The notes below the pieces were generated by a model. That model worked only from the letters and a program-made list of their open reading frames with translations. It did no database searches and was not told the origin of the DNA. Made by a program: the position numbers and the translations under genes. Below, in pieces: positions 1 through 64,000 of a stretch of 64,000 nt of DNA. Location: assembly GCA_965221905.1 (NCBI GenBank), contig OZ244922.1, forward strand, positions 3,456,011-3,520,010. Direction: 5' to 3'. Positions within the stretch are counted from its first letter, which is position 1. Each line of letters opens with the position of its first letter. This DNA comes from Chloroflexota bacterium (GTDB lineage Bacteria > Chloroflexota > UBA11872 > VXOZ01).

Positions 1-718
1 AACCTTGCAACTCGTCAACCAGGACCGGCGCGACTACTTGGGCGATCCGGATTTTTTGCCCCGCTCACCGGAGTCTGAGCTACTTTCGCACGAACGCACG
101 GCGCAACTCCGGGCGGCGGTGGCTGCCGGTACCGTCGGCGGCGCGACGCCGCCCCAAGAGCATGGGGATACTACTCACCTCACCGTGGTGGATGAAGCCG
201 GCAACATCGCATGCATTACCCACAGCAACGGCAACTACTCCGGCGTTATTACCCCCGGCACGGGGTTCGTCTACAACAACGGCATGAATCGCTTCGATCC
301 CCGTCCGGGCCGCGCCAGTTCCTTTGCCCCGCGCAAGGCGCGGCTGCACCTGATGATGCCGGCCATTGCGACGCGCGCGGGCAAGCCCGTCATGGCCTGG
401 GGTGCGCCTGGCGGCAACGCCATCCTGAGCGCCCTCGTGCAGGCGTTCACCAATGTGGTAGATTTCGAAATGAGCGCCACGGAAGCAGTGGTCGCGCCGC
501 GCATCCACGCTGAAGGTGACACGATCTGGTGCGACGCCCGCATGCGCACGGATACGTGCGACGCGCTGCGCGCCCGGGGATTCACCGTCGAACAGGACCC
601 AATCAGCTATCCTTCCCGGTTCGCTCTCTGTCAGCTTGTCACGTTGGGGCCGGATGGCACGTTGGACGGCGGCTCCGACCCACGTGGAGAGGGGGCAGTG
701 TTCATCGCGCGCACCTGA
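1..718 (+). CDS. ggt: Gamma-glutamyltransferase family protein, C-terminal part (5' end outside window)
   Basis: DRRDYLGDPDF; TTHLTVVD with the Ntn-hydrolase nucleophile Thr; GFVYNN.M..F; GAPGG; terminal GGSDPRG.G. Confidence 0.9.
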   Translation, partial: TLQLVNQDRRDYLGDPDFLPRSPESELLSHERTAQLRAAVAAGTVGGATPPQEHGDTTHLTVVDEAGNIACITHSNGNYSGVITPGTGFVYNNGMNRFDPRPGRASSFAPRKARLHLMMPAIATRAGKPVMAWGAPGGNAILSALVQAFTNVVDFEMSATEAVVAPRIHAEGDTIWCDARMRTDTCDALRARGFTVEQDPISYPSRFALCQLVTLGPDGTLDGGSDPRGEGAVFIART

Positions 719-763
719 TATTCCCGCACCGTAGTCACAGCGCCGAACTCTTGCATATAGGCC

Positions 764-1145
764 GTAGCGCGGGGGCTTGTCCCCCGCTCCTGGATACAAG
801 TGAAAACAGGGTTTTTACCATGGGCACCGCATTGGAGAAGAGGGTACACAAGGATTGACCTCATAACAGACGCAGGTTACAAACCTGCGCTACCGGGCAT
901 GGGCGTCGCTTTGAGCGCCATGTTCCGCACTTTAGTGGCAATTGCAACGCCATTGAAGCTTGTCCCCCGCCGGATTGGGCGGCACAGGGGGTTATCCCCA
1001 TGGGCACTGCATCGGAGAAGAGGGTACACAAGGATCGACCCTATAGCAGACGCAGGTTACAAACCTGCGCTACCAGGGATGTGGGGCCTTGTGAGCGCCA
1101 TGTTCCGGGCTATAGTGGCAGATTCGACACCATTGAGGCTTGTCA
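764..1145. repeat. Tandem ~181-bp duplication built from GTAG-type REP-like palindromes (BIME-like)
   Basis: AGGGTACACAAGGAT at 841 and 1022; CGCAGGTTACAAACCTGCGCTAC twice; GCTTGTCCCCCGC at 775 and 958. Confidence 0.85.
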
Positions 1146-1149
1146 TTCC

Positions 1150-1467
1150 TGTAAGTGTTAGGTATTTCGTTGACAGAATGGGAACATGAAACAACAAGAG
1201 ATGATGCCCTCGTATCGGCTGCCATACACATTGGGTTGCTGCATCACGAGCAATGACAGTTCATGCATCAAAGACTAATATCGCAGACGGCACGAGAATC
1301 GTCACTCCGGCGAAAAGCCTGCCCTGTACTTGATACGGGGCCGGAGTCCAGGGGGTGCAGTGAAGATGGATTCCGGCTTGCGCCGGAATGACGGAGTTGA
1401 ACGTCTTCTACTTGTCATGGTTTCAATTGGACTGATGAAACTGTCAACGGATTAGTCAACACTTACA
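1150..1467 (+). mobile_element. MITE-like element, copy 1, with imperfect 27-bp TIR and an internal CGTC-type palindrome doublet
   Basis: TGTAAGTGTTAGGTATTTCGTTGACAG ... CTGTCAACGGATTAGTCAACACTTACA; similar along its length to the reverse complement of 5367-5659. Confidence 0.75.
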
Positions 1468-1558
1468 CTTCCGCTGCTTGACGCAAGAAGCAACAACCAA
1501 CTTGAATCAGGCGGTTTGTACGCCCGCGCGGCCATCCCAGCACAAGAAGGAGGCACCA

Positions 1559-4042
1559 TTGGCTAGTCCGGATATTTCAGAAAGCCGTTGGACCGTCCGC
1601 CGTGCGGCCGTAATCGGCGCGGGCACTATGGGCGCGCAGATCGCGGCGCTGCTTGCCGGATTCGGCATCGAGTGCGAGTTGCTCGACTTACCGGAAACCG
1701 AGGGGCGCGACCGGCGCGCTGAAGCTGCTCTAGAGAAACTCGCCGCCATGCGTCCGTCGCCGCTCTTTGAGCGCGGCGACCTGGCCCGCATCCGCCCCGG
1801 CAACGTGGAGGACCACTGCGAGCGGTTAACCGAGTGCGATTGGGTGATCGAAGCAGTCTTTGAAGACCTTGCAGTCAAACAACGCCTCTGGACGACACTG
1901 GCGCCGCACGTGCGTCACGACGCCATTGCTAGTACCAACACGTCCAGCATCCCAATAAAGTACATAGCCAAAGTACTGCCTCCAGAGGTGAGGCGAAGAT
2001 TTCTGGGCGCGCACTTCTTCAATCCGCCCCGCTACCTGCGGCTATTCGAGCTAATTCCGACCCAGGAGACCGATCCCGCCGTTACCGCGGCATTGCAGCG
2101 CTTCGGCGGCGAGACGCTGGGCAAGGGCTGCATCCTCGCCCACGACGTGCCCGGCTTCGTAGGCAATCGCATTGGGCTCTACGTCTTCGCGGATATCCTG
2201 CGTGCGCTGCAGGAGTCGGGCTTGGGTCCTGATGAGATAGACAGCATTACCGGGCCGCCGCTGGGTCGTCCGCGCAGCGCCACGTTCCGCACGCTCGACC
2301 TGATAGGCATCGACGTTTACGTGGACATCTGCGACAAGCTGCAGGCCTCGGTGCCGGAATCTTGGGAGCAAGCCGCGTTTGCCGTGCCCCCATTCGTCCG
2401 CACGATGGTTGAGCGCGGCTGGCTGGGCGAAAAGAGCGGCCAAGGCTTTTATAAGCGCGAGCAAGTTGACGGTCGCAGGGAAATCCTGGTGCTCGACCCG
2501 GAAACTTTGGAGTACCGATCGCAGCGTAGTTTGGACGCGCCGTCACTGGCTGCGGTGCGCAGAGTGGAAGATAGCGGCGCGCGCATTGCCGCCCTCGCCC
2601 ACGCTGACGATGCTGCCGGACGGCTCGCCTGGCGCAGTCTCTCGCGGCTCTTTGCCTTTGCCGCCGCCAAGATACCCGAGGTCGCCGACGAAATCGCCAG
2701 CATCGATAACGCTATACGCTGGGGTTTTGCCTGGGAGCTGGGCCCCTTTGAGACCTGGGAAGCCATGGGCAAAGCGGAGACGGCAGACCGCATGGAACGC
2801 GACGGTCTTGCCGTACCGCCGTGGGTGACGGCGCTCGCACAGCGGGACAAGCCCTTCTATCGCTACACCGCAAATGGAACAGAACAAGCGACGCCCCAGT
2901 CCACGTACAGGCCGGTAGCTGGGAGCGAGCGGACGCTATCGTTACCGTGGCTGCGCGCACAGGCAAAACCGGTGGTCGCGCGCGCCGGAGCAACCCTCAG
3001 TGATCTGGGCGACGGCATTGCCTTCCTGGACGTGCATGGGCCGAAGCAGACGATTGACACGAACGTGCTCGACATGCTCGAGGTTGCCGCAGAGCAGGTA
3101 CCGCCTGCGTTCCGGGGCCTCGTGCTCAGCAGCCACGTGCAGCCCAATATCTGCCTCGGCGCGAACCTCGCCGTGATCCTTCAGGCCGCGCAAGAGCAGC
3201 AGTGGGACGTGATCGAATCCTTCATTCACAAGCTGCAATACTCGCTGCTGGCGCTCAAGCGCATGCCGGTGCCCTTTGTGACCGCCCTTTACGGGCGCGT
3301 GCTCGGCGGCGGGCTTGAATTGGGGCTATCGGCGCATCGCGTCGTGGCGGCGCGAGAGAGCTACGTGGGTCTGGTGGAGACCGCCGTGGGACTGGTGCCC
3401 GCCGGCGGCGGCTGCAAGGAACTGCTGCTGCGGATGCTTGACGGGCTACCCAACGAGCAGATGGATTTCCGCCCCGTATCAAGTTCGGGGCAAGCTTTCA
3501 GCGGGAATGACGGGAAGGAGAGCGAGACCGGCCAATCTTCCAAGACAATTTCGTCCATCGACGCGGCACAAGCCGTACAGCGAGCATTCGAAACGATCCG
3601 CATGGCGAAAGTGTCGCAGCATGCGCCCGACGCGCTGGAAATCGGCTATCTTCGTGAGAGCGACATCATAGAGTCGAACCCTGATCACTTGCTTTTTCGG
3701 GCTAAGACGGAAGCGCTGGCCCTAAGTAAAGTAAGTAAAGACGGTGGTTCTGTTCACGCCGATCCGGTGCAACTCCCCGTGTTGGGGGAAAGCGGGCGCG
3801 CCGCTCTGGTTGCGCCGGTGGCAGACCTTATGCAAGCGGGCAAAACCACCGACCACGACCTGACTATCGCGCGGAAACTCGCCTACATTCTCTCCGGCGG
3901 CGACGCAGAAGCCGGCACCCAGCAAGACGAATCCCACTTCATCGACCTGGAGCGCGAGGCCTTCGTCAGCCTCTGCGGCGAACCCAAGACCCAAGACCGC
4001 ATCGCCCATATCCTCAAGACCGGTAAGCCTCTACAGAACTAA
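1559..4042 (+). CDS. 3-hydroxyacyl-CoA dehydrogenase / enoyl-CoA hydratase multifunctional protein (FadN-like)
   Basis: VIGAGTMG Rossmann motif, STNTSS, HFFNPP, GFVGNRIG, LGGGLE crotonase motif; AAGGAGG RBS before TTG at 1559. Confidence 0.92.
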   Translation: MASPDISESRWTVRRAAVIGAGTMGAQIAALLAGFGIECELLDLPETEGRDRRAEAALEKLAAMRPSPLFERGDLARIRPGNVEDHCERLTECDWVIEAVFEDLAVKQRLWTTLAPHVRHDAIASTNTSSIPIKYIAKVLPPEVRRRFLGAHFFNPPRYLRLFELIPTQETDPAVTAALQRFGGETLGKGCILAHDVPGFVGNRIGLYVFADILRALQESGLGPDEIDSITGPPLGRPRSATFRTLDLIGIDVYVDICDKLQASVPESWEQAAFAVPPFVRTMVERGWLGEKSGQGFYKREQVDGRREILVLDPETLEYRSQRSLDAPSLAAVRRVEDSGARIAALAHADDAAGRLAWRSLSRLFAFAAAKIPEVADEIASIDNAIRWGFAWELGPFETWEAMGKAETADRMERDGLAVPPWVTALAQRDKPFYRYTANGTEQATPQSTYRPVAGSERTLSLPWLRAQAKPVVARAGATLSDLGDGIAFLDVHGPKQTIDTNVLDMLEVAAEQVPPAFRGLVLSSHVQPNICLGANLAVILQAAQEQQWDVIESFIHKLQYSLLALKRMPVPFVTALYGRVLGGGLELGLSAHRVVAARESYVGLVETAVGLVPAGGGCKELLLRMLDGLPNEQMDFRPVSSSGQAFSGNDGKESETGQSSKTISSIDAAQAVQRAFETIRMAKVSQHAPDALEIGYLRESDIIESNPDHLLFRAKTEALALSKVSKDGGSVHADPVQLPVLGESGRAALVAPVADLMQAGKTTDHDLTIARKLAYILSGGDAEAGTQQDESHFIDLEREAFVSLCGEPKTQDRIAHILKTGKPLQN

Positions 4043-4084
4043 CGAAGCTATATTGGAATTACTAACTATGGATAAGGAGAGGAA

Positions 4085-4384
4085 CTGATAAATTCAACTG
4101 CTGCTCCAATCCATCCTGGAGAACACCTGGCAGAGATTCTCGATGAACTCGGTATTAGCCAGTATCGTCTGGCGAAAACGATAGGCGTGCCGCCGATACG
4201 CATCAACCAGATCGTGCACGGCCGACGCGCCATTACGGCGGATACCGCTCTGCGAATCGGCAGGGCACTCAACATGACGCCGGACTTCTGGCTGAATCTC
4301 CAGCGGATGTACGATCTGGACGTAGCGCGTGCCTCTGCGGATGTCAGCGGCATTGAGCCGCTCGTTACGGCAGAGCGACCATGA
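4085..4384 (+). CDS. higA: HigA-family antitoxin (Xre HTH), orphan, non-canonical start (CTG or ATA)
   Basis: Frame extends upstream of the tracked ORF: PIHPGEHLAEILDELGISQYRLAKTIGVPPIRINQIVHGRRAITADTALRIGRAL..FWLNLQ..YDL; AGGAG RBS. Confidence 0.85.
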   Translation: MINSTAAPIHPGEHLAEILDELGISQYRLAKTIGVPPIRINQIVHGRRAITADTALRIGRALNMTPDFWLNLQRMYDLDVARASADVSGIEPLVTAERP

Positions 4385-4521
4385 CGCTGCGCCGTGGGTG
4401 TGGCAGTCTGTCGCTGCAAAACGCTGGCGCACACTCATTCCGAGGTTACTATGGTTTGTAGGCACGTGGCCTGGACGAAGTAGGCCGCGTCCGTATCTCA
4501 CTGGATATGAAAGGAATCGCA

Positions 4522-5286
4522 ATGTCGTTTATTGAATACACCGTCACCGATAGAATCGCGCGCATTACGCTGAACCGGCCGGATAAGCTCAACGCCATCA
4601 ACCGTGCCATGCGGGAAGAGCTCTTTGCCGTGTTCGCGGATTTCGCCGCGCGGGATGATGCCTGGGTAGCCGTCATTACCGGCACGGGACGGGCCTTCTC
4701 CGTCGGTCATGACCTGGAAGAGATGGGCGGTCCGTCGGGTGACGAAGCGCCGGGCACGTCAATCGAGGACCTCTACGTGATGCAGACGCGTATCTGGAAG
4801 CCCATCATCGCGGCAATCAACGGCTACTGTTTGGCGCAAGGCGGCGGCATCGCGCTGGCCTCAGACATTAGAATCGCCGCCGACACTGCCCAATTCGGCT
4901 GGCCGCAAGCCAAGCGCGGCATCAGCTCCATCAGCGGCCCCTCGATGCTCGCCAACCGCATCCCGCTAAATTACGCGCTCGAATTCCTGCTCACCGGCGA
5001 GTTTATCAGCGCGCAGGAGGCGCACCGGCTGCACCTCGTGAATAAGGTCGTGCCGCTGGACGCGCTCGCAGACACGGCGGGCGAGTATGCGCAGACCATC
5101 GCGCAGAACGCGCCGCTGGCAACCCGCGGCATGAAGGAAGCCGCCGTGCGCGGTCAATACCTGGGCCTGGAAGAGCGGGTGAACCTGGCGAGTCTCTTGT
5201 TCGACCGCGTGCGCGCCTCGGCTGACGCCGAAGAGGGGCTGCGGGCCTTCGTGGAGAAGCGCGAGCCGGAATTTAGGGGAGAATGA
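4522..5286 (+). CDS. Enoyl-CoA hydratase/isomerase family protein
   Basis: ITLNRPDKLNAI, AFSVGHDL, KPIIAAINGYC, EEGLRAFVEKREPEF. Confidence 0.92.
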   Translation: MSFIEYTVTDRIARITLNRPDKLNAINRAMREELFAVFADFAARDDAWVAVITGTGRAFSVGHDLEEMGGPSGDEAPGTSIEDLYVMQTRIWKPIIAAINGYCLAQGGGIALASDIRIAADTAQFGWPQAKRGISSISGPSMLANRIPLNYALEFLLTGEFISAQEAHRLHLVNKVVPLDALADTAGEYAQTIAQNAPLATRGMKEAAVRGQYLGLEERVNLASLLFDRVRASADAEEGLRAFVEKREPEFRGE

Positions 5287-5366
5287 GCGCAGTGAGAACG
5301 GTAGGAAGGCGCGCTCTACCAAGCCTCTTGCACAGAGCGGAATACATTCACGGGCAAGCAGATATT

Positions 5367-5659
5367 TGTAAGTGTTGACCAATTCGTTGGAAGATTCGTA
5401 AATCCAGTTAATGCACTGGAAAGTTGAAGACGGTCATCTCCGTCATTCCGGCGCAAGCCGGAATCCATCTTCGCCGCACCCCCTGGACTCCGGCATTCGC
5501 CGGAGTGACGGTTTTCCTGCCGCCTACGTCTTTCATCTTTGATGCATGAGCTATCACTGCTTGTGACAGAACTCCTGGTGGGTAAGGCAGCCGACAGGTA
5601 GCTACTACCTCCTGCCGATTCATGCCCGCATTCTGTCAGCTAGTTACCTGACACTTACA
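5367..5659 (-). mobile_element. MITE-like element, copy 2, inverted relative to copy 1
   Basis: TGTAAGTGTTGACCAATTCGTTG ... CTGACACTTACA; internal palindrome doublet at 5440-5511. Confidence 0.75.
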
Positions 5660-5786
5660 GGAATTACGGTTATCGCCGTGCGTCTCTTCCTACAGCTCAT
5701 GAGGGAAGTCCGTCCTCCGAGTGACCACGTGATGCTGCGAGGGCTGTCTCGCCATTCCGGTAGCGGAATATCCGCTCAGTCTGAGG

Positions 5787-6404
5787 TCATTCTGAAGTAC
5801 TCGCGGTCGGTGTAGCAGTGGGCGCAGCGCGTTCTAGAGTGAATGTGCCCCCAATGAGGCCAATCCTAAAACCGCCCGTAATCACACCATCTTCCAGCTT
5901 GCCGTCGAAGGTCAGGTCGCTACCCTCTTGCGGGATCACGAAACGAATCCCTCCATCCGCTTGAAGCTCGGCTTTGAAGGCAAGGTCCTCGATCCTACGC
6001 GTAGAAATGTCCATCGTGCCCCAGAGTTCGCCGTCCACAAGCTGAAGCGAAGCGCTTATCGGGACTTCAGACCGCAGAACCTCTAGTACTCCCTCCCAGT
6101 TTCCAATCAGCGCCGCTTCAGGGCCGTCCGGCGTTGGCGTCGGCGATGGGACTACGGTCGGAGTCGGCGTAGGAACGGGAGACGCCAGCGGACTCGGCGA
6201 CGAAAGCACAGTCGGCGTCGGCACGGGTGTTGCAATTGGTGTTGGCGAGGGCATCACCGTTGGCGATACCTGGCTGGGTGTCGGCAGTGTCGGCGAAGGA
6301 ACCGCAGTTGGAGTCGGTGGTGCGGGACTCGGGGCAAACAATCCGCACGTGCTGAGCAAGACCACGGCCAAACCCAGCACCACCGGGAGCAAAATAGCCA
6401 GCAA
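5787..6404 (-). CDS. Putative lipoprotein with a Pro/Thr-rich linker and a small beta-rich domain
   Basis: Hydrophobic N-terminus ending LLSTCG, PTPT repeats, GNWEG..L domain start; start codon uncertain. Confidence 0.65.
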
Positions 6405-6591
6405 GAGCGCCCGAAAATACCGGGAGAGCGCGCTGCAAGGCCTAGACGTAGATGACCGTGAAGGTAGTTTCAGATTGATGCTGCTATGAAGGATTGAGAG
6501 CGTTACTGGGTACTATTTCACTATAGCGCACTTACGCACGGTCGTCCCATAACCCCGAACGCCATGGCGCAGTTGCTACCTCTCCACTAAT

Positions 6592-6624
6592 AGGGAAAGA
6601 GCCGGCCGCAGCCGACTCTTTCCC
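6592..6624 (-). terminator. Hairpin terminator after the solute-binding protein genes
   Basis: GGGAAAGAGCCGGC-cgca-GCCGACTCTTTCCC. Confidence 0.6.
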
Positions 6625-6662
6625 ATAGACCGTCTCTGAAGGCGTGCGCCCTCTCTGCGTCT

Positions 6663-8075
6663 CTACTGAGCGAGCGCCTCGTCGACCAAGGCTTGTATGG
6701 GCTCCTTCATATTGCGCAGGGCTTCTCGCACCGTCACCTTGCCTGCGAAAAGGTCCGCAAAGGTCGGGTTGGAGATATCCTTGCGAATCTGACCGAAGGC
6801 AACAGTGCGGAAGATCCGTCCGTTCGGCACTCCGTACTGCAGGGCATCGCGGTAGATCTCCAAGCGCAACTCGCTCTGGAAGTCCTTATCGCCGTAGATA
6901 TTCTGCGCCCATTCGTCGAAGAAGTCCACGCGGTGGAAGCCGGTGCCGCGCGAGATCGCCCAATTGATGGTGCGGCTACCCCATTTGAGCAGTTCCCAGC
7001 CGGCATCGGGTTGCTGGGCGCCGACGACGATGCCGTTGCCGTCCAGGTTGAGGTGCGAGACCGGCCGCGCGCTCGTGCCGCGTACGACGGGGCTGAAGAC
7101 GAACGGCGCGCCGCGCTGGATCGCCTCCAGCACCGGGAAGAAGCCGCCGGGCGCGCTGCGCAGCATGGCCCCCTTCTCCTCCACGAAGGCCGTCCTGGAA
7201 TTAGTGCCGAACAGCTCTTGCACCTGCCCCGGCTTATCCACGGACCGGTCCTCGTGCACCATTGTGAAGTAGCGCTCGTAGGCGTCCACCAGCGCGGGAT
7301 CTTCTGAGATTACCGTGCGGTTGTCGTCGGCCAGCCATTCCGCATCGAAAAGAGCAGGCCAGTTAAGGAAAAGGTAGTTGGCGTTCGCGCCCACCATGCC
7401 GAACTGAACGGTCTTGCCGCCCTCTTCCTTGGTCAGCTGTTTCATTTCAGCGGTGAAGCGGTCGAAGGTCCAATCGGGATCCTCCCAGTTATTGGGAGGC
7501 AGGTTCAGACCGGCCTCTTCGTACATGCGCTTGTTGATGGGCGCAATGGGCCAGTTACCGCCCGACTGATTTGGTAGTGCAAACAGCTTGCCGTCACGGC
7601 GGAACCAGGCGTCCATCGCCGTTTTGGGGAAGGGGCTCAAGTCTATCTGGTCTTTGGCGACCCGGTCGTCAATGGCCTCCACAGCGCCAAGCGCCGTGAG
7701 CGCCGGGTCGGTGAGCCAGGATACATCGGGCGCTTGACCGCCTGCCACAAGCGTCAGCAAGAACTGGCGGCGGTCGCCGGACCAGATGATCCAATTCAAC
7801 GTGATGCCGGGGTTGTCGGCCTCAAACGGCTCCTTGACCAGCGAATCCACGTTATCCGCTTGGCGGCTGTTGTGGTTGGTGAGCCAATGCACATCCACCG
7901 GCTCCGCCATAGCGGGCTTCTTGGTCTCTTCTTTTGGCATCTCCTCCTTGGCCGTCTCATCGCTCGGGGCCATGGCGGCCGGCTGGCCGCAGGCCCCGAG
8001 CATGACGCCGCCAAGGGAAACAGCGCCTACACCACCCAGCAGGTGTCGCCGGGTAAATCGTTCCCGGATATTCAT
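6663..8075 (-). CDS. ABC transporter solute-binding lipoprotein (carbohydrate-type, Tat signal)
   Basis: TRRHLLG..MLGACG signal, GGQAPDV, GKLFALP, WTFD.F, AGWELLKW; AAGGAGG RBS. Confidence 0.88.
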   Translation of the reverse strand: MNIRERFTRRHLLGGVGAVSLGGVMLGACGQPAAMAPSDETAKEEMPKEETKKPAMAEPVDVHWLTNHNSRQADNVDSLVKEPFEADNPGITLNWIIWSGDRRQFLLTLVAGGQAPDVSWLTDPALTALGAVEAIDDRVAKDQIDLSPFPKTAMDAWFRRDGKLFALPNQSGGNWPIAPINKRMYEEAGLNLPPNNWEDPDWTFDRFTAEMKQLTKEEGGKTVQFGMVGANANYLFLNWPALFDAEWLADDNRTVISEDPALVDAYERYFTMVHEDRSVDKPGQVQELFGTNSRTAFVEEKGAMLRSAPGGFFPVLEAIQRGAPFVFSPVVRGTSARPVSHLNLDGNGIVVGAQQPDAGWELLKWGSRTINWAISRGTGFHRVDFFDEWAQNIYGDKDFQSELRLEIYRDALQYGVPNGRIFRTVAFGQIRKDISNPTFADLFAGKVTVREALRNMKEPIQALVDEALAQ

Positions 8076-8143
8076 TTTGCGCCCTCCTTGTTTGAAGTGT
8101 CACGCAAACCCTTCTCCTATGAAGTGTGCCTCATCAGGCTCCC

Positions 8144-9556
8144 CTACTGAGCGAGTGCCTCGTCAATCAGCGCCTGCATCGGCTGTTTCATGCCGCGCAG
8201 GGCCTCTTGCACCGTAACGTTGCCCTCGAAGAGGTCCGCGAAGATCGGATTGATGAGCTGGTCGCGGATCTGATTATAGGCGGCAGAGCGGAAGGAACGT
8301 CCCGCCGGTACCGCGTACTGCAGCGCGTCGCGGTAGACCTCCAAGCGCACTTCTGCCTGGAAGTCCGCATCGCCGTAGATATTCTGGGCCCATTCATCGA
8401 AGAAATCGACACGGTGGAAGCCGGTACCGCGCGAGATCGCCCAGTTGATAGTTTGGCTGCCCCACTTGATGAGTTCCCAGCCGGCGTCGGGCTGCTTGGA
8501 GCCGATCACGATGCCGTTGCCGTCCAGGTTCAAGTGCGAGACCGGTTGCGCGCTGGTGCCGCGCACAACGGGGCTAAACACGAACGGCGCGCCGCGCTGG
8601 ATGGCCTCCAGCACATTGAAGAAGCCGCCGGGCGCGCTGCGGAGCATGGCGCCTCTTTCCTCGACGAACGCCGTCCTGGTATTAGTGCCAAAGAGATCGT
8701 TCACCTGCCCCGGCTTATCTACAGAACGGTCTTGGATCGCCATGGTGAAGAAGCGCTCGTACGCATCCACCAATGCGGGATCGTCCGAGACCACGGTACG
8801 GTTGTCATCGGCGATCCATTCCGTATCGAAAAGGTTCGGCCAGTCGATGAAGAGGAAGACCGGACTCGCGCCCAGCAAGCCGAACTGGACCGTTTGACCA
8901 CCCTCTTCCTTGGTCAGCCTCTTCATTTCAGTGGTGAAGCGGTCGAAGGTCCAATCGGGGTCCTGCCAATCGGTGGGCGGCAGGTTCAGACCGGCTTCTT
9001 CGTACATGCGCTTATTGGTAGGAGCCACGGGCCAGTCGCCGCCGGACTGGTTAGGCAGCGCAAAGAGCTTGCCGTCGCGCCGGAACCAGGCGTCCATCGC
9101 CGCTTCCGGGAAGGGGCTGAGGTCGATCTGGTCCTTGGCTACCCGGTCGTCAATAGCCTCCACCGCGCCGAGCGCCGTGAGCGCCGGGTCGGTGAGCCAT
9201 GCAACGTCAGGCGCTTGGCCGCCGGCTACCAACGTCTGCAAAAACTCGCGGCGGTCGCCGGTCCAGATGATCCATTTGAGCGTGATGCCGGGGTTATCGT
9301 TCTCAAACGGCTCCTTGACCAGCCCGTCAACGTTATCCAGTTGGCGGCTGTTGTGGTGGGTAAGCCATGACACCTCTACGGGCTCCGCCATTGCGGGCTT
9401 TTCAGCCTCTTCTTGGGCCATCTCCTCTTTGGCCATCTCCCCGCCAGACTCCATAGTCGTCGCCTGGCCGCACGCCGCGAGTATGACACCTCCGACGGAA
9501 ACGGCGCCTATTCCTCCCAACAATTGACGTCGCGTAACGCTCTCTCGTAAGTCCAT
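8144..9556 (-). CDS. ABC transporter solute-binding lipoprotein, close tandem paralogue of 6663-8075
   Basis: TRRQLLG..ILAACG; long blocks identical to the neighbouring gene. Confidence 0.88.
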   Translation of the reverse strand: MDLRESVTRRQLLGGIGAVSVGGVILAACGQATTMESGGEMAKEEMAQEEAEKPAMAEPVEVSWLTHHNSRQLDNVDGLVKEPFENDNPGITLKWIIWTGDRREFLQTLVAGGQAPDVAWLTDPALTALGAVEAIDDRVAKDQIDLSPFPEAAMDAWFRRDGKLFALPNQSGGDWPVAPTNKRMYEEAGLNLPPTDWQDPDWTFDRFTTEMKRLTKEEGGQTVQFGLLGASPVFLFIDWPNLFDTEWIADDNRTVVSDDPALVDAYERFFTMAIQDRSVDKPGQVNDLFGTNTRTAFVEERGAMLRSAPGGFFNVLEAIQRGAPFVFSPVVRGTSAQPVSHLNLDGNGIVIGSKQPDAGWELIKWGSQTINWAISRGTGFHRVDFFDEWAQNIYGDADFQAEVRLEVYRDALQYAVPAGRSFRSAAYNQIRDQLINPIFADLFEGNVTVQEALRGMKQPMQALIDEALAQ

Positions 9557-9820
9557 TGTGATTCCTTCCTGTTCGGAGTACGTGAGAAAAGACACAGGCT
9601 CCTTGCCTCGTTCATTCGGACAGTTTGCGTCCTCCTTTCAATAGGCAATTTAGTTACTGGCTTAAATCTATGCAAGTCAATGATAATCTGTCAAGCTCCC
9701 TGAAGTCCGGACGCACAGATAATTCCGCTCCCGTGTGCGAAAAGACTCCTGCGGCTACAATATGCGTGTATGAACGTTCGAGAATTTCAGCAATACACAG
9801 TGTAGTAAGGAGCATGCCCG

Positions 9821-10699
9821 GTGAATGAGCGTTCCGCCCAACTACGGGCGCTGTTAGAAAGACCCGGAATCGTCGTCCTGCCCGGCGCGTATGATTGCCT
9901 GAGCGCGCGCCTCGCGGAGCAAGCGGGTTTCGAGACCGTCTTCACAACCGGTTTCGGCTTCGCGGCCAGCGCCCTTGGCGTACCGGACCTCGGCCTGATG
10001 ACTGCCAGCGAAATCTTGGACCGCGTGCACAACATCGTGCAGAGTGTGCAAGTGCCCCTTGTCGCAGACATGGATACCGGCTACGGCAACCCGCTCAACG
10101 TGATCCGCACCGTCAGCGAATGCGTGGGGCTGGGTGTAGCCGGGATCATTCTGGAAGACCAGGAATGGCCCAAGAAGTGCGGGCACTTGGAAGGCAAGCG
10201 CGTGATTCCCATGGAAGACCATGTGCAGAAGTTGCGTGCCGCCGTGGATGCTCGGGGTGATTCCGGTCTGGTGATCATCGCCCGCACCGATGCGCGCGCG
10301 GTGCTGGGTATGGACGATGCCCTTGAACGCGGCCGGGCGTATTACGAGGCTGGCGCCGACGTGGTCTTTATCGAAGCGCCCCAGTCGCTCGACGAACTGC
10401 ACGCCATCGCCAAAGCCTTCCCCACGGCGCCGCTTTTCGCAAACATGATCGAGGGCGGCAAGACACCCGTGCTCTCGCCCGATGCCCTCGCCGAGATTGG
10501 CTTCAAGATCGTGGTCTATCCGCTTTCGAGTCTCTTCTCCGCGGCGCGCGCCATGCAGCACGTGTACAAGGCGCTCAAAGAGCACGGCACGACTGACACC
10601 ATTACCGACATGGCCACCCTGGATGAGTTTACCCAATGCGTGAACGTAGACCAGTTTCGCGCCTGGGAGCAGCAGTACGCAACACCGGAACGCAGTTGA
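9821..10699 (+). CDS. Isocitrate lyase / PEP mutase family enzyme (PrpB or dimethylmalate-lyase-like)
   Basis: PGAYD.LSAR, ADMDTGYG, EDQ.WPKKCGH, IARTDA, ANMIEGGKTP. Confidence 0.9.
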   Translation: MNERSAQLRALLERPGIVVLPGAYDCLSARLAEQAGFETVFTTGFGFAASALGVPDLGLMTASEILDRVHNIVQSVQVPLVADMDTGYGNPLNVIRTVSECVGLGVAGIILEDQEWPKKCGHLEGKRVIPMEDHVQKLRAAVDARGDSGLVIIARTDARAVLGMDDALERGRAYYEAGADVVFIEAPQSLDELHAIAKAFPTAPLFANMIEGGKTPVLSPDALAEIGFKIVVYPLSSLFSAARAMQHVYKALKEHGTTDTITDMATLDEFTQCVNVDQFRAWEQQYATPERS

Positions 10700-11332
10700 C
10701 ATCGGCTCCTCGCCGTTCACTCCGCGCCGATGCCCTGCTTGATTGCTAACGTCCATTTGAGATGACGGATGCGTGAGAGTCCGGTACGCCCGTCTGTGCG
10801 GAGAGGCAACGGCGCATCCTTTATCGCAGGGAACGAGTGAGGAATGACTATGCAGGCGCGAGTTGAAATCGGTCTGTACCGGTTTGCTATCATGGAGAAA
10901 CAGGCTGGAATGGGGCCTCCATACGGCAGCTACACGCCGTGCCGGTACCTATGGTAGACTCATACCTCAGAAAGTAGTGGCATCCTGCCGTTACGATCTC
11001 GGCTTAGTGCAGTTTTTCGCTGTGTTCTAACCTCGCACCGGTAGCGGCCCCCCAGTTTAGTAAGTCATTCTTCCCGGCGTCTAATTCGTTGCAGACAAGA
11101 CTGGTCGCGCCAAACCGGCAATGAAACGCGGTACGTGTTGCCATGCTCTCGGCGAACGTCTATGAACGCAGTTCCTTTGCTGCCAGGCAGTCCGTTTTGC
11201 ATTCGCACTCGCTGCATAGGCACATGATACGTGCGTGCAGCGTAATGAAGCGCGACTACGCTTCCGTAAACTAGGTGACACCGAACGGTTCACTCGGCAA
11301 CCCATTTCAAAGTCCCCGCGAAACCATAGGCC

Positions 11333-11761
11333 ATGCGTATCCCGAACGACAAGACACCGGCGCGCGTAACGAAATACGTGCTCCTCGTTGCGGGTTTGGT
11401 AATAGCAGCCACACTTACCGGCATTCCGGCGCGGGTACTGAACAGTTATGAAGTCAATCAGCGGGTGCTGGTATTGGAGCAGCGTCTCGCCACGCGCCAA
11501 GCCGAGAATTACGCCCTCCAGCAAGAGCTCGCGCGCCGGGGCAGGGAGGCGTATATCCGCACCGTGGCGAAAGAGCGTCTCGGGTTGGTGGAACCTGGAG
11601 AAGAGCTGGTGCTGCTGCCACTCGATGGGGAACGCTCCCAGTCGAGATTGGAGAGAACCAGCGTCCCTCTCAAAGATCTGCAGGTAACCGATACACCCTA
11701 CGATGCGGAATGGGGATACTTTCTGGAATGGCTGACACTGCTCAAGAGCTCGTTCGTATGA
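11333..11761 (+). CDS. Septum formation initiator family protein (FtsB/DivIC-like)
   Basis: One TM helix, coiled coil, YIR.VAKERLGLVEPGE motif. Confidence 0.8.
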   Translation: MRIPNDKTPARVTKYVLLVAGLVIAATLTGIPARVLNSYEVNQRVLVLEQRLATRQAENYALQQELARRGREAYIRTVAKERLGLVEPGEELVLLPLDGERSQSRLERTSVPLKDLQVTDTPYDAEWGYFLEWLTLLKSSFV

Positions 11762-12210
11762 ACGTACCAAACCGTAATGTGAACGTGCGCATCAAGCGTA
11801 TCGATCCCACTCTCCCACTGCCTCGCTATGCCACTGCCGGCGCCGTTGCTTTCGATCTGAGCGCCCGCACGAGCGTGACGATTGCGCCGCACGAGACCGC
11901 GCGCGTGCCGTGCAATGTGGTGATCGAGGTTCCTCCCGGTTACGCACTCATTGTGGCGAGCCGCAGCAGCACGCCGGTGCGCAAAGGTCTGCTGAAAGCC
12001 AACGGCATCGGCATCATCGACCGGGACTACTGCGGCGACACGGACGAAATCCAAGCGCTCTTCTATAACGTAACCGGCGCGCCGGTAATCGTCGAGCGTG
12101 GTGAACGCATCGCTCAGGCGCTCCTCGTGCCGGCGCCGCGCATCAGGTGGGAGGAAGTAACGAGTCTTGAGGCCGACGATCGCGGCGGATTCGGCAGCAC
12201 CGGCGTCTGA
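11758..12210 (+). CDS. dut: dUTP diphosphatase
   Basis: GAVAFDL, SRSS, GIIDRDY.G, GERIAQ, RGGFGSTG; ATGA overlap with the upstream stop. Confidence 0.95.
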   Translation: MNVPNRNVNVRIKRIDPTLPLPRYATAGAVAFDLSARTSVTIAPHETARVPCNVVIEVPPGYALIVASRSSTPVRKGLLKANGIGIIDRDYCGDTDEIQALFYNVTGAPVIVERGERIAQALLVPAPRIRWEEVTSLEADDRGGFGSTGV

Positions 12211-12296
12211 CTATGCTTCCATGCAAACTTGAGCTAGCGGTCTGCCGACGAGCAGCGTGATCTGAATTGAGCTAAAGCGCTTTGCTCTTTGCCAAT

Positions 12297-12417
12297 GTCC
12301 GTTCGTGGTGAACACTTCGGCAACCTCAGCGCAAACTCTGTCGAACCGAAATTAGAGGCGCAGTTAATGGAGACCACGCCAGTTCCGTTCAGCCTTCGAC
12401 AGGCTCAGGCCGAATGG
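12297..12417. repeat. CTTCGACAGGCTCAG-type palindromic repeats
   Basis: CCGTTCAGCCTTCGACAGGCTCAGGCCGAATGG plus a degenerate partner; same family at 15606, 21722, 33958 and 35013. Confidence 0.75.
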
Positions 12418-12640
12418 GTCTATTCCCTAGATGTTCCCTGAGTACCGTCACTGAGGTCTTTCCTCATCCCTGTGTGCCGACCTCGCGCGCTTTCGGTATA
12501 CCGCATAGTGCAACGGCCCCGAATATGACCGCCTGCTACCAGCACCTCCCATTTCTAGACTGTTTTTGCTCACGCTGAAAAGTGGCTCACCTGGGGTACC
12601 ATGAAGGCATGGAAATCAACATCGCAATTCAGGGACAGCC

Positions 12641-14173
12641 GTGAACGCGATCGACAATTCAATTCAACCGCACGATTCACTGGTGGAGTCAATCGCTCAG
12701 ACGATTGCAACCCATAACTTGCTGCCAGCGGGCAGCAGAGTCTTGGTAGCGGTATCCGGCGGGGCGGATTCCGTCGCCTTGATCGATGCCCTGCACCGGC
12801 TTGCGCCGCTGCACCGGTGGCAGCTCCACGTCGGTCACGTGAACCACCAACTGCGCGGCGCAGAATCCGAAGCAGACGCCGCGTTTGTCGCGCAACTCGC
12901 CGCAGGAGCGGGACTGCCCTGCTCCCTACGCACCGTAGATGTCGCGCGCGCACAGCAAGACAACGCCTCCCCGGAAAATACCGCCCGGCGGCTGCGCTAC
13001 CGGTTGCTTGCCGGGATCGCCCACGAGGCGGGAGCGCGCTGCATCGCCCTTGCTCACCATCAGGACGACCAGGCCGAGACCGTGCTGCTCCATCTCCTGC
13101 GCGGCAGTGGACTCGGCGGGCTGACCGGCATGCGTTACGCGAGCCCGCTGCTGGTTGCGGATGATGCAGAGACGAGTCCGCGCCTCGCAGCAAGCACTGC
13201 AACCGTTTGCGGTGCGGCGTACAAGCAAGCAGACCAAACCATCACCTTGATACGTCCGCTCCTGAACGTCTCACGCGCCGATATTCGCGCCTATTGCGCC
13301 CGCCGCGGCCTGCAGTTTCGCGAAGACAGTACTAATGATACGACCGCCCCACAGCGGAACTGGCTGCGCCACAAGGTACTGCCGTTGCTGGAAACGCGGT
13401 ACCCCGCGGCGGCGCGCACGCTGGCTCGCGCCGCGCACGTGCTCGAGGAGGACTATGCCTACCTAACCGAGTTGGCGGAAGACTGGTTGCGCCGGCACGC
13501 ACGGCAGTGCACCGACGGGTTGCTCCTTTCCCATGCCGACTGGCGCACTCTGTCGGCTTCCTTACAAACAGCAGTGCTGCGCTGCGCCATAGGCCGGGTA
13601 GCCGGACACATCCAAGGGCTGGAGCACGCACATATCGCGCAGGCGCGCGACATCCTGCGAGAGGGTCGCATCGGGGTTTCGCCTTCGCTGCCCGGCGGTC
13701 TGGTGTGCCGTGCTGAACAAGACGGTATCTGGATCGGCCGTAGGTCCCTGCAAAAGCCATTCGCGCCAATCGCGCTCTCCGTACCCGGCCGCACGGCCAT
13801 CGCGCCGCTCGGATGCAGCATTTACGCCGCGCTGGTAGATTCGTGTGAGGAAGACTTCATTCGAGCATCAGCCGATGGAGACGCCTGGCTCGACTCCGCG
13901 CAGGTTCAAGGACCGCTCAGCGTGCGTACGCGCCTCCCGGGAGATCGTTTCATTCCATTGGGCATGACCGGCGCGAAGAAGCTCCAGGATTTTCTGGTGG
14001 ATGCCCGTGTGCCGGCGCGCTTGCGGGACCGCGTGCCGCTGGTAGTTTCGGAGAAAAAAACAATCGTGTGGGTCGCAGGCCACCGTATCGACGCACGCTA
14101 CCGCGTCACTGCTCAGACGCGGCAGGTGATTCACTTGCGCCTGGAAACATCCCCGGGGGAGGATTTGCCGTGA
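12641..14173 (+). CDS. tilS: tRNA(Ile)-lysidine synthetase
   Basis: VAVSGGADS PP-loop, NHQLRG, ARRLRY, AHHQDDQAET, RNWLR, C-terminal KKLQDFLVD. Confidence 0.95.
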   Translation: MNAIDNSIQPHDSLVESIAQTIATHNLLPAGSRVLVAVSGGADSVALIDALHRLAPLHRWQLHVGHVNHQLRGAESEADAAFVAQLAAGAGLPCSLRTVDVARAQQDNASPENTARRLRYRLLAGIAHEAGARCIALAHHQDDQAETVLLHLLRGSGLGGLTGMRYASPLLVADDAETSPRLAASTATVCGAAYKQADQTITLIRPLLNVSRADIRAYCARRGLQFREDSTNDTTAPQRNWLRHKVLPLLETRYPAAARTLARAAHVLEEDYAYLTELAEDWLRRHARQCTDGLLLSHADWRTLSASLQTAVLRCAIGRVAGHIQGLEHAHIAQARDILREGRIGVSPSLPGGLVCRAEQDGIWIGRRSLQKPFAPIALSVPGRTAIAPLGCSIYAALVDSCEEDFIRASADGDAWLDSAQVQGPLSVRTRLPGDRFIPLGMTGAKKLQDFLVDARVPARLRDRVPLVVSEKKTIVWVAGHRIDARYRVTAQTRQVIHLRLETSPGEDLP

Positions 14174-15201
14174 GCGGCGATTTCTCCCCCGAAGGCGTGG
14201 GGCCCGCTCAGCGGAGCGGCGACCGGGCGCAACCGTCAGCCAAGGCCTTGCCGGAGGAATCCACCCGCACCGGGTCAGCAGACGCGCCGCCCGTCGCAGC
14301 CGATCGGACGCTCTTCTCTATCGCCGGTGCGCTGCTGCGCTCCACTCGACCGCAACAGTGGGTCAAGAATGCCCTCGTCTTTGCGGGCGTGATCTTCTCC
14401 CAGCAGTTCACAGACCTGAACGCCGTGCAGTCCAGCGTGATTGCTTGCGTTCTTTTTGTGCTCGCCAGCGGCGGCATCTACCTGGTAAACGACATGCTCG
14501 ATGTTGACGCAGACCGCGCCCACCCGCTCAAACGAGAACGCCCGCTGGCGGCGGGTGAACTGCCGCTGTGGCTGGCGCTCATTGCCGCCGCCGTTCTGCT
14601 CGGCAGCGCCCTCGTCGGCGCGTTCTTCATGCAGCTTGCGCTCGGCGCAATCGTCGCGCTCTACGTGGGCGCGAATCTCGCCTATAGCGCGTGGCTGAAG
14701 CACGTGGTGCTGCTGGACGTGCTTTTGATAGCCTCCGGCTTCCTGCTGCGTGCCGCCGCTGGCGCCGTTGCCGTACTCACGCCGATTTCGCCCTGGCTCT
14801 ACTTGTGCACGCTGCTGCTGGCGTTGCTAATCATCCTGGGTAAGCGCCGCAGCGAACTGGCACTGCTCGGTCCCGGGGCCGCTGCCCACCGTCGCAACCT
14901 GGCGCGCTACACCGCTCCGTCGCTCGACCGCTGGCTCCTGTTGGCAGCCGCAACCACCGTTGCCGCCTACGTGCTCTATACGCTCTTTTCGCCCGCTACG
15001 TACGGCAGCCCGATTCTTATCGTCACCGTGCCGTTCGTTGTTCTCGGCCTGGTGCGGTATTTGCGCGCCACACGTACGCCCTCTGGCGCGGAGAGCCCCG
15101 AAGCGCTGCTCTTCCGCGACCCGTGGCTGTTCGCCAGCGTAGCGCTCTGGGGCCTAACTGTGCTGGTGTTGCTGTATGTGGTGGATGTTCTTCCAACGTA
15201 G
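14170..15201 (+). CDS. UbiA-family prenyltransferase (decaprenyl-phosphate phosphoribosyltransferase-like)
   Basis: RPQQWVKN, YLVND..D...DR.HP.KR.RPLAAG, GKRRSE; GTGA overlap with tilS. Confidence 0.9.
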   Translation: MSGDFSPEGVGPAQRSGDRAQPSAKALPEESTRTGSADAPPVAADRTLFSIAGALLRSTRPQQWVKNALVFAGVIFSQQFTDLNAVQSSVIACVLFVLASGGIYLVNDMLDVDADRAHPLKRERPLAAGELPLWLALIAAAVLLGSALVGAFFMQLALGAIVALYVGANLAYSAWLKHVVLLDVLLIASGFLLRAAAGAVAVLTPISPWLYLCTLLLALLIILGKRRSELALLGPGAAAHRRNLARYTAPSLDRWLLLAAATTVAAYVLYTLFSPATYGSPILIVTVPFVVLGLVRYLRATRTPSGAESPEALLFRDPWLFASVALWGLTVLVLLYVVDVLPT

Positions 15202-15254
15202 CTGCCAAACGCGAAAACGGATTCTGTGATATTGAAAACGAACAACTCACGGAA

Positions 15255-15640
15255 AACCCGAATTCTTCGGCGCGTGGGAATCCAGTCGGCTTGATCTAGT
15301 TACCGGAGGCTACGACGCCTTCCTGGCCGTGCAAAGCCTTTCCCGTACCTGATTCGAGGCAGGATTTCAGCCGACTAAGCCGACGGACCCGTGCATAGCC
15401 AATTCCGTAACGCGTACGGGGCAGGAATCCAACCGAGTCGACCGACGTACCGGAGCCTGCAACTCCGTCACTCCCGTGAAAACGGGAATCCATCTTCGAT
15501 GCCACAGCGCGAACGACCAGCCATTAGAAAGAACGTAGACCAGCCAAAAGAATAAACGTAGCGCGGGGGCTTGTCCCCCGCTCCTATTCAGATGATCGCC
15601 TGCGTGCCGTTCGCCCTGAGCCTGTCGAAGGGCGAACGGC
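15255..15640. repeat. Mosaic cluster of REP-like palindromes from three families
   Basis: CCGTCACTCCCGTGAAAACGGGAATCC, GTAGCGCGGGGGCTTGTCCCCCGC (15558), GCCGTTCGCCCTGAGCCTGTCGAAGGGCGAACGGC (15606). Confidence 0.75.
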
Positions 15641-15748
15641 TGAGGAAACAAATTTCTATTGTCACATCTTCTTGCGCAATCACCTAGGGGCGTTTGCCTC
15701 GCAAAATCGACCCAACAGCCACATGCCATCGGAAAGGGATTCCAAACC

Positions 15749-16141
15749 ATGCTCGCCAACGCCCGCACACCCGCCGCGATCCTGGAGCACCAGACCGCCG
15801 CCTGGAACGCTGCGGACTTTGACGCCATTCTGCAAGACTTCGCGCCGGATGCCGTCCTCACCAGCGCTTCCGGCCAGACGCTCAGCGGCATACCCGCCAT
15901 TCGCCAATCGCTCACATCGTTCTTCACTGCCTTTGCAGAGATCCGCCTTACGCTGCGCTCGCTCGTGGCGCAGGACGACACAGCAGCCTGCGAGTGGGAG
16001 TTTTCCTGCCGCCACCGCCTCACCGGCAACACCGCCCGCCTCCCCGCCACCGTCTTCATCACCTGCAAGAATGGCACAATCACCCACTGGCGCGAATACT
16101 ACGACACCGCCCAATTCAAAGCGCAATTAAGTCAGCACTAG
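15749..16141 (+). CDS. SnoaL-like / NTF2-family protein
   Basis: AWNAADFDAI..FAPDAV, G..AIR, GTITHWREYYD. Confidence 0.85.
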   Translation: MLANARTPAAILEHQTAAWNAADFDAILQDFAPDAVLTSASGQTLSGIPAIRQSLTSFFTAFAEIRLTLRSLVAQDDTAACEWEFSCRHRLTGNTARLPATVFITCKNGTITHWREYYDTAQFKAQLSQH

Positions 16142-16345
16142 GGATGCAAACATAGTGACTTCATACTTGGCTTGAGTACATACCTGAGTTTATGTTTGCG
16201 TCCGAGAACTGTCACATGGAGCCATCGGAGTTCAACGTATAGGTATGGGCGGCAAAAGACACTCAGATTGAATGCAGCCAAGCCATGGTATCCTGAATAG
16301 AAGCTGACGCCAGCACGCCGAATCCTCTCTTATCGAGGTAAGTCC

Positions 16346-18361
16346 ATGCAGCGAAATTCCAAGAAATACACCATGCGAATTTCCCGGCTGACCATCGACA
16401 AGTTGGGCATTCAGATGTACGACAGGGTCTCCGCCGTCTTAGCAGAGCTGATTGCCAACGCCTATGACGCTGATGCCGAGCACGTCAAGATCACACTCCC
16501 CTTCGGCACATACCTGGCACTAAAGAAAGAGGGACAGATCGAAGACCAAGGATTTGAGATTGTTATCGAGGATGACGGTAGTGGAATGACGTTGGAAGAG
16601 GTGAATGCCTACTACCTAAACGTTGGTTACAACCGAAGAGTTGGACGCAGAGATCGAACGCCAAAGCATGACCGCCGGGTCATGGGAAGAAAAGGGATCG
16701 GAAAGCTGGCGCCTTTCGGTATATGTCACGAAGTCGAGGTCGTGACTGCTGGAGGCGAGCAGACGAATAGTGGATATCAAGTGTCCAACCTAATACTCAA
16801 CTTTAATGCCATCCTGGCGGAGGAAAAGGACGATTCTGGGAATGTCGTACCTTATTATCCGGACGAGGGCCCTAAAGATGGAAGCTTTGCAGACTCCACC
16901 GGAACAACACTCATCCTGAGAAAGTTTGACCGTCGGCGTGTTCCCACCGGGGAGCAATTGGACCGCCAGCTTGCGGCTCGGTTCGGGCTTAGTCAGGAAA
17001 ACTGGAGTGTCCAACTTACGGACAACTTTGGGAAGAATAAGCAAGTTGAGCTCGGAACACTGAACGTAGACATTATGGAAGGCACTCGCATAGATGTCTG
17101 TAACAGGCCCGTGAATGTGGAAGGTCGATTTTACCCTGTTTCCGGGTGGGTTGCATATGCAAAGGACCCCTACAAGGACGAAGTGATGGCCGGAGTACGA
17201 ATTTACGCCAGAGGGAAAATTGTAGCTCAAACCAGGGACTTTGACATTGAGGCGGGCTTCACTGGCGAATTCAAAATGAGAAGCTATCTGACGGGTGCCA
17301 TCTACGCGGAGTGGCTCGATGATACTGAAGATCTCGTGCAGACTGACAGACAAGACATAATTTGGAACTCCGACGCGGGAACCGCGCTTCGGGAATGGGG
17401 CCAAGACCTGTTACGGGAACTCGCTAAAACTTCCGAGGTGAGTGCAGGCCAGCGGGTCTGGGACATTTTTCAGGAGAAGTCGCTGCTCCGAGAACGACTG
17501 GAAAGAGCCTTGCCGAAAGACACTGCCGTCCGCGACTCAGTTATGAGAGCGGCGAAATCACTTGTCACTCGAGCAGACAGGGGTGCTCTGGAAGATCCAC
17601 GCTACATTGAACGCATGGTTCGCCTGGCATATGCGATTGGACCTCATACTACGTTGCTCACTGCACTAGATCAGGTTGCATCTTCGCCCAGCACCACTAT
17701 CGATATAGTTCTTGACCTTTTTGAGAAGTCTAGGCTTGTCGAGATGTACTCTCTGGGGCAAGTTGCTCAAGAGCGAGTAGGTGCCATAGAGCAGCTCCAA
17801 AGGCTTGTGAAGGCCCCCTCGACAGTGGAAAGACAGTTGCAGAAGCTTATCGAAGACGCGCCATGGATACTCTATCCTGACTGGACACCGCTAAGCTTTA
17901 ACCAGTCGCTGGCATCAACTCGATCGAATTTCCAGAATTGGTACCATGCAAAGAACAGAGTGGAGATTGTCACTTCAACTATTGGTAATCTTAAGAAAAT
18001 ACCAGACTTCGTTATGCTCAACCACGAAGGCCGGTTAGAGATTATCGAGATCAAGCGTCCCCAGCACCATCTAACAGACACGGAATTCAATAGGGCGTTC
18101 GGCTACTTAACGGCGGTCAGGGACTTTATCGAGGATACACCCTCAGTCAAAGAATCATTCCCCGGAGCCAGACTGACTATTGTGTGTGACCACCTGAATT
18201 TAGGCGCATTGGGGCTGAACACTATTCGAACGGATTCTGAAGTAACTTACAAGACGTGGCACGAAGTCCTTCAAGCAACCAATCGAAGCCACGAAGATTT
18301 CCTCAAAGTGGTTCGGGAAATGCAAGGAGAACTGCCAGAATTGCCTGTCGAGGAAGAGTAG
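16346..18361 (+). CDS. GHKL (MORC/Hsp90-like) ATPase fused to a C-terminal PD-(D/E)xK nuclease
   Basis: ELIANAYDA, DDGSGM, GRKGIGK, GTT motifs; C-terminal PDFV..IIEIKRP. Confidence 0.85.
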   Translation: MQRNSKKYTMRISRLTIDKLGIQMYDRVSAVLAELIANAYDADAEHVKITLPFGTYLALKKEGQIEDQGFEIVIEDDGSGMTLEEVNAYYLNVGYNRRVGRRDRTPKHDRRVMGRKGIGKLAPFGICHEVEVVTAGGEQTNSGYQVSNLILNFNAILAEEKDDSGNVVPYYPDEGPKDGSFADSTGTTLILRKFDRRRVPTGEQLDRQLAARFGLSQENWSVQLTDNFGKNKQVELGTLNVDIMEGTRIDVCNRPVNVEGRFYPVSGWVAYAKDPYKDEVMAGVRIYARGKIVAQTRDFDIEAGFTGEFKMRSYLTGAIYAEWLDDTEDLVQTDRQDIIWNSDAGTALREWGQDLLRELAKTSEVSAGQRVWDIFQEKSLLRERLERALPKDTAVRDSVMRAAKSLVTRADRGALEDPRYIERMVRLAYAIGPHTTLLTALDQVASSPSTTIDIVLDLFEKSRLVEMYSLGQVAQERVGAIEQLQRLVKAPSTVERQLQKLIEDAPWILYPDWTPLSFNQSLASTRSNFQNWYHAKNRVEIVTSTIGNLKKIPDFVMLNHEGRLEIIEIKRPQHHLTDTEFNRAFGYLTAVRDFIEDTPSVKESFPGARLTIVCDHLNLGALGLNTIRTDSEVTYKTWHEVLQATNRSHEDFLKVVREMQGELPELPVEEE

Positions 18362-18364
18362 AGC

Positions 18365-18844
18365 TTGCGCACAGACGTGATGACACCCATTCAGCGGTAC
18401 CGCGCCATGGCGCACAATCGGGGAAGAACGCAGCCCGAGCGTACCTTGGCGTCGGCTTTGTGGCGTCGCGGACTCCGATACCTGACGCATGAAGGTTACA
18501 AGTCCCTTACAGGCACACGTCTTCAGGGAAACCCCGACTTGATATTCTCTCGCAGGAAACTGGTGATCTTCGTTGACGGGTGCTTCTGGCACGGCTGTCA
18601 GATGTGCCGCAAACACTCGGGGCTGAGAGGCGACTTTTGGGTGGAAAAAATCAACGCTACCCAAGAACGAGACCGGCGTGTTACCACGGCACTTGAAAAA
18701 GAGGGGTGGACAGTTCTCCGCGTTCCTGAACACGACGTACGCACTAAGGCCCCGCTAGCACGAACAATCGACAGCCTAGTACCGCGAATTCGTGCAGCGT
18801 CCACAAGTGTTGCTGCTTTCACGGGTGGAGAAGGAAGTGTCTAA
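18365..18844 (+). CDS. vsr: Very short patch repair endonuclease
   Basis: TQPE..L...LW..GLRY, GNPDL, IFVDGCFWHGC, FW.EKI...RD, GW.VLRV.E. Confidence 0.92.
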   Translation: MRTDVMTPIQRYRAMAHNRGRTQPERTLASALWRRGLRYLTHEGYKSLTGTRLQGNPDLIFSRRKLVIFVDGCFWHGCQMCRKHSGLRGDFWVEKINATQERDRRVTTALEKEGWTVLRVPEHDVRTKAPLARTIDSLVPRIRAASTSVAAFTGGEGSV

Positions 18845-20150
18845 CCTGGCAATCCGCGACTTCGTAGAGCAGGTTAAGCCGCCGTTAAACCCACAGAGAA
18901 CTGCTGTCTCATTGTTCTCGGGCGCTGGTTTGAGCGACCTTGGCTACGAGATTGCTGGTTTCCAGTTCCTCGTCCAAGTCGAGGTAGAGGAGAGACGGGC
19001 CGCCATTGGATCCGACAACTTCCCCGCGTCAACGTGGATCGCTCAGGACGTACGCACGAGCAGAAACCAGATTGTCGCGGCCTACCGCGCAGCCACGTCA
19101 CGGCGACTCGACTTGCTGGTGGCGACGCCCCCGTGTCAGGGAATGAGCAGCTCTAATCCCAGCAGAGGTAAGCGTCAAACTCCAAGAGCAAGAGCGCAAG
19201 AGGAGAAGAACCGCCTCCTACTGGAGGTAGTTCCACTGGCTCAGTCACTGAATCCCCGACTAATTGTCATTGAGAACGTACGTCAGATCTTAACCCTTGA
19301 AGTAGAGTACGAAGGAATAAGAAGCCAGCTCATTGATCTGCTCCACGCCGGACTCCCAGACTATCAAGTGTTTTCCGGAGTGGTGAACGTGGCCGACTTT
19401 GGAATTCCTCAGATCAGAAGACGTGCTTTGATCGTTGCAATACACAGGGACGAGTTGTGGCTTGATGCAGCGCCCTTGCCGGCCAGCAAGCCGTGGCCAC
19501 ACCCGACTCATTCCGAACGATCAACCAATGGTGAGCGGCCGTGGGTGGGCATACGTGAGTGGCTAGAGGCAATGGAGTACGAACCCTTGGACGCAAGCTC
19601 CAAGGAATCTGCGCGTGGGATGCACGCATTACACTTCGTACCGACGTACGGGCCGGACCGATACCTGCAGATCAGCGATATCCCTCCGTACTCTGGACGC
19701 AGCGCTTACCAAAACGACACCTGTCCATCGTGCGGCCATCAGCAGGTGCAGGAGGGCACAATCACTTGCCCATCCTGCCACCGCTTGATGCGCAACAGGC
19801 CGTATGTTGAAAGGAATGGTCGAACGTCCTTGATTAGGGGCTTCCACTCTAGCTACCGACGAATAAGCGCAGATCGACCTGCATACACCATAACCACTAA
19901 TTCAAGCCATGTCGGTAGCGACTTCAAGATTCATCCTTGGGAGAATAGGGTTCTTAGCATATTGGAGTGCGCTGACCTGCAGACAGTTCCTAGATTCTAC
20001 GACTGGACGCGTGCAGAGAAGAATCATACGCTCTACCTTGTCCGCAACTTAATCGGCGAGGCCTTCCCTACCTACTTCACCTACCTCCACGGTCGGGTCC
20101 TAAGTGATCTCTTGGCGCAAGTGGGTAAAGCACGACAGACTTCCCTATAG
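18837..20150 (+). CDS. DNA (cytosine-5)-methyltransferase with a CxxC..CxxC insert
   Basis: SLFSGAG, PPCQ, ENV, PQIRRR, RVLS..ECADLQ; CPSC(x12)CPSC in the variable region. Confidence 0.92.
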   Translation: MSNLAIRDFVEQVKPPLNPQRTAVSLFSGAGLSDLGYEIAGFQFLVQVEVEERRAAIGSDNFPASTWIAQDVRTSRNQIVAAYRAATSRRLDLLVATPPCQGMSSSNPSRGKRQTPRARAQEEKNRLLLEVVPLAQSLNPRLIVIENVRQILTLEVEYEGIRSQLIDLLHAGLPDYQVFSGVVNVADFGIPQIRRRALIVAIHRDELWLDAAPLPASKPWPHPTHSERSTNGERPWVGIREWLEAMEYEPLDASSKESARGMHALHFVPTYGPDRYLQISDIPPYSGRSAYQNDTCPSCGHQQVQEGTITCPSCHRLMRNRPYVERNGRTSLIRGFHSSYRRISADRPAYTITTNSSHVGSDFKIHPWENRVLSILECADLQTVPRFYDWTRAEKNHTLYLVRNLIGEAFPTYFTYLHGRVLSDLLAQVGKARQTSL

Positions 20151-20218
20151 AACGACAAATCGTCCTAGCAGCGTTTTCACTTTCCCACCTCTTTCCCGCT
20201 CCGCGCCACTGGCGGCAA

Positions 20219-21466
20219 TCAGCCCAGGGCAGCCGCATGGGACTCTTGCAGAACCTCGTCGTAAATCTCCAACACGCGGTCAGCTTGTTGTTGTAGGGTG
20301 AAGCGTTCTCGCACCCTTGCTTGGCCGGCGGCGCCGAAGGCGTGGCGGCGGGATGGGTCTCTCAGCAGGTCGGTGATGGCTTGGGCGAGGGCGCGCGTGT
20401 CGAGGGGGTTTATGACGAGCCCGGTCTCGCCGTCCGCAACGATCTCGGACGCCGCGCCAAAAGCGCTGCCGATCACCGGCTTGCCGCAGGCCATGCCCTC
20501 GATGAGGGTGAGATTGAACGGATCGGGGTAGGTGGACGGCGCCACCACGAGGTCGCTGGCGAAGTAGGCCAGTTTCACCGCAGGCGGGGTCAGCCAGCCG
20601 AGAAAGCGCACCCGCTCCGCGATACCAAGCTGGGCAGCTTGCTGGGCGAGCTTCTCCTGGTAAGCGGGATTGTGGCCTAATAGCACGGCAGTCGCGTCGC
20701 CCGGCACGTGCGCCATGGCATCCACCAGTCGGCCGGCGCCCTTGCTCCCGCTCAGCCGCGCCGCCAGCAGCACGATAGGCCGATCTCCCAGTCCGTGCTC
20801 TTCGCGAAACGCCGCCACCGCTGCCGGGTCCGGCGGCGCGTACTCATCGGGATCTACGCCGTTATGCACGGGGGTAACGCCGGGATAGCCGTTGTGCGCC
20901 AGCGCCGTCGCCAGCGCCTGACTGATGCCGACGATGCGGGTCACGTGTTCCTGCACCACACCCCGAATACCGCGATTGCGCAGCGGATTGTAGCGCGTGC
21001 GCTGGCAGGGAACGCAGTCGAACGGCTTGTGCGTATACGCCACCTCACCGTCCGCGCAGATGAATTTGGTGCAGCAAAAGAGAAAGTAGTCGTGGGCGTG
21101 GAGAATAACCGGCCGACCGCCTTGAGCGGCGAGTTTCAGGCTCTCGAATGAGAGGTGCGTGTGCACGTTGTGGGCATGCACCACGTCCGCCGCAATGCCG
21201 GGCAAGACCTCGCGTATTTTACCCAGCGTGAATGGGTTGGCGGGCGTGAGGAAGTTGCGAAAGCGCTCCGGATAGCGCGAATAGAGCCGGTGCACCGCTA
21301 GGCCGTCTTCCTCGCTCAGGCCCTCGCGGGCGCGCTCCGCCGTGGTCGTTACCACCGTGACGCTGTGCCCCATGCGGACATGCTGCCGCGCCAGCCGCCA
21401 CGCGACCACGTCTGCGCCGCCTGCGCTCTCGGGAGGAAATGTATCGGAAAGTACGAGTATGTTCAT
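20219..21466 (-). CDS. Glycosyltransferase family 4 (GT-B)
   Basis: FPP..GGA, HAHN, HNGVD, KG, DPFNLTLIEGMACGKPVI, E.V.DGETG. Confidence 0.92.
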   Translation of the reverse strand: MNILVLSDTFPPESAGGADVVAWRLARQHVRMGHSVTVVTTTAERAREGLSEEDGLAVHRLYSRYPERFRNFLTPANPFTLGKIREVLPGIAADVVHAHNVHTHLSFESLKLAAQGGRPVILHAHDYFLFCCTKFICADGEVAYTHKPFDCVPCQRTRYNPLRNRGIRGVVQEHVTRIVGISQALATALAHNGYPGVTPVHNGVDPDEYAPPDPAAVAAFREEHGLGDRPIVLLAARLSGSKGAGRLVDAMAHVPGDATAVLLGHNPAYQEKLAQQAAQLGIAERVRFLGWLTPPAVKLAYFASDLVVAPSTYPDPFNLTLIEGMACGKPVIGSAFGAASEIVADGETGLVINPLDTRALAQAITDLLRDPSRRHAFGAAGQARVRERFTLQQQADRVLEIYDEVLQESHAAALG

Positions 21467-21721
21467 GGCTTGACGGTAAGGGACTGACGCAAGCACCGGC
21501 GCGCTTCAACGAGTACCGGACCGGACAAAGGCTTCATATCATGATGGTAGCACAGCATGTGTTAGTACCTATTCGGTCTTGCTTCTTTATCTAATGACTT
21601 CCTTTCCAACTGATGCATTCTGTCGCGGAGAAGAGCACGTGCACTTGGCCCGTTCTCTTCTGGCTAGTAGGTGCTGATGGGAAATCACCATTGGTAGAAT
21701 GACTACCAAGTTCTTTGCCAG

Positions 21722-21754
21722 CCGTTCATGCTTCGACAAGCTCAGCACGAACGG
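21722..21754. repeat. CTTCGACAAGCTCAG-type palindrome
   Basis: CCGTTCATGCTTCGACAAGCTCAGCACGAACGG. Confidence 0.7.
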
Positions 21755-21954
21755 TCGGCGTTGCAGCGTATTCAAGGTACGCATTGCGGCACATTTAAGG
21801 TTAGCGTTGCAGCATGTTCAAGGTAACCGTTGAAGCTCGCGCCTGCCGTCCGACGAAAGACCGCGTGTGCTAAATGTGTTACCAGAGTCCCGAATTCTGG
21901 CAGTATGGTGAGAGGAAGTACCCCACGTAGAGCAGCCGAGCCGTGAGGAATACC

Positions 21955-22575
21955 ATGAGCGCTGCGCAACCGAGAATTTCCGATGCCGCCGTGCGGAAAG
22001 CGACCGGCAAGGACTGGGATGAGTGGTTTGCGGTGCTGGATAGCGAAGGGGCGGACGCGCTCCCGCACAAGCAGATCGCGCGTCTGCTCAACGACAAGGG
22101 CTACATCGCGAGCAGTTGGTGGTGCCAAACGGTGACCGTGGCATACGAATATGCCCGCGGCAAGCGCGTTGTCGGTCGAACAGAGAGCGCCGGTTTCGAA
22201 ATCGGTGTGCAGAAGACCTTGCCGCTCACGCCGGCACAAGCCTGGGACCTACTCACGCAGCCGGAGGGCCTTGCGCTGTGGCTCGGTACCGTCCCGTGCC
22301 TGCGCTGGGAAAAGGGCGCGGCCTTTGCAACGGCGGAGGGCACACGCGGTGAGATTCGCAGCTTCACCCCTGGTAAGCACCTACGCTTGACTTGGCAGCC
22401 CCCGCACTTCGCGACTCCTTCAACCCTACAAGTGTCTCTGACCCCCGGCGGGAAGAAGACCGCCCTGCGCTTTCATCAGGAGAACCTTCCCAGCGCCGAG
22501 GCGCGCGAGCAGATGCGTGCGCATTGGCGGGACGTATTTCAGAAACTAGCGGAGCTTGCTAAAGGCATGGTGTGA
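21955..22575 (+). CDS. DUF4287-like N-terminal domain plus SRPBCC/AHSA1 domain protein
   Basis: AVRKATGKDWDEWF, WWCQ.V.V.YE, LRLTW, LRFHQE.L, R.HW. Confidence 0.8.
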   Translation: MSAAQPRISDAAVRKATGKDWDEWFAVLDSEGADALPHKQIARLLNDKGYIASSWWCQTVTVAYEYARGKRVVGRTESAGFEIGVQKTLPLTPAQAWDLLTQPEGLALWLGTVPCLRWEKGAAFATAEGTRGEIRSFTPGKHLRLTWQPPHFATPSTLQVSLTPGGKKTALRFHQENLPSAEAREQMRAHWRDVFQKLAELAKGMV

Positions 22576-22696
22576 GTGCGCGGCGGCGCGCCTGCCGCGC
22601 CGCCAGTCAGAACGAGAAGGGATCGGAACGGGGTGTCCCCAGGCTGCCAATCCCGCATTCTGCTTGGCGTACACAGTCCGCCATGTGCAATGCGGC

Positions 22697-24646
22697 TCAG
22701 GCCGGATCGGAGACGGCGTCGGGCTGTTGTGCAACCCGAGGCTGATGGACGTGCGGCGGTAACTTGCTCGGCGCGGCCACGTAGCGGGCGGCGTTCACCA
22801 CCACTGCGACAGAGCCGAGGTTGTGCGCCAGGGCGGCGGCAATCGGGCCCAGCACGCCGGTGGCCGCCAGCGCAATGCCGAGGAGGTTCCAGACCAGCGC
22901 AAAGAGCAGGTTTTGCTTGATGCCGCGCAGGGTCATCTGGCTAACCGCAATTGCCGTGGGCAGTTGGCCGATATCGCCTTGCATGAGGGCAATGTCGGCA
23001 GTTTCCGCCGCCACCGCCGTACCCGTTCCCCCCATGACGATGCCCAGATCGGCGGCCGCCAGCGCCGGCGCATCGTTCACGCCGTCGCCGGCCATGGCCA
23101 CGCGTTTGCCTTCAGAGCGGGCGTTGCGAATCCAATCAACCTTGTCCTCGGGCAGCAGGCGCGCGTGCCATTCGTCAATACCCACCATATCCGCCAAGCG
23201 TTTGGCCTCCTGTTGCCGGTCGCCGGTGAGCATCACAATCTGCCGGATGCCAAGTGCATGGAGGTGCTCCACAGCCTGCGCTGCTGCGGGCCGCACGGTA
23301 TCCGCAAACTGCACCCAGCCGCAGAATTTTCCTTCCACTGCTACTAACAGCAGGCTGCCATCATGCGGTGCAGCCTCCTGCGGCGGTACACCGGTCACGT
23401 CGTGCGCGTGGAGCAGTTCATGAGTACCGACCAGGACATGCTGTTGTGCGACGCGCGCGCCCACGCCCCGTCCTGGATAAGCGCGAAAGTCTGCCGCGGG
23501 CTGCAAGGAGAGCGCTTTTTCAGCCGCATGGCGCACGAGCGCCTTGCCGAGTGGGTGTTCGGAGAAGCGTTCCACTGCCGCCGCGACAGATAGCAGCTTT
23601 TCAGATGTCATGCCGTCAACCGGTATCACCTGCTGCACCACGGGCGTGCCGAGGGTGAGGGTGCCGGTTTTGTCAACCGCGATGGTGTCCACGGCGCCGG
23701 CGGCCTCGAAGCGCGCGCCGCCCTTGACGAGAATCCCCTGCCGCGCCGCGTTGGCTACCCCGGCAACGATAGCGGTTGGTGCCGCCAGCACCAGCGCGCA
23801 CGGACAGGCAATGATCAATACCGCCAGCGCCGCGCTCAAATCGCCGGATAGCAGCCACGTAGCGCCGGAGACAATGAGGATTGCCGGCGTGAAGTACTTG
23901 GCGTAGCGGTCCGCCACGCGCACAATCGGCGCGCGTTCCTCTTCCAGCGTATCCAACAGACGGCTAATCTGGCCCACGTAGGCGTGCTCACCCACGGCCT
24001 CCGTGCGGATCGTGAGCGCGCCTTCTTGATTGAGCGTGCCCGCATACACCTGTTGTCCGGGCCCCTTGTGCACGGGGAGCGACTCGCCGGTGACCAGCGT
24101 TTCGTCCACTGCGCTCATGCCCGAAATCACCACGCCGTCCACCGGCAGCCGCTCGCCCGGTTTCGTCACCACGGTCTCACCGGGGCTAAGGTCGTCCACG
24201 TCAACCTCTTGCATTTCGTCGCCCACCATACGGTGGGCGCGGTCGGGCTGGAGTTCCGCCAGATGTTCGAGCGCGGCGGTCGCCCGCTGGCTGGTTGCCT
24301 CTTCGAGCAGTTGGCCGAAGATCATCATGAAGACGACGAGACCGGCGGAGAGGTACTCACCGGCGAGCACCGAGGCGATCACGGCAATGCTCACGAGCTC
24401 GTCCACGTTCACCTGCCGCTGCCGCAAGCCCTGCAGCGCGCCCCACACGATGCCAAGCCCACCAATGCCGACTGCCGCCAGGGCGAGACCCTCGGCAAGG
24501 TACGGCACGTCAACACCCGCCAGCGAAACCAGCCACGCCACGATGATCAAGACACCCGTGGCGGCCACAGTGCGAAAATGCGATGACCGCACCAAGGGCC
24601 GATACGTCTGCCAGAGACTGGGGAAAGACATTGGCAACTTTCTCAT
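22697..24646 (-). CDS. Heavy-metal P1B-type ATPase without an N-terminal metal-binding domain
   Basis: TGES, CPC, DKTGT, SEHP, TGD, GDGVNDAPAL; true start may be 24631. Confidence 0.93.
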   Translation of the reverse strand: MRKLPMSFPSLWQTYRPLVRSSHFRTVAATGVLIIVAWLVSLAGVDVPYLAEGLALAAVGIGGLGIVWGALQGLRQRQVNVDELVSIAVIASVLAGEYLSAGLVVFMMIFGQLLEEATSQRATAALEHLAELQPDRAHRMVGDEMQEVDVDDLSPGETVVTKPGERLPVDGVVISGMSAVDETLVTGESLPVHKGPGQQVYAGTLNQEGALTIRTEAVGEHAYVGQISRLLDTLEEERAPIVRVADRYAKYFTPAILIVSGATWLLSGDLSAALAVLIIACPCALVLAAPTAIVAGVANAARQGILVKGGARFEAAGAVDTIAVDKTGTLTLGTPVVQQVIPVDGMTSEKLLSVAAAVERFSEHPLGKALVRHAAEKALSLQPAADFRAYPGRGVGARVAQQHVLVGTHELLHAHDVTGVPPQEAAPHDGSLLLVAVEGKFCGWVQFADTVRPAAAQAVEHLHALGIRQIVMLTGDRQQEAKRLADMVGIDEWHARLLPEDKVDWIRNARSEGKRVAMAGDGVNDAPALAAADLGIVMGGTGTAVAAETADIALMQGDIGQLPTAIAVSQMTLRGIKQNLLFALVWNLLGIALAATGVLGPIAAALAHNLGSVAVVVNAARYVAAPSKLPPHVHQPRVAQQPDAVSDPA

Positions 24647-25113
24647 GCTTTATTCAGCGCATCCATTAGAGATGTGCCGCACTTCACACGCTTTATTTGT
24701 CTCTCCTGGCTGCGAAAACGAACGCGACTACTCTTTAATCGCTTTTGCTCGGCGCGGTGAATTCTTCGCCGATAGGCGACAACTGGACGAAACCGAGTCC
24801 GCGCTGCGGAGGGCAAGATGTGATCAGCCACTCGCGCTCCCGATTGGAGTTGCTCAACGACTTCACTGGCTTTAAACTTTCCGCCCTTCAGTTCCAACGG
24901 CGCTACCCAAACTGCATCGTCCTTATCTCCAATGAAGATATAGTCGCACTTCTTTTCTTCCTCGCTTAGTGTTGGCGCCTTCTTGTGGTCCATGTCCACT
25001 AAGATAAATAGGTCTGGAAGATCATCCAACGTCAATGAGCAGTTTTTCTTTCTGCACCTTTGAGCGAGGCAATCTCCATTGACTTTCTGCAATACCTGGC
25101 TAACGAGACTCAT
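24643..25113 (-). CDS. Small basic protein with a PD-(D/E)xK-like motif, partner of the ABC ATPase
   Basis: CDYIF...ELKGG...EQLQ; ATGA overlap with the ATPase gene. Confidence 0.65.
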   Translation of the reverse strand: MSLVSQVLQKVNGDCLAQRCRKKNCSLTLDDLPDLFILVDMDHKKAPTLSEEEKKCDYIFIGDKDDAVWVAPLELKGGKFKASEVVEQLQSGARVADHILPSAARTRFRPVVAYRRRIHRAEQKRLKSSRVRFRSQERQIKRVKCGTSLMDALNKA

Positions 25114-26732
25114 TTTCTGGGTTTGTTATCTTGAATTCGACTGTCGACTTCAACCCACTTGTTATAGAGCGCCTCGGTTACGTCGTCGTACCCCGCCGGG
25201 AAGGTACCCGCGTCTTTGTCCAGTTTAATCTCTTTGACAACCGTGCCTTTGGGCCGCTTTTTCGGTTCGAATAGCCATACGCCCACTTCATCCGAGCTGA
25301 GGGCAACGTCTGCTCCCTTGAGGTCCTCTCGCTGCGCTTCCGGTAATTCGGACATACGCACGAGGTTAGCCAGTTCTTCCAGCACATAGTCGCTATGCGT
25401 TGTCAACATGACCCTGACGCCTGCGCGCACAGCCGCCACAAGCTGTCTGGTGAATGATGCCTGCATGCCCGGATGCAAGTGCGACTCTGGCTCCTCAATG
25501 ATCAGCACATCACCCGGCTGCACAACGTGGCGCAGATATAGGACCACCGGTGCCAATTCCGAAACCATGGATGAGGCTTGCAACAGCGGAATCTCCTCCT
25601 TGCGTCCTGCTGGCTGAAAAGTGAAGATCGGCAAGCCAGTAGCTGACTGTTTCTCACGCACCGAGCCGCCTAAGAGTTTCTTCTCGATTGCAATGTCAAG
25701 AATCCAGTCGCCGTTATGCGCTCTCCGCGCCGAATCCCCAAATGCAACGAGTTGCTGAAGAAAGTCTGCAAGCACGCCAGAGAGCGCAGGCAAGGATTTT
25801 TCCCGCTGGTAGAATGCGCGCGTCGACCTTTGAATCAAGGAGTCCACAACCACCCAGCGCGCGTGCATCAATCCAGTACGGCTAGCAGGAAGATAGTGCG
25901 CCACGCGATCCAGCGGACTAACGGTGTAAGGAGCGACAAAGTCAACTAGCTCGTTTCGCAGTGACTCCACGACTCGCGGCCGACTAGATTGCTGGTAACT
26001 CGATATGTTAATGCGTGAGCCGAGTTGTCGTATTTTCTCCCGATACCAGGGGTCCACGTCGTTGCTCTCAATTAGTAGAGGTGTCTTGTCAGGGATCGAA
26101 GCGGTGAGCACGGGCCCATCTCCATTTACAAAGAATCCATACGTAAACGGATCCGCTGCAGAATAGGTGCTAGAGACGTGTCGCTTCAGAATCACGCTTG
26201 AACCAGTTCTGCTGCCGTGTCGAATTAGCCGCGACAAGTCTTCGCTGCCAAAGCAGCGTGCGATTTCCCATTCCAAGAGATTGGCCAACGTACTTACGTG
26301 CTCAAAGAGAGGCACGAAGAGTGCCGTGACACCACACGGTACAGACGCACGAAAGTCCTCTGGGAAACCTTCTTCTTGGGCGCGCGCGAGCATTTGGGTA
26401 ACCCAGTCAATCAGAGTGTGACACTCTTCCTTGGACATCTCCTTGTTGTTCATCCGGGACCGGGCCTGAGACTGAACACGGCTTGACCAGGCACTGCTAA
26501 GGAGACGGGGATAGGAGCGGGGGCTTAGTGCCATGCTACTCAAATCCGGGTTAGTCGTATCGCCGCCAAAGAATCTATGCAGCGCGTAGATCAGCATCGC
26601 CAGGTAGGACTTGCCCGTATTACTCGGGCCGACGAAGACGGTTAGCGGGCGCAAGTCGAGTTTGGCCTTGGCGATTGGGCCGAAGTCGGTCACCTCGATT
26701 TCGAGGGGTTTGTAGGTCGGCGCCGCTGACAT
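25110..26732 (-). CDS. ABC-type (AAA_15/AAA_21-like) ATPase
   Basis: GPSNTGKS Walker A, ASSMV signature, IIEEPESHLHP Walker B, TTHS. Confidence 0.9.
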   Translation of the reverse strand: MSAAPTYKPLEIEVTDFGPIAKAKLDLRPLTVFVGPSNTGKSYLAMLIYALHRFFGGDTTNPDLSSMALSPRSYPRLLSSAWSSRVQSQARSRMNNKEMSKEECHTLIDWVTQMLARAQEEGFPEDFRASVPCGVTALFVPLFEHVSTLANLLEWEIARCFGSEDLSRLIRHGSRTGSSVILKRHVSSTYSAADPFTYGFFVNGDGPVLTASIPDKTPLLIESNDVDPWYREKIRQLGSRINISSYQQSSRPRVVESLRNELVDFVAPYTVSPLDRVAHYLPASRTGLMHARWVVVDSLIQRSTRAFYQREKSLPALSGVLADFLQQLVAFGDSARRAHNGDWILDIAIEKKLLGGSVREKQSATGLPIFTFQPAGRKEEIPLLQASSMVSELAPVVLYLRHVVQPGDVLIIEEPESHLHPGMQASFTRQLVAAVRAGVRVMLTTHSDYVLEELANLVRMSELPEAQREDLKGADVALSSDEVGVWLFEPKKRPKGTVVKEIKLDKDAGTFPAGYDDVTEALYNKWVEVDSRIQDNKPRK

Positions 26733-26940
26733 GCTGAATCCTTATCCGCCATGCTCGATCAAGCGCGACACTGGAGCACACTCGATCTTCTTATCTAGTA
26801 TATCAAGATAGCAAGTCTCAATCGCCTTGTAAGGAGTCCGGTCGGCGCGCGCACTGCCGCCAGACTGTCAAGTGAATACCTGCGCGATCATCTCCATTCC
26901 CTGTCTCATGCAAAGGGCAAAGGGTATCCGGCCAGCACTT

Positions 26941-26969
26941 TTGACACGCGCGGCCAACATCGCTATACT
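26941..26969 (+). promoter_or_regulatory. Sigma70-type promoter upstream of the pheS leader
   Basis: TTGACA-17 nt-TATACT. Confidence 0.75.
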
Positions 26970-26975
26970 GTTATT

Positions 26976-27178
26976 TCGCAAAGCGATATTGCCTATGCCC
27001 AAAAGGGCATCCCCGCAACGATACTTGGGACGAGGGGCATCATGCATTCGTGGGTATGGCACTTTACAAGCCCGGAGGGCCGGGCCGCGTCTAGGCGTAT
27101 CACGGAAACGTAGCCTAGCAGGACACTCGCCCCTCTGGCAGAGCAGAAAGTGTTTACCCGCTTTCTGCTTTTTGTTTC
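26976..27178 (+). promoter_or_regulatory. Structured leader RNA with an intrinsic terminator upstream of pheS (attenuator or sRNA candidate)
   Basis: Several hairpins; terminator AGAGCAGAAAG..CTTTCTGCTTT followed by a T-rich tail. Confidence 0.5.
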
Positions 27179-27199
27179 TGAAGTGAAGGACAGCAACCG

Positions 27200-28270
27200 A
27201 TGGCAGACGACACCACAGCACTGGACATACCGGCCCAGCTTGAAGCCCTGGAGCGCGAAGCGCAAGCGCAGCTTGGAGAATGCGCCGTAGAGGCAGAATT
27301 CACCGCTTGGCACACCACATACCTGGGCCGCAGCGGCAAAGTTACCCAGCTTCTGCGCGGTCTGGGCGGCCTGCCGAAAGAGGAGCGGCCCCGCATCGGG
27401 CAGTTGGCCAACACGGTCAAAGCACGCTTGGCGGAGGCGTTGGATGCGCAACAAGCACAACTCAGGCGCGGCCAGCAAGCCGATTCGCTCAAGGCGGAAG
27501 CCCTCGACGTCACGCTTCCCGGCGAGCCGGTTCGCATGGGACAGCTCCATCCGATAACGCAGACACTCAATGAGATTCTCGGCATATTCGAGAACATGGG
27601 CTTTCACGTAGTAGAAGGCCCGGAGGTGGAGTGGGACCGCTATAACTTCGCCATGCTCAACATTCCCGCCGACCACCCCGCGCGCGACATGTGGGACACG
27701 TTTTATGTGGATGCGGAACCTGCGAGCAATCTGGGCTCAATGCTGTTGCGCACCCATACCTCGCCGGTGCAAATAAGGGTCATGGAGGAAACACCCCCGC
27801 CGGTGCGCATTGTGGCACCGGGCAGAGTCTACCGCAATGAAGCCACCGACGCCAGCCACGAGGCTATCTTCTATCAGGTCGAAGGTCTCGCCGTGGATGA
27901 TCAGATGAACATGGGCGACCTAAAGGGCGTGCTCACCGCATTTGCCCATGATCTCTTCGGCGGCAAAACGAGGGTGCGGTTCAACTGCTCCTACTTTCCC
28001 TTTGTCGAACCGGGCGCGGAAGTCTCCATTAGCTGTCACGTCTGCGGCGGTGACGGTTGCCGCGTGTGCAAGCACACCGGTTGGCTGGAGATTCTTGGCT
28101 GCGGCATGGTGCATCCTAGCGTGCTCCAGGCCGTAAACTACGATCCGGCGCAGTATTCCGGCTTTGCTTTCGGCATGGGCGTAGAGCGTATTGCTATGTT
28201 GAAGTACGGCATTGACGACATCCGCTACTTCTACAACAACGACATCCGATTCCTACAGCAGTTCCGCTGA
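27200..28270 (+). CDS. pheS: Phenylalanine-tRNA ligase alpha subunit
   Basis: HPARDMWDTFY, LLRTHTSPVQ, FYQVEG, YFPFVEP, GFAFGMGVER. Confidence 0.98.
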   Translation: MADDTTALDIPAQLEALEREAQAQLGECAVEAEFTAWHTTYLGRSGKVTQLLRGLGGLPKEERPRIGQLANTVKARLAEALDAQQAQLRRGQQADSLKAEALDVTLPGEPVRMGQLHPITQTLNEILGIFENMGFHVVEGPEVEWDRYNFAMLNIPADHPARDMWDTFYVDAEPASNLGSMLLRTHTSPVQIRVMEETPPPVRIVAPGRVYRNEATDASHEAIFYQVEGLAVDDQMNMGDLKGVLTAFAHDLFGGKTRVRFNCSYFPFVEPGAEVSISCHVCGGDGCRVCKHTGWLEILGCGMVHPSVLQAVNYDPAQYSGFAFGMGVERIAMLKYGIDDIRYFYNNDIRFLQQFR

Positions 28271-28475
28271 GGTCATACAACAATTCCGTTGAGGTCGTAC
28301 GATAGTTTGGCTGACCGCTGAGGGCATCGCTCCCACTGCCGTGCCAAGCAGAATGGCGGTCGTAGTAAGAACAAGGGTGCCATTACCAAGCATCTTGAGC
28401 ATGAAAGGCGCCTAACAGTATTCGTGGAGAGAGGAGCCCGTTGGTGCGGGCGCTCCGCGGGAGGTTATCGATCGA

Positions 28476-30941
28476 ATGCGTGTATCACTCAACTGGCTCG
28501 AAGAGTACGTGCCGGTGAAGCTGCCGGCCGAAGAGTTGGCGCATCAATTGACCATGGCTGGGATTGAGGTCGCACAGGTTAATGCAATCGGTGACTTCTG
28601 GCAGAATACCTATGTCGGCAGGATCGTGGACCTCAAGCCGCATCCAAATGCCGATCGCTTGCAGCTTGCCACCGTAGACTACGGGCAGGCAGAGCAACCC
28701 GTGTTCGTGACCGGCGCTATGAACATTGCCAAAGGCGATAGGGTGCCGGTGGCGTTGCTCGGCGCCGTGCTCAACGACGCATACAGCGATACACCCCAGC
28801 GCATAGAACTCAAGCCGGTAGTCCTGCGGGGCATCAAGTCCGAGGGCATGGTCTGCTCTGCCAGAGAGCTTGGTATGGGCGAAGACCACGAAGGCATCCT
28901 GATCCTCGACTCCGAAGCGCCGGTAGGCACAACGCTCAAGGACTATCTGGGCGATACGATCCTGGAGCTTGACCTTAAGCCCAACCGGAGCGACTGTCTC
29001 GCCATGATCAACGTGGCGCGGGAAGTAGCTGCGCTCACGGGCGAACGTCTGCGCCAGCCGGCCACCCACCGCATAGATGCGCCAACCCTACCCGTGGTGC
29101 GCGTGGACATCAAGGAGCCGAAGCTCTGCGCGCGCTATGCCGCAGGCGTCGTGATCGACGTCACTATCGGCCCGTCGCCGCGCTGGATGCAGGATCGACT
29201 CTCGGCGGCGGGCATGCGCCCCATCAATAACATCGTGGACATTACAAACTATGTGATGCTGGAGTATGGGCAGCCGCTTCACGCCTTCGACTACGACAAG
29301 GTAACGGACGGCAATATCATCGTCCGGCGCGCCCACCTCGGCGAGCGCTTGATTACGCTGGACGGCGAAGAACGCACATTGAGCGCCGGTATGCTCGTAA
29401 TCGCCGATCCCAACGGCCCGATTGCGCTGGCAGGCGTGATGGGCGGCTTGGAGACGGAAGTCACGGAACGGACCACGCGCATCCTGCTGGAGGCCGCCAG
29501 CTTCCACCCGACCTCGATTCGCCGCACGCGGCAAGCGCTCACCTTGCCCAGCGAGGCTTCCCGGCGCTTCGAACAGGGCGTGCCGCCGGAACTGGCCCCA
29601 TTGGCGCGCGACCGCGCCATCGAACTCATCGTGGAAATCGCCGGTGGGCGCGCCCGCAGCCACGCCGCCGATTCTTACGTCCAACCGCAACAACGCCCCG
29701 AGATCGAGCTTACGGAAGATGACCTTTCGCGGCTGCTCGGCATGGACATTCCAATGACGAAGGCTGCCGAAAAGCTTCGGCCCCTGGGCTTCACCTATCG
29801 CATGCAGAATAGTCGGCTTCAGGTCACCGCGCCCTTGCACAGGCTGGACGTGACCTGTTCCGCCGACCTCGTCGAGGAAGTCGCTCGCATGGTGGGCTAT
29901 GACAACATTCCCACCTCATTGCCTTCCGGTCCCTTGCCCGAGGCCGAACCCTCGCCGCTGCGCGCGTGGACCGACCGTGCAAAGCAGGTGATGGTTGGCG
30001 CGGGCTTTGCGGAAGCTATCACCTACACGCTGACAAATGTGTCGCGTGTGGGCCGCCTCTTGCCGAAGGGGGTTGCGGCGGAGCTGCCCGAAGGCCTGGC
30101 GCGCGACGTGGCCCAGGCGGTGTTGCCGCTCCACACTGATCCGCTGCACCTCAAGAATCCGCTCACATCCGAGGCGAGCACGCTGCGCACCGTAACGCTG
30201 GCCGGCATGCTGGAAACGCTCGCCGGCAACCTGCGCCGCCAGACGAGCGACGTGCACTTCTTCGAGATTGCGCCCGTGTTCTTGCCCGTGCGCGCGAAAC
30301 TCCCGATTGAACGCCGCCTCCTCACCGCCGTGATGGGAGAATTCCGCACCGAGCAATGGGGCGCGCGCGCAGAAAACACCTTCTATACGGTCAAGGGTGT
30401 GGCAGAACACGTCCTGCACCGGTTCGGCATTGCTGACTACGGCTTTGCGCCGGTGGAGCACCCGACGTTCCACCCCTACCGGACGGCTGCGGTGACCCTA
30501 CGCCGCGGCGAGGAAGAGCGCGTGGTGGGAATCGTGGGCGAGATCAACGCCGAGGTGAGCGCCGCGTTCGACATCGACCAGCGGGTGATGGCCCTGGTGC
30601 TCAATCTTCACGATCTGGTGGCTCAGGCCCGCGCCACGCCGGAGTTCGCGCCGCCGTCCCGCCACCCGGCTGTGGTGCAAGACCTGGCGATTGTGCTGGA
30701 TGCCGAGATTCCCGCCGAGCGCGTGGTGGAGGAAGTGCGCGAGGCAGGCGGCGATCTGCTGGAAAGCATCAATCTCTTCGATGTCTACCAGGGACCGCAA
30801 GTCCCCGACGGCAAGCGCAGCCTGGCCTACACCCTCACCTTCCGCGCCCCCGACCGCACCCTCAACGACGCCGAAGTAACCACCATCCGCAACCGCATCA
30901 TCGCCAAGCTCCAGGTGTCACTCGAGGCTACACTGAGGTAA
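28476..30941 (+). CDS. pheT: Phenylalanine-tRNA ligase beta subunit
   Basis: HPNADRL, SEGMVCS, PNRSD, GQPLHAFD, DLVEEVAR..GY, FDX-ACB tail. Confidence 0.98.
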   Translation: MRVSLNWLEEYVPVKLPAEELAHQLTMAGIEVAQVNAIGDFWQNTYVGRIVDLKPHPNADRLQLATVDYGQAEQPVFVTGAMNIAKGDRVPVALLGAVLNDAYSDTPQRIELKPVVLRGIKSEGMVCSARELGMGEDHEGILILDSEAPVGTTLKDYLGDTILELDLKPNRSDCLAMINVAREVAALTGERLRQPATHRIDAPTLPVVRVDIKEPKLCARYAAGVVIDVTIGPSPRWMQDRLSAAGMRPINNIVDITNYVMLEYGQPLHAFDYDKVTDGNIIVRRAHLGERLITLDGEERTLSAGMLVIADPNGPIALAGVMGGLETEVTERTTRILLEAASFHPTSIRRTRQALTLPSEASRRFEQGVPPELAPLARDRAIELIVEIAGGRARSHAADSYVQPQQRPEIELTEDDLSRLLGMDIPMTKAAEKLRPLGFTYRMQNSRLQVTAPLHRLDVTCSADLVEEVARMVGYDNIPTSLPSGPLPEAEPSPLRAWTDRAKQVMVGAGFAEAITYTLTNVSRVGRLLPKGVAAELPEGLARDVAQAVLPLHTDPLHLKNPLTSEASTLRTVTLAGMLETLAGNLRRQTSDVHFFEIAPVFLPVRAKLPIERRLLTAVMGEFRTEQWGARAENTFYTVKGVAEHVLHRFGIADYGFAPVEHPTFHPYRTAAVTLRRGEEERVVGIVGEINAEVSAAFDIDQRVMALVLNLHDLVAQARATPEFAPPSRHPAVVQDLAIVLDAEIPAERVVEEVREAGGDLLESINLFDVYQGPQVPDGKRSLAYTLTFRAPDRTLNDAEVTTIRNRIIAKLQVSLEATLR

Positions 30942-31000
30942 ATCGGGGTCGAGAGGGCGCCGGGTTCAAACCCTGATGCGCGTCTTGGCCGCGGGGGACT

Positions 31001-31654
31001 TCATTTGATGTCCGCGAGTCTCTTTACGCCGTCGCGAAACACTTGGAAGCTCTTGGATTGGTTCCCATTTACGTCCAAATGCGGGGCGATTTTGCGGGCC
31101 CAATCGCACTTGGCTATTCCGACCTCTGGGTAACCGACTTTCTTAAGACGCTTCGACCCTTTTGGATTGACTGCATCCGACAAGACTTCCCAAGTACCGC
31201 AGATGCTGTCTTGCTTGTAGTCAATAAGGACCAAATCCCTTGCACAGGGATACGCGGCCTTCACAGCGTTGCGGTCTCCTAGCAGCCAGGCTTCACTCTC
31301 CTCAATGGCTATTCTGAAGAATGTCTTTGGCTGAGGATTGCACTCTGCAAGCACGCCAAGCAACTCTTGCTTGAAGGCCCTGCAATCCCGTTTGTCTAAA
31401 TCCACTACCACGATAACTGCTGCCAAATCTGGGAGGCTTTTTCCATAGCCCTGCAGTATGCGTGGCAACCGATCCAGCAGGATTCTTTTCTGCGGATCCG
31501 TTGTACCGCGCAAGTCCTTCGGTATTCGGCCTAATCCTCTATAAGAACGTGTCTTCCAAGAATGATGCTTGTAGTTTACGCCAAGAATCTTCTCCAGAAG
31601 TTGCTCAAGGGCGATTTTGCCCGATAAATCCTCGACCAGCACCTCAAAGTGCAT
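31001..31654 (-). CDS. DUF4276-like TOPRIM-fold protein
   Basis: VLVED, VVVDLD (DxD), IEESEAWLLGD, N.SKSF. Confidence 0.8.
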   Translation of the reverse strand: MHFEVLVEDLSGKIALEQLLEKILGVNYKHHSWKTRSYRGLGRIPKDLRGTTDPQKRILLDRLPRILQGYGKSLPDLAAVIVVVDLDKRDCRAFKQELLGVLAECNPQPKTFFRIAIEESEAWLLGDRNAVKAAYPCARDLVLIDYKQDSICGTWEVLSDAVNPKGSKRLKKVGYPEVGIAKCDWARKIAPHLDVNGNQSKSFQVFRDGVKRLADIK

Positions 31655-32933
31655 TGGCCTCTGTCCGCTCTAGGTAGTCGCTGTACCAGAGACCGCCGAG
31701 CGGAAGTCCCTCGTCCACCATGGCTTTAACGATTGGGTCGTCACTGGCGCGGCGAATGCTGGCAAAGCCGTCTGCCTCTTTCTCCAGCAGCCAGGTTTCT
31801 TCCGGCTTTAGCGCGTCAACGAAGTAAGGTTGATGGGTGGTGACGAAGATCTGAGAGGAGTTATCTTTCCCCGTGGCGTGACGGCGAAACTCAGCAGCTA
31901 ACACCTCCAGTAGCTTGTGGTAGAGTCCGTTTTCCGGCTCTTCTATGCAAATGAACGGCGGCGGTTCCGGGTCTTCCAACATAAGCAGGTAGGCGAAGAC
32001 TTTCAGCGTGCCATCTGACATCTGCTGCGCGTAGAAGGGATCGGTGAATCCCCGGTCATTGAAGCGTAGCAGCAAGCGCCCATCGGGACTCAATTCCGTA
32101 TCGATCCGGTTGATGCCGGGCACACGCTCGGCAATTCGCGCCAAGATACGCTTGAATCTATCCGGGTGTTCACGCTCCATATATTGCACAACATTGCCTA
32201 GATTGTCGCCGTGCGCGTTCAATCGCCGTTGCGGTCCGGCTAAGGGTAAGCTACGAGCGGCGTCAGGGGTAAAGTAGCTGAGGTACCAGCCTTCCAAGAA
32301 TTGGCGGAGTGCGGCTATTCTGGGATGTTGTTTCAAGGCGCCAAGAGTAGCAATGCCTAGTTTACGCTTGTCTTCCAATTCGATATATTCCGATTCTTTG
32401 CTCTCTTCGCCTGCAAATAGCTCCTTGAGCCTTGCAAGTTCAAAACCTTCCTCCCCAACTTGCCGCCCTTCCGTTGATCCTCTCCAAACGATGCCCTCCC
32501 CTTGAAACAACGCTAAGAACAAGAGGCGTTTGCTACGCATCCGTTTGCCTTGAAACTGATGAAGGATTTCGTGCGCAACATAGGGGCGGTCCTCATCGTC
32601 CAAATCAATTGCCAATTCAAACGTAATTGGCCGCTCTCTTGGCCTTGCCCTGTAATGCACCTCGAACTCAACTGGGTCGTATTCTTCTTGTGAGCGAATA
32701 CGCTCGAATCCCCCGCGACCGCGCGCATCGCACGCCTCTTCGACACCCAGCTTTAAACAATCCGAAAGAAAGCCAAAGGCATCGAACAGGCAACTCTTGC
32801 CCACGCCGTTCTTGCCGATTACCGAGGTCATTGGCGTCAAGGGCTGGGTATCCTGCAAATTCCACAGCCTGCCGAGTGTGATGTCTTTCAACACCCGGTA
32901 GTTCTTGATCCTAATGCCTTCAATTTGCGCCAT
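31644..32933 (-). CDS. ABC-type (AAA_21-like) ATPase
   Basis: GKNGVGKS, MSDGT, IEEPENGL, TTHQPY; stop overlaps the partner's start. Confidence 0.9.
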   Translation of the reverse strand: MAQIEGIRIKNYRVLKDITLGRLWNLQDTQPLTPMTSVIGKNGVGKSCLFDAFGFLSDCLKLGVEEACDARGRGGFERIRSQEEYDPVEFEVHYRARPRERPITFELAIDLDDEDRPYVAHEILHQFQGKRMRSKRLLFLALFQGEGIVWRGSTEGRQVGEEGFELARLKELFAGEESKESEYIELEDKRKLGIATLGALKQHPRIAALRQFLEGWYLSYFTPDAARSLPLAGPQRRLNAHGDNLGNVVQYMEREHPDRFKRILARIAERVPGINRIDTELSPDGRLLLRFNDRGFTDPFYAQQMSDGTLKVFAYLLMLEDPEPPPFICIEEPENGLYHKLLEVLAAEFRRHATGKDNSSQIFVTTHQPYFVDALKPEETWLLEKEADGFASIRRASDDPIVKAMVDEGLPLGGLWYSDYLERTEANAL

Positions 32934-33051
32934 AGCCACCAAGTCACTCACCTATTGAATTGTTGACAACAGCATAACAACAAGTGTGAGCCTTCTACTA
33001 GGTATCGCTATTTTTACTTAGCCAGTAGCTACTCGTGTACAGGCTCGCCCG

Positions 33052-33453
33052 CTAGCGGCGTTCGTAGAGAGCTAAGTCCGGGAGGTCTTTATAGTCTGCG
33101 ACGTTGCGTGTGACGAGGACAAGACCATGCGTGACCGCAGTGGCCGCAATTATTAGATCAAGTGCTCGTTGCTGGGGGCGTTTCCCTTGCAGTCTGAGTG
33201 TTTCCCTCAGCCGGGCGCATCGCTCCGCCACGGCGCGAGAGAATGGCAGGACTGGTACTGCTGCAACGAGGGCTGCGAACTGTGCCGATGCTGCTTCCGA
33301 CTCCTGGCTCCGCAACACTCCCTGATAGACTTCCGTATATGTGACGATGCTGATGGCAATGCCCTCTTGTGCGAGTTGCTCTAGGAGTTGCAGGGCTTCG
33401 GATTCTTGGGCAAGGAAGTCGATTACCCAATCTGAATCAATGAGGTAGGGCAT
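33052..33453 (-). CDS. vapC: PIN-domain toxin
   Basis: YLIDSD, TYTEV..G, DLIIAATA, LVTRN..DY. Confidence 0.92.
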   Translation of the reverse strand: MPYLIDSDWVIDFLAQESEALQLLEQLAQEGIAISIVTYTEVYQGVLRSQESEAASAQFAALVAAVPVLPFSRAVAERCARLRETLRLQGKRPQQRALDLIIAATAVTHGLVLVTRNVADYKDLPDLALYERR

Positions 33454-33456
33454 GAA

Positions 33457-33738
33457 TTATCGATCGGGGTGTCCGCGGTCATGCTGTGCGCGCGCTGCGT
33501 GTATATCGCTTAGCAGACTCTCCCGGTCGATGCCTGCCAAGGCGCCGGCGCTTTGGAGCAATGCCTGCCTGACCTTCTCCGGGCTGTAGTCGGCCCAAAT
33601 GTCATTGGCAGCTTCCCGCGCAAGCACATAGCGCTCTCCATCTCTATCAAGGATTACGGGCGCCTCACCGATCTCTTCCAAGAAACGCCCAAGCTCGCTT
33701 TCCGGTGCGACGTTGATAACCTTTGTTTCAGCCGCCAT
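33457..33738 (-). CDS. Putative antitoxin of the vapC pair
   Basis: 93-aa ORF ending 3 bp upstream of vapC; SAGAL...DIHAAR tail. Confidence 0.7.
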   Translation of the reverse strand: MAAETKVINVAPESELGRFLEEIGEAPVILDRDGERYVLAREAANDIWADYSPEKVRQALLQSAGALAGIDRESLLSDIHAARAQHDRGHPDR

Positions 33739-33975
33739 TGGGTTTTCCTCAAGCCGCCACCATTGGTCTACGCTGGACTCTTCGCTCCATCAATCATTAT
33801 GGCATATTCACGCTGCACAAAAGCCGGTACCGCGTGCTTTTGCAACAGATTAAGGCTGCCTCGCACCAAGTCAAAATGTCAGCTCACCCCATTCTTGTTG
33901 GTGTAAACAGCAGCACACAGGTGTTGCGAGGCTTGTCGTAGCGCATCCAATTGCCGCGCCTTCGACAGATTCAGA

Positions 33976-36900
33976 CTACGACGCGTGGGCTTTTTCTAGC
34001 GCGCCGTCGCGTTCGAGGACGGTGCGCAGGTAGACGCCGGTGTAGGAGTGGGGCATATGGGCCAGGGCTTCCGGCGTACCTTCGGCGACGAGTTCGCCGC
34101 CGGCGTCGCCGCCCTCGGGGCCGAGGTCGATCACCCAGTCCACGCACTTGATCACTTCCAGGTTGTGCTCGATCACGATCACCGTATTGCCGGTATCCAC
34201 CAAGCGTTGGAGCACCTCCAGCAGGCGCTCCACGTCGGCGAAGTGCAGGCCGGTGGTCGGCTCGTCCAAGATGTAGAGCGTGCGGCCCGTGGCGCGTTTG
34301 GAGAGTTCGGCGGCCAATTTGATGCGTTGGGCCTCGCCGCCGGAGAGGGTGGTGGCGGGTTGACCGATCCGCATGTAGCCTAAGCCCACGTCAACCAGCG
34401 TCTTGAGTTTATTATGAATGCTAGGGATATTTTCAAAGAAGGTATTGGCCTCGTCGATGGTGAGGTCGAGCACGTCGGCGATGGTCTTGCCCTTGTAAGT
34501 AATCTCCAGCGCCTCGCGGTTGTAGCGCTTGCCCGCGCAGACCTCGCAGGGCACATAGACGTCCGGCAGGAATTGCATCTCGATCTTGATGATGCCGTCG
34601 CCGCGGCAGGCCTCGCAGCGGCCGCCCTTTACATTAAAGGAGAAGCGCCCCGGTTTGTAGCCGCGAATGCGCGCTTCAGGAATCTTAGCGAAAATCTCGC
34701 GAATGGGCGTGAACGCACCGGTATACGTGGCCGGATTCGAGCGCGGCGTGCGCCCGATGGGTTGTTGGTTTATGTCTATGACCTTATCGATGTTCTCCAG
34801 GCCCAGCACCGCGTCGTGAGGGCCGGGACGCTCGCGGCTGTGGTATATCTCCTGCGCCAGTCGGCGGTAGAGCACGTCTATGACCAGCGAACTTTTCCCC
34901 GAACCGGAGACGCCGGTCACGCCGATAAACCGTCCGAGAGGAAAATCTACGTCAATGCTCTTGAGATTATTGGCGCGGGCGCCTTTCACCGTGACCCGCG
35001 CTCTTGCCGCTCGTCCTGAGCTTGTCGAAGGAGCCTGTGCTGAGCCTGCCGAGGGGACCTGTCCTGAGCCTGTCGAAGGACCGCGCCGCTCGTGCGGCAC
35101 AGGGATCATCCGCCTACCCGTCAGGAAAGCCGCCGTCAGGGATTCATCCACCGCCAACACGTCCGGCAGCGGTCCCGCTGCCACAATGCGGCCGCCATGC
35201 TCGCCTGCGCCCGGGCCAACATCGATCACGTGATCGGCTGAGCGAATCGTCTCCTCGTCGTGTTCCACCACCAGCACGGTATTCCCCAAGTCGCGCAGGC
35301 CGCTCAGCGTTTCGATGAGACGGCGGTTGTCCCGCTGGTGCAGGCCGATTGACGGTTCGTCCAAGATGTAGAGCACGCCCACCAGGCCGGAGCCAATCTG
35401 GGTTGCCAAGCGGATACGCTGGGCTTCACCGCCGGAGAGCGTCGCGGTGGCGCGGTCGAGGGTAAGGTAGTCCAGCCCCACGTTCATCAAGAACTGCAGC
35501 CGCGCTTGGATTTCCTTCAGTATCTGGCGGCCGATCAAGCGTTCGCGCTCGGTGAGCGGCAAAGCGGCAAACCAAGCACTGGCATCCTTTACGGCAAAAG
35601 AGGTGACCTGCGCGATGGTGTAGGCGTTGATCGTTACGGACAAACTTTCCGGTTTCAGGCGCGCCCCCTGGCAGGCGGGACAAGGCTGCACGGTCATGAA
35701 GCGCTCGATTTCCCCGCGCATGTAGTCTGAATCCGTCTCTTTGTAGCGCCGCTGCAAGTTGGGGATCACCCCTTCGAAGTCCACCGTAAAGGTGCGCGTC
35801 TCGTCACGCGCGGCCTTCACTGTAACCGGAACGCGATCTTCAGTGCCGTAGAGCAATACATCGACGTGCTCGGCCGCCAATTCGGCCACCGGCGCGCGCA
35901 GAGAGAAGCCGTAGTGCTCTGCCACCGCTTTCACCACCTGGTAGAGGTAGGAATCCTTGGCGATGAGCCGCGACCACGGCAGAATGGCGCCCTCCAAAGG
36001 CGAGAGCCGCTTGTTCGGCACGATGAGGTCGGGATCGAACACCATGGTCGTGCCGATTCCGGTGCACTCCGGGCACGCGCCGTGGGGACTATTAAAGGAA
36101 AACGTGCGCGGCTCCACCTCGCCAAGCGATATGCCGCAGTGTACGCAGGCGAATTGCTCTGAGAAGAGCAACTCCATTGGGTCTTGTCTATCGTTGGATT
36201 CGCGATTGGGACCAACTCCGTCATTCCGGCGAAAGCCGGAATCCATCTGCTCCACCTCGCCGTCATTCCCGCCTACTCCGTCATTCCCGCGAAAGCTCGC
36301 CCCCTGCGGGGGCGCGGAATCCGTCTTCTCTTCACTCCTGTCCCCGACATCAACGCGTAAACGGGAATCAATCGACTCCCCACCAGAGGGACTCCCACTT
36401 GCGCGGGAGTGACGGTCAGCCCCATCCACAATGACAATCCGCACCACGCTGGATCCCAGGCGCAACGCCGTCTCCAACGAATCCGCCACGCGGGACTTAT
36501 CGGTCTCCGCTCCTCGGTTCACCAGCCGGTCCACCACGATCTCGATAGTATGTTGCTTGTAGCGGTCGAGGGTGGGAGTCTCCTCCAGGTCATACACCGT
36601 GCCGTCCACGCGCACGCGCACGTAACCTGCCTTGCGCGCGTCCTCGAACACCTGCCGGTATTCGCCCTTGCGGTCCTGCACGATAGGGGCCAGGATCATG
36701 TAGCGGGTGCCGTCGGGCAGGTCGAGCAGCGTATCCACCATTTGCTGCACGGTCTGCTGGGAGATCACGCGCCCGCACTGCGGGCAGTGGGGCACGCCGA
36801 TGCGCGCAAAGAGCAGGCGCAAGTAGTCGTAAACTTCCGTTACCGTGCCGACCGTGGAGCGCGGGTTGCGGCTGGCGCCCTTCTGATCGATGGATATGGC

Positions 36901-37149
36901 GGGAGAGAGGCCGTCGATATGGTCGACGTCCGGTTTCTCCAACATGCCGAGAAACTGGCGCGCATAGGCCGAGAGCGATTCCACGTAGCGGCGTTGGCCT
37001 TCGGCAAATATCGTATCGAAGGCCAAGCTCGACTTGCCGGAGCCTGAGAGACCGGTAATGACCACCAGCCTCTCGCGCGGAATGTCGAGGTCGATATTCT
37101 TGAGGTTGTGTTCGCGCGCGCCGCGGATGCGGATGAACTCTTCAGCCAT
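33976..37149 (-). CDS. uvrA: Excinuclease ABC subunit A with two repeat-derived in-frame insertions
   Basis: [16 protein letters not shown], zinc fingers, two [16 protein letters not shown]. Confidence 0.98.
35013..35080. repeat. Three 24-bp units of the CTGAGC(C/T)TGTCGAAG repeat inside uvrA
   Basis: GTCCTGAGCTTGTCGAAGGAGCCT / GTGCTGAGCCTGCCGAGGGGACCT / GTCCTGAGCCTGTCGAAGGA. Confidence 0.85.
36218..36415. repeat. Cluster of CGTCA(T/C)TCC-type palindromes inside uvrA
   Basis: CCGTCATTCCGGCGAAAGCCGGAATCC, CCGTCATTCCCGCGAAAGCTCGCCCCCTGCGGGGGCGCGGAATCC, GACTCCCACTTGCGCGGGAGTGACGG. Confidence 0.88.
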
Positions 37150-37265
37150 GGGGTTTTGGGGGTGCCTTTACCTCTACTGGTTGTGGCGTGCAGCTACTCC
37201 GAAATCTAAGCGTTGTGTAATTCGTTAGCCGGTTGTGCTTCTGACTAACCAGTGCATACCGCTCA

Positions 37266-37365
37266 TGTCATTCCGAGCGTAGCGAGGAATCTAAGGTCTA
37301 TGGCACACGTAATCCAATTCGCTCAACATTTTTAGATTCCTCACTGCGCTCCGTTCGGAATGACA
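37266..37365. repeat. Inverted doublet of the TGTCATTCCGAGCG-type repeat
   Basis: TGTCATTCCGAGCGTAGCGAGGAATCT ... AGATTCCTCACTGCGCTCCGTTCGGAATGACA. Confidence 0.8.
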
Positions 37366-37446
37366 AGTGTGATGAGTAGAAATCCACATAGCAGTCTCGC
37401 GAATCAGCCTCTATGGTACCACGATGTAACTCCTTGCAGCAGTCTA

Positions 37447-37475
37447 TTGACATGTGGCAGTATGCCAATTAAACT
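37447..37475 (+). promoter_or_regulatory. Sigma70-type promoter for the downstream solute-binding protein gene
   Basis: TTGACA-17 nt-TAAACT. Confidence 0.55.
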
Positions 37476-37577
37476 GAGCACCAGCGAAGGTATGTGGGCG
37501 CTCCAGGGGTATGCACACCCGCAGCTTGTGTCGGCGTATGTAGGCCTTAGACCCCTCAGCAATAAGGAGGAACGGTC

Positions 37578-38954
37578 ATGGAAAAGACACGTTTTACACG
37601 CCGAACGGTACTGGCAGCGGTACCGGTAGTTGGCGGCGCGGCATTCCTAGCCGCGTGCGGTACGGCGCAGGTTGCCGCGCCGATGGAAGAGAAGGCAGCG
37701 CCGGAGGAGAAAGCCGAAGCCGCGCCGGCGCCGGCAGAGGAAGTGCAACTCACCTACCTCTCGCGCGACTCAGATAGCGCCACCCTCAAGGTGCGCGCGC
37801 TTTTCGACAAGTACGAGGCAGCCAACCCCAACATCACCATTGCAATCCAGAATATGTCCAGCGGAGATGAAGCGAAAACCAAGTTGCTGGTCCAGGCAGC
37901 GTCGGGCGTTCCCATCGACTTCTTGCGTACCAGTTGGGGTTCGTTCGCCGACCTCATCGAAGGCGAAATCCTGTCGCCCTTGGACGACTTCTTCAAGGCC
38001 GACGGCTTGGTGCCGTCAGAACACTTTCTGCCGAACAGCCTGACGCACTGGACCGTCGATGGGCTCCTGTACGGGTGGCCGGGCTCCGGTAATTGCGACG
38101 CCGTGCTCCTCAACAAGACGATACTGGACAAAGCCGGGCTGGAGCCGCCGCCCATCGATCCCACCGATGCTTCCTGGAATATGGATAAATTCCTCGAGTA
38201 CGCCCGGGCGATGACGCAAGGCAACGAGCAGTTTGGGCACAATGGCGGCGTCTCCGCTTCCGACGGCCGGCGCGGCCACCAGCGCGGCGCGTACTTCGGC
38301 CAGATTGCCTGGGACTATGAGCGCAATGTCGCGGTGATGGACCATCCGAAGTTCATCGAGGGGCTGGCCTACTGGGTAGACCTGAAGCTCAAGCACCGCG
38401 TGGTGCCGAGTGCGGAGGAAGCGGACAGTCTGGGCGCGGCCAATACCGGTCGGCGCGCCATCTGGGAATCCGGCAAAGTGGGCATGAACATCACCAACGG
38501 CTACCGGCAAGTGCCGTTTGAAGCCATCGGCGCGACACTGCCCTTCAGCGCGGACGTGAACATCTCCGGCCGCTCCTGGTTCCCGGCGATCCTCATTGGC
38601 TTCAGTCTGCATCCCGACGAGACGTGGGCAGTAAACCGCTGGATGATGGAGCCGGAACCGAATACCGAGTTCACCCTGGCCATGGGCCACACCATTTCGG
38701 CGGTGCAGACCGCGGTAAACATGCCGGCTGAGCAGCTCAAGGCGACCATTGGGTTCGACGCCATCGCCCACGCGGAGCAAGTTAAATTTAGCCCGCCCTC
38801 AAGCTACGGCATGAACGGCTATCCCACCTGGGGCGAGGTCGGCACCGCTTTACGTCCGCATTTCGACGCGTACGATGCCGGCCAGATTACGCCCGAGGAG
38901 TACGGCCGCGTGGCAACCGACATCGTCAACGAGCTCCTCATACCGAAGGGGTAG
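37578..38954 (+). CDS. ABC transporter solute-binding lipoprotein (Tat signal)
   Basis: TRRTVL..FLAACG, GLLYGWP, WNMDKFL; AAGGAGG RBS. Confidence 0.87.
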   Translation: MEKTRFTRRTVLAAVPVVGGAAFLAACGTAQVAAPMEEKAAPEEKAEAAPAPAEEVQLTYLSRDSDSATLKVRALFDKYEAANPNITIAIQNMSSGDEAKTKLLVQAASGVPIDFLRTSWGSFADLIEGEILSPLDDFFKADGLVPSEHFLPNSLTHWTVDGLLYGWPGSGNCDAVLLNKTILDKAGLEPPPIDPTDASWNMDKFLEYARAMTQGNEQFGHNGGVSASDGRRGHQRGAYFGQIAWDYERNVAVMDHPKFIEGLAYWVDLKLKHRVVPSAEEADSLGAANTGRRAIWESGKVGMNITNGYRQVPFEAIGATLPFSADVNISGRSWFPAILIGFSLHPDETWAVNRWMMEPEPNTEFTLAMGHTISAVQTAVNMPAEQLKATIGFDAIAHAEQVKFSPPSSYGMNGYPTWGEVGTALRPHFDAYDAGQITPEEYGRVATDIVNELLIPKG

Positions 38955-39016
38955 ACAGAAGCATCGAGCCACAGAGGCGGGATGAGAAAATGGCTAACGG
39001 TTGACCTGCTATTCCA

Positions 39017-39605
39017 CGTAGGGGCACGGCATGCCGTGCCCCTAGGTTTGGTTCGGCGGTGTGGTTTAGTGTCTGACCGTGTACAGAAGATGGATTCCCG
39101 CTTGCGCGTGAATGACGGAACAGAGTGGCACTCGTCTCGTCTTGATAGACGCCCGGTACGCTGAATTGGCCGTAGCGCGGGGGCTTGTCCCCCGCTGGCT
39201 GAACGCTTAGGAAAACAGTAGGGTGTCCGCCTATCCGTCACTCCGGCGAACGCCGGAGTCCAGGAATCAGGCGAAGATGGATTCCTCGCCCCCGCGCGGG
39301 GGCGAGCTTTCGCCGGAATGACGGGCCGGGTGCGTTCTGTTCCTTACCAACGTGACCGGAAAGCAAATGCGGTCAATAAATCCAGCAACGCCTACGATGC
39401 GCACTCACCGAGGAATTCAATCAGATCAGCGGCGAGCCGTAGCGCGGGGGCTTTTCCCCCGCTGGCTGAATGCCAAGGAATACGGGAGGGACCGCCTTAT
39501 CCGTCACTCCGGCGAACGCCGGAGTCCAGGGGTCAAACGAAGATGAATTCCTCGCCCCCGCGCGGGGGCGAGCTTTCGCCGGAATGACGGGCCGGGCGCG
39601 CTTCA
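39017..39605. repeat. REP mosaic with a ~267-bp tandem duplication
   Basis: GTAGGGGCACGGCATGCCGTGCCCCTA at 39017; GTAGCGCGGGGGCTT at 39172 and 39439, each followed by a CCGTCACTCCGGCGAACGCCGGAGTCC doublet. Confidence 0.88.
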
Positions 39606-39691
39606 TTCACCAACAAGGCTACTGAAAAGCAATCTCAGTCAAGGATTTGCCCAACACTTTCGATTCGGCACACGGCAAGGATTCTAACGGT

Positions 39692-40510
39692 ATGAAAGTC
39701 TACGTGATGACGGACATGGAGGGCGTGGCGGGCGTGATAGACTCGCCGAATTACTGTTTTCCTGAATCCCGCTATTACGAACGCGGCTGCGAACTCACCA
39801 CGCTGGAAGTCAACGCTGCCATCGAGGGCGCGCTGGCAGCCGGCGCCACGGATATTCTCGTGACGGACGGCCACGGCCATGGAGCCATCACGCCTATGCT
39901 GCTACATCCTGAAGCGCGGCTCCTGAAAGGACGCCCCCGACCCTATGGGGCCGTCCTCGACGCATCGTTCGACGTCGCCATCAGCATCGGCCAGCACGCC
40001 AAGTCCAATGCCATCGGCGGCCATCTGGCCCATTCCGGCTCGTTTGCAGTAGAAGACCTGACCATCAACGGCGTCTCCGTAGGCGAGACCGGCAGCAGTT
40101 TTATCAGGGCGACGTATTATGGCGTGCCCTACGTCTTTCTAAGCGGCGATCTGGCGGCGACGGCAGAGGCCGAAGCGTTGGCGCCGGGCATCGAAACGGC
40201 AGTGGTGAAAGAAGGCATTGACCGGGGCTCGGCGACGGGTCTCGGCATGGATGAGAACCGTGGGTTCAACGCCGCCGCCATTCACCTGCATCCCACCAAG
40301 GCGCGTCAACTCATCCGGGAGGGCGTGCAGCGCGGCATCGAGCGCCGCGACGAAATCAAGCGTTTCTGGCTGGAGCCGCCGTACACGCTCGTTGCGACCA
40401 GCCGTCCCGAGAACGGCGTACCGAGCAGACAGGCCCGCGTAACCGGCAACGACATCGCGCAAGTGCTCAGCGCGCCGCGCGAAATGGGCAAGCACATTGA
40501 AGCACAGTAA
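39692..40510 (+). CDS. M55 family D-aminopeptidase (DppA-like)
   Basis: MKVYVMTDMEG, EVNAAIEG, DGHG, IGQHA, LAHS, SGD. Confidence 0.9.
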   Translation: MKVYVMTDMEGVAGVIDSPNYCFPESRYYERGCELTTLEVNAAIEGALAAGATDILVTDGHGHGAITPMLLHPEARLLKGRPRPYGAVLDASFDVAISIGQHAKSNAIGGHLAHSGSFAVEDLTINGVSVGETGSSFIRATYYGVPYVFLSGDLAATAEAEALAPGIETAVVKEGIDRGSATGLGMDENRGFNAAAIHLHPTKARQLIREGVQRGIERRDEIKRFWLEPPYTLVATSRPENGVPSRQARVTGNDIAQVLSAPREMGKHIEAQ

Positions 40511-40802
40511 GGACAGTGGGATCGATTAGGCTATGCGCAGTGCGGGCAGAACGGGCCGGTCCTGCCACATGGAGCACAATGTGGATAGCGCAGGGCAGGT
40601 TGCGTGCTACGCTCCGCCGGTAGCACAGCGTAGGTTGTGGGCCACGCTCCGTCGGTAGCGCAGGTTACAAACCTGCGACCATCCGGTATCGGGGTGACTT
40701 TGTGCTTACGCTATGTCTAAATTAGTGGAGCGTTAGCACCCGCGAATGAGCCAAGCCAGGCAACCGAGGATCGGCTTGTGTTCAAGAAAGCCCTCTCCTG
40801 GG

Positions 40803-41016
40803 GAGGCTGTCTCATAATTGCCCTTACCGAGGTATACTGCCGTGCAGAGAAGCTAAGTGAGGTCTTGAGATAGACTTGTGTTGCTTTCTGGGCATCGCAT
40901 CAAGCCTTCAAAATACCGTTTCCATCACTTTTACTACTCTGTCAATACAATCCGCCACTTGGCTGCGTTCCTCATTTGACCTATCGTGCTCTGTAGCGGA
41001 ATTATGAGACACCCTC
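40803..41016. mobile_element. 214-bp MITE with 17-bp TIR and TGGG target duplication, inserted in a hairpin repeat
   Basis: GAGGCTGTCTCATAATT ... AATTATGAGACACCCTC; TGGG at 40799-40802 and 41017-41020. Confidence 0.85.
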
Positions 41017-41241
41017 TGGGGGAGAGGGTTAGGGCGACTCCCCGTTGGCCAAAACGACAACTCACCCGCAAGGGAAGACAGCCCAAGAACTTACCGAAAC
41101 TGACTGAAACTGACCCCGAGGACTACAAATCGGGAATTGATTGTTAGATAAAGCGCTGACGGGGCTGGTACTCTAGGGCGAACGCAATAAACGCAAGCCT
41201 GGGGTCAGGGCAGTTCAATAGTGCACATGGAAAGGAATGGC

Positions 41242-42447
41242 ATGACGTACACCTTGCTCTGGGGAGATACCCACGTCCACGCCGAATACTCGCCGTGCTT
41301 CAAACCGGAGGCAATACCGGACGGATTCGACGGTTCACCGGCGGACTGCTACCGCTACGCGCGCGACGTGGCGGCGATTGATTTCGCCGCCGTCACCGAT
41401 CACACCTGGTCGGGCATGGGGGGAAAAACGCCCATCATGCTTACCGACGACCAGTATGGGGTGATTTTGGAGGCGAACCGCGCCTATCAGGACCCCGGTC
41501 GGTTCGTGACCTTCCCGGCGTACGAATGGAATTCACCCAAGGACCGCACCTGGGGTCACCACAACGCGCTCTTTTGTGACGACGAACCGCCGTTGCTGCC
41601 GAGTGGCAGCGCCGTTAGCTCGCTTGACGAAGTGTGGGCGGCGTTCGATCAACTGCCGTATGAAGCGATGTTGATTCCGCACCATCTGGCGCGGGACCGC
41701 ACGCCTTACGACTGGTCTACGCTCAATCCTCGCTATGAACCGATAGTAGAGATTACGTCTATGTGGGGGAATTACGAATTCAAGGGGAATCCGCATGAGT
41801 GCGATCCCAACTGGTCGCCCAGCGTGCCCGGTTCGTTCCTGCAGGACGGCCTGGCGCGCGGCTATCGCGTGGGCGTCATCGGCAGCAGCGACAATCACAC
41901 CGGCCACTCCGGGGGACACCACTTCCCGTTCGACCCAGAGATTCCAGGCCGCCCTTTGAATGAAATCCTGGCGCAGCGCGGCCCCTATCGCCGCAATATC
42001 CTTGGCGCCGGCCTGGCTGGCGTGTACGCGGAAGAGTTCACGCGCGAAGGCATCTTTGCCGCCCTGCACGCCCGCCGCTGCTTTGCGGCCACCGGTCACA
42101 AGATCCGTCTTTGGACCGAGACCAACGGCCTGCCCATGGGCGCGGACGGCGGCGCGCTGCCGGACGACCCGCGTACGATACATGTCGCTGTGAACGGCAC
42201 GGCTCCCATTGCCCACGTCACGCTGGTACGCAATAACGTGGACGTGCGCCGATTCCGTCCGCAGGAATCGTCAGCAGATGTGACCGTGGACCTCGTGGAC
42301 GACGATCCGATTGAGAAGATCGTGAAAGTCTCACCGCCCGTGGCTGACGGTGGAAACGGCGCGCTGGTCTACTACTACGTGCGCGTGGTGCAAGCCGACG
42401 AACGCACCGCGTGGTCGAGCCCGGTGTGGTTCACCGTGCCGGCATAG
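41242..42447 (+). CDS. DUF3604 / PHP-like metallohydrolase
   Basis: WGDTHVHAEYS, VTDH, YEW, GHHN, GSSDNH, YYYVRV.Q...AWSSPVW. Confidence 0.82.
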   Translation: MTYTLLWGDTHVHAEYSPCFKPEAIPDGFDGSPADCYRYARDVAAIDFAAVTDHTWSGMGGKTPIMLTDDQYGVILEANRAYQDPGRFVTFPAYEWNSPKDRTWGHHNALFCDDEPPLLPSGSAVSSLDEVWAAFDQLPYEAMLIPHHLARDRTPYDWSTLNPRYEPIVEITSMWGNYEFKGNPHECDPNWSPSVPGSFLQDGLARGYRVGVIGSSDNHTGHSGGHHFPFDPEIPGRPLNEILAQRGPYRRNILGAGLAGVYAEEFTREGIFAALHARRCFAATGHKIRLWTETNGLPMGADGGALPDDPRTIHVAVNGTAPIAHVTLVRNNVDVRRFRPQESSADVTVDLVDDDPIEKIVKVSPPVADGGNGALVYYYVRVVQADERTAWSSPVWFTVPA

Positions 42448-42749
42448 ACCGCTTGACGCGGCTGCCCACAGCAATGAGTGGAATGCTTTCAAGGTTTGTA
42501 TCCTCTCTCGTTGCCTCTCAGTCATAGACGGGCGCAAACTGCGCAGGTATCATGGCCACTAAATGCAAAGGCGGAGTCTCGCGAAATGACTGCTGTGTGT
42601 AACATTTCTCGAAACCTACCTTTGCATGAAACAAGACTCTAAGCGCGAGCAAGATTTCCTCCTCACTACTTTGAGGGTCGAACCCTAGTGGGGAGGTAGT
42701 ATTCCCCATCCCTAAAGAGAGGGTCGAACCTTAGCGGGGAGCTAGTATT

Positions 42750-42781
42750 CCCTCTCCCGGGGGAGAGGGTTAGGGTGAGGG
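42750..42781. repeat. Left inverted hairpin repeat flanking the DUF559 gene
   Basis: CCCTCTCCCGGGGGAGAGGGTTAGGGTGAGGG. Confidence 0.85.
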
Positions 42782-42787
42782 CGAACC

Positions 42788-43144
42788 ATGGCTTTGCAAG
42801 CAACTGCCCGGGCTCGACGGCTGAGAAGACAATCTACCGATGCCGAAAAAGCCTTGTGGCGTCTTTTGCGCAACCGTCAATTGGCCGGTTGCAAGTTTCG
42901 CCGACAAACTCCTGTTGGCAAGTACATTGTGGATTACATGTGCATTGAAAAGAAGCTGGTGATCGAAATCGATGGCGGGCAACATCAACTGCGCGTGGAT
43001 GCGGATAGTAAGCGCACGAAGTGGCTGGCATCCCAGGGATTTCGCGTTATTAGATTCTGGAACAATGAGGTGCTGACGGAACCTGAGACGATTCAGGAGG
43101 CGATCCTGAACGAGTTGAAGCGGGAGGAATCACCCTCACCCTAG
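42788..43144 (+). CDS. DUF559 (Vsr-like) endonuclease domain protein
   Basis: RARRLRR..TDAE..LW..LR.RQL.G.KFRRQ.P.G.YIVD, IEIDGGQH, GFRVIRFWNNEV. Confidence 0.92.
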   Translation: MALQATARARRLRRQSTDAEKALWRLLRNRQLAGCKFRRQTPVGKYIVDYMCIEKKLVIEIDGGQHQLRVDADSKRTKWLASQGFRVIRFWNNEVLTEPETIQEAILNELKREESPSP

Positions 43145-43166
43145 CCCTCTCCCACGAGGAGAGGGG
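43133..43166. repeat. Right inverted hairpin repeat; supplies the DUF559 stop codon
   Basis: CCCTCACCCTAGCCCTCTCCCACGAGGAGAGGGG. Confidence 0.85.
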
Positions 43167-43290
43167 ACAATCTGCCGAAGTATTCGCATCAAAGTCGGGG
43201 CTGTGCCGGAGACTACATCCAAAGACTTAGGGTTAATTCTATAACAGGCAAGCAGCAGACTGAGCAACTATTAACAAGAAAGAGGCAACC

Positions 43291-44424
43291 ATGTCCCAAT
43301 TTCATGAGCGTTACGGGTTGACGCCCATTATCAATGCTTGCGGCAAGATGACGCATCTCGGCGCGGCGGCAGTGCCGCCGGAGGTGACGAGCCGCGTGAT
43401 GGAGGTGATGTCGGAGTTCGTGGATATGCCGGCGTTGCTAAGAGTGGCGGATGAAGCCATCGCGGACGCCACCGGGGCCGAGGGCGGCACGGTGACCCAC
43501 TGCGCGGCGGCGGGCATTGCCGTAACCTGCGCGGGCGCCATGACCGGCGACGATCTTGGCAAGGTGCTCTCGCTGCCGGACACGACCGGCATGAAGAACG
43601 AGGTGATAATCCAGAAGGGCCATGCCGTCAACTTCGGCGCGCCGATTACGCAGATGATCCGCATGACCGGCGCGACCGTGGTGGAGTTTGGCGAAGTGAA
43701 CCGGGCGCTGCCCGACCACATGACGCGCGCCATCACCGCCAACACGGCAGCAGCCGTTTTCGTGTTGTCGCACCATACCGTGCAGCACAACCAGCTCTCG
43801 TTCGCGGAGTTCGTGGAAGTTGCCGCCAGTCGCGGCGTACCGGTGATCGTGGACGGCGCGGCGGAGGCCTTTCTGGCGCGCGAGTTGCTGGAGCAGGGGG
43901 CCGACGCGGTGGTCTTCAGCGACCAGAAGCACCTCAACGGCTTTACCGCCGGCGTGGTTGCGGGCAGCCGCGCGCTCATCGACGCGACCGCACGCCAAGG
44001 CATGGGCCTGGGACGCGCCATGAAGCCGACCAAAGAAGGCATCGTGAGTGTCATCGCCACCATGGAATGGCTGCGCACGTTCGACCGCGACGCCTACGCC
44101 GCCGACATGGACGCCAAGACCGATCCCGTGGTGGCGGCAATGGCCGAAATTCCAGGCGTTACGGCCATTGCGGAACCGGATATCACCGGAAACCCGCAGG
44201 CCCGCGCCAAGATTATCATTGATCCCGCCGTCGCCGGCACGACCGCGGAAGCAGTGTGTGAAGCACTGAAGGCAGGCACGCCGTCGATCCACCCGCGCGC
44301 GCACCACGTTGACGAGGGTTTCTTCTACATCGATCCCGTCGAACTGCGCATGAGCGAGGTGCCGACCGTGATTGCGCGCTTGGAGGAGATCTTCCAAAAC
44401 GCCAGGATTCCGGTCGAGGTGTAA
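43291..44424 (+). CDS. SelA-like PLP-dependent enzyme (DgaE / D-glucosaminate-6-phosphate ammonia-lyase-like)
   Basis: IINACGKMT.LG, QKGHAVNFGAP, VDGAAE, FSDQK (PLP Lys), GRAMK..KE. Confidence 0.85.
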   Translation: MSQFHERYGLTPIINACGKMTHLGAAAVPPEVTSRVMEVMSEFVDMPALLRVADEAIADATGAEGGTVTHCAAAGIAVTCAGAMTGDDLGKVLSLPDTTGMKNEVIIQKGHAVNFGAPITQMIRMTGATVVEFGEVNRALPDHMTRAITANTAAAVFVLSHHTVQHNQLSFAEFVEVAASRGVPVIVDGAAEAFLARELLEQGADAVVFSDQKHLNGFTAGVVAGSRALIDATARQGMGLGRAMKPTKEGIVSVIATMEWLRTFDRDAYAADMDAKTDPVVAAMAEIPGVTAIAEPDITGNPQARAKIIIDPAVAGTTAEAVCEALKAGTPSIHPRAHHVDEGFFYIDPVELRMSEVPTVIARLEEIFQNARIPVEV

Positions 44425-44505
44425 ACCCGGTACGGCATGGAGCGCAATGACTGATTGCGGTGATCAGTGCGCAGCGCCATACCTTGTTCCCCAGAGTGGT
44501 TTCCA

Positions 44506-44877
44506 ATGTCTCTCAGCAAAGCAGACGTGATACAGACCATCAACTTTCACCGTGACGATATTGCTGCGCTTGGTGTCGTAGCCATAGGACTGATTGGCTC
44601 AGTCGCACGCAATGAAGCCCACGACGCTAGCGACCTTGATGTCGTCATTGACCTGCCGCCGGAGCACCAAACTTTGCAGGAGTACTTTGCCGTCATTGAT
44701 TATCTAGAAGCGCAATTTGGCCGCCGGGTAGACGTTTTGATGCTTGACACCTTGCGGCCAAGATTCCGCCGCGCCGTCGAGCGCGACATCATCTGGGTAG
44801 ACCTCAGTGGAGCAGGAACGCAGAGTCAGAACGACAGGTGTTTTGAAACCGGCCTAGTCCCAAAGAGCGGCGACTGA
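44506..44877 (+). CDS. Minimal nucleotidyltransferase (MNT), with no HEPN partner
   Basis: GSVARNEA...SDLDVV, LE..FGRRVD. Confidence 0.85.
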   Translation: MSLSKADVIQTINFHRDDIAALGVVAIGLIGSVARNEAHDASDLDVVIDLPPEHQTLQEYFAVIDYLEAQFGRRVDVLMLDTLRPRFRRAVERDIIWVDLSGAGTQSQNDRCFETGLVPKSGD

Positions 44878-44894
44878 CTTCGTCAAAGACGCGG

Positions 44895-46229
44895 TTACGC
44901 CTCCCGATACTTGCGCACGAGAGCGCAGGCGCCGTTTACCGCTGCAGCTACATCCTCGCCGCGCCCAAGTCTCTCCGTAACTTCATACATGACGGGGAAT
45001 TCCAGGCCGGGCTCCGGCTCCGCGCGGCCGTGTTCTAGTGAGTGCTGTATCGCCGCCACCTCCTCCGGGTGGAGGTCAGTGCGGAATTCCGCCAGCCGCG
45101 TGACGGCCGCTCTACCGGCAGGTATCACCACCACCTCCTGCATGGCGAGGGTGAATCCCATCAACGCCGCGTACGCCGTCTCAGTGTGCTTTGTCCGCGC
45201 CGCAATTGCGAGCCCAATGTCGGCTCTCATTGGCACAGCGTGCACCTTACCCCGGGGCAGCGGCGCCATGCGAAACGATCCTCGGTCGAAATACGACGGA
45301 GAGTAATCAAATAGCATCGCGGGCAGTGAACGCCCAACAAACATCATCTCCCACAAGTCGAAGCCGGAAACCGGTGGGGAGACGCGGTGTTTGTGCATCA
45401 GGTCGTGCACGAACTGCAAGGCCTCAGTTGCCGCAGGCACTTTCAGCCGGCATTGCAAGCTAGCCCGGTCAACCGCCGCCGCTTCATTCTGCCACAGTGC
45501 CCACCAGATCAACTCCAAGTGAGCAACCAACCCCCAGCGCGCCACCGTGCCGTCTTCCTTGTACGTGGTCAGCTTGACCGCGTGCTCCAAGAGTTCATCC
45601 CAATCCCAGCTTGCGTCCACCGGCGGCACGCCTTGCGCAGCGAAGAAGTACTCGTCATAGTGGAGCATGAGCGGACGCGCGGCGATAGGCAGCGCGTAGA
45701 GCGCGCCGCCTCTGCGGAACGCACTCACTACACTCGGGAAGAACTCCCGGTTGAGTGCAGCCTCGCCCGGGCCGCTGAAGCGGTCCAACGGCAGCAAGAG
45801 CCCCTCCCGCCCCAGCCAGTGCGCCTCGTGCGGCAATACGGTCACGAGGTCCGCCTCAAGGTCATCCAGCAACCCCGCTGCCGCCTTAAGCGCCTCCTCT
45901 TGAGCCTTTTCGGCCTCTTCCGGGGACTGCGGCGGCGTTTCAGACAGTGGATGTAACTCGTCAAAGAAACGCAGCGCGAGAAGGTACTCGCCATGCGTTG
46001 GGCCGGACCGGTTCTCTCTTTCCGCCTCGTGGCTCCCCAGCGCTCGTAGGTACTTATCCTCCGGCCACTCAGAGGGTGGAAAGCCAAACGAAACGTGCCC
46101 TTTGGTGGACGCTGCCACTTTGACCTCGACCTTCTGTGGTGCGCCTGGCACAGAAGATGGAAGCCCTAGGTTGCTGCAGCCGGCAGCGAGCGCCGTGCTG
46201 GCGAGTAGCGACCGCCGTGAAAGCATCAC
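44895..46229 (-). CDS. ABC transporter solute-binding lipoprotein (Tat signal)
   Basis: SRRSLL..AAGC, GALYALP, WDWDELL. Confidence 0.8.
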   Translation of the reverse strand: MMLSRRSLLASTALAAGCSNLGLPSSVPGAPQKVEVKVAASTKGHVSFGFPPSEWPEDKYLRALGSHEAERENRSGPTHGEYLLALRFFDELHPLSETPPQSPEEAEKAQEEALKAAAGLLDDLEADLVTVLPHEAHWLGREGLLLPLDRFSGPGEAALNREFFPSVVSAFRRGGALYALPIAARPLMLHYDEYFFAAQGVPPVDASWDWDELLEHAVKLTTYKEDGTVARWGLVAHLELIWWALWQNEAAAVDRASLQCRLKVPAATEALQFVHDLMHKHRVSPPVSGFDLWEMMFVGRSLPAMLFDYSPSYFDRGSFRMAPLPRGKVHAVPMRADIGLAIAARTKHTETAYAALMGFTLAMQEVVVIPAGRAAVTRLAEFRTDLHPEEVAAIQHSLEHGRAEPEPGLEFPVMYEVTERLGRGEDVAAAVNGACALVRKYREA

Positions 46230-46455
46230 CCTGCTCCTTTCGGCCCCTCTAGTGGCACACCCTTACTTACAGTCTACTGCAGGGAACGACAATTTCAACC
46301 AATCTGCCGGTTTCTCTTTCCACCAATCCTGTGGTTACATACTATGCAACGAGTAGCAGGGCTTCGTTTCGGACACCATGACAATTGCAGCGCCAAGGCA
46401 CCGACTGCTCTGGTGAGATTGGGCGGAAGACCTTAGCCAGGATTAGGAGACTTAC

Positions 46456-47958
46456 ATGCAATTTCAACTCTATTGGGGAGACATCCACAACCACTGTGGG
46501 ATCAGCTATGGGCACGGCAGCCTGGAGCGGGCGCTGACGCTCGCGCGGCAGCAGCTCGACTTCGCCTCCGTCACCGGTCACGCCTTCTGGCCGGACATCC
46601 CCACCGACCGCGAGACGTTCGGCGCGATCATCGACTACCACCAGGCCGGGTTCGCCAAGCTGCACGCGAACTGGGACACCGTCCAGGATACTTTCGAGTC
46701 CTTTCATGAGGAAAAGAAATTCATCCCATATCTCAGCTACGAGTGGCACTCGCGGGCTTACGGCGACCACCACGTACTATTTAAAGGCGTGCGCGGGCCG
46801 CTGCTAGGCGGTGAGACACTAGCGGACCTGCGGGAGAGTCTCATCCAAACCGGCCGGCCGTTCATTCTCGAGCCTCATCACATCGGGTATCCGTTGGGCG
46901 GGCGCGGCATCAACTGGGACGCCTACGACCCAACCCACTCGCCCCTGGTCGAAACCTACTCCATGCACGGCTGTTCCGAGAGCGACGAAGCGCCCTATCC
47001 CATGCTCAATACCATGGGTCCCCGCGACCACAACAGCACCATTCAGGCGGGGCTGGAGCGGGGACACCGCTTCGGCATCGTGGCCTCCACCGACCAGCAC
47101 TCCGGCTACCCGGGATCATACGGCGACGGCCGGCTGGCGGTCTATGCTACCGATCTTTCACGCGACGCCATCTGGGACGCCCTGCAGAACCGACGTACCT
47201 ATGCCGTCACCGGCGACAAGATGGCGATATCGTTCCACATTAATGAAGCAATGCTGGGCGGAGAGGCCCACGGTAGTCAGCGCCAGCTCAGTATCAGTGC
47301 GGAGGGCACCGACTTTTGGGACACGATCGAGGTAATTAAGAATAGTAAGGTCTGGCAGCGGTGGGCGCCGGTGCCAAGCTACAGCCTGCCGGATGAGAGC
47401 CGCCGTATCCGCGCGAAAGTGCATATCGAATGGGGCTGGTCGGCCGTGGACCAGGACGCAAACTGGGAGCTGGCGGTGCGCCTGCAGGACGGGGTAATCC
47501 TGGATTGCGAAACGTGCTTTCGCGGCGATCCGGTGTTGCGCCACGAGCAGGTCGAGGGCATAGCTGAAACGATACCCCACGAGGTCGTCGAGCAGACGGA
47601 GCAGCTAGTCGCTTGGCGTTCGGTAACGCGCGGTAACGTGACCACCCGCCACCCCACCACCCAGGGGCTTATCCTCCACCTGGAAATGCCGGTCGGAGCC
47701 ACGCTCACCCTGACGGCCAATGGCTACACGGCGGAACATACACTGCACGACCTGCTCACCGGCACCCGCGCCCACCATACCGATGGCTTTCGCAGTCCCG
47801 CCGTGCGCATCCACCGCGCTGTGCCCGCAGCGGACTACACCTTTGCCGCCACGGTCGTGGATACCGAACCGGAGAGGCCCACCGACTACTATTACGTACG
47901 CCTCGCCGCCCGCAACGGCCAATACGCCTGGACGACACCGATCTGGGTTACCAGCTAG
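46456..47958 (+). CDS. DUF3604 / PHP-like metallohydrolase
   Basis: WGDIHNHCG.SYG, YEW, GDHH, ASTDQH, DYYYVR...AWTTPIWV. Confidence 0.82.
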   Translation: MQFQLYWGDIHNHCGISYGHGSLERALTLARQQLDFASVTGHAFWPDIPTDRETFGAIIDYHQAGFAKLHANWDTVQDTFESFHEEKKFIPYLSYEWHSRAYGDHHVLFKGVRGPLLGGETLADLRESLIQTGRPFILEPHHIGYPLGGRGINWDAYDPTHSPLVETYSMHGCSESDEAPYPMLNTMGPRDHNSTIQAGLERGHRFGIVASTDQHSGYPGSYGDGRLAVYATDLSRDAIWDALQNRRTYAVTGDKMAISFHINEAMLGGEAHGSQRQLSISAEGTDFWDTIEVIKNSKVWQRWAPVPSYSLPDESRRIRAKVHIEWGWSAVDQDANWELAVRLQDGVILDCETCFRGDPVLRHEQVEGIAETIPHEVVEQTEQLVAWRSVTRGNVTTRHPTTQGLILHLEMPVGATLTLTANGYTAEHTLHDLLTGTRAHHTDGFRSPAVRIHRAVPAADYTFAATVVDTEPERPTDYYYVRLAARNGQYAWTTPIWVTS

Positions 47959-48286
47959 GCCGACAATTGCAGTGCAAAACGCCTAGCGACGGATTGTCTC
48001 ATTCAAACGCTCGCCGTAGCGCTGAATGTGGCAGAAACACTGGCGCGCAGCTATTTACTTATGGGCTGTTGCAGTTGACAAAGCTAGCGTAGTGGTCTAA
48101 GAATAGTGTTAGCGTGGAAGCCTGTCCGTGTAGCGGCGACAGCATTCCGATTCGAACTGTATTTTTGCCGCTATTAGAGGAGGTGCAGAACACGGGGGTT
48201 TCGGGCCTACCCAAGCCACGTCGCGCTAAGTGCGCACTTGTGTACGTTGTACGAAGCGTATAGGTATTGGTAAGGAGACAGACAGA

Positions 48287-49675
48287 ATGAAATCTCGAAT
48301 TTCGAGACGGACGATCCTCGGCGGCATGGGCGTTGGTATCGCTGCCACGCTCGCGGCGGCCTGCGGCGCAGGCGCCGGCATGGCTCCGGACGGTGACACG
48401 CCTGCGGAGTCTGAAGGCGAGATGGAAGCCAAAGACACCATGATGGAAAAGCAGAAGGTGCTCTATTGGTCCCACACTACTCAGCCGTTCCATGAGGGCA
48501 TCGGCGCCGAGATGGTCGCTGAGTTCAACGAGTCACAGGATGCTGTCGAGGTATTCGCCGTCGGTACCGCGTACGGCGATACCAAGAGCAAGCTCCCCAC
48601 CGTGGTCGCGGCGGGCAGCGCCCCTGACATCTCGTTCCTCGACCGCTACATCACCAAGTCGCACGCCGCAGTGGGCGCGACTATGGATATCACGCCCTTC
48701 GTGAAAGCCTCCAGCGTTATGCAGCCGGACGACATTTGGGAGCGCATCCTGAATGACGTGACCTATAAGGGCCGCCACTTTGGCTGGCCGTGGGGCCCGG
48801 ACACCCGCACGCTCTTCCTGAACCACGACATTCTGATCGAGGTCGGCCTCGATCCGGAAGAACCGATCGGGGACTGGGAAGCCTTTCACGCCGCGTCGAG
48901 CAAGATTCACACGCTAGAAGGCGAGAACATTACCCGCCTGGGCTTTGTGCCAAACTGGGGCAGCGCCGGTATCATTGCCGGTTGGATGATTCCTTATTGG
49001 CAGCAAGGCATGGATCTCACCAGCGCTGACGAGTCCAAGGCTACCATGGACAATGCGGAGATGGTTGCGGCGCTTGAGCACAGCACCCGCTTCTACGACG
49101 CGCAAGGCGGCTGGGACGCCGTGCAGGCCTTCCGCGGCGATTTGTCGCCAGCACTGGTGTTTACCGGCGGTGGCGTCGGCATGTTCTTTGATACATACAG
49201 CACGCCCAAAAATACGGCGTTCGCTGAGGAATACGCCAAGATCGACTACAGCGTGGTCTTCGAGCCGTATCCTGACGACGGCGAGCCCGCGACCTACGGC
49301 GGTGGCTGGTCCAACGTCATTCCCACCGGCGCGAAGTCCGCTGAGGGCGCATTCAAGTTCCTCGAGTTCCTCTTCTTGGAGCCGCAGGACCGGCGCTGGG
49401 CCGATCGCTGGGACCGCATTCCGGTGCGCAAGTCCGTTGGCCGGAGCGATGCGTACATCCAGGGTGACCCTGACCGCGCACACGCCATCGATGAGATGCC
49501 GGGCGCGCACTGGGTGGTCTCCGCGGCAGGCGGCCCCGACATTCTCGGCGCGCACATCCAGCTCAGCCGGGATGCCTGGCAGCACCTGAAGACCATCCCC
49601 GAGGCCATAAAAGAGGCCGAAGCAAAGACCCAGCAACTGATGGACGAGTGGGAAGCCAACTCCGTCGTACAGTAA
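48287..49675 (+). CDS. ABC transporter solute-binding lipoprotein (Tat signal)
   Basis: SRRTILG..LAAACG, AGSAPD, GWPW..D...LF.N, GGW; AAGGAG RBS. Confidence 0.88.
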   Translation: MKSRISRRTILGGMGVGIAATLAAACGAGAGMAPDGDTPAESEGEMEAKDTMMEKQKVLYWSHTTQPFHEGIGAEMVAEFNESQDAVEVFAVGTAYGDTKSKLPTVVAAGSAPDISFLDRYITKSHAAVGATMDITPFVKASSVMQPDDIWERILNDVTYKGRHFGWPWGPDTRTLFLNHDILIEVGLDPEEPIGDWEAFHAASSKIHTLEGENITRLGFVPNWGSAGIIAGWMIPYWQQGMDLTSADESKATMDNAEMVAALEHSTRFYDAQGGWDAVQAFRGDLSPALVFTGGGVGMFFDTYSTPKNTAFAEEYAKIDYSVVFEPYPDDGEPATYGGGWSNVIPTGAKSAEGAFKFLEFLFLEPQDRRWADRWDRIPVRKSVGRSDAYIQGDPDRAHAIDEMPGAHWVVSAAGGPDILGAHIQLSRDAWQHLKTIPEAIKEAEAKTQQLMDEWEANSVVQ

Positions 49676-49708
49676 GACTGGATCTCGATCAGACGGTAAC
49701 AGGTCTGG
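49602..49708 (+). repeat. Direct repeat A: 3' end of the solute-binding protein gene plus downstream sequence
   Basis: Near-identical to 55559-55664 (GATGGACGAGTGGGAAGCCA..TCCGTCGT.CAGTAAG..CAGACGGTAA.AGGTCTGG). Confidence 0.88.
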
Positions 49709-49714
49709 GAATAC

Positions 49715-49753
49715 AAAGAGGGTGGCGCCGAAATGGCGCCGCCCTCTTTCCTT
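49715..49753 (+). terminator. Intrinsic terminator
   Basis: AAAGAGGGTGGCGCC-gaaat-GGCGCCGCCCTCTTT. Confidence 0.7.
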
Positions 49754-49814
49754 GCTGACGAATCAAGAAGATTGCTGCTCGATCAATGAGTGCAGGCTAC
49801 GATCTGGCTAAACA

Positions 49815-50348
49815 CTATTTTGCCGATCCGCTAGTATCATTATTCTCTGGCTGCAATCCCATAGGCAGCCCACCGCGAGCCCTATGCCAGTAGGGTTCAG
49901 CGAGCACAACGTTCTCGATCGGGCCTGGTCCTAGAGCTGCCGCCAACGCTTTGTCCCAGTATAGAAACACATCGCATTCCCACCAGATAGCAGTTGCCAG
50001 ATGGATTGCGTCCATTGGTGAAATACCATACTTCGCGCCTAATCGTTGTGCCTTTTCGCCGATCTCACGGTTAACCTCGATAACTTGAATGTATTCGTGG
50101 GCAAAGAGATTGCGCACTGCTTCAAGTTCATCCTCGTTCAACACTTCATTCTTTACCTTGATGCGTCGCACCTCTGCCAGTGTAACAGTGGAAGTGAATA
50201 CCTTGTATAGTCCACTACGTGCGTCCGTCAGAATTCCGTGCGCCACCTCCCATCGCTTCAAGCCGTCAGGGCACTCAATTACCTCTTGCTTAACGTGCGC
50301 AAAAAACACGGATGAGTCGAGGTAAGGCCTTCTGAAGGAATCAGCCAT
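49815..50348 (-). CDS. PIN-domain protein
   Basis: YLDSSVF, STVTLAEV, DAIHLATA, WD. Confidence 0.88.
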   Translation of the reverse strand: MADSFRRPYLDSSVFFAHVKQEVIECPDGLKRWEVAHGILTDARSGLYKVFTSTVTLAEVRRIKVKNEVLNEDELEAVRNLFAHEYIQVIEVNREIGEKAQRLGAKYGISPMDAIHLATAIWWECDVFLYWDKALAAALGPGPIENVVLAEPYWHRARGGLPMGLQPENNDTSGSAK

Positions 50349-51141
50349 CGCGCAGGCTCCGAATATACTCCTCAGTACTCTGGTGGCCTGTTAGGTTAGG
50401 CGCTATACCCAAGGAGTCCTCGAGTGCTGGCAGCTCATCTTCGTTCGGCAATGTGCGATATCGGTCTACGCTTACACTAAGCAGCCTTCCTTCAACGTTG
50501 TAAGATATCTGTCCGGACACGATTACGCGACGCTTGCGTTTCAAATCTTCAATGATCACTTCCTCACGTTCTTCGGGTAGCGAACACCGGACTGCTTTGT
50601 CCGTAACTGCGTGATAGACATTGAAGTAACGGCTTCCCGTGTGCAAAGAAACCAATTCAACTCTGCCCTCTACAGAGCCGATCGTCTTGTAATGAACCCC
50701 AGTGAGATTTTGGAGTGTTTCATCAGACCTCCAGGAAAGCACAGCATCTCTGTTGTGATCGGGCAGGCTTACACTAAGCCCGTCCACACCATTCCGCCCA
50801 AACGCGCGTGTCATCGCCTGCAAATCCCTGAGCATATCCAAATCATAGTCGGGTGGGGCCACTCCCTGAGTTTCAATGTGGTCTATCGCCTCAATGTACA
50901 AGGACCCCACTCGAACGCCAAAGTCCGCTTCCCCCCTAATAACGCGACTGCGCAGTTCAATTGTGCCGCTATTGCCTTCCTTGAGCCCCGCTACCATCCA
51001 CTTCATTGTGCCAATCTCTTTGCCAGACACCGTGCGATCAAGGCGCCGCAGTATCGAGTCAGACTTTTCCAGCACCAGGGTAAGTGAATCAAAAGCAATG
51101 TTGCCGAGCTCACCTTTCACTGTGAGATGCAGTCTTGCCAT
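50341..51141 (-). CDS. Hypothetical 266-aa partner of the PIN protein
   Basis: Overlaps the PIN start; GGAG RBS; VapB-like tail STEEYIRSLRD. Confidence 0.75.
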   Translation of the reverse strand: MARLHLTVKGELGNIAFDSLTLVLEKSDSILRRLDRTVSGKEIGTMKWMVAGLKEGNSGTIELRSRVIRGEADFGVRVGSLYIEAIDHIETQGVAPPDYDLDMLRDLQAMTRAFGRNGVDGLSVSLPDHNRDAVLSWRSDETLQNLTGVHYKTIGSVEGRVELVSLHTGSRYFNVYHAVTDKAVRCSLPEEREEVIIEDLKRKRRVIVSGQISYNVEGRLLSVSVDRYRTLPNEDELPALEDSLGIAPNLTGHQSTEEYIRSLRDG

Positions 51142-51328
51142 TTCGACTCCTCCAAGAAGGCTAGATTCTGTCTTTGGACGGCAATTGACTAAAGAATACC
51201 CTAAGTCTGGGTACAGTTCTATTATTCCATTCTCTCACGCTCCGCAAATGAAATGCTGGTGTTTCAACAAAAGCGCGCGTCTGACACATCAAAGTGAGTC
51301 TATTGCGTACCCCCGGAAACTAATCGCC

Positions 51329-51962
51329 TTAGATGTGAGGCACGGCAAGCAGCGCATTAACGAGGTCTTCTATCTCCTGCGCGATGCCGCCGTGGTGGAG
51401 AGCGGTGCGGATGTGCTTGCGGGAGGTGACGAAGTGCATGCCCTCTTTGAGGGCAACGCCGGGGGCGACCTGCGCTGCGCGTTCGGCTGCCGCTGTGCGT
51501 TCCTGGTGTAGGGCTTCTTTGACGTTGAATAGGGAAATGGGTAACTAGAAGATGAGCTTGTCGAAGTCACGCGTGCCCCACTGGCTGCGGCTTTGCATAT
51601 GCGCCGCCCGGCTACGTGCGGTCTCACTATTCAAGATCACCGTCACGAATTGCGCCTCGCGCTTGCCGGTTGCGGTCCCATACAATTTGTGGTCCAGTAC
51701 AACATTTGAGTCTTCAACAATCGTAGAAGCCGGACGTTTGCCTGCTTTGGCATAGACGACACGCTCCTGCGGGACCGGAAACTGAGCGCTGAGCTCCCGA
51801 TTGAAGTCCCACCGCTCAGTAAGAGTCATTTTCCCGGTGCCGTGTGTGTCCCAAAGATGCTCGGCCTCGCCAAACCATGCGGCGAGACAGGAGTAGCCGT
51901 GATACTGCGGGGCCGCGGCGTCGAGCAGGCGCTTGCTGTCCGATTCCCTGGGGACTACGCCG
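51329..51962 (-). pseudogene. Divergent, disrupted copy of the C-terminal ~200 codons of the type IIG R-M gene
   Basis: Aligns with 58405-59030 (KRLLDAAA, RVVYAKAG, DHKLY, RDFDKL, GIAQEIEDLV); TAG after FDKLIF and frameshifts. Confidence 0.88.
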
Positions 51963-51963
51963 T

Positions 51964-52128
51964 TCACGACCTTTGCTGGACGATTTCGAGATCGAGGCTC
52001 GCGGTGACGTGGAGGCTGAAATCGCTCAGCCTGGAGAGGCGAGCCCGCAGCGTCCGGTTCTCCCTTCTGAGCCTGTCGGCTTCCTCCGTTGGCCGGTTCC
52101 GGTTACGGATAACATATTTCTGCGACAT
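51964..52128 (-). pseudogene. Truncated N-terminus of a probable GAF-type sensor protein
   Basis: LRRENRTLRARLSRLS..SL.VTASLDLE.V resembles a coiled coil leading into a GAF domain; ends at the R-M remnant. Confidence 0.5.
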
Positions 52129-52181
52129 TTCATCGCTATCGTGAGTAGGTAGCACAGATACGTCACGAGATAGGTGAAAGG

Positions 52182-53195
52182 ATGTTTTGCATGAAACTGA
52201 TGACGAGAAAACTCCTGGTTGGGCCGGTCGTGGGGGCCATACTCTCCGCCGTAATAATTAGCGGCTGTGCGGTCGGCACCGGCCTCCGGGACGGACGAGA
52301 TTCTGAGCATGCCACCGAAAGTCGAGGCATCTCCGAGCGGGAAGGCGGCGACTCCGGAGGTGAGCATAGCAGCAAACGCGAAAGCAACGAATCCAACGGA
52401 GAACACGGCTCCAGAGGTGAAAGCGCTAGTACGGGTTCTGACGGCGGTGGAGAGGCCGGCGAAGCCGCAATGTCGAGCCCGATCATCCCGCTCGCACAGT
52501 CGTGGAACGGTGTTCTCGGCGGATTAGCCGTTTCTATGCAGTATGATGCAGCAACCTGGTCTATCCACGGCACCGTACGAAACACGCTCGCAGAGAAACT
52601 TTGCTACGTACAGGCCGAGCCCCACCTGAAGTCTGGAACGAAGACAGTCGGAGAGCTTGGCCCCGATAAGCTGGGACACCTGAACCCCGGACAGGAAGCG
52701 ACGACAAGCCTGTCGGTTGCCAGTGAACTGAAACTTGCGGGAGTATCTTTCAACGGCTACGTCGTGCACATGGAAGTATTCGACTGCAGCGGTCCCGGCC
52801 CTGTAGCACACACGGGAGGAGAGGGTACTGAAGGCAGCGGTGAACACGGCTCTGAGGGTGAAAGCGGCAGTGAATCCGGTGGAGCCGGTGGCGAAGAAGG
52901 TAGCGGTGCTACTACCTTAGCACTGGATGCGACCTATGATGCAGTTCGCAGCGGCGCCAGACTGATCTTGAGTTACGATGCTCCAAGCAACTCTTTCAAA
53001 GGCACTGTGGAGAACACTACCAACGGTGTACTGCACCGGGTCAGGATCGAAGTGCATCTTTCGAACGGAGTGGAACTCGGTCCGACGACTCCAACGGCCA
53101 TGGCTCCAGGCGAGGTGGTAGCAATCAACCTACCTGCGACGCCGGCAGCGTTCACAGGATGGACAACACATGTGGAGGTTGGTACCGGAGATTAG
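52182..53195 (+). CDS. Lipoprotein with Gly/Glu/His-rich linkers and two repeated beta (FxLYD-like) domains
   Basis: IISGC lipobox; GTVRNT..V..E.HL..G.ELGP and GTVENT..VRIEVHL.NG.ELGP repeats; frame continues past the TAG to 53333. Confidence 0.75.
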   Translation: MFCMKLMTRKLLVGPVVGAILSAVIISGCAVGTGLRDGRDSEHATESRGISEREGGDSGGEHSSKRESNESNGEHGSRGESASTGSDGGGEAGEAAMSSPIIPLAQSWNGVLGGLAVSMQYDAATWSIHGTVRNTLAEKLCYVQAEPHLKSGTKTVGELGPDKLGHLNPGQEATTSLSVASELKLAGVSFNGYVVHMEVFDCSGPGPVAHTGGEGTEGSGEHGSEGESGSESGGAGGEEGSGATTLALDATYDAVRSGARLILSYDAPSNSFKGTVENTTNGVLHRVRIEVHLSNGVELGPTTPTAMAPGEVVAINLPATPAAFTGWTTHVEVGTGD

Positions 53196-53461
53196 GGTAG
53201 TGGGTCGGGCGAGGAGCATCGCGCTGGTGGTGAGCATGGCGGTGGCACAGTCGGGCCTCGTAGGGAGCAAACGAGCGGCAGGGAGTTTGGCGGCGAGCAG
53301 GGCAGTGGTGGCGAGCGTCGGAGTGACGGCTAGAGCATATCGAAGTCGATCGCGGGAACACGTCGATACTTCAAGTGAGATAATCTGACCGTGGGCTTAT
53401 CCGGTACATAGACGCAATCCGTGAGGCATCGCGCCTGAGATGCCTCCTAAGAGGACTGGCG

Positions 53462-54139
53462 ATGAGCGGCACCGTATTGATAATCGAAGACGATACGAGG
53501 ATCGCAAACTGGGTCAAGGTGTACTTCGAGCGCGCCGGCTTCTCTGCACAGGTTACTCATGATGGTGAATCCGGTCTCGCTCTGGCCCGTAGTCTTACTC
53601 CAGACCTCATAGTTCTCGATCTGATGCTTCCTCGTCTCGATGGCGTGGAGCTGTGCAAAATCCTACGTCGAGAGTCAGACGTTCCCATAATTATGCTAAC
53701 GGCCAGAGAGGCCCACGCCGAGCGCATCATTGGATTGGATAGTGGAGCGGACGATTACATCGTGAAGCCCTTCGATCCGGAGGAAGTCATTGCGCGCGCC
53801 GACGCCGTGCTTCGCCGCGTCAAAGGCAAAGTTCAGCAGGTTCTGACACGCGGCAACATCACATTGAACGGGATAACCCGCAGCGTGACTGTCAACAAAG
53901 AACCCATAAACTTGAGCCAGGCGCAAATTGCTCTGCTAGCAACGTTTATGCGTCATCCTAACCAGGTACTCACCCGCGATCAGCTCATCTCTCTGACCTT
54001 CAACCACGAGTTCCGCGGGTTTGACCGCGCCATCGACAGCCAGGTCGCTCGCCTGCGCAAGCAGATCAACCGAGACGGTAGCCAGCCAATTCAGACTGTC
54101 TACGGCGCCGGCTACAAGTTCGTAGTCGAGGAAGAATAA
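53462..54139 (+). CDS. OmpR-family response regulator
   Basis: IIEDD, LDLMLP, PIIMLTA, GADDYIVKPF, IQTVYGAGY. Confidence 0.95.
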   Translation: MSGTVLIIEDDTRIANWVKVYFERAGFSAQVTHDGESGLALARSLTPDLIVLDLMLPRLDGVELCKILRRESDVPIIMLTAREAHAERIIGLDSGADDYIVKPFDPEEVIARADAVLRRVKGKVQQVLTRGNITLNGITRSVTVNKEPINLSQAQIALLATFMRHPNQVLTRDQLISLTFNHEFRGFDRAIDSQVARLRKQINRDGSQPIQTVYGAGYKFVVEEE

Positions 54140-55545
54140 TGTCGCTACGTTGGCGCATCATGGGTGCGACCGTCTTGGTCATCGTTCTCACCGTCTTGAT
54201 CAGCGTTGGAGTGGGCTATTACACAACGCAGTCCCGCCTCGGTGTGTTCGTAAGCGAGATAGGCGATGATGAGGCGAGCCGATTAGCCCAGAATCTGAGT
54301 CGGGAGTACACCACTGCCGGTGGCTGGGAGACGGTAGACAGACCGCTGTCTGAGGCAGGATACATCTACGCTGACGCGCTGCAGAAGGAGCGATCTGAAG
54401 AAAGTGAGGGCGAATCCGCCGAGTTCTTCCACAAAGATCCAATACGAGTCGTCATCGTTGGCGTTGATGGACGTGTGGTGAAGGACAACCTATCCGAGCT
54501 GCCCTTTGGAACCATCGCGCCAGATCTGGACGGGCATCGCGAGACGGTGTTCGATTTGACTACGAACCGGCCTGTAGGACACGTCTATGTGGATGTAGAC
54601 CATGCGTTCCTAGCGACTGAGTCGCATGGATTTCTAAACACGCTCCTGTACATCACCGCTGTTGGCGGATTCTTGACGGTGGGCATTGCGATGCTGCTGG
54701 CTGCATGGTTATCCAAAGTTATCACAGCGCCTGTGACCGCTTTGACGGAAGCCACCCAGGCAATTGCTCAGGGGGCTACGACCCAGCTTCCGGTCACATC
54801 CTCGGATGAGTTGGGACAGATGAGTGCGGCATTCAACCGGATGACCTCCACCTTGGAAACCCAGCGCGACCTCCGCAGGCAGTTGATAAACGATGTCTCC
54901 CATGAGCTGAATACGCCGCTGAGCGTAATACAGCTAGAGGCCAAAGGGCTGCGCGACGGTCTTCAGACGCCTGAGAGCGCGTCCGACCACATCATCCAGG
55001 AAGTAAATAGGCTACGCGGTCTCGTAACCGATCTGAACTGGCTTGCGGAGACCGACCATGGAGAATTGATGCTCACGCTGGAAGCAAGTTCGATTCACGC
55101 GCTACTAGCCGCGGAAGTAGGTCGCTGGCAGCCGCTATCTCAGACTCGACAGATAGAGTTGTCGCTGCAGGTATCCCCTGACCTCCCGAACGTGAACCTC
55201 GATCGGATGCGCATGAGCCAGGCATTGGGAAACATTCTGAGCAACGCCATTCATTGCACCGAGACCGGCGGGCATATCGTGCTGCAAACGGGGTTAGAAT
55301 GCGACGAGGCGTTGGTAATCTCGATCAGCGATGACGGCATCGGTATCCACGCCGCAGAACTTCCTCACGTCTTCAGCCGCTTCTACCGCACCGGCCAGTC
55401 TCGTAGTCGTGGGATAGGCGGCACAGGTCTGGGATTGGCCATCACCCAAGCTATAGTCGAAGCGCACGGGGGCACAATTGCCGTAACCAGCGACGGGCTT
55501 GGCCAGGGTGTCACCGTGACTCTTCGCCTTCCCCTGAATAAGTGA
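54139..55545 (+). CDS. HAMP sensor histidine kinase (BaeS-like)
   Basis: Two TM helices, DELGQM..AFN.M, SHELNTPL, NILSNA, DDGIGI, GTGLGL. Confidence 0.95.
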   Translation: MSLRWRIMGATVLVIVLTVLISVGVGYYTTQSRLGVFVSEIGDDEASRLAQNLSREYTTAGGWETVDRPLSEAGYIYADALQKERSEESEGESAEFFHKDPIRVVIVGVDGRVVKDNLSELPFGTIAPDLDGHRETVFDLTTNRPVGHVYVDVDHAFLATESHGFLNTLLYITAVGGFLTVGIAMLLAAWLSKVITAPVTALTEATQAIAQGATTQLPVTSSDELGQMSAAFNRMTSTLETQRDLRRQLINDVSHELNTPLSVIQLEAKGLRDGLQTPESASDHIIQEVNRLRGLVTDLNWLAETDHGELMLTLEASSIHALLAAEVGRWQPLSQTRQIELSLQVSPDLPNVNLDRMRMSQALGNILSNAIHCTETGGHIVLQTGLECDEALVISISDDGIGIHAAELPHVFSRFYRTGQSRSRGIGGTGLGLAITQAIVEAHGGTIAVTSDGLGQGVTVTLRLPLNK

Positions 55546-55558
55546 TGCCCATCCGCGC

Positions 55559-55664
55559 CGGCCATGAAAGAGGCCGAAGCGAAGGCCCAGCAAATGATGG
55601 ACGAGTGGGAAGCCACCTCCGTCGTCCAGTAAGTCTGGATCGCACGCAGACGGTAATAGGTCTG
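55559..55664 (+). repeat. Direct repeat A': orphan copy of the solute-binding protein gene 3' end
   Basis: Encodes AMKEAEAKAQQMMDEWEATSVVQ* versus AIKEAEAKTQQLMDEWEANSVVQ*. Confidence 0.88.
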
Positions 55665-55670
55665 GAGAAC

Positions 55671-55712
55671 AACAGGTCTGGAACGGAATCGTTCCAGACC
55701 TGTTTCTATTTT
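55671..55712 (+). terminator. Intrinsic terminator
   Basis: AACAGGTCTGGAACG-gaat-CGTTCCAGACCTGTT followed by TCTATTTT. Confidence 0.72.
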
Positions 55713-55782
55713 AACTAAATTGGCTAGGAAGCGATGTGCGGCGGCGAATATCCATCCCCAACTTTGAGACGTGGTGCCAACT

Positions 55783-55811
55783 TTGACAGTAGATTATTCT
55801 TGAGATATACT
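55783..55811 (+). promoter_or_regulatory. Sigma70-type promoter of higBA
   Basis: TTGACA-17 nt-TATACT. Confidence 0.7.
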
Positions 55812-55829
55812 ACACCCATAGGGTGAATA

Positions 55830-56129
55830 GTGGAAGTTGAATTCAAAACAAATCAGTTGAAACTGTGTTACGAAGAGTCAGCCAAAGCGGTTCAAAAGTG
55901 GGGGCCGGTCGTTGGGCGTAAGTACGTCACCCGTATTAACGAACTCTTTGCGGTCAAGGACTTCCAAGAGGCCTACAACTTGCGTTCGATGCGCTTTCAT
56001 CCCCTGAAAGGAGGAAGAAAGGGGGAATTTTCCATCTATTTGACGGGACGGTGGCGTCTCATCGTGACCAAGGGAAAAACCGAAGAACACGTGATAATTG
56101 AGGACGTGAGTAATCATTATGGAGACTAA
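55830..56129 (+). CDS. higB: HigB/RelE-family toxin
   Basis: FHPLKG.RKGEFSI.L.G.WRLI, terminal EDVSNHY. Confidence 0.88.
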   Translation: MEVEFKTNQLKLCYEESAKAVQKWGPVVGRKYVTRINELFAVKDFQEAYNLRSMRFHPLKGGRKGEFSIYLTGRWRLIVTKGKTEEHVIIEDVSNHYGD

Positions 56130-57222
56130 ATTCTCGCGTGCATTCTCCGATATGCCGATTCCTCCAGGCGAAGTGCTAGAGGAGGAGATTGAAGCTCGCA
56201 GCATGACCCAGAAGGAACTCGCGGCAAGGCTCGGCAAGCCGGCGCAAGCCATTAACGAGATCATCAAAGGGAAAAAGGCCATCACACCGGACACTGCAAT
56301 TGGTCTAGGGAAAGTGCTTGGCATTAGCCCGCACTTCTGGAATACCCTCGAAGCCGACTATCGCATGACACTGGCGCGAAACCGAGAGCGAGAAGCAATT
56401 GCGGCGAACGTGCAATGGCTGGATGAATACCCAATTAGGGAGATGCTCAAGCGCAATTGGATAGAGGCCGGACGAGATAAGCCAAGCAGACTAGAAGCAC
56501 TGCTAAGCTTTCTAGGAGTGGCCGACGCCGAGCCTAAGGTCTACCAGAACGCTGTCGGTTTTCGCATAACGGAAGCGGCGCAACAGAGAGTGTCTATGGG
56601 CGCTCTGGCGGCCTGGCTCCGCAAAGGGGAGCTTGAAGCGCAGCAAGTGCAAACGGCCGCTTACAACGAAGATGCTTTCCGCAGGGCATTAGTAGCCATT
56701 AGGGGGATGACAGAGGATCCGCGCGAGACGTTCGTGCCGGCAGTGAGGAAACTTTGCGCTGAGGCCGGAGTAGCCTTTTGCGTGGTGCAGGAACTTCCCA
56801 AGAGCGGAGCAAATGGCGCCACGCGGTGGCTGTCTCCACAAAAGGCTCTCCTCCAAATGAGCTTCAGAAGCAAGTATGCAGACATTTTTTGGTTCTCGTT
56901 CTTCCACGAAGCCTGTCATCTATTGAACCACGGCAGGCAGCGCCGAGTAGTAATCGACGGACTAGACGCAGACCCGGATATGGCAGCAATGGAAGCCGAC
57001 GCAGACCGGTTCGCAAGAGACTTCCTCATTCCACCTAGAGAATGGAGCGAATTTCGAAATGGCGGGATTCTAACTCCAAGCTCTGTGAGGGCATTCGCGC
57101 GGTCGATCAACATTGCTCCATTCGTGGTGGTTGGAAGACTGCAGAAGGAAGAGTTGATTAGCTACAAGCAGCTCTCGTCGTTTAAGCGGCGCTACGAATG
57201 GGTGATCGATTCGCGTAGCTAA
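56119..57222 (+). CDS. higA: HigA antitoxin fused to an ImmA/IrrE-type metallopeptidase-like domain
   Basis: PPGEVL, MTQKELA.RLG, INEIIKGK.AIT, FW..LE; GATRW, FWFSFFHEACH (HExxH), E..AD.FA. Confidence 0.9.
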   Translation: METKFSRAFSDMPIPPGEVLEEEIEARSMTQKELAARLGKPAQAINEIIKGKKAITPDTAIGLGKVLGISPHFWNTLEADYRMTLARNREREAIAANVQWLDEYPIREMLKRNWIEAGRDKPSRLEALLSFLGVADAEPKVYQNAVGFRITEAAQQRVSMGALAAWLRKGELEAQQVQTAAYNEDAFRRALVAIRGMTEDPRETFVPAVRKLCAEAGVAFCVVQELPKSGANGATRWLSPQKALLQMSFRSKYADIFWFSFFHEACHLLNHGRQRRVVIDGLDADPDMAAMEADADRFARDFLIPPREWSEFRNGGILTPSSVRAFARSINIAPFVVVGRLQKEELISYKQLSSFKRRYEWVIDSRS

Positions 57223-57331
57223 CCCAAGTTGGTTTACACGACTAACCCAAGAAAGAGTCCGACCTAGTCCATGTCCAATCTCAGGCAAGCTTCAACGAGC
57301 GTTGCAGGTAATGAGAAGCAAAGGTAACTCC

Positions 57332-58363
57332 ATGAGCAGTGAAATGCCCAATCCGAATGACTATTTCGAGGAGTTTACCGGTAAACTCCTCCGCAAACTA
57401 GGGTGTCGGATTGAAAAGGATCCCCCAGTCGGCAATGGACTTGCGGACTTTCGCGCTTCCACCCCCGACGATGAGGAATTCTATGTGGAGGCTACGGTTG
57501 CGGCGCATTCGCCGTTCACCAAGAAACATACTGAAGATGATGTATGCCACAAGCTACATGCCATGTGCAGTAATCCTTATCTTTATTGGTTCACTGCATG
57601 GGCAGTTGGAGAACTTCATCAGAATCTATCAAAGCACCAGTTGATTCTAATCAAGGAATGGGTTGAAGAACTGAGCACCGTCGAACTGAGACACACTAGT
57701 CAGAGGTTTGCTTTCCCCAGTGGGACACATCCGCAAGACGCGGAAAACGCCTCCATCGAATGGGTTTTGACGATTTCGGCAACACCTCGGTCTGAAGCAC
57801 GCCGGGGCGAGCCCTCTCCACTTCTTGCAGACATTGGCCGTGTTGGATTTGTCGATTCCGCGTCACCTCTTGTTAGAGCGGCCCGCGCTAAAGTGAAGCA
57901 ACACAAGTGTATAGCGGGTCCACTTCTATTGACCTTAAACGACATGGGAGACATTCCGAGTGGGCCTCTAGACGTGGCGCTTGCACTCTTTGGCTGGGAG
58001 CAAGAGGCGGGAAATGGACGCATCCGCATAACACGGGCATCCGGCAGAAAAATGCGCAGTCTTTGGGGCACAGGTGAGAATTCCACCATCAGTGCCATCC
58101 TGTTATTCCATGAATTGACACCGAGTACTCTGCCGTATTCAAAAGTATGTTTGTATGAGAATCCGCGGGCAAGGTATCCTATTACGTCTTGGCTTAGACA
58201 ATTCTTCCCATATGCGGTTGTGGAAGAGGAGCAGGGAATTCAGTACTTGTGCTGGCATCCAGGGCCACGCCTGAGTTCTGCTTTGGGAATTCCAGCGCAA
58301 CCTCGACCTAGCGCAGAACTTGAGCGGAGGTTAAATGAAGCAACTAAGGGCTTCTTGCGATAG
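57332..58363 (+). CDS. Hypothetical protein with a PD-(D/E)xK-like N-terminal motif
   Basis: FEE....L...G..IE..P...ADF.....FYVEAT; K.KQ; ISAIL; ENPRA. Confidence 0.65.
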   Translation: MSSEMPNPNDYFEEFTGKLLRKLGCRIEKDPPVGNGLADFRASTPDDEEFYVEATVAAHSPFTKKHTEDDVCHKLHAMCSNPYLYWFTAWAVGELHQNLSKHQLILIKEWVEELSTVELRHTSQRFAFPSGTHPQDAENASIEWVLTISATPRSEARRGEPSPLLADIGRVGFVDSASPLVRAARAKVKQHKCIAGPLLLTLNDMGDIPSGPLDVALALFGWEQEAGNGRIRITRASGRKMRSLWGTGENSTISAILLFHELTPSTLPYSKVCLYENPRARYPITSWLRQFFPYAVVEEEQGIQYLCWHPGPRLSSALGIPAQPRPSAELERRLNEATKGFLR

Positions 58364-58404
58364 ACCTTTCTCACGCGCCAGGAAGAACGTCCCTGCGGCC
58401 ATGT

Positions 58405-61400
58405 CTATGGCGCAGTAAGCAATCTTGTCACAAGATCCTCGATCTCTTGTGCAATTCCGTGGTCGTGGAGGGCGGTGCGGATGTGCTTGCGGGCGGTGAC
58501 GAAGTACGTTCCCTCTTTGAGGGGTACTTTGGCGGCGACCTGGGCGGCGCGCGCGGCTGCCGCTGCGAGTTCTTGATGCAACGGGTCATTCGCATTGAAT
58601 AACGGGATTAGCACTTCGAACATGAGCTTGTCGAAGTCCCGAGTACCCCACAGGCCGCGGCTTTGCATGTGAGCTATCCGTCTGCGTACGGCCTCGCTAT
58701 TCAAGATCGCCATCAAGTATTGTGCCTCACGATGGCCAGTTGAGGCCCAATACAACTTATGATCCACAACGGCACTAGTGTCCTCAACAAATGTGGCAGC
58801 CGGAAGAGTGCCTGCTTTGGCATAGACCACCCGCACTGACGGAATAGGAAACTGCGCGCTGAGCTTCCCAAAGTAGTCTACTTGCTCGATAAACGTCATT
58901 CGGCCTGTTCCGTGGGTATCCCAGAGGTGCTCGGCCTTGGCAAGCCAGGAGGCGAGATAGGGGTAGCCAACCTGCTGCGCGGCCGCGGCGTCGAGGAGAC
59001 GCTTACCGTCCGGATCCCAGGGAATAATGCCGGGTACGGGCTTGAGCAGCCGGTACGGGGCAACTGATTCACCCAGGTAAACCTGGCGGAGAAACTCTCT
59101 CTCCACCTGTTGCCGGAGGGCCGGCAGGCTCTTCCACGGCTCTTTCTCTTGGCGCGTGCGGCGGCTCTCCACCATGGGTGCATCCGACACACCGCCCAAC
59201 ATTCCCGATGTGGCTTCTTCTACTAAGCAGAGCATACGGGGCACGAGCGTCGCGCCTTGGCGAAACTTCTCCCGGTACGCGGAGCCGCCGGTAAGCTCAC
59301 CGCCGGTAGGCCACGGCGCGGAGCGGTGGGTTAGGTAGCGTGCCGCCTCTGCCGACGTGGCGTCGCGCCGGGGCAGCACGCCCGCATACGCCGTTACCTT
59401 CTTCGGCAGTGTGCCTCCCTCGCCGACACGTCCTATGAGCACGCACGAGGGCACGGGAAAGAGCGGCTGCACGGACTCGTCAAACGTCCAGGCCTTTCGA
59501 ATCGCGGACCGTGCGTACACTATCTCGCCTTTCCCAAAAACTCCGCTGCGGAATCCTTCATACTGTTTGCGGTGGAGCGTGGCGTAGGGCAGGACGAAAG
59601 CGATCTTGCTGTGGCGATCGGGTTCCTGCACCGCGTAGAGTTCGGCGCAGCGGGCGTAGAAGTATGCCGAGAGGTCTTGGTGCGTCGCCACGCGGCCGCC
59701 GGCCCATAGATTGCGGCGCTGGCACTCCTCCCGGAAGCGCTTCTGGATAGCATCAGACATGTAGCGGTAAGCGAGCCAGGGCGGATTGCCAATGATGACG
59801 TCGGCGCGTTGTTCCTTTGAGGAAAGCCAGACCGGACGCGCCTGATTGCGCACCACGTAGCCCCAGATATGGTCGCGCCCCGCCGCCCGCAGGTCGCAGA
59901 GGTGTTGATATGTCGCCGCGAGCATTTCCCAGTCACGCTCATTCCCGATCCGTTCTCGTTCCAACCAGGCGCGCAGATCGTCAGCCGCAGCGCCGCGTTC
60001 GCTATAGTCAAGCATCCTCGGAACGACCTGTTCAAAGCTGGCGAGGTCTGCCACGATCGAGGCAGGGAAGCGCAACTGAGGGCCGTCCGGCACTCGAATG
60101 ATTACGTCGCGTCCGGCGATAAAGCCTTCCGTATTCCACTGGAGCGAATCGCCAAGGTAGACCGGAATCGCGAGTTCATCCCGGTCTGCATTTAGACGTG
60201 CCGGGCCGAGCGCCAGCAGGTAAGTCACGCGGGCAATGAGCGCCGCCACCGGATGGATGTCCACGCCCAACACCTTGCGCGTGCACTCCGCAAGCGCGGC
60301 GGCGTTGTCACAACCGGCCCCGTCCGCCGCAGCCAGAAAATGGCGCACAGCATGGAAGAGGAACGTGCCTGACCCACAAGACGGATCGAGCACCCGTTGA
60401 TTGAGCGGATCCGTGACCACCTCACGCACCATCAGATCGGCAAGCCAGTCCGGCGTATAGTACTCGCCGAGTTGGTGGCGCTGGGCCGGATCGATTAGCG
60501 ACTCATAAAGCTCCTTTAGAACGTCATGCTCAATGTCCTCAAGGCGAAAACGGCTCGCCTGCCCAGCGATGCGATTCACCAAAGCAACACCGTCCGGTGC
60601 ATCGATAATCCAATCGAAGAAGTCGGATTCCACGGCACCGGTGATGCCCGCGTCGCGAAAGGGTTGGCCGGAGAGCAAATTAGCAGGCTGCGGCAAGGGG
60701 ATGCCCAGCGCCCGCGTCGCCATCGTCTTTGCCACAATGGTGAGATAGGTATGTTGGAAGAAGAGGTCGTCGCCTTTGACGAAGTCAGCCGAATCTACTG
60801 ACTCGCCGTAGACCATTTGCAGCAAGTCCGCCCACAACGTGCGTTTGAGTTCTACATCGGGCGTTGACTTCACTTCCCGCCACAGTCGCGCAAGTTCGGT
60901 TTGGGCAACAAAGTAGGCGAGGCTCTCGCGCCCGAGCTCCTTGCGCACGGCGTCAGGTTCGGGCGAGATTTCCGGTTGGATGGCAACTGCGGTATCAAGC
61001 CAGGCAAGAAGCGTGCCGGGATCATCAAGTGTGGGCGTATACCGAGTAAGCTCGACTACCGTCTCGCCGCGCAACTCATACGCAATGAACACCGCGCCGT
61101 CCGTAGCAATGCCAATGTAGTGCTCGCCAGTGTCCTTTTGCTTTTGGCCGATGTAGCGCGCGAGTTGCGATTCCGCGTCCGCAGATTCGGCTCGCAGATC
61201 GCGCTTGAACTCGAAAAGTGTGCGGCCAAGCAATGCGTCTGCGCGACCCCGCACCTCAGGCAGCGGCTCCTCGAAGCGGACTTGATCGCTTCTTGCCCCT
61301 AGGCCTTCCACCAGAAGCCTATAGACAAGCGTCCGTACCTTCTCGTGCCCCGGTCGCTTGAGAAGTTCGTCGACGATATGTTGCTGGCGGTCCTTATCTA

Positions 61401-61407
61401 GCGGCAT
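58405..61407 (-). CDS. Type IIG-like restriction-modification enzyme (nuclease + N6-adenine methyltransferase + TRD)
   Basis: ADALL..FEFK, GIATDG, GEYYTP, LDPSCGSGTF, GVDIHP, IGNPPW. Confidence 0.9.
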   Translation of the reverse strand: MPLDKDRQQHIVDELLKRPGHEKVRTLVYRLLVEGLGARSDQVRFEEPLPEVRGRADALLGRTLFEFKRDLRAESADAESQLARYIGQKQKDTGEHYIGIATDGAVFIAYELRGETVVELTRYTPTLDDPGTLLAWLDTAVAIQPEISPEPDAVRKELGRESLAYFVAQTELARLWREVKSTPDVELKRTLWADLLQMVYGESVDSADFVKGDDLFFQHTYLTIVAKTMATRALGIPLPQPANLLSGQPFRDAGITGAVESDFFDWIIDAPDGVALVNRIAGQASRFRLEDIEHDVLKELYESLIDPAQRHQLGEYYTPDWLADLMVREVVTDPLNQRVLDPSCGSGTFLFHAVRHFLAAADGAGCDNAAALAECTRKVLGVDIHPVAALIARVTYLLALGPARLNADRDELAIPVYLGDSLQWNTEGFIAGRDVIIRVPDGPQLRFPASIVADLASFEQVVPRMLDYSERGAAADDLRAWLERERIGNERDWEMLAATYQHLCDLRAAGRDHIWGYVVRNQARPVWLSSKEQRADVIIGNPPWLAYRYMSDAIQKRFREECQRRNLWAGGRVATHQDLSAYFYARCAELYAVQEPDRHSKIAFVLPYATLHRKQYEGFRSGVFGKGEIVYARSAIRKAWTFDESVQPLFPVPSCVLIGRVGEGGTLPKKVTAYAGVLPRRDATSAEAARYLTHRSAPWPTGGELTGGSAYREKFRQGATLVPRMLCLVEEATSGMLGGVSDAPMVESRRTRQEKEPWKSLPALRQQVEREFLRQVYLGESVAPYRLLKPVPGIIPWDPDGKRLLDAAAAQQVGYPYLASWLAKAEHLWDTHGTGRMTFIEQVDYFGKLSAQFPIPSVRVVYAKAGTLPAATFVEDTSAVVDHKLYWASTGHREAQYLMAILNSEAVRRRIAHMQSRGLWGTRDFDKLMFEVLIPLFNANDPLHQELAAAAARAAQVAAKVPLKEGTYFVTARKHIRTALHDHGIAQEIEDLVTRLLTAP

Positions 61408-61413
61408 CAGCGC

Positions 61414-62397
61414 CTACGGCAGGGTCTCGTACTCGGCTTGTTCGTTGATGGGATATGGCGGGCGTTTGCCTTGGATGACGTCGATGAGGCACTCGAAGGC
61501 CATGACCACCATGGCGTGGACGGATTCCTGGGTTACGCCGGCCACGTGGGGGAAGGGCAGAATCTTCGGGTGGTTCAAGAAAGGGTGGTCCGGCGGCGGC
61601 GGTTCCACGGAGAATACGTCGGAGGCCGCCCCGGCCAGTTGCCCCGCATCGATGGCTGCCACCAGCGCCTCTTCATCGACCAGGCTGCCACGCGCGGTAT
61701 TGACGATGAATGCAGAGGGCTTCATACGCTCCAGCAGCGCCGCATTGACGAACTTGTAGGTCTCCGGCGTGCTTGGCAGGTGGAGCGAGATGAAGTCCGC
61801 CTCCGCGAAGATCTCTTCGGGCTCCGCGTACGTGACACCGAGGTCCGCCGCCGCCTCTTCGTCCCACATCACGTCATACGCGAGCACCCGCATATCAAAG
61901 CCGCTCGCCCGACGCGCCACCGACTTGCCGATGCGGCCGAGACCCAAGATGCCCAGCGTCTTGTTGCACACGTCCACCCCTTGAATGCGGTGGAACCCGC
62001 CGTCGCGGGCGATTGCCGCATGTTCCACGACCTGGCGCGCCAGTGCTAGAATCATCGCCATCGCATAGTCGGCAACCGTATCGTTGTTCGCCCCGGGCGT
62101 GATGGTTATCCAGACGCCGTGCCTGGTGGCGGCTTCGATGTCGATCTGGTCGTAGCCCACGCCGACGCGCGCCACGATCTTAAGCTGCGGATGGGCGGCG
62201 AAGACGCGCTCGGTGAAATGGTCCGATCCGGCGACGAAGGCCTCGACGCCGTCTAGATTATCGATTAACTCTTGCTCGGTAAGCGGGCGAAACACGTCGA
62301 GCGGTGGAGCGAGCTCAACGCCGGCATTGCGTAGTGTGTCCCAATGCGGACCGGGAAGATCAAGAATAGAACGTGCGCCGATGAATACTTTTGCCAC
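61414..62397 (-). CDS. D-2-hydroxyacid dehydrogenase (phosphoglycerate dehydrogenase-like)
   Basis: RVGVGYD, GLGRIG, NTARG, DVFSVEP, PHVAG. Confidence 0.92.
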   Translation of the reverse strand: MAKVFIGARSILDLPGPHWDTLRNAGVELAPPLDVFRPLTEQELIDNLDGVEAFVAGSDHFTERVFAAHPQLKIVARVGVGYDQIDIEAATRHGVWITITPGANNDTVADYAMAMILALARQVVEHAAIARDGGFHRIQGVDVCNKTLGILGLGRIGKSVARRASGFDMRVLAYDVMWDEEAAADLGVTYAEPEEIFAEADFISLHLPSTPETYKFVNAALLERMKPSAFIVNTARGSLVDEEALVAAIDAGQLAGAASDVFSVEPPPPDHPFLNHPKILPFPHVAGVTQESVHAMVVMAFECLIDVIQGKRPPYPINEQAEYETLP

Positions 62398-62771
62398 CGG
62401 GTTCCTACCTTTCTCGTTAGCAGCGTCTCAATGCAAAGCTTCTCTATTGTCGGCTATGGCGCAGCCCCACGCCTACAGGCGCGGCGAAACGCAAAGACAA
62501 TTGTAAGCACTCGTTTGATTGCTTGGATTCCAAAGCAGTCATCGAGCGCGGAATCGAATCTTCGCCGCCGCGAAGGCTTGCCCCCGATTTAAAGTGCCCT
62601 CGCACTTCGCTCCATCGGGACAGCGCTCAGCCGGCAACGCACAGCACCCGCGAGTCCGGAGTGAGTTGACGTTTCGCAAAGCAACATAGTACGGTCATAT
62701 TTGCGGCATGCATACGTACGGTTCTCCCCAATGATACACGCGCTCAGTGCGCAGCGTTTAGGATACATAGA

Positions 62772-63245
62772 ATGAGCACACCGGAATCAGAAAATAAGCC
62801 AAGGCGCAAGAAGAAGCGAGAGGTGCGTTACGGAGAAGAAGCGATTGATTCCGTGGAAATTCGCTACTTCCCCAATCCTGAACCCAAGCGGGATTACTAC
62901 GTGCAGATTCGTCTGCCGGAATTGACGTTTAAAGACCCGGTTTCCGGTTACCCTGATTTCGCGGTCGCTACAATGGTGTACGTGCCCGACGCGCGTATTG
63001 TGGACCTCAAGACGCTCAAGCTCTACTTCAATAGCTTTCGCGACAAGTACTATTCCCACGAACGTATCACGAACGAGCTCTTCGACGAGTTGATAGCAGG
63101 ATTACAGCCGCGCGGCGCGCTGCTCATGATGGAGTTCAACCCGCGCGGCAACGTCTCGACGCGCGTCATCAGCACCACAGACGAAGTCTTTCTCGAGCGC
63201 GCGCAGCACGTTCTCGAGATGCCGGTGACGCGGCCGGCTTTCTAA
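62772..63245 (+). CDS. QueF-like T-fold protein with the catalytic Cys replaced by Asp
   Basis: PELTFKDPVSGYPDFA, VDLKTLKLY.NSFR, SHE, FNPRGN. Confidence 0.85.
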   Translation: MSTPESENKPRRKKKREVRYGEEAIDSVEIRYFPNPEPKRDYYVQIRLPELTFKDPVSGYPDFAVATMVYVPDARIVDLKTLKLYFNSFRDKYYSHERITNELFDELIAGLQPRGALLMMEFNPRGNVSTRVISTTDEVFLERAQHVLEMPVTRPAF

Positions 63246-63413
63246 ATCGGCGCAGCTTCTATGCGGTCGTAGCTCTCCAGCCTGGCAGTCTTCCGAATCA
63301 CATTGATTTGAGACCGTGCCGCAGCATTTGCACCGTGCCGACCGGAGGGATGGCCCGCCAAGCTTCACAACTCGGCATAGAACCGAATCGACTCAGCTAC
63401 TTTGAGCGGTAGC

Positions 63414-63451
63414 TTGCGGTAGCCAGGCGGAAGAATACCTGGCTACCGCAA
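63414..63451. repeat. Strong hairpin (REP-like or terminator)
   Basis: TTGCGGTAGCCAGG ... CCTGGCTACCGCAA, a 14-bp perfect stem. Confidence 0.55.
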
Positions 63452-63763
63452 TCGCTTCCGCCGACTCCCAAACAATAAGGAGCTTACCGACGCCCCACAG
63501 CAGCGGGAGGCCACACTTTAAGGGAAGGCCGTCTCGCCGCTGAAGCTTCGCGGCGGTTTCAGCCCGGTAGCTTTCGGAGCAGGATTTTAGAGGTCACCGC
63601 GAAATATCCCGGCCTCTTCGCGAGGACTCTGAGGGAATCAGAGAAACAGTCCCGCAGCAGCGACCTTAGTAACAGTGGCCTGTCAAGCTTCTTCGTCTAC
63701 TCATTTCGCAGAATTAGTCTGTGTCAATAGGCTCAATTATGTCATTATGGGCTATTTCAGGGG

Positions 63764-63872
63764 TTGACAACTACATACCACAGGATACACTCAGTTTTCT
63801 AGCGGAATCTTGTCACTTTTACTGCTGAATTTGGGCTTTGTCCTTGACAGGTATTAATGCTTTCCCCATAAT
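63764..63872 (+). promoter_or_regulatory. Two tandem sigma70-type promoters
   Basis: TTGACA-16-TACACT (63764) and TTGACA-17-CATAAT (63844). Confidence 0.55.
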
Positions 63873-63988
63873 GGCAGCAGCACCACAACCGTGGGTATCA
63901 ACAATCGTGGTGAGCAGTAAAGTATCTTTAGGTAGCGTTCGGTGAAGGGGCGTACCGAACCCGAACGGATCTTCAGGAGGAGGGATCA

Positions 63989-64000
63989 ATGCGTATTACC
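63989..64000 (+). CDS. Start of an unidentified gene (MRIT...) running off the window
   Basis: GGAGG RBS followed by ATG, downstream of the promoters. Confidence 0.5.

Follow-up and report, generated by a model that had tools for sequence, protein, structure and literature searches.

To our knowledge, no enzyme other than QueF reduces nitriles in biology, and the mechanism of QueF depends on a single cysteine residue. In Bacillus subtilis QueF, Cys55 is the nucleophile and Asp62 is the proton donor, as stated in passages of PMC13740343. According to the same passages, Glu97 contacts N1 and N2, the backbone of His96 contacts O6, Val77 and Ser79 contact N2 and N3, Glu78 contacts N9, and Phe33, Phe95 and Ile130 stack on the base. 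Cys55 is prone to oxidation and is protected by a disulfide bond with Cys99 or Cys53 (passages of PMC5372742). Section 3.4 of PMC5372742 defines QueF by Cys55, Asp62, Glu97 and a QueF motif that includes Glu78, and proteins in which any one of these features is missing are placed there among the non-QueF proteins. The motif is given in the same source as E(S/L)K(S/A)hK(L/Y)(Y/F/W).

QueF-L, the archaeosine synthase of Crenarchaeota (PDB 5JYX/5K0P), is a precedent for a QueF-derived T-fold paralogue in which the chemistry is altered and the deazaguanine pocket is retained. In passages of PMC5485725 and PMC10516641, QueF-L forms a Cys thioimide that is attacked by ammonia, its substrate is preQ0 in tRNA, and there is no reduction by NADPH. 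Passages of PMC10516641 further describe DpdL, a phage paralogue of QueD in which the catalytic Cys is changed to Leu and which is proposed to be a CDG decarboxylase. In the literature that we searched, no description of a QueF in which the Cys is changed to Asp was found. Here, we analyzed such a protein.

The DNA analyzed (hereafter, the window) has a length of 64 kb and corresponds to C1:3456011-3520010, the last 64 kb of a genome that consists of a single 3.52-Mb contig. The gene and its parts are as follows.

62772..63245, + strand: coding sequence of the cysteine-free QueF paralogue, stop codon included (open reading frame, HMM and structure matches)
62796..62828, + strand: polybasic N-terminal tail, residues 9-19 KPRRKKKREVR (from composition; predicted to be disordered)
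62934..62936, + strand: Asp55 codon GAC, in the place of the thioimide-forming Cys55 (sequence, alignment with 4f8b, homologue alignment)
62955..62957, + strand: Asp62, the kept general acid of QueF (alignment; role from passages of PMC13740343)
63003..63026, + strand: altered QueF (NADPH) motif, D78-L-K-T-L-K-L-Y85 (motif definition from PMC5372742)
63054..63065, + strand: S95-H96-E97-R98, with its base-anchoring His and Glu retained (alignment)

The open reading frame starts with ATG, an AGGA sequence is placed 9 nt 5′ of this ATG, and 157 codons encode 157 amino acid residues. The initial annotation, which was made from the DNA letters, had described the product as a QueF homologue with Asp in place of the catalytic Cys and without any cysteine. 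This description holds: Asp55 is aligned on Cys55, and there are 0 Cys residues in the 157 residues. The protein scores 80.6 bits against Pfam QueF PF14489 (cut-off, 27.3) and 112.3 bits against NCBIfam TIGR03139, the equivalog model of unimodular preQ1 synthase (cut-off, 86.9). Its match among solved structures in a HMMER/phmmer search is B. subtilis QueF 4f8b (E 7.6e-19); in the alignment with 4f8b, the residue numbering of the two proteins coincides by chance. The active-site stretch reads E50-L-T-F-K-D55-P-V-S-G-Y-P-D62-F-A. The codon at position 55, GAC, differs from TGC at two positions, as had been noted from the sequence, and the Asp of the PDF sequence (Asp62) and the Glu of the SHE sequence (Glu97) are indeed retained. 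The motif was correctly read as DLKTLKLY: Lys80, Lys83 and Tyr85 fit the QueF definition, whereas position 78 is Asp (codon GAC, 63003-63005) and position 81 is Thr instead of Ser or Ala. Thus, two of the four defining features (Asp62 and Glu97) are found in the paralogue, and Cys55 and the Glu78-containing motif are not. Because only these two are present, the paralogue should not be filed as QueF. The curated HMMs do not weigh the catalytic residue, and therefore databases call the paralogue a preQ1 synthase; the name in public records is preQ(1) synthase.

The alignment used for the column counts contains the query and 161 fetched homologues. Over the columns with 80% or more conservation among the 143 Cys forms, the only departures in the Asp clade are L30I, F51L, C55D, E78D and I103L. 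In the Asp clade, Phe33, Asn35, Arg40, Tyr42, Pro49, Glu50, Thr52, Pro56, Gly59, Pro61, Asp62, Phe63, Tyr70, Pro72, Leu79, Lys80, Leu82, Lys83, Tyr85, Arg90, Glu97, Asn101, Pro113, Arg125 and Gly126 are kept. His96 is also kept, although it falls below the threshold (74% in the Cys forms). Asp62 is invariant in alignment A2, and Glu97 is found in 100% of the Cys forms and 13/13 of the Asp clade. At column 78, in contrast, 99% of the 143 Cys forms have Glu, and 13/13 of the Asp clade have Asp. Lys80 is replaced by Arg in 2/13 of the clade. Arg98, which is found in 2% of the Cys forms, is a signature of the Asp clade. Judging from the roles of the kept residues in the passages of PMC13740343, the apparatus that holds the ring is intact in the paralogue. 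The changed polar residues 55 and 78 would face the C7 substituent and N9, respectively. Because Glu78 is shortened to Asp, the position of the ligand may be altered, or the ligand may be something other than a free base.

Compared with B. subtilis QueF, the paralogue has the same fold and length class, a predicted inter-subunit interface of the same kind, and the same residues Asp62, His96, Glu97, Phe33, Val77, Lys80, Lys83, Tyr85, Arg90, Asn101, Arg125 and Gly126. It differs from that enzyme in Asp55, Asp78 and Leu51, in the signature residues Arg98, Tyr93 and Met120, in its polybasic tail and in its coexistence with a true QueF. Furthermore, it does not possess a back-door Cys (the positions are Phe53 and Ile99) or any other Cys.

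The structure of the paralogue was predicted by AlphaFold2 from 98 sequences (mean pLDDT 87.5, pTM 0.76). Only residues 1-4 are below pLDDT 50, and residues 1-20 have values of 50-67, which corresponds to the predicted disorder of the tail. The best Foldseek matches of this model are the chains of B. subtilis QueF 4f8b (E 1.4e-12, TM 0.68-0.78), followed by FolE (E 1e-7), bimodular QueF and QueF-L. The model thus shows an intact T-fold, as the initial annotation had supposed, and this T-fold is that of a unimodular QueF. In the case of QueF-L, the Foldseek E value is 2.4e-6 and the TM to the target is 0.82-0.90, whereas the sequence match to 5jyx is marginal (E 0.4). The paralogue retains the lysines of the NADPH motif and, unlike QueF-L, has no Cys; in the absence of the conserved thioimide Cys, the identification as QueF-L was rejected. 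DpdL resembles the paralogue in that a T-fold paralogue of a queuosine-pathway enzyme has its catalytic Cys replaced, the new reaction of DpdL being a proposal. However, DpdL belongs to the PTPS/QueD family, is encoded by phage and is located inside a DNA-modification cluster.

We also modeled a homo-oligomer (trimer). The ipSAE value was 0.76, and the best of three controls gave 0.00. Of 30 proteins solved as one-chain pairs, 20 reach this ipSAE mark, as does 1 of 23 proteins solved as single chains. Contacts are shared between the runs at 87% or more, with a partner pLDDT of 84 or higher. In the modeled interface, residues 76, 79 and 83 of one copy are placed against residues 95 and 97-98 of the next, and residues 97-98 face residues 35-37, 72 and 76 of the neighbor. 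As expected, the predicted interface fits the inter-subunit pocket of unimodular QueF. Because the decamer of B. subtilis QueF has been solved, the result of the trimer model may reflect likeness to that decamer and not binding.

The zinc ligands of GTP cyclohydrolase I (FolE) are Cys and His residues. Because the paralogue has no Cys, these ligands are absent from it; its score against PF01227 is 19.5 bits (cut-off, 27), and FolE was rejected as its identity. T-fold pockets anchor any 2-amino-4-oxopyrimidine through a conserved Glu. Consequently, we considered whether the ligand is not a queuosine precursor but a pterin or guanine derivative, or whether Asp55, Asp62 and His96 form a metal site for hydrolytic chemistry, such as that on the nitrile or amide group of preQ0 or ADG. 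The weak matches to the FolE family (19.5 bits; Foldseek E 1e-7) and the replacement of Phe95 and Glu78 are in line with this idea, as is the precedent of DpdL, a Cys-less QueD paralogue with a proposed new deazaguanine chemistry (passages of PMC10516641). We regard it as improbable, since the FolE matches are below the cut-off, the zinc ligands are absent, Ser95, which replaces Phe95, is also present in 22% of the Cys forms, and the neighboring genes contain no pointer to folate or pterin metabolism.

In the alignment of the query and 161 homologues, the column of Cys55 contains C in 143 sequences, D in 14, G in three, R in one and N in one, with one gap. The 14 Asp forms comprise the query itself, 12 proteins closely related to it (65-90% identity) and the distant P0100; the three Gly forms resemble the N-terminal modules of bimodular QueF. 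With an additional profile search, the set was enlarged to 268 fetched homologues: 245 have Cys, 13 have Asp, three have other residues and in seven the motif is missing, and Asp at position 55 is restricted to this lineage and P0100. A HMMER search over 1.84 billion cluster representatives gave 2191 relatives at E up to 0.001. In this pass, the query's own cluster stands alone at 1e-86, and the next match (2.7e-33, 50% identity) has Cys. To cover genomes, we scanned 185,579 prokaryote species, each represented by a single genome, with the degenerate-codon form of PE.T..DP..G.PDF. Fifteen contigs match, and all are titled Chloroflexota or Chloroflexi bacterium MAG; among these species, the Asp motif is seen in this lineage alone. 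Scanning of JGI metagenome contigs with D..SGYPD[FL]...SHER gave one contig, which belongs to the same clade and carries the same neighboring gene. When a profile of the Asp clade and P0100 was compared with 5.8 billion proteins, the same genus and the single distant P0100 were found. Among 401 sampled Chloroflexota genomes, 129 match at E up to 1e-20 (including five flagged as unpublished, which are used for no other result here), and identity above 51% to the paralogue is confined to this genus. A phage origin of the paralogue was rejected, the best phage matches being below 40% identity. In runs labeled sponge metagenome, only 0.05-0.06 of the words are present.

The paralogue is present without internal stop codons in all 17 species genomes of the order, which belong to one genus. 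The motif ELTFKDPVSGYPD is identical in the 17 orthologues, and Asp55 is encoded by GAC in 16 of them and by GAT in one. We calculated dN/dS values for a 139-codon core. The median was 0.048 (maximum, 0.096) at a median dS of 0.88, with 135 of 136 pairs usable, whereas the median for the Cys-type QueF from the same genomes was 0.162 (91 pairs). For the full-length paralogue, the median was 0.079, the lowest among 12 gene families of the locus; that of ribosomal protein L10 was 0.101, and those of the remaining 10 families were 0.087-0.274. Thus, the paralogue is under strong purifying selection. Moreover, nearly its whole surface is very strongly conserved within the clade. A substitution unique to one sequence under relaxed selection, which had been named at the outset as the finding that would speak for decay, is therefore excluded by the 17 of 17 genomes and the core dN/dS value. 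Loss of the essential nucleophile is what would be expected of a dying gene copy; however, with the gene intact throughout, its Asp codon conserved and contigs from RNA libraries covering it (see below), we reject a decaying or dead copy as extremely improbable.

P0100 is 32-36% identical to the Asp clade and retains Glu78. Asp55, Arg98, Tyr93, Met120 and Ile30 are common to P0100 and the Asp clade, which suggests that a subfamily with Asp55 and Arg98 predates the genus. We constructed a tree by a quick method from 92 hand-picked, trimmed rows (six of the 17 Asp orthologues, P0012, P0100, six of the 14 Cys copies, 21 Chloroflexota loci and 57 database proteins) and 137 columns; many of its forks are open. 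The Cys-QueF of the genus is grouped with QueFs of the same class in the starred clade (SH-aLRT 96). The Asp clade (SH-aLRT 97) is joined to P0100 (91) on long branches of 0.76 and 0.83. Such a long stem with a tight crown on top is characteristic of neofunctionalization. Because the long branch of the Asp clade attaches at an open fork, the tree does not tell duplication from transfer.

The initial annotation had stated that no other que gene is in the window and had recommended a search for a canonical queF elsewhere in the genome. Both points were borne out: the searched families map elsewhere in the 3.52-Mb genome, and a canonical Cys-QueF is encoded at C1:127339-127821 (at 127 kb), with the motifs EFTAVCPWTGLPD, ELKSLKYY and QEH. 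This Cys-QueF is approximately 30% identical to the Asp paralogue, and its gene adjoins a gene for a Vut_1/YhhQ-type transporter. Genes for TGT, QueG and QueA are located at 1.19 Mb, 1.84 Mb and 2.52 Mb, respectively. In the family search of the genome, no QueH was found. PTPS/QueD has no match in this genome, the completeness of which is 99.6%, and the sole QueC-like match has 41 residues and 23 bits. Because there is neither QueD nor a real QueC at this completeness, queuosine is made from salvaged preQ0 or preQ1. A Cys-type copy is present in 16 of the 17 genomes, and the exception is a genome that is 69% complete. Since 16 of 17 genomes keep Cys-QueF under purifying selection, the two copies are not redundant. 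Around the Cys-QueF locus and at the start of the genome, Rfam searches gave nothing.

We know of no enzyme in which a carboxylate attacks a nitrile. Nevertheless, the paralogue might be a Cys-independent, oxidation-proof preQ0 reductase, in which hydride is transferred directly to an acid-activated nitrile or a transient aspartyl imidate is formed; besides the missing precedent, the non-redundancy of the two copies argues against this idea, and we judge it unlikely. Several observations are in its favor. Cys55 is oxidation-prone (passages of PMC5372742), and the paralogue has dropped the Cys residues at 55, 53 and 99 and all others. The other QueF features are all kept in this explanation, and the NCBIfam score is above the preQ1 synthase cut-off. 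The literature on Cys variants is not fully consistent, because the statements on E. coli C190A and C190S in PMC13740343 are in conflict. In one passage, B. subtilis C55A/S and E. coli C190A/S are inactive and C190A/S still bind preQ0 non-covalently; in another, E. coli C190A and C190S still turn preQ0 into preQ1, and the covalent intermediate is bypassed. The latter passage would support a Cys-independent reductase, whereas the former passage, together with the B. subtilis data, would mean that the change of Cys to Ala or Ser fully abolishes activity. Finally, restriction of Asp to this lineage and P0100 would be odd for a generally useful solution.

The neighborhood of the paralogue contains the following features.

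61414..62397, - strand: D-isomer 2-hydroxyacid dehydrogenase, the divergent neighbor (Pfam 2-Hacid_dh_C, E 6.6e-60)
62705..62735, no strand assigned: putative region of divergent promoters, located between the dehydrogenase gene and the paralogue (ends of RNA contigs)

In 7 of 11 genomes, protein clustering places the dehydrogenase next to the paralogue. In the other four, the neighboring cluster, c18, is an antisense open reading frame of the dehydrogenase gene, judged from one member. The dehydrogenase is also the neighbor of the paralogue in locus L091. The gene order (dehydrogenase, paralogue, a spacer of approximately 0.8 kb, two proteins and rplJ) is conserved in 11 of 11 genomes, with rplJ in seven of them. 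The two downstream proteins are without a Pfam family and are highly expressed. No link to queuosine was found among the conserved neighbors (the dehydrogenase, the two proteins without Pfam family and rplJ) in the 11 genomes. The initial annotation had recommended a search for homologues and their gene context: relatives were found in one genus and as P0100, and the context gives no queuosine link. Near the paralogue, there are no genes of an archaeosine or 7-deazaguanine-DNA pathway. A search of positions 61000-64000 against Rfam (E up to 1) gave two chance-level matches and no preQ1 or other riboswitch upstream, and no sigma-70 consensus is found upstream of the paralogue.

Contigs from four RNA (metatranscriptomic) libraries of two studies cover 62729-63279 at 95-99% identity; these contigs are assembled and come from close relatives of the strain, and RNA libraries can contain DNA. 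Word depth is approximately 2-5 over the paralogue, which is similar to that over most of the dehydrogenase gene (approximately 4-9). These data indicate that the paralogue is transcribed. The RNA contigs over the paralogue start at 62734 (X15) and 62729 (X17) in two studies, and those on the dehydrogenase side stop at 62705-62715 (X15, X16 and X18), which is a weak hint of back-to-back promoters at 62705..62735. With regard to co-transcription with the downstream genes, there is no RNA-library contig between 63314 and 63574 in any of the four runs, and this denotes absence of cover only.

The tail is a further feature of the clade. In 12 of 12 Asp-clade proteins that have a tail, 7-8 of its last 20 residues are Lys or Arg, whereas the median in Cys forms is two (n = 119, of which eight have six or more). 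Its composition suggests that the tail may tether the decamer to a polyanion such as RNA or a membrane. It is possible, though we doubt it, that the paralogue is a non-catalytic binder (pseudoenzyme), in which the protonated aminomethyl group of preQ1 is clamped by Asp55 and Asp62 or another deazaguanine is held. The decamer would then act inside the cell as a trap, store or chaperone of a scarce salvaged precursor or as a regulator, anchored through its tail to RNA or, close to the transporter, to the membrane. Such a role would agree with the loss of the nucleophile while all ring-anchoring residues are kept, with the binding of preQ0 by inactive E. coli C190A/S in the passage of PMC13740343 mentioned above and with the dependence of the organism on salvage. 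A strongly conserved surface and a clade-specific tail are also typical of proteins with macromolecular partners. However, Lys80 (Arg in 2/13), Lys83, Tyr85 and Arg125 are still under selection, although plain binding does not need them, and the gene context points to no partner.

As the reading that we prefer, we tentatively propose, with rather less than even confidence, that the paralogue is a neofunctionalized, thioimide-independent enzyme of unimodular QueF ancestry, which acts on a 7-deazaguanine, probably with NADPH. Because the paralogue has no thiol nucleophile, a thioimide cannot form. In the proposed mechanism, the oligomer would have its pocket between neighboring subunits, as in B. 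subtilis QueF, and would bind a 7-substituted 7-deazaguanine and NADPH. Continued use of NADPH may be expected, since Lys80, Lys83 and Arg125 are fixed over a divergence of 45-50% identity from the Cys forms. Because Asp55 and Asp62 would face C7 and there is no nucleophile, the C7 substituent of the substrate would most likely be positively charged and would need no covalent activation. Some observations run counter to reading the paralogue as such an enzyme. Lys80, Lys83 and Arg125 could have been retained for structural reasons, Glu78 is shortened, no riboswitch is found upstream, the conserved neighbors are silent on queuosine, and a macromolecular partner would explain the tail and the near-invariant surface no less well.

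Being an amidine, archaeosine base is a nitrogen analogue of the thioimide. This relationship leads to a concrete form of the enzyme proposal, in which archaeosine base (7-formamidino-7-deazaguanine) would be reduced by NADPH to preQ1 with loss of ammonia, in the order hydride addition, ammonia loss and second hydride. Alternatively, the paralogue may catalyze a similar step with preQ1 or an imine as substrate. For a salvage-dependent cell, the reaction would be a second entry to preQ1, beside YhhQ and Cys-QueF. In the most far-reaching form of the proposal, the paralogue would represent a new enzyme class, a Cys-independent NADPH reductase that converts archaeosine base, or another compound with an imidate-level C7 substituent, to preQ1, and Asp55, in the place of the thioimide sulfur, would bind and protonate the leaving amino group; this form is speculative, and we place little confidence in it. 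In the literature searched, no paper on salvage of archaeosine base was found.

Taken together, the change of Cys to Asp, the preservation of the rest of the active site and a conservation stronger than that of the real QueF imply a putative function on the 7-deazaguanine scaffold that has not been described. The paralogue also exemplifies a class of annotation error: curated HMMs and public records give preQ(1) synthase, whereas the definition of the specialists excludes it. It is a variant of a known fold in which the catalytic center is altered; it is conserved and probably expressed, and its range is narrow, namely one uncultured lineage. The function could be a new step of salvage or processing, or a thiol-free route that would be of interest in biocatalysis. 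If the reading with archaeosine base is true, the paralogue would open the first route by which a deazaguanine of archaeal or phage origin is salvaged into bacterial queuosine, and the covalent intermediate of QueF would have been replaced by a substitution of nitrogen for sulfur.

RNA-library contigs, which were assembled from relatives and whose libraries can hold DNA, cover approximately 310 nt from the start codon of the 2-hydroxyacid dehydrogenase gene to around window position 62715 (window 62398-62715). Because these contigs run unbroken from the gene across this stretch (record 3 of run X15 and record 15 of run X17), they suggest that the dehydrogenase gene possesses a long 5′ leader. 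An Rfam scan of 62398-62715 gave no family match.

RNA-library contigs also start at around 63890-63899 in four runs, after a promoter that was recognized by its match to the consensus. Their word depth was 250-2100, in contrast to approximately 2-9 across the neighbouring genes. A single 2490-nt contig extends about 2.4 kb beyond the window end and spans two paralogous proteins. The features are as follows.

Window 63844-63872: near-consensus sigma-70 promoter, TTGACA-17-CATAAT
G000:C1:66-980 and 1141-2439: two paralogous proteins of 304 and 432 aa, in the locus at the start of the contig (L092:1-2439), entered from window 63844-64000

Both proteins are kept in all 11 of the related genomes compared, and a Pfam search assigned no family to either. 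They look like very highly expressed secreted or membrane proteins of no known family.

Elsewhere in the window lie an N6-adenine methylase region and a PIN-domain pair.

Window 58405-61407, minus strand: N6-adenine methylase of the Eco57I/MmeI type (1000 aa, family match)
Window 56119-58363, plus strand: HTH-IrrE protein and a 353-aa protein without a family, adjoining the methylase
Window 49815-51141, minus strand: PIN-domain protein (177 aa, Pfam E-value 2.9e-12) and a 266-aa protein without a family

The methylase was found in five of the 11 related loci. A 139-aa ORF on the minus strand (window 51545-51964; feature 51545-51967) shares 64% identity with methylase residues 792-929 and, judging from its sequence, probably represents what is left of another copy of the methylase. 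The PIN-domain gene lies immediately 3′ of the gene for the 266-aa protein, and a related form of this arrangement is present in two other loci (protein clusters c26 and c27). The two proteins are a possible toxin-antitoxin-like pair.

The canonical QueF, which retains the cysteine, is encoded elsewhere in the same genome.

G000:C1:127339-128900 (locus L001), opposite strands, adjoining: canonical Cys-QueF and a Vut_1/YhhQ transporter

The dN/dS of Cys-QueF is about three times that of the cysteine-free Asp paralogue (window 62772-63245, plus strand). QueD and a genuine QueC were not found in this genome; therefore, the lineage relies on import of preQ0 or preQ1. P0100, a metagenomic protein of 165 aa encoded on a 13-kb contig, is the only distant protein that has Asp55, SGYPD and SHER in common with the Asp clade. 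In P0100 Glu78 is retained, Phe replaces Pro56 and the C-terminus is longer. Its gene neighbours would provide the sole independent context for the Asp55 subfamily.
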